Part shown: piece after piece, positions 1-64,000 of the stretch
Layout: each line of letters begins with the position of its first letter
Numbering within the stretch: position 1 is the first letter of the stretch
NCBI GenBank assembly: GCA_965285935.1
Contig: OZ260661.1
Coordinates: 125,240,001 to 125,304,000 of the forward strand
DNA: 64,000 nucleotides
Direction: 5' to 3'
Origin: Ophelia neglecta
Taxonomy: Eukaryota
Program-made: the position numbers and the translations under genes
The notes under the pieces: generated by a model
What the model saw: only the letters and a program-made list of their open reading frames with translations
What the model was told of the DNA's origin: nothing
Databases searched by the model: none

Positions 1-727
1 GAAGGTAGACATGTCGTTATGTTCATATTAAATAATGTCTTGTTTTCTACAGGTGCTCTATAAATCACAGTTATCAGTATGAGTATATCAGAATACAGTG
101 TATATTTTTTTTTATATTTACCACAATTATTCTAATATAATAGCCCTATTATATATGTAGTGATGTAAGTGACTGTAGTCTTCAAAGCAAACTGTGATTT
201 ATTTTAGTAACAGCCTGTTCAATGTATGCAACAACATGGAATTATCTATAGGTGACCAGGCTTTTATGATGTCATCTATACTTAATTAACGAGCTGCTAA
301 AGCAGAACTTCTGAAATATTAAGTTCTTTTTTTCAGCTTAAAAGAACAATGCCCAGCAAACACTGTTGTTATACATTAATTAAAGCCACTACTCCTTCAC
401 TTCTCAAACTTCTCGGCAAAATTGAGGCTTGAATTTATGATTAGTTCCCTTCAGATATAGATACAATTTAGTTATGAAAACCTGAGAGCTATTGGTGTCT
501 TCTAAATATACTACCTGTTAAACACATATCCTGCAGGAAAATAACATGGAAAGCAAACACTTGCAACTGAATATGTTAATTTATTATTTTTAATTCAAGT
601 CAATTTTGAAAAAAAAAAATATAGATAAAAAAAATTGTTAAGTAATTGGAAAAGTGCGAGTATAGATTAAAGATTGTTACATTACCTGTTTAGTTCAATA
701 TCTGATGAATGAATTTCCTTGTTATAG

Positions 728-3700
728 GCTCAACAGTCACTATTGTTGAAACGCCCAAACGAGGTAAAAACAAAGGAACGAAAGATGTGAGGAAACCAGA
801 GGCGAGAACCCCCCATAGACTACGGGCCCGAAACAAACCAGGTGGGTGCTGGGAATACATGTTTTATCATTGAATAGAGTGGCTCCAGAACCATGGGGAA
901 CTGGAGGGTAGGCGAAACACACATTTTGTGGACCCCGGAGACAGCAGTGTAGAATCCAGCTAAATTTTGCATAAGTTTTGTCGCACTTGATTTATTCCGG
1001 AGGTGTAACGAGGTGAATTATTATTCAAAGGTTTCGCCGAGTCCTTAAATCAATTTTATATCATACATACTGCAGAATTTTACTAAACATCAGAAGCATT
1101 ATGTGAACTGTATCTGATTGGTAGTTGCCGTTTTCTTAGTTCAAGAAGAGCTCTCGTCAGATGAGAGTATTAGTTCAGAGAGTGAAAACGACTCCGGTGA
1201 TGAAAACAACGAAAATATAACTCCACCCAAAACTCCAAGAACCCCTGGTGGTAGAAAGAGAAAACTCAGAGAAGAGGATGAAGGCATCACGGTACAATTA
1301 ACTATGCTACTTATATTACCATGGGGATAGAATTGATATCCGTTTTTTTGGTTTCTGTAGATTAAAGTTTAAGTGTTGAATATAAGTATAAAAAATTGAA
1401 ACAAAAAGTGAAAGTTTTTTATTTCAAGAAAGTTTATGTCCCACTCGTAGACAAAATTTGTTGAATAATCTGGCAGACTATGATTAAATTAAAAAAAGTT
1501 CTGGAATATCACTTTGGGCAAAAGCTGGAAGATACATAGGTCCCTTTGTACTAAAAAGTGACATGTTATAATCGTGAAGAAGAAACAAATCTGCTCAAAA
1601 TGTATCTCCCTGTGGGTCTTTAATTTGTGTCATTTGGTCATTGAAAAGTCTTGAAAGACCTTATGTTATCACATCAGTCAGGTTCCCGAGGGGAGAGTTA
1701 ATCAAAATGTTTATTCTCTGCAAAGTGCATTGAATCTTTTAATGTCTTTTCATATGTGATATCATTTTACTATTATTGCCTTTAATCAGTGTTTAACCAG
1801 TCCTGACCATTTAAATAGCCAGTAAAATCGAAGTAAAAACAATCGGCCCCCACAGGCACCCCCTCGTCCCTTGAGTTACAATAAGTCTTATATTCATTTT
1901 TCCCTCAGACTGCCACAGTGGAGTCGTATTTTGCCCTTCACAGTGGGAGTGCTGTAACCTCTGACCGGACACTTTCTCGGCTTGAAAACCCGAGAATGGA
2001 CCAGGAAGCCCTGTCTGAGGCCCTGTCAGGGGTCAAGGACACTTACACCAAAGAGAGGCTGGCACTCTACAAGGAACACGAAGCATGCTTCAACAAGTGG
2101 ATGTATATGATGTGGTAAGTGAAGTTTGGATTTACATCTAAGGTGATGACTTATTACATAGCTAGCCCCTTGGCAGGAAAATTCCTTAGCCTTGCCACGT
2201 AGGGTCCAATTAAAGACAGCTGGCACTGATCTTGGCAATATTTGTCTTTTGAATGTGGAACCATAGATCACGGAAAAATTAGTATAAAATGGGGAGTGTT
2301 AGCTTGAGCCGAGATCAAACCTGCGAGGCAAACAAAGAACCCAGGGTTTACTCTACCTACTGAGCTGTTATGAAAGCAGGAGCCAATTAAATCAAGGTCA
2401 ATTGCCCCACACGGAGGCATCAGCGCTATTTAATCATAGGAGAAAAAGGTATGGCGCAACAGCATTTTGAAAGATCGTGATCGGAAATCCTGTAATCAAA
2501 AGTCACAATTGACAACCTGAGAGCTCGGCACTTGGTCTACTTGTAATTTGTGTGCTAACTGATGCCAGCTTCAGCGCATGGTGGCCTGATGAAGCACGGT
2601 GTGCACCAAAAAAGAGTGAGCTCACAGGGAGGCATTAATAATAATTATATTCCCATTGTTGCCACCTTTCCTCTTTTTTTTTTCACTTGATTATTGCTTA
2701 TGTTACCAAAGGGTTAAAATTGGCACACTTGCAACAAGACAGTTCACCATTAGGATGGTTTATCATAAGGTTATTCATGTACATGTTAAAAATGTTTTGA
2801 ACAAATTTGGGAAGAAGCATATGGTTCATTTGTTTATATCTCAGAATTATGTAGCAAACAATCTCAAATTCCAGGCAAAGAATCTTGTGCTGCTAAATAA
2901 TTGTTTAAAATGAAATTAGCAAGTTTTTTATTTCTACGCTTCTTTTTCCATGTAAGTAAAGACCCCAGCTTTACTTTCCAGGAAAACAAGTCAGTCACTT
3001 GTTGCACTTTGGGAATTTTACACTAACATGAAATTAGAAAGTTGACCTGCACCCTATAATATACTAGTTAGTTGTTAAAAGACAAGTGCTTTTACTAGAA
3101 CATTAAGTTTCTCACTTTTTTTGAGACTTGTTGAATTGTGAATTGGCATTACATAATTCAATATATGCTAGATTGTAATCTAAATGCAAAATTTGATAGC
3201 ACTTGTATTTTATTGGTTCAATTTGCACCGGCCTATGTTCATGAACAATCCTTGTCTCGTTCTTAGTAATGGCTTCAATATACTGCTGCATGGTGTGGGC
3301 TCGAAGAGAAAGCTGATGGAGCATTTCAGGTGTCAGAAGTTAAAAGATTTCAACAACGTTGTGATAAACGGCTACTTCCCCAGTATCACCATCAAAAGTG
3401 TGAGTAGTCAGCAATATATCTATTTTAGTTGTTATGCTAAATCAGCTTCATATCTTCATTTGCATTGTTTATTTGCTGTAAGTGAACCAAAGCCATGGTT
3501 TATTTGCCAACTCTTGGATAACAATTAAATACATTAAGAAGTACTACGCTGCATTGAAATTTGTTTTAGTATTATTCCTGTCTTATGTTGGTAGTGCTGA
3601 ATGACTGTAAAACGCTTTGGGGTAGTCTTTATTCATCGATAATAGCACTGTAGAAATAAAACTTACTCTTCTACTTGCTACTCTACATGTATTTATGACC

Positions 3701-6700
3701 AACAGAATAAAGCTTTATGTGAAATAAATATTCTCCTGACAGCGACAAGGTTGTCTGCACTATGAATCTCAGTATCGTAGTCAGTGAAGCCACTCTAGTC
3801 AGGGAATCTAATTCTTGTCATTAAATCTACTCTGGAGTCAATAGTCATCTACAGTAGTCAATTAATCTACTCTAGTCAAGTATTATTACTCAATATGGAT
3901 GAAGCTACTTGTATTTCAATACTCTTCCCGAAGACATTTAATTTACTCTGTATCAATGAATCTGGTCTTAGTCAATTAATAATCTAGCCTTAGTCAATTA
4001 ATCATCTAGTCTTAGTCAATTAATGGTGTACAGTAGTCTTAGTCAATTAATGATCTAGTCTTAGTCAATTAATGATCTTGTATTAGTCAAATAATGATCT
4101 ACCGATAGTCATTTAATTTTGCTCTGTATCAATAAATCTAGTCTTAGTCAATTAATGATCTTGTTTTAAGTATAGTTTTTAGTCAATCAATGATCTAGCC
4201 TTAGTCAATTAATCATCTAGTCTTAGTCAATTAATGGTGTACAGTGGTCTTAGTCAATTAATGATCTAGTCTTAGTCAATTAATGATCTTGTATTAGTCA
4301 AATAATGATCTACCCATAGTCATTTAATTTTGCTCTGTATCAATGAATCTAGTCTTAGTCAATTAATGATCTTGTTTTAGGTATAGTTTTTAGTCAATTA
4401 ATGATCTAGCCTTAGTCAATTAATCATCTAGTCTTAGTCAATTAATGGTGTACAGTAGACTTAGTCAATTAATGATCTAGTCTTAGTCAATTAATGATCT
4501 TGTATTAGTCAAATAATGATCTACCCATAGTCATTTAATTTTGCTCTGTATCAATGAATCTAGTCTTAGTCAATTAATGATCTTGTTTTAAGTATAGTTT
4601 TTAGTCAATTAATGATCTAGCCTTAGTCAATTAATCATCTAGTCTTAGTCAATTAATGGTGTACAGTAGTCTTAGTCAATTATTAATTTAATGATCTAGT
4701 CTTAGTCAATTAATGATCTTGTATTAGTCAAATAATGATCTACCGATAGTCATTTAATTTTGCTCTGTATCAATGAATCTAGTCTTAGTCAATTAATGAT
4801 CTTGTTTTAAGTATAGTTTTTAGTCAATCAATGATCTAGCCTTAGTCAATTAATCATCTAGTCTTAGTCAATTAATGGTGTACAGTAGTCTTAGTCAATT
4901 AATGATCTAGTCTTAGTCAATTAATGATCTTGTATTAGTCAAATAATGATCTACCCATAGTCATTTAATTTTGCTCTGTATCAATGAATCTAGTCTTAGT
5001 CAATTAATGATCTTGTTTTAGGTATAGTTTTTAGTCAATTAATGATCTAGCCTTAGTCAATTAATCATCTAGTCTTAGTCAATTAATGGTGTACAGTAGT
5101 CTTAGTCAATTAATGATCTAGTCTTAGTCAATTAATGATCTTGTATTAGTCAAATAATGATCTACCCATAGTCATTTTATTTTGCTCTGTATCAATGAAT
5201 CTAGTCTTAGTCAATTAATGATCTTGTTTTAAGTATAGTTTTTAGTCAATTAATGATCTAGCCTTAGTCAATTAATCATCTAGTCTTAGTCAATTAATGG
5301 TGTACAGTAGTCTTAGTCAATTAATGATCTAGTCTTAGTCAATTAATGATCTTGTATTAGTCAAATAATGATCTACCCATAGTCATTTAATTTTGCTCTG
5401 TATCAATGAATCTAGTCTTAGTCAATTAATGATCTTGTTTTAAGTATAGTTCTTAGTCAATTAATGATCTAGCCTTCATCAATGAACCTCCTCGCTGTGA
5501 ATGAATGAATAGTCCTACGCAATGAAACTACTTTTGACACTGAATCTATTAATTTCTTACCAGCAAATATTTTTTTATTCAATTAGCTTTAGTACATTAC
5601 AATCTTTTTTAAATGTTTAAATGTCTTGAGTTAAAGCAATTCATTTGTTATTCACTGTTGTATTTGCTTCAGATTCTCAATGCTATAACAGAGGACATTT
5701 TAGATCACAACGGCAGCTTCCGCAGCCCATTAGAGCAAGTCTCCTTCATACGCAAACAGTATGAATGTGGAGGTATGTGTTTATAAACCTTGACAGCATC
5801 AAGTCCATAGCAGATGCTCTGCAGAAAATGGTGTCTTTTTGCCATTCCTTGATATGGCCTCAGTTTATCTAAATGTGCTACCACTTAGATCTTGTCATAC
5901 AGTGTTTATTATAAGTTTTTTAATGGGATGGCGACTACTGTAGGCTTTTAAAAAGCTTGTTAGGCCTTGATCAGAATTTAAATTTAAATAGTGGTGTGGG
6001 CCGGACAGTTTTGACTTTAATTTAGGCTTTGTTTTTAATTGTTATATTTTTTGACAATAAAAAAAAAAATTGCATTGTTTGTATAATTCTGGACAATACA
6101 AATTCAAATCTTATTTATTGTCATGAAAGCCTTTTATACATAAAGCATTAAATGTGGGTACAAAACTTAGGTACTAGTGCCTTGACTACTTCCTCTACAG
6201 TAGTATGGTGACAAAAGGTGGTTAACAAGATTGTGCAAATAGTAATGGAGCTATGGGGCTGAAATTGACTGGGAGGAAGCGTTTTAGGCCATACATGAAC
6301 TGATTAACTTTTGGCTGAAATCTGAATATGATAAGTTAACATAGCAGTGACTAATCAATATGTGATTGGCAAAAATGTAAAAAATTTTTGCTTTTCTTGC
6401 CATTTCATGCGATATCAATCGTTTTGAGCAATTTAAATATATTGGGGGTCTTTGGGGGGTTGGGGTGGGTGTGGGACCCACTCTTGCTTTGACTTCGCCC
6501 GGGAGTGATTTTGTGACAGACCTGTTTATTATCCCTTTTATGATATATTTAGATTGTTCTGACTTTCAGACTATGAAGACCTGTACCTGGTCATACATAA
6601 CATAGATGGGGTGATGTTAAGAGCTGAGAAGGTCCAGTCTGTACTTAGTATGCTGGCCCAGGTCAGAGGCCTTCACATCATTGCATCCATAGACCACATC

Positions 6701-9700
6701 AACGCTCCTCTTGGTCAGTAGAAGATATTTATTTAATCAAATTATGGTAATCTTAAGCCTTAAGTCTCCTCTCTTCACATTTCCTTAAAAACAAACTACC
6801 GGTACTGCAATTTCTCAACTTCCCTCATATTATTGTACCCCATAATATGTTTCCCAACAGGAAATGTTACCAATTTCTTATTTAGCCATACTTTTGCACG
6901 GAGAATGTTCGTTAATTAGCCATTATTGTCAAATTAACTTGAGTGGCGAACTGTCCATAATGGTGATCAATTGAACAGGAAATATTCGTGACTTTTCTGG
7001 CAGTTTTGTAAATCGCAAACTTTTCCTGATCCTGACATTTGCGGGCTTACCATTTCAATACTATTTTGTCAGTTATCACAGGATTTTATTGGACTGGTAA
7101 AATGTTGTTCTGGGTTTGTTACAGTCTGGGACCAAAATAAATTGAGCCAGTTTAAATGGTTGTGGCCTGATGCAACTACTTTTGAGCCATACAAGGAAGA
7201 GACTTCGTACGAGAACTCTTTACTGGTACAGCAGTCGGGTGTACTGGCTCTAAGCTCATTGGTGCATGTGATGAAGAGTCTGACGCCTAACGCCAAAAAC
7301 ATCTACCTCCTTCTGGTTAATTATCAACTGGACAACAAAGATGACAAGACATTCCAAGGTGGGTAGCAACTATTAATTAGTACAGATTGGGTGCAAATTT
7401 ACAATCAATTTCCGGTTTACCCAGCTTGTCCGTGATTGGTTGTAGCCAGTGGCCACTACATTTTGGTCATTTGTCATGATATTATCATTTTTCTCTACTT
7501 AGTCTAGAGGTTAATTCTGATTAGTTGAGTTTTAATGTTTTTTTTTGCAAATAAGCTCAGCAACTTTGACAAGCAGTCGTACACCGCGGTGTATTTTGTA
7601 TTTTTTTGTATTACATTGTATTAGTCAACTATTATTATTCTGGTGAAATTCCGATAATTATTAATTGGTTAGAAAATTAATTTATTATGTCAAAAATACC
7701 TTTAGATATATCAGCTTCAAATTGGGTGTAATGATTAATGTAATAATAATATACGATATGTGTATTAAGTTAACTTTATTTATGACCTGGAAATTTTTTT
7801 TAAGGTTGTTTGCATTATCATTGAGTTCATATGGAAGCTTTGAACATATATAGGCTTGATTAACATTTATTCATAATATTCAACAAGTTATAATTGGTTA
7901 AATAGCTAACTTCATTAATAATCACATAAAAAGTATTTAAGAAGTTATTTTTTTTTATCAATGAATTCTGATGGGGAGTTTTAACATGTAGTACAGTACT
8001 TTCTCATGACATTCAATAACTAATATATGTTAAATAGTAATTTATTAGTAACCAGAGGAAAAATGGTCAAGGCATTATGTCTCTATTATTCAGTTCATTT
8101 CACACAGCCCTTATGCAAAAATAAATAAATAAAACATTTCCAGGCTTACTATAGCCAGCAGCCTTGAACCTTGATTTGGTTTCTTTTACATTTGAAACAG
8201 TTGAAGGGTACTTGTATATTTATAATAACATATAAATGCATCAGGCCTGGGGCATCAGTGTACTCATGTACTCGTGTACATATTTTCAGGTACTTGAATG
8301 TACTCTGTACTCTTAGTAAAATTTGGTACTCGTACTTGTACATGAGTACATTATAAAATACCTGTACATCCGAGTACATTTTGAAAAAAATCACATCATT
8401 GGGTAACCATCAGTGATGAGCTTACATAAGGAAGCCTCTGTCTCTCCCTCTGTGTGCACCAAGGTTACAGTAGGTGACACACCTACAGTAACTCTAGGCA
8501 GTCAGCCAGCCAATCAAGGGCATCCATATCACTGGGGCTGGGCTGTGATTCAATCACTATATGGATGGGTGATAAGCTAACTTGCTTATAGTGATCAGCA
8601 AACATGTTGGTTGTTTACACAAAGCTATAGAGTAAACTGGTTGAATCTGAAAATATACACTTTATCATGGTGTAACGCCTTGATCAAGGGTGAGGGGGCA
8701 GGAAACTAGAAAGTCATTGTATGGGCAATGTTTAGAATGTGTAATTGTGTAACAATTGGAATTGACTATTTATAAATACTAGCAGCTTTCACAACCTGCG
8801 GTATAGTAGCATTTAATGGCCTGAGCTTATTTCAGATTTGCTTACCTGAGTTCATCTCAGATTTGCTTACCTGAGTTCATTTAGGATAAACACCATTAAC
8901 CACACATGAGATGTGCTCAGTGCAATAAAACTGCCCCAGCCAATCTATGATGTACTCGCAAGGCACATCCTAAATGAACTCTGGTAAGCACTAAGCACAG
9001 CAATTTAATTGCGCTGAGCATATCTCAGGTGTACTAAATTGAGGTTATCTCAGATTTGCTTCATGGGAACATGTTACTGCATTGTATTTGTATTTGTGTA
9101 TTGTATTGTAATAAATTTAAGATGCTTTTTTAATTACAATCACATTTGTTTGCCTTTTTTCCTATTGATTATTTTGGCATAAAATGTACTTGTACTCGTA
9201 CTCGAGTACATTTCAAAGTACTTGTACTCGTACTCGAGTACATCTGAAATGCATATACATGCATCTATATGCCTTTTATTTGTAGCCCTGCATTCCCATA
9301 TTCATGTGAAATAGCTATTTCCAAGTACTGCTCACAAGCATGGAGGCTGGTAGTTGGGTGTGGTGGGGGGGATGGTGTATGTGGGAGGTATCTGTTTGCC
9401 TTTGGCTTACAGTTCTAGTTCCGTAATGTATTTCCCCCAGATTTATCTGGTTTATTGTTCACTAACACTACCAGTTGCTTCTCTGTTTTTCCAGGTTTGT
9501 CATTCCCAGATCTGTATCAGAAATGCCGAGAGAACTTCCTTGTAAACAGTGATGTAACCCTCAGACAGCAGCTGACTGAATTCAGAGACCACAAACTTGT
9601 CAAGTCCAAAATTGTAAGTCAAGAATATTTTGTGTGTTATGTATTTTGTGTGTGAAAATTAGTGTAGAACTTATTTTTTTACCCAAGTGACAAGGCATTA

Positions 9701-10090
9701 TTATATAGTGCATGTAGTATAGGTTCTTAAACAGTAACACATTTACTAATGAGTGCTAGGTACATGTATCACAAGAACAGTTAAAAAGCTGAATCTGATA
9801 TTTTATCCCTTTTTGTTCAAAGAATCATTGTTATATCCATGTGAAGTTAACTGGTCCCCTGGTGACATGTGTTCATGAAGATATACGATTTTTGCTAAGG
9901 ACACATACCTTAACTTCCTCATTGATGCATATTGTGTTTGTACAAACTAACAATATTACCTGGGAAGACTTACATTTTTTAATAGTTGTTGGGGTATTTG
10001 TAGGGTTTGGATGGCGTAGAGTACCTGATAATACCCCTCGACGAAGCCACCTTGAAGGAGTTTATACAACAGCACGAGGACACTGGATAA
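728..10090 (+). CDS. ORC2: Origin recognition complex subunit 2 (5'-truncated by window; 9 coding exons visible)
   Basis: Exons 728-841, 1140-1291, 1909-2114, 3267-3399, 5673-5772, 6570-6713, 7125-7358, 9495-9613, 10004-10090 (TAA). All junctions are GT-AG with consistent phase. Translation shows ORC2 hallmarks: [109 protein letters not shown]. The N-terminal part is low-complexity with several S/T-P CDK-type sites. Confidence 0.96.
2305..2368 (-). mobile_element. tRNA-derived (SINE-like) head, degenerate, in ORC2 intron
   Basis: Minus strand reads AGCTCAGTAGGTAGAG (A-box-like, 2366-2351) then GGTTTGATCTC (B-box-like, 2321-2311). No intact cloverleaf. Confidence 0.45.
3940..5476. repeat. Intronic satellite: ~22-bp monomer (ctagtcttagtcaattaatgat) arranged in 211-bp higher-order units, ~7 copies
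   Basis: Marker gtgtacag occurs at 4026, 4237, 4448, 4659, 4878, 5089 and 5300. Spacing is 211, once 219 because of an 8-nt insertion. Degenerate monomers flank the array on both sides. Confidence 0.95.
6255..6480 (+). repeat. Dispersed repeat fragment matching the core repeat of the element at 10411-12289
   Basis: gctgaaattgactgggaggaag...catgaactgattaacttttggctgaaatctga closely matches 10630-10697, 11058-11123 and 11727-11760. Confidence 0.7.
8243..9245. mobile_element. Non-autonomous DNA-transposon-like element with gtactcg/cgagtac subterminal repeats
   Basis: Clusters of gtactc(g)/tacttgtac/cgagtaca motifs at 8259-8380 and 9186-9243 bracket about 800 bp of unrelated sequence. The right terminal repeat and target-site duplication are not clearly visible. 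Confidence 0.5.
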
Positions 10091-10215
10091 AGACATGAAT
10101 GTCTGTTCAAGAATGCCAAGAACTATCTGTAGAATCTGTGAAGCAAACTAACTATATAACATAGAATATTTCCACTTGTTCTTGTTTGTATGAGAGTGAA
10201 TCATGATGCTTGGGA

Positions 10216-10221
10216 AATAAA
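10216..10221 (+). terminator. Candidate ORC2 polyadenylation signal AATAAA
   Basis: First AATAAA about 125 nt after the stop codon, followed by U/GU-rich sequence. Confidence 0.55.
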
Positions 10222-10410
10222 GCCAATTGTGACATTTTTCTTGTTCATATTCACTGTATTCTATGTGTAATTTATAAAATCCCTAATATTCTTTCCTTCA
10301 CTGATATCTGTAGAACATGCACTCTTAAGTTGATTTAGTTAGAATGAAGGGAAATTGTTACTGTTTTGAATTATCAATCGGCTTACCTAATAATCACTAC
10401 TTGATAATAT

Positions 10411-12289
10411 TATTTACCACCCTTTCGAAGAAAAAATGGGAGGGGGATATATTAAGTGTCTTGAGGTTGTCCGGTAGTGTCGCCGCTTCTCACAGCCGCT
10501 GCCGGAATATTTTGTTTAGGTGTTTTTTGGAAATACTCAACATGAACTTACTTTTGTTACTATTTGAGTTACAAAGTGTTTTTTACCGATCCCGATAACA
10601 CTTTCAGCAAAAGTATAACAGGTGCCGAGGTGAAATTGACTGGGATGAAGTGCCTGTACCTGATCATGAACTGATTAACTTTCCAGCAGAATCTGATCAT
10701 ATTTAGTTCCATGGCAATGGGTATAAAAACTGACATATCTTATGGACTCTGACTACTTTAATGTGGCAATTAGGCCATAAATTATTATAGGTATAGGATT
10801 GAAATGGTAATTTCAGATTTGATCTTGACCTACATTTTCAAGGTCAAAGTAACGAAAACGACAAAAACAACCAATGGCTGTGAGAGGGTAAGGCTCAATG
10901 CAGAGAAACCATTTTGTTGAGATTGGGGTGTTTGGGCCTAGGTTTTTTTTATTGGAATATTCTTTAAGAACTTACTACTACTACTATTACTTGAGTTACA
11001 AAATGTAAGAGACCAAGCTCGTTAGTGCAATGCAGCAAAAACGATTCCAGGCATGGTGCTGAAAACGACAGGGATCAAGTGCCTGTGATTGGCCATGAGC
11101 TGATTTACTTTTGGATGAAATCCTAACATATATGGGGAGAGTATAGAGAAATGTATGCTGTGATTCCATTAGTTTTGTGAGATTTGACCTTGACCTAAAT
11201 TTCCAAAATGACAAATAACAAATCTGTAAGTTAGCATTGCCTTAATACACAGAAAACATTTTGTCAGGATTGATGTGTTTGAGCCTGGAATTTTTTTTTG
11301 ATACTTTTTATGATATTACTACTAATACTACCTGAGTTACGAAAAGTTGTTGAAGGAGCTTACTGGGCAGTACAGCAAAGACTGTTGAAGGTTTGGCGCC
11401 GAAATAGACAGGGATGAAGTTTCTATCTTTGGTCATGAAGTGATTCACTTGGGAGAATTCTGAATAAATTGTTGCCATGGCAAGGAAATAAAAAAATGGC
11501 GGAATTTCATTCATATCCACTGTAAATTCTTTAATATAGCAATAAGACCTTAAATTATTATTGGAAAAGTGTGGGCTGCAATTCCAATCATGTTTTCAAA
11601 TTTTGTCGGAAGAGAATTTTACATTATAGCATTTTTTGTAGAAGGGGGGGGGGGTAGTATGGGTGTGCAAATAATGGTTTCTTGACTTTTCCAACGATTA
11701 AGTGTGGAAGGAGGGTGGCTACATGGCTATGAACTGATTGACTTTTTGGCGGAAATCTGAAACTACGAGTTCCCATGTCAACTGGTATAAAAATGACTGT
11801 GACTTCTTGCTTCTTTAATAAGGCAGTTAGACCTTATATTACTATTGGTAGTTTATAGAAAACTGTGTCTGTTGTTCTGATTGTGTTTTCTGATTAGACC
11901 TTGACCCTAAGTTGAAGGTCAAATTTGAAAAAAAGTGGCCTAAAAACAAATGATGGTAACACAAAAAAATTCCTAGACACACACCCAAACCATTGTGTTT
12001 TTATTGAAGTTTTTGGGACTGGCTAGTTAAGAACTGTAGAAGGGTGGAGGGAAGGCCGTAGGGGGTGGGGTCTGGTTAGATGGGGGAGAGGACCGAGGTG
12101 GGTGAACAACATTTCTTTCTTTAGCTTTGTTGTAATTTGAAGTGGTTCTAGAGTACATTTGCATAGAACTTTTTTACTTAGACCTTGTCCATAGTTGGCT
12201 GTGAGACAAACATGTTTACTATCCCTTTTAATTGGTGGGAGGGGGGTGGGGTGGGGTGGTGGGGGGCTTGCGTTTCTAAACGTCTTGTT
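10411..12289 (+). mobile_element. Helentron-associated non-autonomous element (DINE-1/HINE-like) with ~4 degenerate internal core repeats
   Basis: The 5' end is T-rich, followed by an imperfect hairpin (ccaccctttcgaagaaaaaatgggaggggg). Core repeats start near 10630, 11058, 11397 and 11725, with tgaccttgacc/aaggtcaa motifs. The 3' end ggtggggggcttgcgtttctaaacgtcttgtt has a subterminal repeat, a small hairpin and cttgtt, the same architecture as 54601-54631. Confidence 0.65.
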
Positions 12290-12847
12290 GTATATTGTAT
12301 TTAAACATCGGAATGTTGTTTCAAATTGGAAGTGATTTGATAGTGGAAGATAACTGTGATATTAAGCATGAAAAAAAAAAGGGGTAAAATGAAAGTATAT
12401 AATTCCGAGCAACCTATGAGAGAGTAAATGAAAAGTAAGATTTATTTTCCGTAATAATACATCCAATTCGGCGAAGGAATAATTCAGTTAAGTTTACCCA
12501 TCTTAAGCCAGTAAAAAGCCGTAAAATTTGCTATTAATATCACATTTGATTGTTAAGGTCAACTAAAGGTTATTCGAAACAAACTAAAACCCGGCCCCGT
12601 CCCTAAGCCCTCCTCGGCTTCCGCAAATTCGGCTTACAAACTCTAACGTTACTCAGACCAAAGAAAAACGTTCAATGTCCGGTTATATTATTAGGCAACA
12701 ACACAATCACATTGCTCCGCTAACAGAGGCTACATTTTGGGCTCCGGTGCCCAAACTTGGATTAGCTTTTAAGCCCAATGGCCCTGAGAAAGTCGGAGAG
12801 TAATTTTGTCAAATGTTTGCCCTTAAAAGGGTGTGTTCTATTACGGA

Positions 12848-12993
12848 GAAGAAGCGCTGATGCTGATATTCACCAAGGTCAACGCCTCAACTTGTAAGGC
12901 GAAGTAGACAAAGAGAGGTCGAACCTTACAGCTGACAATGATAGTCACAGTACGCACGTCGACATTGAAGTTGTTGATGATCCAGTGTGGTGA
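12848..12993 (-). pseudogene. Relic fragment (ECL1-TM3) of a paralog of the neighbouring GPCR
   Basis: Translates HWIINNFNVDVRTVTIIVSCKVRPLFVYFALQVEALTLVNISI, versus HWITNTFGIDVRTLTDASCKIQPLFVYFAIHFEAWTLVNISI in the neighbour (13931-14073). A 1-nt deletion removes the ERF motif, and no other GPCR sequence flanks it. Confidence 0.88.
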
Positions 12994-13267
12994 CGGATCT
13001 CGACCAGATCGCACTGATCACTGATTGATTGATTCCTAACCCTATTTCATAAAAAGAATGTCGTACGAAACTCCTTTTAAACGGAATATATCCAGATAGG
13101 TTTTTTTTCTTGGTACATGAAGAAAATACATGAGATTATTATTTAGGCTGTGACATATTCCTTTGATATTATTAAACAATTAGCCTATAAAGACTTCGTG
13201 CTGATAATTTTAAAAGTAAAAGCCAACATTTGGCTTCTAGATACAGAAAAGCCGTGCAGGGTTTCTT

Positions 13268-14329
13268 TCATACTCTGGCTGTGAGTGTGCTCGGGGGCGG
13301 GGTGTCCTGATTGACAGAAGGCCTCACATAATTTTTCCTGCAGAACATAGACACAAATTCGCGCCGAAATCGCCTGGCGCTGAGACAATAGAGGAAGAAA
13401 TTGGCGGCGTTGTTGAGATAAGACCAGATGCTAGTGACGGCGAAGATTAAGGCATCCCTGGCGTTGTCTAAGAGGTCCGTCTGGCGGTCGTAGTTAACAT
13501 TGACCATGATGAGGTGGACACAGAGCGGAAGTGTGGTCACCACGAAAACAAACGACAGACATAGCAGCGTGGTAGTCATCTGGTTAATCTTACCCATCTT
13601 ACAACCTCGCGATTTCTTTCCGGTTCCCGTCTTGTGCGCAGCTTTATTAGATTTGTAAATTTTCAAGATAATTGCAATGTTAAGAGAAATCATGATGCAG
13701 AACGGTCCTAGTGAGGCAATTATCAGGTCGACCCATGGCCACACCCTTGCCGCGAAATGGACATGCGATGACCGCGTGAAGCAAACATTCCTGCCCTCGA
13801 ACCTACCCAAATAATCTCCAGAAATAAAATGGAGGTTAAGAACAAAGCAGATAATTCCGGTGATCACAAGTCCAAATGCTGCCCTCTTCTGTGTGAAGTA
13901 GGAGCGAGAGGAGATGGGAAAGTATACTGTGAAGAAGCGCTCGATGCTGATATTCACTAAGGTCCATGCCTCAAAATGTATGGCGAAGTAGACAAAGAGA
14001 GGTTGAATCTTACAGCTAGCATCAGTCAAAGTGCGCACGTCGATACCAAACGTGTTGGTGATCCAGTGTCGTAAAAGACCCGTGTATAGACACAGCACGT
14101 CCTATACAGCAATCACGGAGAGGTAGACACTGGCTACAGAGCTTCTCGAAGATTTCCTCAGCATAACACACAAGACGAACGCATTGCCAATGGTGCCGAT
14201 TATAATGATGACAGAACTGCCAATAATCCAAACGTATTTGGCGACCCTGGCATAAATCGGGACTTCGACTGGGGAATCTGTTGGGCCCTCGCTGGAATTA
14301 AACACGAAATTCAGGGTAAACACATCCAT
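13268..14329 (-). CDS. Rhodopsin-family (class A) GPCR, FMRFamide-receptor/GPR139-like, single coding exon; one in-frame TAG at 14104-14102 (possible pseudogene or null allele)
   Basis: ORFs 14329-14102 and 14098-13268 share a frame and together give 353 codons. Motifs: GTIGN (TM1), YLSVIAV*D (TM2), CK...ISIERF (TM3), WPWVDLIIASLGPF (TM5), FVVTTLP (TM6), NNAANFFLYCLSARRFR (TM7/H8). The ATG directly follows an acceptor-like tttcag, implying a 5'-UTR intron. Confidence 0.9.
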
Positions 14330-17300
14330 CTGAAATTAGTGAAATGGCTCCCACACTTAGTTGTGCAATCTGCCAAATTCTCTATTTAAGTACTATTTAT
14401 ACTGTAGTCCCATTGCAGGCGTTAATGAATTTCTGGTTGGCATATTACAGACAATGCGTGCCCGATATGTCTTGACTGATAATCTTCGTCTTGGACCCAG
14501 AAGACGGCCACTGCATGGTTTGAAAACCTCCTTTCTTATAACCCATCTTCCTAAACCGACGGAGTTCATTTAGCCCTGGCAGATAACAGAGTGGTGTTTA
14601 TTTGGACGAGGGGGGTCGGGGCTGGGGAGGGGAGAGGCCGGACGGGGGCCTTAAATATCGGGGAGGTGTACCAAAATTATATGATTAAACATTTATTTTT
14701 TTTTGTTTGGGGGGGGGGGGGAGGGGGTGAATTGACGACACTCATTACACATGCGTAAGGTCTCAAAACTACTAACCAACCGTAATGACCTCAAAACTAA
14801 AAATGCAATACCGGAAATGATTAATAGAATGTCCTTCACTTGTCGGGCGTTCTCTTTTCATGATATTTTACCCCTTGGTTGGATATTTGATATAGCCTAA
14901 GCCTAGCAATACAGAATAAAACTAATTGTAAGAGGTCTTTAATTTGCCCTGTGGTCATAATCCTGGGGATTGGGGGCGGGCAATACCAATGTAGACGCGG
15001 GGCGGGGAGAGAACCTCACATCTTCGTGCCCGGGGGAAGCGGGTTTTGGGTGTCATGAAAAGTGGGAAGTACCACATTCCCTATAGAACTCCCCCCCCTG
15101 CCCTCACTCACCCTCTCCCCCTTCCCTTCGCTAGATAATGACAATTTCCCCGCTTAATCAAAACGATAGCAGACGATGATGGCGTTAAAGACTGTAGGTT
15201 GCGAGGCTACGACCTGGTACAAGTCCTTCAATAATTACAATTAGTAGACACTGGGTTTGCCCAATCATATCTTGTGTTAGAGATCTAATAACATAACGGT
15301 AGAGTACAATTACAACGACTGTACATATCAGGTCACGCTCTTTTGAGAGGCTAACTCTAATTATGAAGATATCATTGTTGGTTCTTATCTTTGTGTAAAC
15401 GTTTTTATGATCTAATGGCAATATTAATTAAGCTAATGAATGAACCTGATATGGAGAACTTACCATTGGATAACCGTGCAGGCATATTTATATGATATAT
15501 TGGGGAATTATATTTTGCCCAAAACTTTGTTCCACTCCTAGACTTACTTCAGGAAAGAGAAAAACAATTCGATGTGTTCCCCAAGCGGGTCCAACAGTGT
15601 CAAACCAGCTATTCTTGCCTTTTGAGTGTTTGTTTTTAATATTCGGCGCATCTCGACTATGCTGACTACTTCTTATTGCAAGTGATATCATTTTCGTTGC
15701 TTGTGGGTTGTTTCTGTTGTAACATATTTATTTACTTGTTGTTTGGGAGTTGGAGATTGGTTTATTGATGTATGTAGTACTGTGACTGCTAGTTTCTGAT
15801 GATGTCGGACCGATTTAAAACAACTATTAAAAATACTGCTTTCGTTTTGTCTGCCTGGTGTCCACCCCCTTTTATACTCTCGAAGAGGGCGCATCCCATA
15901 CAACGCTTAAGGCGAAGCGCGCGCTTCACGAAATTAAGAGAGCACATTGCAAATTAAGGAGCCCGTGTCGGGATGAAAAGAGCTCGCAAAACGAAATAAA
16001 AATCACCAAACACTAGAAAGTAATGCCTAGGTCACGTGAGATCTGCCCGTAGGACTTGAATAATCCGGAAATCTCTGTTTATATTGGCATATGTAGGGCC
16101 AATATGTGTTAAATAGCCTACATCGATTGAACCTGTCCATTAGAAAATAGATTTTAACGTCAGAGATTTCTTAGACTAGGCCTTGGACATACGGGCCTGT
16201 GGCCCGTAGGAAGTCCGTACGAAATCACCCTCCTGCGATGTTGTGGTCACATGACTACGGGCGGTTCACGGATTCTGCATTATCAGTTCCTCTCTCGTTT
16301 GTATTATATACCTTTGTATTTGTTTTTAATGAAAACACATGAATACACAGGCTGTTGGTCACTCATCATCCGGCAGAGCGGGTCAGCGTGCAAACTGCTG
16401 GAGAGGCATGAGGTACTACCCGGTAATATGCGTACTGGCAACTATTGACAGAGTTTAGCAAACTGTATATCAGCTGTCGAGTGAAAATATTTAAGAGATG
16501 ATGCAAGTCGTATGTCCGAAGATAAGGCATAGAAATTTAATAGTGTGTTTCCGTGGATTCAAAACCTTGTGTGTTGATCGTGTCGATTTTTAAATAGGTG
16601 GTGTCGATTTTCACACATAGGTCTAAAATTTGCTAGGGTGAAATTTAAATTACCCCGTAAACTTCATTTTTATTTGTGCACTCTTACATGTAATATTACT
16701 TTTCATATGCTAAATCAAAAATCACAGGGGTGTTCAATATGGTTTGAAGCTAGTGCTGCATTGGGCTGTTAATGTTTTATTCCTTAACTTTGCACAGCAC
16801 TAATCATTTTTGGCAGTATGCGGATACCTTTCATTGTTTTTTGAAGTGGCAGTTACTCTTTTTTGTAAATTTCATGATTCTCTGATAGTATCTAGTTGTT
16901 AACATACTGTATAAGGCCTTATCATTAGAACATAAGCCCCCTCCCATGGAAAAGGATAATCAACTAGTCTGTCAGATGTTACACCCCAACTAGGCTAAAT
17001 AATAGCCCTGTTTTATTCTAAAGCCTTTTGTATTATCTAGAAATTGAAAGAAAGAAATAAGTTCACATGAACTCAATGCCCCCTCTTTTCCTCTTGTTTT
17101 GACACCCCCCCCCCCCCCACTTGCTGAGGGGCTACCAATCAGATATCCTGTATGAGCCAAAGTACCTGTACTGTGCTCACTTGTTTCATGAAAACAGTGA
17201 AGGGAGTAAGGATGGAATTTCGGTGGATATCATTGAAAAGTTGCATATATAAGTCTGGCAGGCAAATTTGGACCAAATTCTGTTGTTAAGGATATTTTTT

Positions 17301-18002
17301 TAAAAATTTCAGTGTAGTTTATCATCACTAAATATCAAATTACTCATCACTTTTGCTGCAAATTGATTGTTCAATTGCAGTTGTAATGTGTGAGAGTAAG
17401 ACATTTAAGAGTTTTAAGTTTAATATTTAAGCTTTGAGTATGAAAGTTTGCAGTTTAAGTATATATCAACATGCATCCGCAACCAAGAAATATTCTTCTG
17501 TTCTTGCCCCTGACTTGTACAATCCTTTTGGTAGAATTTCTAGTTAAAATTACACGGTTTTGATTTAATTTAGTTTGAGAAATACAACATTACCACTGCA
17601 ATAGTATAAAGTTCTTTTTTATTATGATACATCTAAAATAGCACTATTTTGGGTCAACAAGACACTCTTCAAAAATGTGATGTACAATGCGAAAACATAT
17701 TGTGAAAAAAACTCCAAAAATAATACAGTAGGGTGTATGTCCACTGTGGTATAGAATCATCTTGATATATCTTTAGTAGGGTAATTAATGTTTTTAAATA
17801 CTGGCTACGTTAATGAAAACATATCTTTATAATAAAAAAACTGAAATACTCCATTTCAGAAACTATAATAAAAAAATGAAATACTCCATTTCACAAACAA
17901 TGTAAATTGTAAACTAACCTATTTGATCTAAAAGAAGACTTGCATTTTTCATTTTCAGTTCTACAAAATAATGAATTTCAATGCCGCACTGGGGATGCGA
18001 CT

Positions 18003-18008
18003 TTTATT
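18003..18008 (-). terminator. Candidate DARS1 polyadenylation signal AATAAA
   Basis: tttatt on the + strand, about 360 nt downstream of the DARS1 stop codon. Confidence 0.45.
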
Positions 18009-18366
18009 GGAAAAACAAAGTTTCATTATAAGACTTTTATGGCCCATACTTATTGTACAACTATGGTTGCATCCTTTAAATAGATGCTCGTCTTCTCTTA
18101 GGTAAATTACGGTAGCAGCATCCCACTTGACCAACCAATCACTTCAGGGCTCATACAGATGTCAAATTATCAGTATTTTGTACTTCCATTTCACTTTGAC
18201 CTCAATTAATATCAAGGCAAACAAAATATATAACATTCATAGGACCAGTCCAAAATAATTACAGACTTTGAACACAATTTACATACAATAACTTACATTA
18301 GGTACCAATGAATCCCACATCCACTATTTAGTAAGGCATTATTTTTAATTTTGATCCACCACATGA

Positions 18367-21300
18367 TTATGGTGTTAGTCTTTTTGGGTCGCGTGGGAAT
18401 AGCGATGTTTTTCGGATGTTGTCCAGGCCCAGATACAACATGACAACACGCTCCATTCCAATGCCTCCGCCCGCGTGCGGGGCGGTGCCATATTTAAAGG
18501 AGTCAATGTACGACTGAATCGTGCTGATTTCTGAAAGAAAATAAACAAAATTACAGACCATGTACAAGTAAGGCTGGACAGAGTAGATTTTGTAATAAAT
18601 GCTAATCTAATTACACTAGAAGCCCGAATAGGGCAGATCTCTACAGCAAATGGTCGCATTGTGTGTTAATAAACATTTACAGACCAATACCACCAAACCA
18701 GTTTCTCTCTTTTGCATTTCATAAATATTATAATTTTGGATGTTTTTTTAAAATAGATATGAAGAATCTGTGACAGTCCAGTTAATAAAATCCAGCGACA
18801 GATCTAGACAATAAATCTGCCGATGCAATTTATGTACGAAATATGAAGCCTTATGATCCCATTTCTAAATCTACTACTTGATAAGTAGTATGCCACACTA
18901 CTCACCGATACCGTGTTTGTTGGCCTGCTTGACCAGGAACTCCGGGTCATGGATACGCTGGGCCCCTGAGAGAATCTCCTCGCCCCTCATAAACATATCA
19001 TAAGAGTTGGCTGCTTTCTGCAAGGAAACATGGACATCAGGGAAACATCGCAACTACAGGTATTTACAGTGAAATCACCAATGGCGTGAGAAAAAGGTGG
19101 GAAAAAATGAGACTGGAATATTGGTGCAAAAATAACAATAACATGAATGGTCCTATTTGTTTGAGTATCACATGAGGTAGAACAAAGTTTTTGCTTAATG
19201 GCAAACTTTTCTTCCATAGAATCCAAGAAAATTCTATAAGTGATTGGAAAAACATATCACTGGCTCTTAAAATTTAATTAACAATTAACTAACACTGAGG
19301 CAAATGTTTTTTGAACTGAAGCGACAGTACACGTTAGTTGAACATTTCATACATAACATCTAAACAAATCTTCAAATAATTTATAATTTTATTTATATTT
19401 ATAAAATGAAATCAATGACTTAATACCTTTGATGTTTTTCAATACATTATTTTTACATCACAAAATTGTTTTATATCAATCTGTCTTTAGTTTTCAGGTT
19501 ACATTCAATATAGATATTAAGAATAAAAGAAACCAAAAAGAATTGTCTAATTTATGGCGAGACATGATTTTCAACTCTATTTATAATTTAATATGCTTCT
19601 TATTGGTCAAAACTGAATATTCATAAGTGTTAAATAAATGTACACTAGTCTGATTGCTAATACAGAGTGTACATGTGTATATGCAGAGTACACACCAAGT
19701 GTATATTCCAGTACTTACAGGGTTATTGGGGTCAGGCATTGTGTAAAAAGGTCTGACAGCCATGGGAAATTTGTCCAGCATGTAGAAGTCGGTATCATAC
19801 TGAAGTATAAATGTACTTTACATCAAATTTAATATTGTGTGTTTTTTTTCTTTCTAGCAAAAACAGGTAAACACTTACATGTACAATATGCGGGTGTTCT
19901 TAGCTTAAATGATTATCTTGCAAAATATTGATACTTTTTTTTGGCTAAACTATTACATCTAGCAATTCAACATACACAGTCAGGACATTACAAATCTACT
20001 TTCATGTTCTGTTTTTTCACTGGTATGACCTTTCCCTTATATGTGTACCTTAATTGTTTTCTCACCAATCTTTAACCATGGCCTTTATTTTGTATTTGAT
20101 CTTGTGTTTCATTGGATACATGAGTAATAAGGCTTAACAGAAAATTGTCTGTTGAAGTTTTCCAGATCTACCCTAGAATTTACATCCTAACCATAAACTT
20201 TTTTCAGGCATACAATTTTTGTCGGTCTTCCTGTTAAATACTGCAATGACTGTCCCATTGTTGAGCTTCTGCAAAGTCCGTTGGCAGTGACCATCAAGTC
20301 TATCACCAATATGTTTCAGTACAGACCACCGCATTTTGGTGGCCACCAATTTTTAACCAATCGATGCCTAGCTTCTATTTTCATTATGGCTCTGCCTGCT
20401 TGTACATATATTTCCCCGTATTAAAGAAATGACCCTGACCTTGGCTTTGACCAGCCGGCCTAGCAGCTTTTCGTTGGGGGTGCTAAGGTCCTCTTCGTCG
20501 TCAATTTCCACCCCGCTCTCCCTCAGCATCTGCACCGCCTCAGGGAATGTCAGAATTAAACTGAAATAATAGACAAGCTTATACAGTTAAATACTGACCC
20601 TCTGGGTATACTCTACGTCTAGTTTACTCTACAGACTGGCAGACAGTTTATAAATAAAACTGTTTCATCATGGGAACTTTCAGAAGGAAAATGAAATTTT
20701 TCTTTTCCCTTCCTTTATGCTTCCTCTACTAATTTGGATCTTTCAAAAGGACATTTTATTATCTCCAAACAGCTAACCATATTCAAAACACATTTTAAAC
20801 AGGTGTCCAGTTCCTTTATGCACATTGTGGCAAGTTAAAAGGCTGTAAATACAGGTACCCTTTGAAGCCAGTAATGACATTAGTATGTAGCATGCACAAA
20901 GCCTACTTGAGTAATGAACCGCCACTCTATTGCCCATTAATGAACCAAACTGGAATCATAAAGGCCTATCTGTGGAAGGATTTTGTCACAAACAGCTCCA
21001 ATCATAGTGGTTCATGGTGCCCAATGCAGAAAAGTTTGTCGAACAAATATATCAGTCTAATTGTTGAGTATGCGAAATCATCAAAAATAAAAGAACATAA
21101 CCTGTTGTGATATTTTTGCCCACCAGATTTACTTTCAGACTTATTTATACTTTTTTTACAACTACTTCTGTAATAATTTCATGCTCTCTTTTACAAGCCA
21201 CAATATTCATAACACCACTACTGACTTTGGCTTTCCATTTGCAATCATTTCAGTCATTACTGGTGGCAATAATGTACTAGTTCAGTCAGCCTGATGTACT

Positions 21301-24300
21301 TTTTTTCGGCTTTTTTGTTAAGATATATTAGCCTTAAAAAACATTTCATATATCAATATCAAAACAAAAACTAAATATCTTGCTGGTCTGTGAAGTGGGT
21401 AGCAGGCTCAGTCTAGGATTAGTCAACAAGTCACAGTTTGGTTCAGTTCTTACTGACCCTAATAAAAACTAGATGAATAGATATTTTATTGTGTATGTGT
21501 TATATAATAATTGACTTTCATGTATGTCAAACAGTTAATCTTTCTTGAGCTTACCTTGGATCTAGATATTTGAATGGCTCGGCTGGATACTGTTTATACA
21601 CAGTGCTGATTTCATCAGCATATCTGAAATATAGGTACAATAGAACCATAAACAGGCTACTAAGATGAAACCTCGTGAAAATAGAACTTTCTGGCCATAT
21701 TCACAGGTAGGCCTAGTTACCAAGTCCTTGAGGGGGTTGCTGAAATAACAAGGTACAATTTTCCTGATTTCAACTACAAATGTGTTTGATAATGACAGTA
21801 TTTGGGGCTCGAGCCCATGCAACAATTTTCCACTTCCTATATATATTTCAAACAATTTTGCAGTCGAAATCAGTCAGATCATGAAAAAGGACCGTTGAAG
21901 ATCATAAGTGAAGCCTGTAATTTATTTGAGGAGTAGAGAAACAGAGACAAAATATTGAAAATAACCTCTGTTGATGTCTACACTATATGATAGCTATTAA
22001 ATAACATAGAGACATTTCTTGACATTCGGTAGTTCTGCTAAAAGATGTCATTTAAATCCAGCTGTTACTAGCAATAACTATGACAGTAATAGTGTATATG
22101 ATAACAATCTTAAGAAAATGCAGAGGCCACACAGAGTTTACTATTTCTGATAGGGCATAGTTATTCATGTGGACAGGCTTTGTGTAACACCAGACTGTTC
22201 TCCACAGTCAAGGTTTTTCACATTGTCACAGGATTTTGTCGTAAACCCATTTTTTATTTTGTCTGATGAGGACTTTTCATTTTGTAACTGACCAGGGCTT
22301 TTTACACACGAGTTTTAAATCTTGTCATAGACTTTGGCTTTTGTTACAGACATGAGATTTTGTCACAAACTAGGACTTTTCCACAAACCAGGACTTTTCC
22401 TTATGATACACTTAACACAACACATACATGTGCAACTCAAAACTAGGATACACACCTTCCCCACCCTCAAGTCTTAAGGACATCTTAGTCAGGGCATTAT
22501 CTTGGTGGCCTAACCTTCAAGCTTAGGAAGACCTATAGCATACATTATGGCCTGCAGAATACAGGTTAAATTAAAATAAGGTCAAACTCATGATTTTAAT
22601 TTCTTCTATTTTGTTCTATTGTTAACTTACTTTTCGTCCAGTCCTCTGAAGATGTTGACAAACATGTCTCCGATGACCTCCAGCACTTCATGGTAGTGGT
22701 AGTCAAAAGCCATCTCCAAGTCCAGCCCGACAAACTCCGTCAGGTGACGGTGGGTGTTAGAGTCCTCAGCACGGAACACTGGGAACATACATGACAAACC
22801 TGAGGTACTGCCCACAAACAGGTCATACTGTATACCAGAGATTTAACTGTCTATGTTAATCTGATTTGGAGAATTCATAAAATTTAGTGGCTTATTTAAA
22901 TGAAATCTCTACAGAAATCCCGATGATTTGACTTTTCATTAAAAGACACCTATTTAAAGATCTGAAGTCCTTAATATTTACACAAAATATGAGATTCTAA
23001 CCAACAACCTGTTAATCAACGGAACCTGCATAGATAAAATACATGTACAGTGAAACCTGCCTTAAAGACCACCTCTATAATCAGACCACCTGTCAATTCA
23101 GACCACCAATATGAGGATGTTGCTGTACACTTTCAATGTTAAATAACCTGTCTAAACAGACTACCTCCAAAATCAGACCAATATTCTCCAGTCCCTTTGG
23201 TGGTCTTAATTTACAGGTTTCACTGTATTATGGCCGGTGCTTACCTGCCCCGACGGTGAAGACCCGGTCAAAGTCAGCGGAGATTGCCATCTGTTTGTAT
23301 AACTGCGGCGACTGGGCAAGGTAGGCACTGCGCTTAAAGTAGCTCACCTCAAACACATTGGCGCCCCCTTCTGAGGCAGCTACACAACAAAAAGAGGAAT
23401 AAAATGAAGAAGACTCTCATTTGGTTGAATTTCGAACAAAATTTAAATAGCTGACAACTGTGCTTCAAATTATTGCCATGGGTTTAATATTTCAAATTTA
23501 TAACTATAATAAATAAAAACTTGTTTTTCTAATGTTACCTGAGATAATTTTAGGTGTGTGTATTTCCACGAATCCCTTTTTAGCGAGAGTGTCACGGAAC
23601 AGTTGACATACTCCACCCTCGATCCGGAAAATGGCCTGGTTGGTCACAGTCCTTAGGTCGAGTACTCTGTTGTCCAATCGGGTGTCTTGGTTCACTGTGG
23701 CCATTTCCTTAACAACAATCCTACATCATCACTATCAGGTATATTGAAAAACAGAACAATGGAAAACTTTACGATTTGTTTTGACAAATCATTGACAAGG
23801 CAGAAGGAAATAAAATAAAATGGAATAAATTTACCAAGGGGAAAAATAGTTCAGGAATATATCAAAATGGTAGTAGAAAGTGTTTTAAAACTTAACCGAA
23901 AAATAGGACAAGAAAAAGTACCGGTTCTGGGATCCTTTTTCTGGGCAGAAATAAACTAGACAACTTTCGATTTTTATTTTATTTCATTTTCCAATATATT
24001 AACCAGAGCGGTCTTGTAAACCAACATATTAAAAATGGTGAATTTATGATAGCAAAATGTCCTTGGAAATATAAACCAGGTATCTGGTTCTCAGTTCCCA
24101 CAATTACAGTCCAAAGGGATAATTAAGATATACACTTGGTAGAATGAAAAATATTTCTGTTGTCTTTTTAGTGATTGAATTTTGTTTGATTTCATGTTAA
24201 CACAGCAGTTTACCAAAAAGAGGCTGCTAAAACAGGGCCTGTATATAATCCAAGGATACTTGAAGAATACCGGCATATATAAGGGAGAAAATGGGCAAGT

Positions 24301-27300
24301 GCATATTCAGGGCTGTCTAATTAATGCTTGTATATTCCTGTTTTCAGTTTGTATACTGGCCGTATTAAACCTGTTTATTTGACATGTAGTGCAGTGTCAA
24401 TGATTGGATGTTTAATTAGAGTAATAATTAATTACTGTTACTAAATTTTAATTTTCTTTTCCAACCGTTTTTAGCTCAAGCTTCTTGTAGGTGGAATTTG
24501 AAATGAGCCCGGCTGTGTGGCCTATTGAGTTTACTGACCTCATCGTCAACCCGTCGAGTGGCGTCCTCTATGAGCAGCGGGAGTCGAGGCTCGGCGACAC
24601 TGACCACAAACACCTGGCTGACGTGTACCTCCACATCCTGCTGACTACAACCCTCAATCTTCATGTCTGGCTTCTTCAAAACACCCTTCACGTCGATGAT
24701 AGACTCCTTGGTGATACTGACAGACGCAGCAGAATAGAAACAACTATCTTACATGCTTATAAAACATACTAAGCTAAAATCATTTGAACTAATTAGAAAA
24801 AATGCCCAAGTACATTTTTTACGCGTATTTCATAGGAAAGGCATTCTTAAACCATTAAATCCATTAATAGACTATTTAATAGGCCTGGAGAGTGTTGCAT
24901 GAATTGATTATTAAATGAATGTGCCAGATGATACTTTGTGGCCATTTAAAAAAAACCTCTCAACCATGCACAGCAGATGTGACCAACTATAAGATTATAC
25001 TTAAACAAAGTACCATTCTACTGTGAAAAACTACCTGTTATAGGAGACAAACTTATTGTACATGCTGCCAAATGTTCCTATTGTATAAAACCCTTAGTTT
25101 CTTATTATTCACAATTTTCATTCCACTCAACATTCATTCTATTAAATCATAAAATATCATTAGTGTGTTTTTACTCACTTGGCCACAAACTTCACCATCT
25201 GTTTGCTGACTGTCTCACTGACAAACAGTAACGCCTGTAAGGTGTACTGCTGTTGTCTCATCACAAAGAAACACTGCTTTCCTGAAACACATTACATTAT
25301 CACTTTTTAATCGTATTTCTCTACTTGGGGATTTAATTGAGTCAGGCATTTATAATATTATGAAGCTATATTAATTCCATATGACTACAAAACGAAAACT
25401 AAAACAGGACCAATCACAGCATCCACAGATCTTGGGGCGCCAAGACTTCACCTTCAGAGAGGCAGCCATCATGGGCAGGAGCACCTAAGCAATCTTATTA
25501 TTTCAAATGTTGTTAAATACATATATTCAGAAATCTGGTCACCCACCGACAGCTCTGCTCGTGTGAAGTCTCCCTCTCAGCCAGATTTTTTGCCCAGCCA
25601 TAGAGGCTGACAGCTCCTTAACTTTGTGAAGTTTTCGATCTGGTTTACTTTGAGACTGTAGTAAAGGCATCACGCCATAACATTCCTTAGCAATGTCATC
25701 CTGCTCTGACACAGCAGACTCCTCGGCAAGCTACAACAACAAATTATCAAAACCTTTGAAAATCCAGGTTCATAACTTGGTTGAAATTAAAAATAGTTTT
25801 TTTTCCTTTTCATGTTTTATTTTGCAATCTAAAACATTCACAACATTGCAGTTTACTATGTGGCTTGTTATGTTATTTATTACCCAGGCAATTACTGAAC
25901 TAACTCACTTCATCATCTGTTACGACTTTTCAATGAAAAATACAAGTACTGGCTACATATTCAGATTTTATTCACCACTTGATAGAAGGGATGCAGCTTC
26001 AGGAACATGACTCTTTATATTTTGCGAAATAAAATATTGCGGAATTCAGTTTTGCGACTTGATTAAAGCATACAAGAAGTAAACTTCAAGCGTTGTTGCC
26101 AACAATTTTATTCCAAAAGCTGAAAGCTTGAGATCATCATAGCTTCAATGGGATAAACCGGATTTTACCTCTTTCTGTCTCTGTGCCTTCTTGGCTGCTT
26201 TCTCTGCATCTCTTTGCATCTTTTTCAAGCCCTTCTTGGAGGTCGGCTGTCCATCTGGTCTGCAATGATATTAAATAAGATGATTTGATTTTCTGGCGAA
26301 TCGTAATTAACTGCCTTCTATGAAAATACTTTTCTCAGTATTTTAAACTATTATATGATTATAAATTATATACTCTAGGATTGGAAAGAGATTAAATAAT
26401 GGTTCCATTGATAGTTCTACTTTCACAGGACTTGATTTAAGAAGTGGCCTACTGGCCTCATGACAGTGGACACCAAACACTCTCAACTGTCCTTTCTGAT
26501 CAAGAGGGCCATTTGGCCAGCTGAAGTGCTTCTAATTACTAAAAGTGTGTTTTCAGGGGCGGTTTTCAGACTAATAAAGTACATGTAATGTTTGGTGCTG
26601 CTAGCAAAAATGTACAAAGGAATAATTTAATATGACATGTATGTTCCAATTTTTTGATAAAGTTGGGCCAGTTGACATTCAGTGAGACAGGTGGAAATCT
26701 CCCAACAACTGGGGCATGGGACCAGCCATTTATTTATGTCAAGTTCATTCTAGTGGAACTTACATGTAGCTTAGAGTCTTATGATAGTATGAAATACTAA
26801 AAACGCTACATTCTAATCTGAATATGAAAAAGTTCACTGCCAAAGTTTACATATATGTCCATTGTTATTATATAGCTGGCAAGATAAACACAAGAGCAAA
26901 AGAAAAAAACTTAGACACATGTGTATGTCAGCATTCAGGATATTGCATCAGCCATTCTACTAAACATGCCTTCTAGAGGAAGGACATTTCATACACTAGT
27001 CTAAATGTAATGTCAAATCTTCATACAAACTATTTCATATATACTAGTACTAGTAAGCACTCCCAATAGTTCATTAATTAATTAAATGTACATGTTTAAT
27101 TATACCTTGTACAATGTACATGAAAAATGTCATGTTGTCAAAATTGACAGCGAATATGATGTAGGAGGTAATTATCTAGCCTGGACTGCTCAGGCCTGCT
27201 CAAAACAGTGAGACAGGACTGTTATTATATGCCCACTTCTAATAGGGCCGGTTGTGAGGGGAAGTGTCCACGCCTTAAAGATGCTAGTGTTGGTGGCGGG

Positions 27301-28004
27301 CATTCTTTTTACCTTGTACGGTACATAAATACATGTACATACATGTATACATACACATGAGTTGCCTCTAAATTATGTCTAACTCAAACATGTCAAATTG
27401 AACAGAAACGTACCGCACATGTTGAGTTGCCTTGTATCATTTATTGAGTACAAAGTATAAAAAAAACACTTATTACAATGGTTCTGTGGGGGCTTGTATT
27501 ATGGGGGGGGGGTTTCTTTGGGGGGGGGGGGGATGGAGGGGGTGGGTCTTTACATTGATGGTCAGGAGGGCTGCCGGCTGGGATCATGGGTGGTTCATGC
27601 AATTGTAATAGCATCTGTCAAATTCTACCCACCAACATTGGACATTTATCATCATAATATATATTGCCCAGTCCACGTGTACACTTATATGACAATTCTT
27701 GATAGTAAACTATAGACATAATAAAGTGATCTGCAAGATATCCAGTTTCTCAATACCTAGTTATATCTCACGATATCTATTAGTTATTGCAATCAAACGG
27801 CCTACATGGACCTCCCTAAGAAAAAAATTCAATATTCATTTTCTGTGAAGACATTGTGTTTCTTAACTCACAATTCTGACAGCTAACATCCTGAAGTCGG
27901 AACTTCCGAGAAGCTCGCCGGTCCACTTTCTCAATAATAGTAGATAATTTAGGTTAAAGTTCTTACCCAAGGACCGCCTCAGTGTTCTGTGCTCCTTCGC
28001 TCAT
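18367..28004 (-). CDS. DARS1: Aspartate--tRNA ligase, cytoplasmic (complete, 13 exons, 530 aa)
   Basis: Exons 28004-27967, 26259-26169, 25730-25547, 25281-25179, 24716-24539, 23707-23539, 23379-23245, 22778-22631, 21623-21555, 20560-20440, 19799-19719, 19017-18906, 18530-18367 sum to 1593 nt. Class IIb motifs: [130 protein letters not shown]. Confidence 0.98.
23048..23225. mobile_element. Tc1/mariner-pogo-type MITE (178 bp), TA target-site duplication
   Basis: ta|cagtgaaacctg ... caggtttcactg|ta: perfect 12-bp terminal inverted repeats with internal agaccacc repeats, inside DARS1 intron 7. Confidence 0.92.
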
Positions 28005-28310
28005 TGTTTTCTCACGTCGTCGGTCGTAAAACTAAACGCTGAATGAGTAATTTGACAACTTAACCAGTTAACAGCGCTTGGATTGGTAACAGACTGGACT
28101 TCTGCTGCAATATCCACACGCATGTGGAAATCCCAGAATGCCCCGCGACAAAATGGCGGACGGAAGGGGGGGAGGAACCTTTCTCGTCACAAATTGGTGT
28201 TTATTTGCAATTAGATGGACGTAGATGCCAAAGCATTTGACCTCAAAGTATACAATTATCTATCGTGGAGCAAAAAACAGAAGAAAGTCAACTAGGGAGG
28301 ATTGCACGTG
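28005..28310. promoter_or_regulatory. Probable bidirectional promoter between DARS1 and the zinc-finger gene
   Basis: CpG-richer stretch just upstream of the DARS1 ATG. It has a YY1-type AAAATGGCGG (28150-28159), an ETS-like CGGAAG (28161-28166), and a + strand donor cac|gtgagt at 28308 suggesting a non-coding first exon on the + strand. Confidence 0.55.
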
Positions 28311-31300
28311 AGTATACTATGCATTTATTGATGGCCCCATTTTGGGATCGAACACTACTTTGGTTGCCTACTGTGCCTGTAGATCACATGCATGCAAGAC
28401 ATTACGCGTGCGCCAACGTTAGCTGCCAGTGCGTGACATAGTTCTGAAATGAATGCGTGACTCGATGAATTAAAGATAACCTTTCAACATGGCCCGACCC
28501 GAGGCTGGTGTGAATTACTGTGCTATTTACGGCCCCAGTCGACTGGCGATGCCAGCGCATACTGGCCTCGTTGATCGAGCGAATGGCACGTACAGTGGAT
28601 AGCATGTGCGGAATAAATAGGATTTGTGGCTGGCCCCCGAGTGTGCACTGGCGAACTTCGATGTTCCTGTATTGCTTCGTGCAGGCTAACACATCAACAC
28701 GCCCACTGCTTAGGTCGAGCTTAGCCGACCGATAGGGACTATAGGGGCCAGCAATTCAATACTGCAGCCAGAGTGCATGCAAATCTAGCCAATGGCAAGC
28801 TTTTTCTATAAAGAGCCTGTGTGCACAAACGAAATGCACCACACACTGTTTTGTTTACACTTGATATTATTCCACTGCCAGTTTGTACTGTGTATATTAC
28901 ATTATCGGGGGCTATGCCTAGTGCTCTAGCTTTCAGTCTGCTGTCACCCTGTTATTTGCTAGTTTGTTATTATTTTCTATACAATCTATCCTAAGATCAT
29001 TCATGCATGCAACTACAAGCGAAAGTTAGCTTTTAAACATGTCAGAGGTGCTTGATGTATAAACATTGGCTGGTCAAATGCAGGCTGGGGTGGATCAGAA
29101 ATGATGGCAAGAATATCGAGGGGCCAACGGATAAATACCAATGATCAAATGACATTCTTTAGGGCGTCTGGCATGCAAGTATGCGACACAGATATGCGCC
29201 CTGTACAAGTCTCCCCCTCGGTACTTTGAACTCTTGATCCTGCCGAGACAGCAAGTGGTTCGCCCTGCACATTCGCTCACTTAATAGGGCTGCATACACA
29301 TGTAGATCTAAACCGACAGGGATGTTTTTCCTCAACCTGCAACCCCCCAGCGCTTTCATCCAATATTTACTGGCATGCAGGTTTGATATAGCACTGTATA
29401 ACACTCAAAGAAAGTACATGTGTCTGTAGTATATTATGTGGGTAGCACTGCGTGTGTGCCTGAAATCGCGCTGCTGATCTTCACCCGCCAGATCGGCCAG
29501 TCTAATCAATCTTCCTTCAACAGCTACCCAATCTTTGGGGGATTTGCCGGGCCCACATACAACCCAACGCAGAAGGATTGCGAGAGCCTAGCCTCTCCAC
29601 CGAGCTGGCTAAAACTCAGGTGGATCTAACACGCGGCTAGCCGCCGCCGACTGGCTTGACATGATTGATTGGTGAAATGACGAACATCCACCTCAATGCT
29701 GACCAGATGTCTACATGTGGCTCGTTACACATCTAGCTGGAAATTACCGCTCACTTTTAGCAGCCCTGCGGACCGTCATGGTGTAATATATATTGTTTGG
29801 TCAGCAGCCACAAACACCAACTCAGGTTCCCTCTGTATACAATGATTGGTGCCCTGCTATACAATGTTGGCCAACTCTAATTTTTATGAGGATTGTCCAA
29901 TGTTATTCCCATTTTGCTGTGATGTAATCTAGTTTAATCTCCGGTTTCTCACATTAATACACCCCCTGCTTTAGAAGTGGTAAAAGGATTTGATTGAAAT
30001 AAAGCTGTGTTGCCCATTTGCAATTCAGCTTTATAGCCATGATGGTTCTGTGTATGAATCTCAGACAGATAGTTTCAATGAATTATTTATTGAATGATCC
30101 TGGAAACTATCAGGCTAATTTGGGGAAAGATGGGCAATGGGGATCATGTAGGCTCTTGGCGTCCTCCACGCTCATTACGGTGCCTGACTGTGGTAAATCG
30201 ATGCACATGAACATGCAGTTAAACTGCTAGTGAGTTGGTACATGAACATTATCAAGGGCTGGCCAGCATCGTCATGTTCAGGGATAATGACGACCATCTT
30301 TAAGAAAGCCTTGTAGTCACCCCACCCCCCATCATTACCAGTTAGCTGTGGGTTTTATTTGTGGAACAGACCCCAGAACCAAAGGCCAGGCAAAGTATTT
30401 AGCACGAGTGGACCTGAGATGCACTCTGCACTAGCCGAGCAGGGGTTGAGGCATGATTTTGGCAGAGGCAGATTAGTTCAGAGGTTGACAGAGTCGGTTT
30501 AGGTTCCTGAGAACTACGCACACCCATCACAGCCAAATGGATAAAATTACACGTGCCAATGTATGCTGTACTGATGAGGACAGGCCAGTGACAATGTCTG
30601 GGTCTGAATGATTAGGGACCGAGGGGGTGTCGACTAACTGTGGGGATAAGTCCATTTACCAGTGTGCATTCAAGCTGTGCTCTCAGGCCTGAGAATGAGT
30701 GAGGCCCCTTTGACCACAACAAACAACGCAGTATAGTGCATGAAGTGGGCGGGTTTATATATCGAAAACTGGAGTGGTGATTGTATGCATGAGAAGGACG
30801 TTCACCGACAAACACACGTACCCACATACATGTACAGAGCAGGCCACACGTTATCAGGCCCTTTACCATGTCCAGATATGTAAATCCCCTAGCCCGCCAA
30901 ACTGAATGCTGAGCTGCATTGGAAATATCACATGTAGCTGATCGATACTGTGGTATCCCCATGATTGGGCACGTGCACTGCGCAGAAATGCACACTGACT
31001 ATTGATTGAACCGCGAGCCAGCCAGCCCGGAGGTGTGTTTTGTCATCTGGCACTCATCGCAATCCTATTATCATTCTCGGCTATAGCTTCTCGGAGGGAT
31101 TAGCACACCATGAATGGAGGCTGATGTAGATTTAGGCAGCGTCCATAGAGGTAAGGATTATATTGTATTTCATCGGACAAAAGCTTAGTTCTGGATGTCT
31201 ACCGAACATCCTCCAGGTCAGTGGAAGCTTTTATATTAAACAGGGCTTTTAGCCAGAAAACTCACCCTGGCTTAAAGTTTCTAGTGTCGCATCAGGCAAG

Positions 31301-34300
31301 TACGCGGTGGTAGGTTTTGTACCTTAACCCTGTGGTGGGTTTTTTTATATGTAAATCATGTACCTGTTGGTAGGTGTCATACACGCACGAACATGTATCC
31401 TGTGCTAGCTTTTATACCCTTTTTATTGTGTATTGATCATGTTGATAAAAGTTCTGTGAAAAAGTTACAGACGACCAAGAAAAAACTACGCAGGTTACAC
31501 TGGTGAACATTGTTCTGTGAGCCTTCCTTGTACTTTCTCGGTCATGAATAAAACCAACTTGCATATATATTGCTGGTTCTCACCAGTAAATTGCGTGCTA
31601 TATGTTGGTATTGAGCTGGGCTCTTATCAGTTGCTTTATTGGTCAGCCCAGAGGTTATTTCATGTGTAGCTATAGCCAGCTTGTGACCAGCCATCATCCC
31701 GGACCACTCAAGATGTATGCACTCCCTAAAGCATTATTGATCTTTCTTGATTTCATGCTCTGACTCTTTGTTCAGAATAGCCTAGCTGATATATTAGTTT
31801 ATATACTCTTTCTTGTACTATTTGCCTGCCTGTGGTCATTGGTTATGACCTTTTGCTGACTTAGAAGTGAGCTACATTGTGTTTATTGTTGAAGAATGTG
31901 CATTTTGTCATATATTCTGTTTATTTTCCACCGGCTGTGATGGTTTAGCGCCCCCAGTAGTTGGCAGCCTTGGTCTCAGTTTATAACACTGTATTATGGG
32001 TTGAGAGCCCAAGTCATGCGGCCAGCTTGTGCAGAGCGGAGTCTTGGCAACTGATATAGGAACGTGCATGCATAGCATTGAGCTGCGAAGCTAGCCTTCC
32101 TCATTCCTTATCTGCAGCCTATCAGTGCTGGCCTGGAGTCTGGATAATCAATAGCAGCATTGATCACCACAAATGATCAGAGCAGACGGCGGCTAGCTTG
32201 TCATGTGGCTGTCAGGCAGGCTGGCCAGCTGTGTGTATGCCTTAGCCAGGAGTGTACAGGCGTGTGCACTCCTGGCATGCACCTAGTGTATGTGGAAGGC
32301 CATGGGTGATTGTCCGCCTGGCTGGACTGAGCAGCCGCCAGCCCGGTCTGTCTGGACAGGATTACGCTCCCTGGCTCTCCTGTGAAGTGCATACTGATCC
32401 CTAAAACTGGTGGGGATCCGTCTGCCCCAAACATCCCACAAACTATACAAATCTTGTTACAAACACTCTGGATATCTGAAGCAAGTCCATCACAACCATA
32501 AACATGTACATACATCTCTAGTATTGATCTATATAGAGTAAATATATGTAATGTTATTACATGAACATGTGTATCATCAATTGTATAAATTCCCAAACAG
32601 TTAATTTCCACCAATTACCGCCCAAAGAGCTTTATTGTTTTGACCCGCTACAGTAATCAGTTGTAATGATAGTGTTCTTTATGATCTTCTGTGATCCCAT
32701 CCTTTGAGTCTAACTGAAATTTGGCAGTAAATTATGTACTAGTTTTATAGGAAGTAATTTGTGCTTATCTTTGGTATAGTTTACATACATGTAGAGTATA
32801 CATACATGTACATGTACATGTACATGTATGCCCGCTTCACACTATGCTAAACATTGTGACCTATAGAGGATGACGAGTTATGATAGGTACCCCTAGCATG
32901 CATATATAGTGTGAATGTTGCACATGGACCTTGTGATGTACGTGCCCGTCCAATTTGTTTTTAATCTTTTATTCAATTTGTATGGTTACTTGATGTAAAG
33001 TATATCATTTCTATTGGCGATGGACCTGACTGATCGTGAATAGAGAGAGACCCGTTTAGAGTTGGCTGAGACCACTGCCCATCTCGTAGGCCACAACATT
33101 TGAGAATTAACTTGGCCACTGGCAAACATTCCTCTTCAATATTCTCACTGCCTCATCAGCATATAGGAGGCAGTGAGGCTGCCGCCGGATTGTGTGCGCA
33201 TGCTGGCTTGTTGTATGTGACCCTAATAGAACTCCAGAAAGGAATCATTGATCCGCGGGTCCGGCGGCCGCAGTCGATGGCGGGTCATAGATTCATCATT
33301 ATTGGAGGCCCGCAGTGGCCGCGGTATGCATCGGCACTCGCGTATAGATCTATAATATTGGATCTCCAGAATGCGCATGAGATTGGGCCAATTACTGCAT
33401 GTTCTGAATGCGTAAATAGCCTTCATGTGCTAGGCGAGAGCGGCTTTAGCCGAGAAGGCTGTAGCCAACCGAGATGGTCAAAATCAGTTAGAACAATATA
33501 CCGCCCAGCCGCAGATACAATACAATTCACGGTCAAAACAAACTATATTTATCTCGGTCTGTTAGTTTTGTAAGCTTTTCTCAAAACAGTCGAGTGATTG
33601 ATTGAAATTAACTAATGAATGCACGGGATAAGCTGGCGATCAATCAATCATTCCCCGTTCAATATTCATAAGTGTTAGCTGGAGTGGCAAGGCACGGTTG
33701 TTTGTCGAGCTTGTGTGCATGTCGGACTCTGTGTATTGTAAGCGCTTATTGTGATAGCGTGATTTCACATTTATATAGTCAATTGTGGCTGGCTGGCTGG
33801 CTTGCATGCCATATGCATATATCGGCCGCAGCTCGCTAGTCCATGCAGTCAGCCAATTGTGAATCCCTTTCATTAGTTACGGCCTGAATGCATGCAAATT
33901 ATTGAACATTTGTGGTTTTGATGCAAGCGACATGGCTAAGACCCATTGTATGGCTGGTTCATGTATGTTCTCAACAACTGGTGCATGTCCGTCTTTCAAC
34001 ACATAGCCTGAGCTGGGAAACACTGAATTTTTAGTTTGCAGGGGGCAAAAGGGCCACAAAATTTCATCAAGGCTACTGCACAGATGTATCCAGCGGACAA
34101 GCCAAGCGTAATGTGTCTTGTCGCTGCAGGCTGCATGAGGAGACACAGAGTTCAGCAGGGGCCAAACGATCCCCAAATGCAATGGAAGAAACCATAAAGG
34201 CGATAACGACGGCCGCTGTCCCCTCTCTAAACAATTCTATAGCCAGGCCCTGTCCATTGTGGGAAGATAGACCTGGCTTTAACTTCTGTCCTCAGGCAAG

Positions 34301-35411
34301 ACAGTAGAATACCATGCATGTACGTGGGCTGGCTGGCGTAATTACCAGTCCATTGAGAGAAGCAGTGTGAAATGACTGTCGGGATTCAGAGAATGACAAG
34401 GTTTGCACGCTCTGGGAGACAGGTTGAAAATACCCGGAGATCTATGGGCTGTGCTATGTGAAATTTATGTGCCAAGCTCAGAAGTGCGACTTAAAGTGTG
34501 ACACATTTTATCACTTTATCCTCAGCCATTGGATATTAATTACAGTGCCCTTAACCTCGATCCTGGCCAGTTAGGCGCTGGCCATGCTCGTGTTTATTTA
34601 GTGGGTTATTCATGATAACTTTCATTATAGCATTTTTCAGCAATTATCATTCAATTGAAAGTATTTTTGTGTGTGGGTGTATGTTAAACTCGCTGCTTTT
34701 GCTGAAGTTTTTCAGTTTTGTGTAAAGCATAAGTAAGTATGTTTAATTGCCCTCGGATAGCCCAGTTGTACTCCAGTTACAGGTATGCTGTCAGGTGCCC
34801 TTAGATTTACCATACTAAAGCATGTTACATTGACAAGGCTGTTCTTGTGGAGAGCACACACATGCAGCTGTATTCAGTGTGCATGCATGTGCATTATATG
34901 TAATCCAAATTAGTTGTTCACCTATGTTTCACTTTTCTTTCAGATACCTTACAATAGTCCGTTAGAGAATTAAGAGGCCGTAACATAAAAGGAACAATGT
35001 ATTTAGAGCCAGGATAACTTCACTGTAGGAGCTTGTACTTATACCAAGGATATAACAGGCTTTACTCTGGCTGCCAGGGACTTTATTATCACATAGATAG
35101 TTCCAATGTTTTATTACCTCATTAGAAGTGGATGCTAATTGTGGAAAATATACCAAATAAGTGGCTGTCTATTATTATTGAAAGGGGAAGCTAGCAAATG
35201 AAACTTTTATTGCTTATTTATTCAACAACTGAGGCAATCAGTGTATGTGCCATCATGAAAGAGTTCCCAGTATTGTTGAATGTGGAATTGTTAACGCTGT
35301 GAGAGAATACAGAATTGTTAAAGGTGTTGAAAGGTTGTGGAACCATATACTACTTGTGTTGAAAGGAGTAAAGAACTAGTGAGACCCTGAGTAGTATAGT
35401 GATGTTCTCAC

Positions 35412-38400
35412 ATGGAGGAGAGGAGTGATTCTAACAACAATGATCCAGTTGATGCTCGCAACCACACACCGAGTTCAAGCTCCAGCCGCGGGAAAAGCGG
35501 GCTGGAATCACATGACGCACGCCTCCCAGCCAGCACTCAAACCCCCTCCCGCCTCCAGGCTGTGGAGAAATCTACCAAAGCTGCCGATCAGAACTCTAAA
35601 ATAGAACACAATATAGTCATTACCGATAACCCTGTCCACGATGATGTAAGAACTACTATCCAGACTACTACTTCTACCTCAGGGACTATAGATTCTGGTA
35701 CCCCACAGACCCCGCCATCTCGCAAGTCGGACGTGTCGGTCCTCAACCACACCGCCGCCCGCAAGTGTTACTACTGTGGGAAAAAGTTCATCAAGCTCGG
35801 CGATTTTAGGCTTCATCTCTTGTCTCATCTGGGAAAGAAAGCGTACAAGTGTAAGGTAGGAAAAATTGAATCAGTTAATACACATATCAGTGAAAACTTA
35901 TAATGAAATTAAACACTGTTGGAAATAACCCTGAAAAGATTAACTTCAGAAAGTTACCAGTCCTTGCAAACAATTTAATCAGTCCCAGTTTTAAAATTAA
36001 ACAAAACACCAGGTATGTAATATGTATGTCGCATTTTGGGCAGGCAATCCTGCCTTAACCTGGACTTCATCCAGCAGCGGTGGTTTGCTCTAGCATCATA
36101 ACCAAAAATCATAGGCAAAACCACAACAGGACTGGCTATGATGAAAAGTTATACATCCTTTGCAGTATTATTGTAGCCTGACAACAGGACTGGCCACTTT
36201 GAAAATGTACACATCCAGGGTCTTTCCCATTTAGACCCCTGCCCGAAACGGGCACTTATTTCCCACACTGAATTAATCAAGGGTGTTTCTCTTTATAATT
36301 TTTGACATTTTTTCTGCTGTCCACTTCCTGAATGTGTACCAAGTGCAAAACAAAGTTTGTGATAAAGGCTCAAGGTGTATCTGAAGGACACCTTGATTTT
36401 CTGATTTTCTGATTAAATTTGGTATCAATTGAGTTATTCATATCTAATTATCTTACTTAAATAAGCAATTAAAATATTCATTTGATGGCATGATTGAATA
36501 ACATATTAAAAATATAACAGGCCATGTGTACATATATTCAAACTCAAGACTTATATTTAAACAAGCCTTGTAATTCAATTTTAATAACATTTAAACCCTT
36601 TTATTTTGTGTAATCCAAGATCCAATAGTATAGTCATAAGTAAGCCCAAAGACTTGAAAGGCTAATAAACCCCAAAACATGCAATGCTGAATTCCAAATA
36701 TTTAACATTGAGCAAAATCATCTCCTACTACCCCATATCTAGTGGGGGAAATATTATCTTTCATTGAATGAGGCCCCTGGAGTCCACCTGAATGAAAGAA
36801 AAAGAAGTTTTTTATTCTGTTTTTTTTTGCACAGCTAGAATATGCCAAATTTTCACATGAGATTTTATTGAGCTGTTTCGGGTAAGCAGTATGACCACCA
36901 GGGTGTGAGACTGTGTTATATTTGTTATGCCATAAACAGAAAATCCAAAAAGTTTTTTATTTAATTATATTGGGAAGCTTAAATATGCCAAAATCTGGTG
37001 TGGAATTTGATTTTCAGAAACCTCGGAAATTATTTTAGTCACCATGGCGAGGGAAATAAAAGGAGGACTGATTGTATATATGCAGCCTGACTGCTTTCAT
37101 ATGACACTTAGACTTTAAATAACTATTGAGATGGTTTACAAAAATACATACTGCAAATTCAATGGCATTTTTATATTTGGCCTTGGCCTATATCTTGAAG
37201 GTCAAATCAATAAGATCAAAATTTTAGCTTACTCAAAATGGGTAGAACCAAAATCAACATTGGAAGCATATAGGAAAGCATACGTTGAACATCTTCTGAG
37301 AGTGAGATCAAAGGACTTGACAGTATAATGAATTATTGAAATACCTATTCAAATTTGGTTATGATTGACATTATATTGGAACTCTATGTTTTCAGGACTG
37401 TGGTCGTCGGTTCCGTGTGAAGAGTAACCTCTTGTTCCACCAGCACGCGGCCCACGGTCAGTCCCACCTCCTGGACGGAACCTCCCTCCTCTCTCCAAAT
37501 CATGGCATCCACCGCAGCCGCCACTCACAATGGCCCAGCCGCACTCTGGCCCTGACCCCCTCGGCCGAGGTCATCACCATGGAAACCAAGGGCCCAGACA
37601 GCGGAGGAGAGTCTTCTGCGCATGTCAGCCCCCAGGAGGTCAGCGGCAGACCAGAGGTGATCACAGGCAGCAGCAGGAAGCAGGGTGCGAACGGGTTTTC
37701 TCCACACTCGAGTACCGGCAGCGGGGGGTCCCTGGAACGGGAGCTGAGCCTGCAGGATGAGTTTATCCTCGAGTACCCCTCTCAGTTTCCAGGCCTCAAG
37801 CACCAAATCAGCATTAAAAATGAGACCGTCTTAATAACACGTCTGGATGGAACCAACGTGACCACAGGCGAGAAGACCAGCCTCTTTAAGTGTCACATGT
37901 GTGGGAAGGTGTACAACTTCCTTAGTAAACTGCAGTGCCATCTGTCCTTGCACTTTGAGCGCCATATGACTCTCTACCAGTGCACTTACTGTGATGCCCA
38001 CTTTAAGTTCAAAACCCTGCTTCTGCAGCATCTGCGCACTACCCATGGGGTGCATGTCAGCTCTCGGTCAGATATACCCGATATTGGCGCCATCTCGCCG
38101 GAATCCGAAAGCAATCCTGTGGACTATATGAGTTCAGAGCAAGGAAACGGTGCCCAAAAACCTTCAACAGCAATACCAAACATGCATGAGGACACTGCCA
38201 TTACGGGTGGAGAACGAGTGCCAAGCTCGGAGGAGATACAGGGGTCGGACAAGGCAGGCAGTGGTAATGAGGATAGTCTGGGGTCTGAGGATTTTCTCGT
38301 CAGCAGCAACGGGGGCCAGTACTACCCATCGCACGGCTTTCCCGGGGGCAAACCCCTCTACGACAAAGTTAACGGACTCTACATCTGTCAGTTCTGCAAC

Positions 38401-41400
38401 AAGAGCTTTGACAGGCTGTTTTCGCTTCATAGGCACGAGCGAGTGCACACTGGTTATAAGCCTTGTTATTGCACGTATTGTGGGCGGGGGTTCAGTGAAC
38501 CCAGGAATCTGAGACATCACATGATCCGGTTCCACTCGGATGGAAGCCAGATCCACCTCATTAAGAGAATGCGAAAAAAGCCCACAGTGGACTCCGGCCT
38601 CTCCCGCACATCACAACGGCTCCCCCTGGTCACTCCGGAGATGATCGCCAAGGTCAACCAGGCGGAGGCTAGTAGTATAACTAGTAACGTTGAACCCAAA
38701 ACAGAGGCGCCACCACCAAGGTCACAGGAAGCAGAGCCCTCAACGTCCTTCTCAAGGCAGTCTCCGATTGTTGTGGCTCCACAACCTCGTCTCACTGAGC
38801 CCCCGGCTAAGAAGCTGGCCAGTGAGATTAGAGAGAAGGAGAGTCTGGACGATGACGTTACGGTCGTGATTCCTGCCGACCCTCCACAGGACACCCACAC
38901 GGAGGCGGAGACACCCAAGTCCACTGTGTCTGACACCACCTCCTGGTCTGGTAACATGTCGGAGGGGGACACGGATGGTAGTCTGGGCCCTGAGATCCTC
39001 TCGGCCCCGGTCAAGTCAATCATGGGCCACCACAACTCCTTTAGGACCTCTAAACGTAAGCACAGCACCCCGACGCAGGCCAGCCCTCCGCGTAGCCAGG
39101 GCTGGGTAGGAGAGCAGGAGGGGGGCCGGGCTGGCGGGACCCAGGCGGTCAAGGAGGAGAAGGAGGAGGAGGTCAAGCCAGATCTCTGCTCCCTCGCCTC
39201 CGCCCACCACCACTTCATGAACACCATCACCTCAGCTGCCGCTTCCTGCTCTCCCGTCGACCTCAAGTACCACCCTACATCAACACCAATGAGTTTGCCA
39301 TTCAGTCCACTCAGCATCAGCACCTTCGTTAACCCAGGGCTGGCGGGCTTGATGCCCTCGTCCATCATGTCACCCCTGGGTCAGGCAGCCCTCTTTGGGC
39401 AACACGGGCTGACGTCTCCCAACATGATCGGCCAGCCGCTGCCGTTTCCCTTCCCGCCACTGCCGAGCGCCCTGGCGGCCGCAACCACCGCATCGGTGGC
39501 GACTACCACAGGGAAGGGGCCGGCGTCCTCGTCGGCGACCACCGTGTCGCCCGGACTGGCCGAGATGGAGGCTAGGGCTGCCCTAGAGGACTACCCTGGG
39601 TGGATGGGGAAGGGGGGATCCCGAGGGTCCTCTCTCTCTAGAACACACTCAAGGTAAGGTCCACTCTCTCTCAACGTGGTCAACTGGCTCCCCAGTGGGA
39701 TCAAACATTAGCACATTTTAAAATCTAATACCAGAAATAATTCTAACCTTTAATGACATTTCTACAGTAAATTTTGATATACATGTAAGTGTGGAAACAA
39801 GGGTATAATTAAAATAACCATTACCAATCGCTTTTATGCACAATTTAGCCTAAAATTTTCTATTGCAACATAAGCCTGAATAAAAAATATACTGTGTATG
39901 ATTGATAAGTGAAGGTATAATTAATTCTGGCCAGAGTGTATGGGACAGTTATCATGGTTCTATTATTTAATTAGTTTCTTGAAGAAGGATGTAGTGATAA
40001 TTGATAAATGGCTATTCTGTGGTATGGGTGCCAGGTTTTATGCTGGGGAGTAGGCAAGGTGGTGGGCTGGAGGTTGGGTAACAGCCTCTGTTTGAACCGC
40101 CCTGCCCACACAAGTGAATAGTTTTTGAAAGACTGCCCCCTCCCCCCAACCCCCACCCTCCTCTCTTAGTATACTTATTTTAATGCAAAAACTCATCACC
40201 CCCACCCCCTGCCAGCAGTGATTAGCTGCAGAAGTCCATTTCCTTAATCTGTTCTATAATTATTATGTATTTATTCTATATAATTTGTATATTGTGTCTG
40301 TTGTAGGTTGTACGTCGTGAACAAGCCAGTCAAGCGTGAGGAAGTGTGTAAGCCGACGGTCCTGGCCGACGGCCGGACCGTTTACCGCTGTTCTTACTGC
40401 AACAAAGACTTCTGCACGTTCTCCGACGTCAACCGCCACATGGACTTCCACGAAGGTGCGCCCCGTTTAGGTGAACAGCCTTTCCTGCCTATTGCTGCAT
40501 GCAGTCTGAGGGGGGAGGGGGGGGGGGGGAGTGCTTCCATCAGCAGACCCAATCATAGGGACAAGGGGGGGGGGGGGGGGGGCTGGATTATCATTTTGAG
40601 AATTGGAAATGGGTGGAAATGAGGGAACGAAATTAAAATCTAGTTTACAGATTGATATAATTGTTTATATCCTGTGGATGGAAGGCACAGCAGGGTCTGA
40701 TATCAAACTAAGGGGGAGACACTAGATTCTAGCTTAACTTACACATGAGATGAGCTCAAATTACTTATTTATTTATTATTTATGCATATCTTCATTTTTG
40801 TTTAAATCCTGTCGGCCAAGGGCTGTGGGTGCTGTTACATATTTAGCCAAAGGCTTTGAATGGTTTTTGGCAAGTGCTGCAGGTGGTATTAGCAAGGGCT
40901 TTGGGTGGTATTTGCCCAGGGCTTTGGGTGGTATTTGCCCAGGGCTTTGGGTGGTACTTGCCCAGGGCTTTGGTGATGTCAGCTAAGGGCTGTCTTCTCT
41001 TTTTCTAATTTTTTTTCTTGGCAATTTTAACCTTTTTTTTCAGGATTCTATATCTGGTAATTCCCTATGGTTTGGGGAGTACAAAGTAAGAAATGGGCGA
41101 CAAATTTAACAGCTTGTCGTTTCATACATAGTACCCTTGGCTTTCTGTGAAGTGATAAACTAAGAACAGCATGTTCTGTTGGTACACGACAGCCAGATCA
41201 GACATATTGCTCAATAGCTAGAGGAGTAGCATTAGGACTGGTTATTGATTCTCCTAAAACTGGCCGAGATGAAGGATTGCAAGCTAAAACCAAATGATTG
41301 TTATTGTGACATTATCTGTGTTAATGTCTAAGAATGAATTATGTGTGTGAGCTAATTATACCATGCGATAGAACAGCATTAGTGAGCTCAATTATGAGAG

Positions 41401-44400
41401 GAAGTCTGGCTTAATGTTATATGATGTATATATTAATACTGGGAAATATTGTGTGCCTAAAGTTTTATTTGATATCTTCTTTGTGTGTGTTGTTATCAGC
41501 AATGATCTGCGAGCATTTACCCATGTATTTGACAAGAGGCACTCCACTTCTTAATTTATACTCCAAGCAGAAAGGGGCGAGCGGCACTACGAAAGTCAGT
41601 GATAACTGATAAGGAGATTATATACTCCTGGCGCACAACTTCCTACACCAGAACAAGAGTATTAATGTGCTGTGCATCCACCAACAGTGACAACCTCATG
41701 TCCGCTGCCCATCCTTCACCCCTACCTAAGAAAATTGCCATGCCCACCTTTTTTTTCTGTTGATATTTTACTAAGTGCAGGTGGACCGTGGTGCTTGTGG
41801 GTGAATCCCTGGCTGGGTCCCGAAATGATACCTTTTTTTTAGAAAAGTCTGAAAAATTCTCATGAGGCTCACGTGTATTATTCTCATTCCAAAAAACAAA
41901 TAAAAATTGGAAGGATGTGTGCTTTAAAATAAGTGATCAGAGGTAGTAGACTGGGCCTGTCTCCCCCATGTTTAAAGTGATCAGAGGTAGTAGACTGGGC
42001 CTTTCTCCCCCATGTTAAAAGTGATCAGAGGTAGTAGACTGGGCCGGTCTCCTCCATGTTTAAAGTGATCAGAGGTAGTAGACTGGGCCTGTCTCCCCCA
42101 TGTTTAAAGTGATCAGAGGTAGTAGACTGGGCCTGTCTCCCCCATGTTTAAAGTGATCAGAGGTAGTAGACTGGGCCTTTCTCCCCCATGTTAAAAGTGA
42201 TCAGAGGTAGTAGACTGGGCCTGTCTCCCCCATGTTTAAAGTGATCAGAGGTAGTAGACTGGGCCGGTCTCCTCCATGCTTAAAGTGATCAGAGGTAGTA
42301 GACTGGGCCGGTCTCCTCCATGTTTAAAGTGATCTGAGGTAGTAGACTGGGCCTGTCTCCCCCATGTTTAAAGTGATCAGAGGTAGTAGACTGGGCCTGT
42401 CTCCTCCATGTTTAAAGTGATCAGAGGTAGTAGACTGGGCCTGTCTCCTCCATGTATAAAATGATCAGAAGCAGTAGACTGGTCCTGTCTCCCCCATGTT
42501 TAAAGTGATCAGAGGTAGTAGACTGGGCCTTCCTCCCCCATGTTTAAAGTGATCAGAGGTAGTAGACTGGGCCTGTCTCCCCCATGTTTAAAGTGATCAG
42601 AGGTAGTAGACTGGGCCTGTCTCCTCCATGTTTAAAGGGATCAGAGGTAGTAGACTGGGCCTGTCTCCTCCATGTTTAAAGTGATCAGAGGTAGTAGACT
42701 GGGCCTGCCTCCCCCATGTTTTTATAGATCAGAGGTAGTAGACTGGGCCTGTCTCCTCCATGTTTAAAGTGATCAGAGGTAGTAGACTGGGCCTGTCTCC
42801 CCCATGTTTAAAGTGATCAGAGGTAGTACACTGGGCCTGCCTCCCCCATGTTTTAATAGATCAGAGGTAGTAGACTGGGCCTGCCTCCCCCATGTTTAAA
42901 GTGATCAGAGGTAGTAGACTGGGCCTGTCTCCCCCATGTTTAAAGTGATCAGAGGTAGTAGACTGGGCCTGTCTCCTCCATGTATAAAGTGATCAGAGGT
43001 AGTAGACTGGGCCTGTCTCCCCCATGTTTAAAGTGATCAGAGGTAATAGACTGGGCCTGTCTCCTCCATGTTTAAAGTGATCAGAGGTAGTAGACTGAGC
43101 CTGTCTCCCCCATGTTTAAAGTGATCAGAGGTAGTAGACTGGGCCTGTCTCCCCCATGTTTAAAGTGATCAGAGGTAGTAGACTGGGCCTGTCTCCCCCA
43201 TGTTTAAAGTGATCAGAGGTAATAGACTGGGCCTGTCTCCCCCATGTTTAAAGTGATCAGAGGTAGTAGACTGAGCCTGTCTCCCCCATGTTTAAAGTGA
43301 TCAGAGGTAGTAGACTGGGCCTGTCTCCCCCATGTTTAAAGTGATCAGAGGTAGTAGACTGGGCCTGTCTCCTCCGTGTTTAAAGTGATCAGAGGTAGTA
43401 GACTGGGCCTGTCTCCCCCATGTTTTTATAGATCAGAGATAGTAGACTGGGCCTGCCTCCCCCATGTTTAAAGTGATCAGAGGTAGTAGACTGGGCCTGT
43501 CTCCTCCATGTTTAAAGTGATCAGAGGTAGTAGACTGGGCCTGTCTCCTCCATGTTTTTATAGATCAGAGGTAGTAGACTGGGCCTGTCTCCTCCATGTT
43601 TTTATAGATCAGAGATAGTAGACTGGGCCTGCCTCCCCCATGTTTAAAGTGATCAGAGGTAGTAGACTGGGCCGGTCTCCTCCATGTTTAAAGTGATCAG
43701 AGGTAGTAGACTGGGCCTGTCTCCCCCATGTTTAAAGTGATCAGAGGTAGTAGACTGGGCCTGTCTCCCCCATGTTTAAAGTGATCAGAGGTAGTAGACT
43801 GGGCCTTTCTCCCCCATGTTAAAAGTGATCAGAGGTAGTAGACTGGGCCTGTCTCCCCCATGTTTAAAGTGATCAGAGGTAGTAGACTGGGCCGGTCTCC
43901 TCCATGCTTAAAGTGATCAGAGGTAGTAGACTGGGCCGGTCTCCTCCATGTTTAAAGTGATCTGAGGTAGTAGACTGGGCCTGTCTCCCCCATGTTTAAA
44001 GTGATCAGAGGTAGTAGACTGGGCCTGTCTCCTCCATGTTTAAAGTGATCAGAGGTAGTAGACTGGGCCTGTCTCCTCCATGTATAAAATGATCAGAAGC
44101 AGTAGACTGGTCCTGTCTCCCCCATGTTTAAAGTGATCAGAGGTAGTAGACTGGGCCTTCCTCCCCCATGTTTAAAGTGATCAGAGGTAGTAGACTGGGC
44201 CTGTCTCCCCCATGTTTAAAGTGATCAGAGGTAGTAGACTGGGCCTGTCTCCTCCATGTTTAAAGGGATCAGAGGTAGTAGACTGGGCCTGTCTCCTCCA
44301 TGTTTAAAGTGATCAGAGGTAGTAGACTGGGCCTGCCTCCCCCATGTTTTTATAGATCAGAGGTAGTAGACTGGGCCTGTCTCCTCCATGTTTAAAGTGA

Positions 44401-47327
44401 TCAGAGGTAGTAGACTGGGCCTGTCTCCCCCATGTTTAAAGTGATCAGAGGTAGTACACTGGGCCTGCCTCCCCCATGTTTTAATAGATCAGAGGTAGTA
44501 GACTGGGCCTGCCTCCCCCATGTTTAAAGTGATCAGAGGTAGTAGACTGGGCCTGTCTCCCCCATGTTTAAAGTGATCAGAGGTAGTAGACTGGGCCTGC
44601 CTCCCCCATGTTTTTATAGATCAGAGGTAGTAGACTGGGCCTGTCTCCCCCATGTTTAAAGTGATCAGAGGTAGTAGACTGGGCCTGTCTCCTCCATGTA
44701 TAAAGTGATCAGAGGTAGTAGACTGGGCCTGTCTCCCCCATGTTTAAAGTGATCAGAGGTAATAGACTGGGCCTGTCTCCTCCATGTTTAAAGTGATCAG
44801 AGGTAGTAGACTGAGCCTGTCTCCCCCATGTTTAAAGTGATCAGAGGTAGTAGACTGGGCCTGTCTCCCCCATGTTTAAAGTGATCAGAGGTAGTAGACT
44901 GGGCCTGTCTCCTCCGTGTTTAAAGTGATCAGAGGTAGTAGACTGGGCCTTCCTCCCCCATGTTTAAAGTGATCAGAGGTAGTACACTGGGCCTGCCTCC
45001 CCCATGTTTTAATAGATCAGAGGTAGTAGACTGGGCCTGCCTCCCCCATGTTTAAAGTGATCAGAGGTAGTAGACTGGGCCTGTCTCCCCCATGTTTAAA
45101 GTGATCAGAGGTAGTAGACTGGGCCTGCCTCCCCCATGTTTTTATAGATCAGAGGTAGTAGACTGGGCCTGTCTCCCCCATGTTTAAAGTGATCAGAGGT
45201 AGTAGACTGAGCCTGTCTCCCCCATGTTTAAAGTGATCAGAGGTAGTAGACTGGGCCTGTCTCCCCCATGTTTAAAGTGATCAGAGGTAGTAGACTGGGC
45301 CTGTCTCCTCCGTGTTTAAAGTGATCAGAGGTAGTAGACTGGGCCTGTCTCCCCCATGTTTTTATAGATCAGAGATAGTAGACTGGGCCTGCCTCCCCCA
45401 TGTTTAAAGTGATCAGAGGTAGTAGACTGGGCCTGTCTCCTCCATGTTTAAAGTGATCAGAGGTAGTAGACTGGGCCTGTCTCCTCCATGTTTTTATAGA
45501 TCAGAGATAGTAGACTGGGCCTGTCTCCTCCGTGTTTAAAGTGATCAGAGGTAGTAGACTGGGCCTGCCTCCCCCATGTTTTTATAGATCAGAGATAGTA
45601 GACTGAGCCTGTCTCCCCCATGTTTAAAGTGATCAGAGGTAGTAGACTGGGCCTGTCTCCCCCATGTTTAAAGTGATCAGAGGTAGTAGACTGGGCCTGT
45701 CTCCTCCGTGTTTAAAGTGATCAGAGGTAGTAGACTGGGCCTGTCTCCCCCATGTTTTTATAGATCAGAGATAGTAGACTGGGCCTGCCTCCCCCATGTT
45801 TAAAGTGATCAGAGGTAGTAGACTGGGCCTGTCTCCTCCATGTTTAAAGTGATCAGAGGTAGTAGACTGGGCCTGTCTCCTCCATGTTTTTATAGATCAG
45901 AGATAGTAGACTGGGCCTGTCTCCTCCGTGTTTAAAGTGATCAGAGGTAGTAGACTGGGCCTGCCTCCCCCATGTTTTTATAGATCAGAGATAGTAGACT
46001 GGGCCTGTCTCCTCCATGTTTAAAGTGATCAGAGGTAGTAGACTGGGCCTGTCTCCCCCATGTTTTTATAGATCAGAGGTAGTAGACTGGGCCTATCTCC
46101 CCCATGTTTTTAGTGATCAGAGGTAGTAGACTGGGCCTGTCTCCCCCATGTTTTTATAGATCAGAGGTAGTAGACTGGGCCTGTCTCCCCCATGTTTTTA
46201 TAGATCAGAGGTAGTAGACTGGGCCTGTCTCCCCCATGTTTTTATAGATCAGAGATAGTAGACTGGGCCTGTAGTGATGACTAATGACTGTAGTATTCCT
46301 GGACGTATCTATGGGCTCATCCTCTCTACATTTAAAAATGTTGAGAGGGGTGGGCCAGAGAAGTTTCTCTTGAGGCCTGCTCCCCGGCACATTATTTAAA
46401 GCACTAGCCCTAAATGAGTAGTTTGTCATTTTTGGCCGATCTAAGTGAGTTGTGTTTCATTTCATATATTCACCCATAAGTTGTTGGTCATTTCTGGCCA
46501 GATCTAAATGAGTTGTGTTTGATTTCAGATATCCGCCCATACAAGTGTAAGTTTTGTGACTACTACGCTAGGACTAATAGCCAACTCAAGGTGCACATGA
46601 TGAGACACCAGGGTAAGTCAAGCTTCTAGAAATTATATTTGTATTTCCCATGGCATGATGGGAAGGTCCCACAGGGGGGGGGGGGTACTTGCAAGGTGGG
46701 GGGGGGGGTACTTTTAAACATTTTTCATATAAGTGTGCAGATGTAGGTTAAGAGACCATATATTTGGATATGTCAAATGAAATGCAATAAGCATAACCTT
46801 GGTAAGGTCATGGGATCTGAAAAAACATGTACCCTTGGGAGAAAAGGTTTTCATAAAAAAGCAGTAATTTGCATTTTAAGTGCCATGATTGTTTCAGGCT
46901 AGTAGTGTAGTTTATATGCAGTAGTATAATTTATACAGTGTGTTTTGTATGCTGTTGAACCCATCAAGAAATCATGTCTTATAATCTACTTTATTTATAT
47001 TATTATTTATGTCCTGCTTTTGCATTTAAGAAAAGAAATACTGGCCTTGCTTATAAAGGTTATAAGTTTAAAGTATTTATGTCATTTTTTCTTATAACAG
47101 GAATACGGGAATTTCACTGCAAGCTGTGCAATTACAAGGGTGTAACCCAGTCTGACCTCAACCGGCACATGAAGTCGCAGATACACATGATGAAAGCTCG
47201 CAACGAGTGCTCTCACTGCGGAGAGGGGTTCGTCTCGCCAATGAATCTGGAGAAGCACTACCACGAGAAGCATTTCTCACACTACGAACAGCTGGCCCAG
47301 GCCCAGCAGACGGGTGCCACCAAATAA
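35412..47327 (+). CDS. C2H2 zinc-finger transcription factor, 10 fingers in 2-2-2-4 clusters (5 coding exons, 1053 aa)
   Basis: Exons 35412-35855, 37396-39653, 40307-40455, 46529-46612, 47101-47327 sum to 3162 nt, all GT-AG and in phase. Fingers: CYYC, CK|DC, CHMC, CTYC, CQFC, CTYC, CSYC, CKFC, CKLC, CSHC, with linkers such as HTGYKP and HEDIRPY. A likely upstream acceptor at 34943 gives a ~470-nt leader in the first coding exon. Orthology is not assigned. Confidence 0.93.
40819..40973. repeat. 23-bp minisatellite (agggctttgggtggtatttgccc), ~3.5 good copies plus degenerate upstream copies
   Basis: Direct tandem units at 40895, 40918, 40941 and 40964 (partial). Confidence 0.85.
41931..46271. 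repeat. 44-bp intronic satellite (aagtgatcagaggtagtagactgggcctgtctcccccatgttta), ~99 copies
   Basis: Head-to-tail 44-bp units without spacers fill most of the zinc-finger intron 40456-46528. Rare variants recur at a 1628-bp offset (37 units). Confidence 0.98.
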
Positions 47328-47349
47328 CCAGCACAGGGACCTCCACTAG

Positions 47350-47617
47350 GTCATGTGATGGCTATAGGTCATGTGACTCAAGTCATGTGACCTGCTGCAC
47401 ACGTGACTTGAGCCCAGTCGGACAAAATGCAGCGTGATAATCTCTGGGTCATGTGATCAAGGTGTGTAAAGCTGACTTGGAGTCATGTGATCGAGCCTGG
47501 GTAAATATGCTAGTTTCCGCCACATGTAGGTGTCTGGGCTTCTTGTCTCATGACCTGTATCATTATATGTCCAATAACATGTCTGGTCGGTAGTGGGCAG
47601 GGCTTAGGGTCATGTGA
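47350..47617. promoter_or_regulatory. Homotypic cluster of M-box/E-box motifs (GTCATGTGA x6, CACGTGA x1)
   Basis: GTCATGTGA at 47350, 47368, 47382, 47448, 47482 and 47609; CACGTGA at 47400. The cluster starts immediately after the zinc-finger stop codon. Confidence 0.5.
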
Positions 47618-50600
47618 CTGGGCAATAATAGTTCCTGCTCAAGAAGGTGTCATATCGGCCAGGGGAATCGTAGCTCAGGAATCTATACAAACCTTTGAAC
47701 ATGATGCAAATAATACCATAAAATGTCACAGTAGTTTGAATGTGTCTTTACTTCTACCTGTATATTATATAACTGTTACTGAAGGATTCTGGGAAAGCTT
47801 GCTACAGAGGAAGGAAAGTCATTCTTCATGGTAAGGAGGGCGGGAGAGGAGTTACTACTATGTGGATGAGTTGCCAATCATGGTACAATGTACCCTAAAG
47901 CTTGAAGCAGACTGTGTTATCTAGGAAATGAGTGCTTGTGATTGCATTGTGCGAGCGATTGTCGACAATGTCTGATAGAAACTAGAGCGTCTTTCTTCGG
48001 AGGGAGAGGTGTGATCACATGGGCAGTGTATGGAAGCACACAGAATAATATATATACATATATACAATCTTTTAGACAGAGGGGGGTGTTGGAGTCAGAG
48101 GAGGGGGTTCCTTTTAGAGAGCCCCCATCACAAGCGTGTAGTTTACAAAGGGGTGGTCGTCTCACAAGGGATTGTGGGATTGACATCCACCCAGCTATCC
48201 CCTTCAGCTGACCCCAACTCGACTCAGTTCCATTGTCCTCCTCTGGTATATGTATATACTGTACATTTCTCATGGAACACTGCAGAGCGAGATACAGAAG
48301 GTCGGGCCAATGAGCCGCTAAATGTAACAAGGTATGGTTCACCAGCAGGGGGGGTTAGCATCCATTTAGTCAACTGTGATCTAATGTTATTGCTTTTATT
48401 AAAAGTGAATGCCGTGTTTATAGCAAGGAGGCAGTTAACAAAGAGTCAAAAGGTTTTGACATTTTGACTTTTAATACTTTGTCCTTCGTATCTTTGGGAT
48501 TTTAATCGACCATAATAAGTAGCAGTAGGATAGCCTTAAATCTTTCCTCTTCTTCCCAAACTAGATAATTGTTAACACTGCATCATGTTTTCTTTCACTT
48601 TTTGATTTGTTTTATGGTGCTAATTTTAAAAGTGCAAGTCACTTACACATGGTGTTCCAGAACAATACGTTTTGACTTTTAGCAACTCTTGGTATTGTAC
48701 TACTTAGTGGTGACATTGGTGCACACCCCAATCAGCATGTTAATAGGCACACACAAAACACGTGTACATATAGTGTACAATTTTGTATAGGGTAAGTGTT
48801 TTATCTCAGGCCAACTTTCTACGGTGTTTATCACAATTTACTTGTATCTGTAAACCCAGAGTGTCGAAAGGGTCAAAGTTTTAACCAAATAATAAGCTTA
48901 CTCCAGTAAGCGGCAAATGTCGCAAACCCACCAGCAATAGCCGGTAAAATCCGTTAGGATTTGAATGTAAATGTTGGTTGTACAGTGTCACTGATTGGTT
49001 GTTATTACAGTTCCGATTGTGCTGATTGGTTGATTTCATATGCACTTTGCTAGAAATAATTTCCCCTCAATTCATTTGCCATCGACCAAGCGGAACAGTA
49101 TCGTTTTGCTGAGTTTATACCACAGAAGGATGTTTGTTTTTTTCTGAATTTGAGAGAGTAAGATTGCCATGTATCATTGTACGACTTCCATGGCCTGAGC
49201 TGTCTGCCCTAGGTGCATTATGGGCCAGCATTATGTTGATAAACTCAAATATGCTACATTTCGTTATGTAAACTTGTACGTTGCATACACGTTCACTACC
49301 TCAAGTCAATACAAGTTATCGTTTACCACTAGGGAGTATTAGAAAATTAGATTTTCATGCCATGTAACATAATTATTCACTATTATTGATGGTAATAGAG
49401 TTCTAGCTGCAGTTAGGTGTTACTATTACAATATAACTAGGCTAATTGTATATATTATGTGCTATATTGTAGAGTATATATACATATGTTATTCGCTATC
49501 TGTTTTACTATGTCTTATCCGTTTGCCTTTTCCTAGTTCTTGTAGTCATAGATGCAAATTATGCTTGTAAATTCTCCAAATTTAATGTGATAAGCATGCA
49601 AACAGTTCCTGTAGCTTTTTTTCCATTTTCAAGAAGTCTTATGGTAGTCACATTTTTTAATCTTTCACTTCTTAGAAGACATCAAATGAGCAATTGTCTG
49701 AAGATATCCAACGGATATTCTGTTTGTACGATAATCTGACTGTTTTCAATGTAGTCTCTGTTATTAAGTATTTTGGAGAATTTGGCAGTTTTTGTCATGA
49801 TAAGACCTTGTTTTGGTGAGATCGTAGAAAATGACCAAGTGGCCGATGCTTTTCTCTTATCAGCACAATACAGCCATGCTAAATATTGAATTTTCTAGCC
49901 TTCCACCTCAGTGAAGATTCCCAAACCTCTCGACAATACTACTCAAATTTCTGTCCACCTTACTCAAATACCTCAAGTCAGGCTAACAGCATGGTATAGT
50001 TGTACATTTATGTGCAAGTAAAAGACACTGGACCTCACAAGTGATGTTTGTTACCACGGTTACCTCGAAAACCAGCTGCAGATTGTTCTAGTTGTGTGTA
50101 CGACGAGCATCGTCTGCTTTCAAATTGTTATATATGGTTGAAATGAATGTGTTGATTTGTCTGTTATATCCTAGTTTATTTGGTCTTGTTCTGCTCTTGT
50201 TTTTAGGAAAATTTCTCCCTAGTTGTATAAAAAAGAATTCCGATACAAACGACTGATAAGTATGATTTGTTAATCATTGTAATGTTAGAGAAATGAAGGC
50301 TGGCTTTTGTTCTGTTGTATACACTGGGATTTGAGATGGGTGAGGTGTCAATCATTTGTAGGGTGTGCGGTGGAGTTTGCCACTGTAGGAGGGTCTGGTG
50401 GCTTAGCCAACAGCCGCCCTCCTAGAAGGCCCACCCATCCCATACCCTTCAAATGCTCTGTACATATGTCCCAAGAACAAGGGTGGATTTTCAGACCCCT
50501 TCCCCCGTTCTTAGTCTACCAGTGTATCACACAGCAAGCATAGTGAATGTGATAAGACCCCCAAGTATTAGTGTATAGTTCTGTGAAAACGTTCACCGGT

Positions 50601-53550
50601 TTGAATCAGTCTTCTACTGATTATGTTTAAGTTTTACCCTTAAAGTTTACTGCATTTGTTATAAATCCCAAGTTTTTATGTCCACAAAACTTTATTTGCA
50701 TTTGTTGTCAAAAGCACACCCATGTGTAGTTACTAGGGTCTTCCTGTTACAATGTCTAGTTGAGTGGCTCTCTTTGTTGCCAAGTTACCCCTAGGTCATG
50801 TGATGTCAAAGTTTTAAGGTTGTTAATATGTCTGTTACATGAATAAGCTGTCTCTTTGAATCTCGTATGTATGAATTGTTGTGGTGTGAAAAGCGTGTAA
50901 AAGAAACTAAGTTACTTAAAAGTATGTGCCCTCCAATATTGCTGTCAAATACCTCAGTTTTACTGGTAAAGATCCCAAACGACACGAGTTTACTGCATGT
51001 ACAAAGAGTGTACTGTACTAATGGTAAGGTCGCCACCTGCACAAATCTTCCACTACAAACTGTACAAATGACTATGTTTTCCTAATTGATTGAGTCTAGT
51101 CAGAGTATGACGAAATAATTATAATACCTCACTTGATTTCTTACTTTGGTGCCATGGTGGTTGAATTGTATCCATTGCCATGGCAACCTGTAGCAATGTG
51201 CTGTTGACTGATTGCCAATATTGTGTTTTTAAATTCATCAGGCGGAATGAATTTCTTTGATTAATGATTTGTGGTTGAACAAAGTTCAAATTTGTCTGAT
51301 GAGGTCCAAATGTAAGTAGTAAAAGTGATGCTCTTGTCCATTTGGCTGTTTGCAGAAGGAAAGGATTTCATCTGTTTTTACATGTATGTTGATTTTCCTT
51401 ATCTTCATGCTGTCCTCAGTTTTTGCAGTATAGCTGATGAGCCTAGCTTTTTACATTTTTGCCTGTCACATTTGAGAGTGATTTTTAATGATGTCACTGA
51501 ACTATGCACTTTGGTATCGGCTATTTAGTGTGGCTTCGACCACAGTCTCATTGTTAGCTCTGCTAACCTGTACTTTGCACTACTCCCTAGCTCTTGGCTG
51601 TCACCATCTTCTTCATTCAAGTAGCTAGCGCCAAAATTTGAACTTTATCCTTTTCTAGCAATGTGTAGACATTGTACTACTAGCAAGGGCAGTAGTATAA
51701 CTGTATATTTCTCCAAACTCGTTCGTAGACATTGTAGAACAAAGATCTGTTTAGAACTAAATTGTTAAGTGTTATTGTTATATCGATATGTATACTACTA
51801 GTTATAAAAACTGCAGAATAATTGCACATTATGCTTTTTAAATCTACTGTTTTCCTCTTGCAATGGGAATCGGCTTCTTATAATAAATCTCTGTGGGGAG
51901 TCTCGACAGTTTCATCATCGTTTGAATGTGTCATAGCTGCACAGTCAAATTTCTAATAACTTTCAGGAACTTGTTAAGTGGATGTTCTCCATAGATGCTT
52001 GTAAAATAAAACACACTTTGTATCATTAGCAATACACTATACACGAGTGTGTGCAATGTATTCCCCATCATGAGGAAGTAACATGTATTGTACTACTAGT
52101 ACTACTACCCAAAGTGATTTGATTTGTATGTAAAGTGTGACTATAATGGATGAGAGAGTGTAGACTCGGTAATGCAGGGCTAAGATGTGAACGCAACGTG
52201 TTAATTAACACACCGTGTTAACTAAGGACGTGCAGGCAAGCACGGAGCTGGTTAAAACTTGAATGTTCTGCAGTCGTCGGGCAGAAGCCGAAGTGGTTGT
52301 CTGCCCTGCGAGATAAACCTGCATATGTTATTGTGTATTGGTACAGCGACTCACAACTTTATCCTCACCACCTCAATAAAACCACAAGCAATCGGGTAAC
52401 CAATTAATCAGTCCATTGTCTTTAATGAACGTTGTGTAAGCAGTATTTTTAAATCGTTTCCCCCTGTAATTATTCATTCTGCATGTCATTTTAACCAGTC
52501 ATCCTTGCCCCATCTTCTTAGATAGTGACGTTTTTAAACCACCTCTTATCCCAAAAATGTTTTCAGTCGGCAGGATTGTGAAATAAATAATAATAACCTA
52601 TATAATGCAGCGCAGAAAGTATGTCATAAGGATATAGCCTTGAATACAGATTTTCAACTTATATTGTTATCATAGTTATATAAAATATGTTATTTTGAGT
52701 TATATATTAAACACAATTGGTAATTATAGTTTTTGATGAATATTTGTTTATTTCAGTTGCGAAAAATGATCATATTTATCGATGTATGATGTATGATCAT
52801 AATTATGTAGAATGTCAATAGCTGCATTCCCATGTCCAGTTTTCATAAAAGGGCAGGTTCTCCAATTTTTCATGTACTCTCACTAAACAATATGTTTACA
52901 AATTCAATAAATGGAATAATGATTCAACCATATCAAATTAAATTGAGCAGAAAAGGTATTTGTATGTCCTAGAGCCTATTTGAGTGTTTAAATTATAACA
53001 ATAATTATTTTTCAAGAACTGATTGTAATAGAATTTATAAAGTCTATGACACTTGAAAGTGAAATGGACGCTGGCCCAATATTAATTATTAATTTCAGCC
53101 ACCCTGGTAATGAGCATTTCCTATGCTGCATACTTACAAACTATTATTATAATTGGTGCTACCTGTTTCAATATTTAATACATTTTGCTGTGTTATGATT
53201 AACTGTTAATTTCAGTGTGCATACTGCCAATGTATTGTATGCAGACTTGGTGCAGGTCATAACTTCTGTAGTTTTTTTTTTATAGATTTATTAATGTTCT
53301 GTTGATTTACTGAGCTATTTTGTTGTGTTACTACTGGTTACCAAATGTGCGCCATCTGGAGGCAATTTGCTTCACTTCAGCATGTCCTTGCCCTTTTTTC
53401 CACCGTAGTAGTATTTTAACACTTGATATCCTAGTAGATTAATATCTGTGTACACTACTTATATTATTACCACTGTATTCTCAAGATACCTCAGTTCCTA
53501 TAATAAAGTTATACTGCTCATATCTTCATGTTTGGTTTCTTGGTTTATTC

Positions 53551-54631
53551 TTTTTGCCCCCCAACTTTTTTTCGAAAAAGGTGGGGGGATATGCAGGTGG
53601 CCATGTCCTCCGCCTATTCCATAGGTATGATATATAGGCCTGGGAAGTTTGTTTGCGATAGGTGGCACCACCCTACTTCCTCTACAACAGTTTAGTGACA
53701 AAAGCTCATTAAGAAGATTGTGTAACAAGTTTCAGAGCTATTGGGCTGGAAATGATAGGGAGCAAGCGTTGTTGGCCTAACTTTACCTGGTAAACTTTTT
53801 GCAGCATCCAAGTATATTTAGTTGCTGTAGCAACCCAAAATAAAAGATGTGATTGCCAAAATTATGTGAAACATTTTTTCTTGCTGTTCTTGCCATTTCA
53901 GACAATTTTAAGAGTTTTGAGCCTTTTTTTGTTATTTTGCAGCAATTTCTGAAACTTTGTAGACATCCAAATATATTTAGTTGCTGTAACAGCCCAAACT
54001 TATAATGTGATCGGCAAAACTATGTCATTTCAGGCAATTTTAATTGTTTTGAGCAAAAACTTCTTTTTTTTTGGCAGAGGGGAGGTTAGAGAATTCTCTT
54101 GAGTTGGATGAGGGGGTGGGGGGGGGGGGGAAGGGTTTTTTTCTGTTTCATTTCTTTTCTTTATATTGCTTTTGACTTATAATGTTATTATAGGAAAAAC
54201 TGCTTACATATTAGGGGTGACTGGTTGAGGGGGGGGGGGGGGGTAGATTTGGGAGGGCAGGGGAGGGGAAATGGTTTGAGGGATCGTCAGGTATATATAC
54301 ACAGGAAAACCTGTGAATTGAGATCACTCTAGGGACTGGAAAATTTTGGCCTGATTTTGGAAGATTAACAGGTTATTGCCCCACACAATTCCCAGTGTTT
54401 TGAGAAAAAAAGAATTTGGAGGAGGAGGGAGGAATCTGAGACTTCTAACAAAATTTGTGGGATATTTTATTTCTTGCAATTTCATGCAATAGCCAGTGTT
54501 TTGAGCAAATGAAATATTGGGGTGGGGGGGGGGGGGAAGATGGGTATAGGGTTGGGGATTGGGAAATATGGTTATTGGTGGGGGGCTTGTCTTTCTCATT
54601 GGTGGGGGCTTGCATTTCAGAATGCCTTGTT
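53551..54631 (+). mobile_element. Helentron-associated non-autonomous element (DINE-1/HINE-like), apparently full length
   Basis: 5' end ttttt-gccccccaactttttttcgaaaaaggtgggggg hairpin. Two core repeats (catccaa.tatatttagttgctgta at ~53804 and ~53963). 3' end ggtgggggc, inverted relative to the 5' gccccccaac, then the gcatttcagaatgc hairpin and cttgtt. Confidence 0.72.
54302..54365. mobile_element. Truncated copy of the 178-bp MITE family, nested in the HINE-like element
   Basis: caggaaaacctgtgaattgagatcactctagggactggaaaattttggcctgattttggaag aligns with the start of 61631-61809 and with the reverse complement of the end of 23048-23225. It is preceded by a TA-rich run. Confidence 0.75.
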
Positions 54632-57600
54632 ATAGTTGTTTTGCTCAAGTACTATTAATTTACAGGAAGACAGACTTGTACAAAAAGGTACACAGGTCTC
54701 CCGTACTTAAAATGTGCGCATCACAAGCATCACAAGACATCCAAAATAACTTAACAGCAGAGGTGTCGCCACCTGATGACAACGGTGGCTTGATATTATA
54801 TCTATGCTGCCTTTACCATGATACTATATCTATGATGCAGTAGCCATGATACTATATCTACTGTATGCTGCAGTATAAATGCCTATTTCCGTGTGATTTC
54901 TCTCTCAGTTTTTAAGTCTGTTGTCGAAGACCCTAACAGAGCTGATGTTATCAATGATATGGTGTCATGGAATAAATATTTCCATTTTCACCTAAACTTC
55001 TTTTTCTAGGTTGTGTAACAGATAGATTTCAAACTGTCTGTATTTGCTTAATCATCAGTGCAAAGTAGGAATGCCAAATATTCTGTAGCTTGAAGGTAGA
55101 TTTATAACCAACATTCTTATTGAAAAATTAATAGTGCAGCAATAATTATTAGATTGAAGATCAAGTGTTATAGGTTTGAATTTCATTCATGGGAATATCA
55201 TTTGAATAACTGCTGATATAACTAGATCTACACATATTACAAATGCAAAAATTGAAAAAATCAAATGTGGCAAAAATGATCTAATGCAAACAAGGTCCAT
55301 TGCTTGGGGCAGGCGTTTTACTTTTCAGGTTAGCGCTATATTCCCCACTATTTAAGCCAGTCTCGGGACTCTGTTGTCCTGCATTGCTGCTTCAGTTTTG
55401 CATATCTACCGGTAGCTAGTTTTCCTCCTCTAAAGAATATTAAATTTACTGTTTTCTCTTTCTGGCTAGCTTCTGAGAATTCAGCTTTACCGGTTATGTC
55501 ATCAGACCCGTCCAAATGAAGATATTCTTCCCTTTTATTCAACTGGAAAAACAATTCTCCCTTATAACGCAGTAGTTAACAATCTTAGTAGTATCTTGCC
55601 TGATTTTTATCTAAATGTGAATATATAAAAAAATCATGAAACATTGGTCATAAATAAATAAATCAGCCCTCACAAAATGTATATAATATTTCATTTATTA
55701 ATGTCATAATGTATGTTATACTTCATTTTAATATGATGTCTGAAACAAGTAATTTTACAACCTCACAAATAACTTTTTTATCTGATGAGTAAATGGGTAT
55801 TTTAACATAGCTCTTATTTTTATTATGAAAGTTTATTTATTCTAATGGAAAATCACAAAATATCACAGGTGCAGAATATGCCAAGAATAAGCACAAGGGA
55901 GTCTTCTTATATCACTATACAATCAACTTTCTTTCCTCTGATTCAAGTAATTATGTCTTTCGGACAATAAAGTACATAATGTATATGACTAAAGCAGAAT
56001 GATCAAATATACAAGGTTCATTCCACTTAAAAGCTACATTAATTGTAGGAAAATAATTACAATTTAGCATAGAGCTATCAAACTCTTAGGGTCATTAAAA
56101 GAGAATTGAAAAAAACTGGTGTCTTTGAGAAAGGTTTTATCATAATAATAAAAATAGTTGCATTTATCAATAAATAATAAGCAATATTTAGATAATATCG
56201 ATATCTGTAATATCAGTTACAAGCAATTTAACACAGGTGCATGAGGCACCTGTCCCCTGTTACCTATGTATAACTATTTACACAAAAATAGCAGCGGACA
56301 GCCGCCTCACATACCTGTGAATTTGAGTGGTTTAGTGATAACCGATTTCAACAATGTTTTTCTATATTTAACAATTACTAAAACAAACTATAAAATTGCA
56401 CACCAAGTCTTTCTAGTCATGCCGGTTCTATACAGCAGGTTTCCTGTTTATATTTACAAACCATTTGTATCACAGTTTTGCTTTGACAAGCTCTGATGTA
56501 GTCCACCATCTTTGTTCACAGCAATTTACAAGCCAATGGAAATTCATAAACAAAATTTTGTACAAATCTGATTACAATGTTTTTGTAATCAGGAGATTTT
56601 TTGTCATAAATGCAATGTGCTGGACAGAAAATAAATGATTCTAATATGGTGAATTTCTGATAATCATCTTGACTTCATTCAGCTGGCAACAGAAATTAAT
56701 GTCCCAGTCAAAAACAAGTAGTACCCAGGCGATAGTCGGTCCTTCTTAACAGTTAAGTTCATATATTTTTCACTCTTTTCAAATGTTATTATAGAGCTTT
56801 TAATTTTTTACTTGCTTATTTCCAGTCACGTACAGTCATGTATATCTTGTTGATCTACACTTTCATGTACTTACAATCTAGTAAAATAAGATGTACTTAT
56901 AATTATAAACAACAGACACATAAATGTGTGCTGAAACTAAGACCACACATGCAGACAAATACAACACTGTAATAACTTAACAAACTTCTGGTCACTGCAT
57001 ATAAAATTATAATCACAAAATGCTTCGTCATTCCTCATTTTCTATGGGACCGCACTTACACAGTTTAGTGAGGAAATGAACAAAGCTCATTCTGCTTGAT
57101 AAAATCCTTTCCTGTAATAGCAAACAAATTGCCTTTATAATAAACTGCATGTGTTAAAAAAAAGTTAGCAATTTATTGCAGTAATTGTGCTTAATGTGAT
57201 AAATGATAACCAGTGCATAAATTGAAAAAGTAGTATCCAAACCAGACCTAGTGTACCTTCTTTCTAATAGTTTAATTGTTCAGAATATACTCTAACCCTA
57301 TAATATCAAATGTAATCTTTTTAATACTGTGGTAGTGTACTCCTGATGAGAGAAATCTTAAAATGTGACAAAATTACAATATATGAACATGGTCTCACAT
57401 ACATGTATATTCCACATGTATTTATGATTGATTAAAACACCCTTGTTGAAGATCACTTATCTGATGGTCTCTCACTAGAAAATACGCTGTACAACATAAT
57501 AAATAGCTGAAAAAATACTTAGTAAAGCCGATTTCCACATAAAAATACAACCTGGTCTGGAAGGATGCATTGGCCTAAAATATACATTTAGCAAAGACAC

Positions 57601-58060
57601 CGTAAAGTGCACTTTATAATGAGATCATCTGAAAAGTATCACAATGGAGGTGGCAAGTGTAGCCAAGAAAAGGTAAGGGATTAACTGTATGTAGAGTTCC
57701 CTATTAAACTGTCAAATAAAAAATCTCTCTTTGTGCAAATTGAAAAATACAGGCATTCCTTAGCATGTTAGGTCTGTTGCAATTAATTGTTCACATAATC
57801 TTATTGTGATGACACTTAATTCATTGGTACTGATTTACAAGCTTACACTGACTGGACATATTTAATAATTTATCATTTTTTCAATTTTAATGTGATGCTT
57901 TCTTTGAAAAACTAGTACAGAATTATTCTTTTGCACTTCTTTTGTAACACTGCAATTCATTCCAACGTTAAATAACATAAAGTTGTATAAGTAGTAATCT
58001 GCATATGAATTAGACAACACTACTTTTTCCACACTTCTTAAAAGTAGTATAAAACTACTT

Positions 58061-61000
58061 TTAAAGTAGTATACAAATTGATGTCTTTTCTCCTCCACTA
58101 GCCTTCTCGCCTGGTTCTGTAAAAAAAACATAGATAAAGCTACTCTTCATTCGACAGTGAAACTTATGGCTGAAGAACAACATTTTAACTTTGTACTAAG
58201 TTGATTTGGGTAACTATAACTGTTAACCTTTTAACCCTTATACAAGCTATGGTTTACTTTAATAAAAAAAAGTATTCAGCATTATCTGACACTAATGAAG
58301 ATTTTGTAAAAGTAATGTTCATGAATTTATGCAAATTAACCATAAATACACAAGATGGTAAGAAAGTGAGCCACAGCACATTGTTAGTTTAAATGAGACG
58401 GTATGAGGCTACTCTATGACAGTTAATAAAATGCAGACTCAAATATATATTCAACTTTGAGAGACTACTGAAATCAAAAGTTAAAAAAGTTTATATAAAC
58501 TAGACAAAGTCAGCTAGAATACATTAGTATGGTCAAGTGGATACTGCCTATCATGTTAAAAGTCCTCCTCAAAAACACATGTGTATTAACTTTCTTAGTG
58601 GAAATGAAAAACAACTTTTGATATTGTCACATCACAATGGACACCCCACCAGGCTATATTGCTTTCAAAAACCTGTTTTACTGATTTTGGTTAAAAATAT
58701 TTACATATTAAAGTTTCGCACAACACCTATAATATTATCAGGTTAGACTTATTAGTTAAAGCTAGTAGCCACTTATATTTACATGTTACTTACTGCTGGT
58801 AGGTTTTTTCTTCTCTTGGGGAGGAGGTGGCCTTGGAGAAGGAGCACCACCTCCGTCCTCATCTATTTTTATCATATGTTTAATCAATGTCAGCTATTTC
58901 ATAACTTAAATACATTACTAACTACATGTACATGATTCAATTGTGTAATCTGGTGTTCATTAAATCAAGTGCAAGGCTCGAGTCAAACATTCTACATAAA
59001 TTAAATTGACCTACGATTAAGAAATTTAATAGATAAGATCCCTAGCGGACAATCCATTATCATTTCAAATCATGGAGTAATTGGGCAGGTAGTGCTTACT
59101 GATGTGTTCATCAGTGATTAAAACGACAGGTTGCTTAAAGCTTTTCCAGTGACATGCAGGCACAGAGTGGCAGATATGAATCTTGTGCTACTAATAAAGT
59201 AAATATATGCCACCGTTTTCTCCCACGTTTTGCTTCTGGAGCTGCCATGAAGCTGGGTAGAGATTCAGGCGACATACCATGTTAATTACCTGCTCCCTTT
59301 TCCTTCGGTACCATCTTGAGGCACTTCTCAGCAGCGTCCTTAGTGGGAGCCTGCAGCAGTTCCTTGATCAGCTTGGTGGAGATGCGAGGTTTCTGATGTT
59401 CCTCTGCAAGCTTTACCAATTCCCTGAACTGTGCCTGAAAAATACACACAAAATAGTAATTATTTTCTTCATTAAGCTGTAAAAGAAACGATTTTTCAAG
59501 CAGTCAAGCTGATTGCTAGTTGTAGACCTCTTGGCAGCATGGCCATCGAAGACTCTCAAATTGCACATTAACCATTACAGTGTCCTTAGTATGTCCAATG
59601 CTTCACTGCTCTGTTCTGAACACTCAGAAACTTTGTTCATCACTTACCTTTATATTAAATTACAATGAGGAGAAATGGCATTTTTTCAGAACTAAAGGAG
59701 TTATGTATCAGACCTTTCGGTTTATCACCTAAATGATAAATTAACTTACCACTTTCTGCTCATTCTTTTCAGCTCGTTTTTTTTCCATGACAAGTTCCAT
59801 AGCATATTTCACTTTCATTGGATCAACAGCCTGGAAAATATGATTAAACATGATTCAGTCCCAACCTCCTGCAAAATAAATAAGGAGACTAGTTGACCCC
59901 TGACATTACCCCTGCCTTAGTCTCCACTGACCTAAACTAGAACACATCACTCAGGAAGGAAAACTCTGGCTTCTTTTAATACCACTTCATTACTATAAGT
60001 AGGTACTGATATCTGACCCATAGCCTGCTGTTGACACTTCAGTTGTTTACAGCATATACATGTACCTTGGTATTAGAGTTAGCTGCTGATATCTGACCCA
60101 TAGTCTGCTGTTGTTTGTAGCCCCTACCTTGGTATTAGAGTTAGCTGCTGATATCTGACCCTTAGCCTGCTGTTGTTTGTAGCCCCTACCTTGGTATTAG
60201 AGTTAGCTGCTGATATCTGACCCTTAGCCTGCTGTTGTTTGTAGCCCCTACCTTGGTATTAGAGTTAGCTGCTGATATCTGACCCTTAGCCTGCTGTTGT
60301 TTGTAGCCCCTACCTTGGTATTAGAGTTAGCTGCTGATATCTGACCCTTAGCCTCCTGTTGTTTGTAGCCCCTACCTTGGTATTAGAGTTAGCTGCTGAT
60401 ATCTGACCCTTAGCCTGCTGTTGTTTGTAGCCCCTACCTTGGTATTAGAGTTAGCTGCTGATATCTGACCCATAGTCTGCTGTTGTTTGTAGCCCCTACC
60501 TTGGTATTAGAGTTAGCTGCTGATATCTGACCCTTAGTCTGTTGTTGTTTTAGTCCCTACCTTGGTATTAGAGTTAGCTGCTGATATCTGACCCATAGTC
60601 TGCTGTTGTTTGTAGCCCCTACCTTGGTATTAGAGTTAGCTGCTGATATCTGACCCTTAGCCTGCTGTTGTTTGTAGCCCTTACCTTGGTTTTAGAGTTA
60701 GCTGCTGATATCTGACCCTTAGCCTGCTGTTGTTTGTAGCCCCTACCTTGGTATTAGAGTTAGCTGCTGATATCTGACCCTTAGCCTGCTGTTGTTTGTA
60801 GCCCCTACCTTGGTATTAGAGTTAGCTGCTGATATCTGACCCTTAGCCTGCTGTTGTTTTTGCAGTGTCTCTCTCGTGTTGGCTGTCTTCTTGGTTTTTG
60901 GAGCTTTCTGTTTGCCCATGATCAGTAGTGTGATGGCTCCGTCCATCAGGTACTTAACATTCTGACAAAGAAAGAGGTTTAATCATAAAAGTAACAGTTT

Positions 61001-63603
61001 ACTCAGAAAAAGGCTGGGATCCACAAATGTAATAAAGAAAGCTCAAAAAAAAAATGTTGCAAGGGAATTTAATAGTTCTAGGAACTGTTTTTCCCCCCCA
61101 AAAATATTTTGCATCTACTATGTAATTATATATTTCTCTTTGGCAACAATTTTGGAAAAAAATAAGTCTTAGGCAATATAAAATTCCTGCATTTGTGGCA
61201 GTTTATATATGTAAATAATTGGTTAATTTGATAAAATAATGTTAATCTCGAAAGAAACTACTTTAGAAATGTTACCATACTTTTATCAATAACAAACAAA
61301 ATGGTTGTTAACTATTACTACATGTGACAATCATATTAATGTAATGTGACCTGACAGTACCTCACTGGTCATTTTGGTAAAGCTGAAGACTTGTTTGAAG
61401 TTCCAGTCAGGGTTTATAGTATCCTTGATAGGTTTGGTACAGGTGAAGTTCTCATCAGAATACCACTTCATTTTTGCGCAGACGTCCTGCAATAAATCAA
61501 GAAAAGTTTACAGATGGTGGATGATTACAAGTAAAAGCAAAGATTATTCCATTGTATGTAGAACGGGCTTTACATTGGGCCAATGCCGGCCAGCGTCTGC
61601 TAGCCCTATGTGCTTTAAGTTATTAGCATACAGTGGAACCTGTGAATTAAGATCATCCAGTGGACTGAGAAATACTGGTCTGATTACAGAGGTGACCTGA
61701 TATCACAGGGTATCTTACATTGAAAGTGTACACTATGGTCTTTATATTTGTGGTCTGAACTGGCAGGTGATCTGAATATAGAGGTCTTTAAGGCAGCTTT
61801 CACTTACTGTATTGTCGTAAAATTTGTGTATATATGTTATAATAATATTATTATTGAACTGATTCATGATAACTCACTAAATAATAGGGCCAGTCGGATA
61901 TGTTTCATACTGCTGACCAACAACCACTTTTCTTACCTTCAAAGCTGATTGCAATTAAAAGGCAGTGGTAAGGCTGGGATAAGTGGGGCTACTTTCAGCT
62001 GTTCATATGGGATTTTAACATGGGAATGATGTTTTAAAAGCCCTTACTTAGTGCTTGTTGAAGTAATCAAAACAAAACTTTCAGGGATGATTAACATTTG
62101 AGAGGGCTTTCCATTCAGGTAAATTTCACATTTGTGTGATAGCTACAAGTTTCACAATGAACATTGAACCGCTGCAAATCTGTAGTCTAGCCCCACATTC
62201 AAGTGCAGACTATTGTTATGCAGTGATGTCACCTCCTTGCTAGCAGACTGAACTAGAATTATTACATCATCCCCGACTGACCCTATTATAATTAATTATC
62301 TATATTCTGTTGACAGGATGATTATACATACAGTGTATTTTTTGGGGAGTCCCCGAGCGCTGTTTATTTTAACAAGTAGATTCAGGTCCAGTCCCATCAG
62401 ATCGTCTGGCTTGTCGATCCAGGGAAGGTCCTTCTCAGCCAGTTCTTTCCCTTTCTTGTCACACGGTATCACCTCGACATTTATCAAACCAACCTATTAA
62501 AGGAAACATTGTTATATATACTGGCTCAGGAGAAATCTAAAATGAAATTTATAACAATTTTAAACACTTGGAATATGAATCTTAAATGTTTAATATTTAT
62601 CCTTTAAAAATTGAGTAGATTTATTCTATTATTTAATGGCTAACTATTCAAAGCTACATAATTATATTCTAATATAATGAGGATGTAAATATTAACAATG
62701 ATGCATGGTTGCCATGGTTACTAGGAGGCTCAACACTGACACTTTGTCAATCTTTTAATTTTTTTTCTATTCTGGGTGTAGTATTTTTGGTGCTTGGAAT
62801 AAAACAACTTCCTCCCTGACACTAGGCCTCCTCAAGAATTGGTAGATAAAAATCATACCTATACCAATTTCCAGAAACTAGAGCTAGATATAATGTTACC
62901 TCGTCCCCTTTGTAGTCGACCAATTCTAGCTGTTCCTTGATGTCTACCATGAAAGCCACTGATTTAAGCCAGACGGCCACACTCCCTATGTGTCTCTCTT
63001 CATCAGGGTCAACAGAAAACGGATCCTTCTCCTATCAATACACAGTCATATAGGTTTAAACAAAAATGTATAATATACATGTACAACCATCAAATGTGAA
63101 ATATTCATGATGTTGTGTTTGATGCAGTGTTTGAAATAATTACTATAATTTCATTTTCAGCATGCAGGCATAATATATAATATCGAATCGAATGCCCTAA
63201 ATAATTTGGTCAGTTAGAATCTTGGCCTCCTCAGAATTTTTAAAGGATATAAAATGATTATGGAATATTGATCAAATTGTTGATATGTATATACATGCAT
63301 AAATAAATATATATCAAGTGAGAATGAAACTTTCTTTCAACAAGTTAAGGTTTTGTATCAAAATTAGTTTTAATGTCCAGAATATCATGTCTTAATAAAT
63401 AGTTATGACATCACTATAATTTGGAAAGGAAATAATCATTTAAGAAATAAACAAGCTATACTACTTACAGCAGGGACCTGCCATTCCTCCTCATCCTCAA
63501 ACTTTTGAAACATTTCCTGCATAACAAACTTCCTGTTTAGAAACTTCTCTTTGGGCCACATCCACTCGAGGTCTGTCTCAATATCTGTCACTCTCACAAA
63601 TAT
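58061..63603 (-). CDS. KIF28: Kinesin-3 family KIF28-like protein, C-terminal part (5'-truncated by window; 9 exons) with C2-like domain and C-terminal CaaX
   Basis: Exons 63603-63469, 63031-62900, 62493-62332, 61486-61361, 60961-60809, 59830-59750, 59434-59290, 58862-58794, 58116-58061 (TAA), all GT-AG and in phase. WMWPKEKFLNRKFVMQEMFQ, DPF...HIGSVAVWLKSVAFMVDIKEQLELVDYKG, VEVIPCD, VKINSARGLP and INPDWNF match the KIF28/KLP-6 tail. The protein ends EKTSICILL*. The motor domain lies outside the window. Confidence 0.88.
60064..60858. repeat. 62-bp tandem array (~13 units) overlapping a KIF28 exon end and its splice donor
   Basis: Sense unit: ctacaaacaacagcaggctaagggtcagatatcagcagctaactctaataccaag|gtagggg. 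The donor G falls at 60808, 60746, 60684, 60622, 60560, 60499, 60437, 60375, 60313, 60251, 60189, 60127 and 60065. A partial copy lies at 60006-60033. Confidence 0.97.
61631..61809. mobile_element. Second, more diverged copy of the Tc1/pogo-type MITE (inverted relative to 23048-23225)
   Basis: ta|cagtggaacctg ... cagctttcacttactg|ta. Aligns along its length with the reverse complement of 23048-23225 (for example acattgaaagtgtaca and ggtctttaaggcag). Confidence 0.88.
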
Positions 63604-63785
63604 CTGAAAATGACAAAAAGTGCTCAAGTCAATTAAAGAAACTAGGCCAACGCTGTCGGGGGGCCGACAGCAAGGGGTATATCCGCGAATGCGTGCAATA
63701 ATCGAATGGGGAACATGGCATAAGGCGAGGTAGTGAATATGGTAGTTTTTAGGTGGCACAAAAGATAAGGAGCTTAACTAATTTT

Positions 63786-64000
63786 TGTTCAGGTCATTAA
63801 TACAGTTAAACTAGTTAACTTATTACACAGATTGTAGTAGGTTCTATTTGACCTCAATAATAATGCAGGTCATTCTTACAGTTGGTGTCATATGACCTCA
63901 ATAATAATGCAAAACGACCCTAACTAATTTTTTTTCAGGTCATTAATAAAGTGAACTAGTGAACTTATTAGTAGGTTCCATAAGACCTCAATAATAATTA
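63786..64000. repeat. Degenerate intronic minisatellite running off the window end
   Basis: gacctcaataataat occurs three times (~63850, 63894, 63984) and caggtcatt three times (~63790, 63867, 63936). Confidence 0.65.

Follow-up and report, generated by a model that had tools for sequence, protein, structure and literature searches.

A 62-bp boundary minisatellite reiterates the 5′ splice site of a KIF28-type kinesin gene in Ophelia neglecta

A KIF28-type kinesin gene on the minus strand

The stretch of DNA analyzed here, referred to as the window, comprises 64,000 nucleotides of the Ophelia neglecta genome (assembly GCA_965285935.1, contig OZ260661.1, positions 125,240,001 to 125,304,000), and all positions given below are those of the window. 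Nine exons encoding the tail of a kinesin were delineated on its minus strand (Ea to Ei; Table 1). All of their borders are of the GT-AG type, and the reading frame stays open through to the stop codon. Database searches with the gene model used single exons, and scans of these against Pfam returned only weak matches (KIF1B, E 0.03; C2, E 0.007). Most of the sequences that a representative-library search with exon Ea retrieved were fragments of exon size; several full-length proteins were also found, and nine or so long proteins were usable from this search. Collinear full-length matches named KIF28P, KIF28, or KLP-6 were found in Biomphalaria glabrata, Mya arenaria, and Limulus, and a word search that used the tail of the Biomphalaria protein collected 76 relatives, almost all of which are named KIF28 or KLP-6. 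The proteins nearest to the window exons were those of annelids: Paralvinella, with 52-80% per exon, as well as Owenia and Capitella. When the KIF28 proteins of Paralvinella and Owenia were compared by tblastn with the window plus 40 kb upstream, the motor, FHA, stalk, and tail exons were found in order and open over ~21 kb. Judged from its sequence, the gene looks like an intact kinesin-3 of the KIF28/KLP-6 type, in which the motor, FHA, KIF1B-type segment, and C2-like domain are collinear with named KIF28 proteins. The KIF28 label proposed in the first-pass annotation of this DNA agrees with these results, as the best full-length matches all carry the names KIF28, KIF28P, or KLP-6 and the exons are collinear with them.

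Two further searches returned no match: an Rfam scan of the window, and a word search among proteins of 28-89 aa for which the query was exon Ee (51 aa), and in which no spliced fragment was found either. In a relative, a contig of 993 bp carries exon Ea at 88% identity and ends short of the array described below.

Table 1. Features of the KIF28-type gene and of the 62-bp array, with the orthologous introns of three other species. A slash within a sequence marks the exon-intron border.
Feature	Position	Strand	Length	Remarks
Exon Ea	63603-63469	minus		
Exon Eb	63031-62900	minus		
Exon Ec	62493-62332	minus		
Exon Ed	61486-61361	minus		
Coding exon Ee, phase 0-0	60961-60809	minus	51 codons	Single open frame; ends ...QQQAKGQISAANSNTK; aligns residue for residue with Owenia, Biomphalaria, and other orthologues
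Coding exon Ef, AVDPMKVKYAMELV...	59830-59750	minus	27 codons	Normal acceptor ttttccag/G
Exon Eg	59434-59290	minus		
Exon Eh	58862-58794	minus		
Exon Ei	58116-58061	minus		Gene ends CILL-stop
Authentic 5′ splice site AAG/GTAGGGGCT	60800..60808	minus		GT begins at 60808; sole donor from which the frame continues into exon Ef
Intron Ee-Ef	59831..60808	minus	978 nt	235 nt if the 12 extra units are removed
62-bp minisatellite, 12.9 copies	60063..60859	minus		51-nt exon end + donor + 11 nt of intron; 12 5′ pseudo-sites
GT starts of the 13 donors	60808, 60746, 60684, 60622, 60560, 60499, 60437, 60375, 60313, 60251, 60189, 60127, 60065	minus		
Unit 3 pseudo-donor AAG/GTAAGG	60676..60684	minus		One base nearer to consensus than the authentic site
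Degenerate 14th partial unit	~60000-60050, within 53-bp indel 59998..60050	minus		34-nt core that matches the unit at 31/34, with a 12-nt insertion; 78% match in genome search
Orthologous intron, Biomphalaria (L006)			596 nt	Array absent
Orthologous intron, Owenia (L007)			293 nt	Array absent
Orthologous intron, Paralvinella (L008)			about 225 nt	Array absent; dinucleotide runs only

Tandem reiteration of an exon end and its donor

TRF analysis reported one array in this region, of period 62 and 12.9 copies, with 97% matches and no indels. Its start at 60859 lies inside coding exon Ee, and the first monomer corresponds to the last ~51 nt of that exon. An index of every AAGGTA on the minus strand identified 13 AAG/GTA sites, which are spaced 62 nt apart with the exception of one interval of 61 nt. 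Twelve of these donors read GTAGGG or GTAAGG, while the last one (60065) has GTACAT, as the array stops at this point. When compared with the authentic 9-mer, the 12 extra sites were found to include 10 identical copies, 1 stronger site, and 1 weaker site.

In-register alignment revealed that the array units are 97-100% identical and that the unit at the far edge is degenerate. The differences include: (i) AAT to AAA in unit 3, which also has the donor GTAAGG instead of GTAGGG; (ii) GCT AAG to ACT ATG in units 5, 7, and 13; (iii) CAG to GAG in unit 9; and (iv) a one-base deletion plus two changes in unit 6. The first-pass annotation had described a tandem array at 60006-60961 that was seeded by the ~50-nt end of exon 60961-60809 together with its donor AAG/GTAGGG, with 12 extra donors behind the real one, a unit at 60684 in which the donor is nearer to consensus than that of the exon, and variants that change AK to TM, Q to E, and N to K. 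Each of these elements was recovered here: the first monomer spans the conserved exon end and donor, the donor count is 13, the GTAAGG of the 60684 unit was read in the aligned units, and the amino acid changes appear as ACT ATG (three units), GAG (one unit), and AAA (unit 3).

When the unit was compared with the 762-Mb assembly, no match was detected outside the array locus, and the array is therefore a local amplification rather than a dispersed satellite. A second clear boundary array was not found in the window or in the rest of the KIF28 gene. The 44-bp array of 99 copies at 41931-46272 was considered as a second case, as it has GAG/GTAGTA in each unit, but no exon was found at its border and it was set aside.

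Conserved position of the intron in orthologous genes

The peptide copied by the array, ...AKGQISAANSNTK, corresponds to a conserved motif, KGxxxAANxNxK, that is single-copy in ~20 orthologues (e.g., EAKGQSSAANTNVK in Owenia, RKGQTSAANTNTK in Patella, and AKGGVAAANDNLK in Biomphalaria). In 15 of 20 orthologues this motif passes into an Ef-type xVDxxKVKYMME sequence with zero residues between the two, and a difference of 2-4 residues is seen in the local alignments of the remaining five. At the level of gene structure, the orthologous intron was found exactly after the same lysine (...NTK in the window exon) in Biomphalaria, Owenia, and Paralvinella, which represent three other phyla or classes. 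The earlier assignment of exon 60961-60809 and its donor as the real ones of the gene is supported by this shared intron position. As the junction is conserved and free of the array in these three species (Table 1), the amplification is lineage-specific and recent, whereas the junction on which it arose is old.

Presence of the array in independent DNA reads

The array was also examined in Logan contigs from three public DNA runs, which derive from one sample and one study. These contigs break at the array because short-word assemblies must do so; nonetheless, both of the unique array junctions (60830-60859 and 60057-60092) were present in independent contigs. The word depth of the contigs containing units was 10.4-19.3 times that of the unique flanks, compared with the 8.3-9.5 times predicted from the reference, with the reservation that such contigs cannot count units; the copy number of the sequenced sample may be somewhat higher than that of the reference. 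If the array were an assembly artefact, or a collapsed or expanded repeat that is absent in such form from the animal, this would be in keeping with the inability of the Logan contigs to span it, which leaves the exact copy number and unit order without independent confirmation. The excess in unit depth across the three runs and the recovery of both edges make such an artefact unlikely, to the point that we regard it as extremely improbable.

The same contigs revealed that the 53-bp indel at 59998-60050 is heterozygous in the sequenced sample (junction 59997>60051 in 3/3 runs). The indel deletes the degenerate 14th unit, and its position adjoining the array fits with array instability. Two homozygous SNPs were detected in exon Ee, and both are synonymous (CTA>CTG and CTG>TTG). 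These SNPs bear on whether the KIF28 gene, or exon Ee, has fallen into disuse in this species, such that the locus would be decaying and the array within it of no consequence. The human KIF28 is indeed a pseudogene, as the name KIF28P indicates; the window and its upstream region instead present motor, FHA, and tail exons that are all open, with plausible splice sites, up to a conserved CaaX end. Together with the synonymous nature of both exon SNPs, this intact structure leaves the disuse explanation with almost no credence.

Predicted outcomes of donor choice

The products expected from each donor were determined by frame computation. Joining donor 1 to exon Ef keeps the reading frame, and this is the only donor to do so. 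Use of donor 2 lengthens the exon by 62 nt, and the resulting frameshift leads to a stop four codons into Ef, whereas donors 3 onward retain a TAG that is formed by AGG/TAG at the second donor. Through either the frameshift (donor 2) or the retained TAG (later donors), every extension therefore truncates the protein before its last ~125 residues, and use of a pseudo-donor would cost the tail exons Eg, Eh, and Ei, including the CILL end. Extension of the exon to later donors had previously been proposed to be unproductive for these same two reasons. When the exon end was folded as RNA together with two units, the structure did not exceed that of shuffled controls (z = +0.95), and thus nothing structural sets the real donor apart from its copies. 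Structural masking of the pseudo-sites was ruled out by folding at this shuffle level.

A separate question is whether the units could be spliced in as cassette exons. The first-pass annotation had pointed to 42- or 39-nt, phase-0, stop-free segments with CTAAC and CTAAT motifs about 28-34 nt upstream of the AG, and had suggested that the array may be a satellite-encoded cassette library in which such microexons would add copies of (Q)AKGQISAANSNTK to the tail. The segments themselves hold in the standard units, where those that follow caaCAG/ or CAGCAG/ are 42 or 39 nt in length, in phase 0, and stop-free; the exception is the one-base-deletion unit at 60499, in which the acceptor reads CAACAG. 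The motifs were likewise recovered, with the branch As of CTAAC and CTAAT preceding the first CAG/ by 33 and 27 nt, and the copied motif is itself conserved in orthologues. The open frame of the segments is, however, an inheritance from exon Ee, and the absence of stops among the variants was rejected as evidence of selection: of the 135 substitutions that are possible in the segment, only 7 (5.2%) would introduce a stop, and five or six independent changes would all avoid stops by chance at a P of about 0.73-0.77. The two counter-points raised at the time, lack of a polypyrimidine tract and intervening AGs, were both confirmed. The pyrimidine fraction of the candidate acceptor is 0.25 versus 0.55-0.80 at 8 of the 9 inferred acceptors of the gene (the ninth, that of Eh, is at 0.30), and the proposed AG is separated from the CTAAC and CTAAT motifs by two others, ccaAG and gtAG; judged from the sequence, a functional 3′ splice site, in which a branch point is followed by a pyrimidine tract and a first AG, does not precede the segment. 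Extra copies of the motif were not found in any of the ~20 orthologues, X1/X2 isoform sets included, each of which has exactly one, and such a mode of working has not been reported for any studied boundary minisatellite. The cassette library is accordingly a very improbable account of the array, and the suggestion was not upheld.

Relationship to known boundary minisatellites

Minisatellites at exon-intron boundaries have been known since the 1990s, and the KIF28 array belongs to this class, which is already represented in human genes and in amphioxus. Three structural properties of such arrays, also termed 'mirages', were found here: the unit is within 10-160 bp and arranged head to tail, the first monomer lies across a genuine boundary, and the splice site is reiterated in the intron. 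Tandem duplication of whole exons, of the Kondrashov & Koonin 2001 and Letunic 2002 type, reportedly gives rise to mutually exclusive or cassette exons. It resembles the present case in that a coding segment is duplicated in tandem, such that alternative inclusion is possible in principle; it differs in that whole exons are copied with both splice sites and flanking intron, whereas the KIF28 array includes only the 3′ part of an exon and its donor. Unlike the acceptors of duplicated whole exons, the 'acceptor' of the array is a chance CAG in former coding sequence without a pyrimidine tract.

Among the human genes, F7 offers a direct parallel: its intron 7 contains a 37-bp VNTR of 5-9 copies, and the border between exon 7 and IVS7 falls within the first element (Borensztajn et al. 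2006, PMC1557585). F7 thereby has four to eight identical pseudo-sites which, although functional, are never chosen as long as a site upstream of them is intact, even when their U1 complementarity is raised to 91% (PMC1557585). In both genes the first unit holds the exon end and authentic donor, so that identical 5′ pseudo-sites recur in the intron, and use of most of these pseudo-sites would be unproductive; the F7 array is itself length-polymorphic. The two arrays differ in that the F7 unit includes 4 nt of exon, while 51 of the 62 nt of the KIF28 unit are exonic and copy the full context together with a conserved peptide motif. The KIF28 array also has 13 sites and resides in an invertebrate host with short introns. 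Other human arrays, as summarized in the same paper (PMC1557585), are those of: (i) IFI6 (6-16), with 25 pseudo-sites, and CBS IVS13, with 15-20 repeats, for both of which the authentic and two nearest sites are used; and (ii) LMNB2 (100 bp, 10-15 copies) and PDGF (81 bp, 16-18 copies), for which the authentic site alone is used. These four share with the KIF28 array the presence of ten to 25 reiterated donors behind the authentic one, and differ in the genes affected and in unit length (up to 100 bp).

In amphioxus, minisatellite-like duplications of exon-intron boundaries have been described in Adh3, the globins BflGb6/9, troponin C, and PGBD5 (Ebner et al. 2010, PMC3087553; Pavelitz et al. 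2013, PMC3902484). These mirages display length instability and concerted evolution that spares edge units, with regular splicing left undisturbed (PMC3087553, PMC3902484). The KIF28 array is likewise a tandem boundary minisatellite and has structural features of the mirages, including the degenerate unit at its far edge; its homogeneous units and degenerate edge are the pattern of concerted evolution described for mirages (PMC3087553). The points of difference are that amphioxus is a cephalochordate in which some mirages duplicate 3′ boundaries, while the KIF28 array is lophotrochozoan.

Most likely origin and splicing of the array

We consider it likely that the array is a young, probably neutral boundary minisatellite, or mirage, whose twelve 5′ pseudo-sites go unused or almost unused. 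The 62-bp segment (the last 51 nt of exon Ee, the 5′ splice site, and 11 nt of intron) would have been tandemly amplified, with replication slippage or unequal exchange as the likely cause. This amplification would have expanded an intron of roughly 235 nt to its present 978 nt, within which 12 copies of the donor now lie. Judging from the studied precedents, essentially all productive mRNA most likely stems from the authentic donor at 60808, which is the most upstream one, and the 12 pseudo-sites would be silent, with any leakage confined to the one or two units that follow it. Transcripts from such leakage would carry a frameshift or a stop and would presumably be cleared by nonsense-mediated decay (NMD), such that the array would be without selected function and its 'microexons' unused. 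The description of the array in the first-pass annotation as a decoy field that the spliceosome must ignore is consistent with the studied precedents, such as the silent 5′ pseudo-sites in human F7 IVS7 (PMC1557585).

The preference for donor 60808 is drawn by analogy from chordate genes, and several considerations suggest caution in its transfer. Competition tests with duplicated strong donors sometimes favor the site nearest to the 3′ splice site. The preference among duplicated donors has been noted as debated (PMC1557585). Invertebrates with short introns may lean more on intron definition, which is a counter-point to the use of the upstream donor. Some leakage is plausible because the pseudo-sites share the 51-nt exonic context and the donor of unit 3 is the better one. 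Taken further, this would mean that donors 2, 3, or later are used substantially and that the length of the VNTR modulates KIF28 output as a dosage dial, with products extended by 62, 124, or more nt that are either degraded by NMD or translated into a tail-less kinesin that lacks the last ~125 residues and CaaX end. The GTAAGG of unit 3, the exonic context common to all units, and the still normal size of the resulting exons (215 and 277 nt) are in accord with such leakiness. It is more difficult to reconcile with the F7 pseudo-sites, which are never used at up to 91% U1 complementarity, and with a gene that is otherwise intact and carries only synonymous SNPs in the exon; substantial leakage is thus deemed unlikely, though it is the leading alternative and deserves some weight. 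Less probable still is that donors 2-3 or occasional 39- or 42-nt cassettes are used in a copy-number-dependent manner that tunes the amount or the tail length of the CaaX-tailed KIF28 motor.

With the young and probably neutral minisatellite as the preferred reading, the array extends the class of boundary minisatellites to a lophotrochozoan kinesin gene, although a single locus is of little weight alone. It also provides a natural test case, in which 13 near-identical donors, each with 51 nt of true exonic context, and a stronger site downstream are placed in a host with short introns, for asking whether the rule of human F7 that the most upstream site wins is valid outside vertebrates.

The C-terminus of the KIF28-type protein

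The KIF28-type protein was found to end in CILL followed by a stop codon, and a CxxX terminus (CVLL, CILL, CTIM, CSLQ, and others) was present in 50 of the 78 orthologues that reach a length of 700 aa or more, with P0024, P0138, P0174, and P0185 among the proteins to which this observation refers. A literature search for KIF28 with prenyl- identified PMC8077471, which contains both terms and draws no link between them. Judged from these terminal residues, the KIF28-type kinesin may possess a tail anchored by lipid, as a conserved and so far undescribed feature. When the donor of exon Eg was read through, the protein ended in ...KEKGAGN-stop, exactly as P0193, a close relative, does at its C-terminus; the same end point (...KEKGK..) was detected in many orthologue isoforms (entries P0193, P0152, P0156, and P0158). 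These matches suggest, at the level of sequence, a short isoform without the acidic linker and CaaX end that is conserved among orthologues. The six successive tail exons Ea to Ef were each of phase 0-0, with a length that is a multiple of three.

Features of the gene tail and other arrays in the window
Feature	Position	Strand	Description
KIF28-type gene tail	58061-63603	minus	
CILL-stop C-terminus	58061-58075	minus	CaaX-type prenylation motif by sequence
Exon Eg read-through	59282-59434	minus	
53-bp insertion/deletion	59998-60050		heterozygous in the single sequenced sample
44-bp-unit array	41931-46272		4.3 kb, 98.7 copies, 92% identical
211-bp array	3955-5483		7 copies, 97% identical

Variation at the intron array and other tandem repeats

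Beside the 62-bp minisatellite of the Ee-Ef intron, the deletion form of a 53-bp polymorphism lacks the array's degenerate 14th unit. Public reads also contain a sister genome, represented by L009 (a 993-bp Logan contig, run ERR14113986), which is genomic DNA of a related species with 88% and 77% identity to exons Ea and Eb, respectively, and a far shorter Ea-Eb intron (about 200 nt vs 430 nt in the window). This sister genome could reveal what the Ee-Ef intron looked like before the array arose.

The 44-bp array carries GAG|GTAGTA on the plus strand in every unit; however, it was not established as another splice-donor minisatellite, as no exon was found at its 5′ border. The 211-bp unit of the other array is composed of a 22-bp sub-repeat (TTAGTCAATTAATGATCTAGTC).
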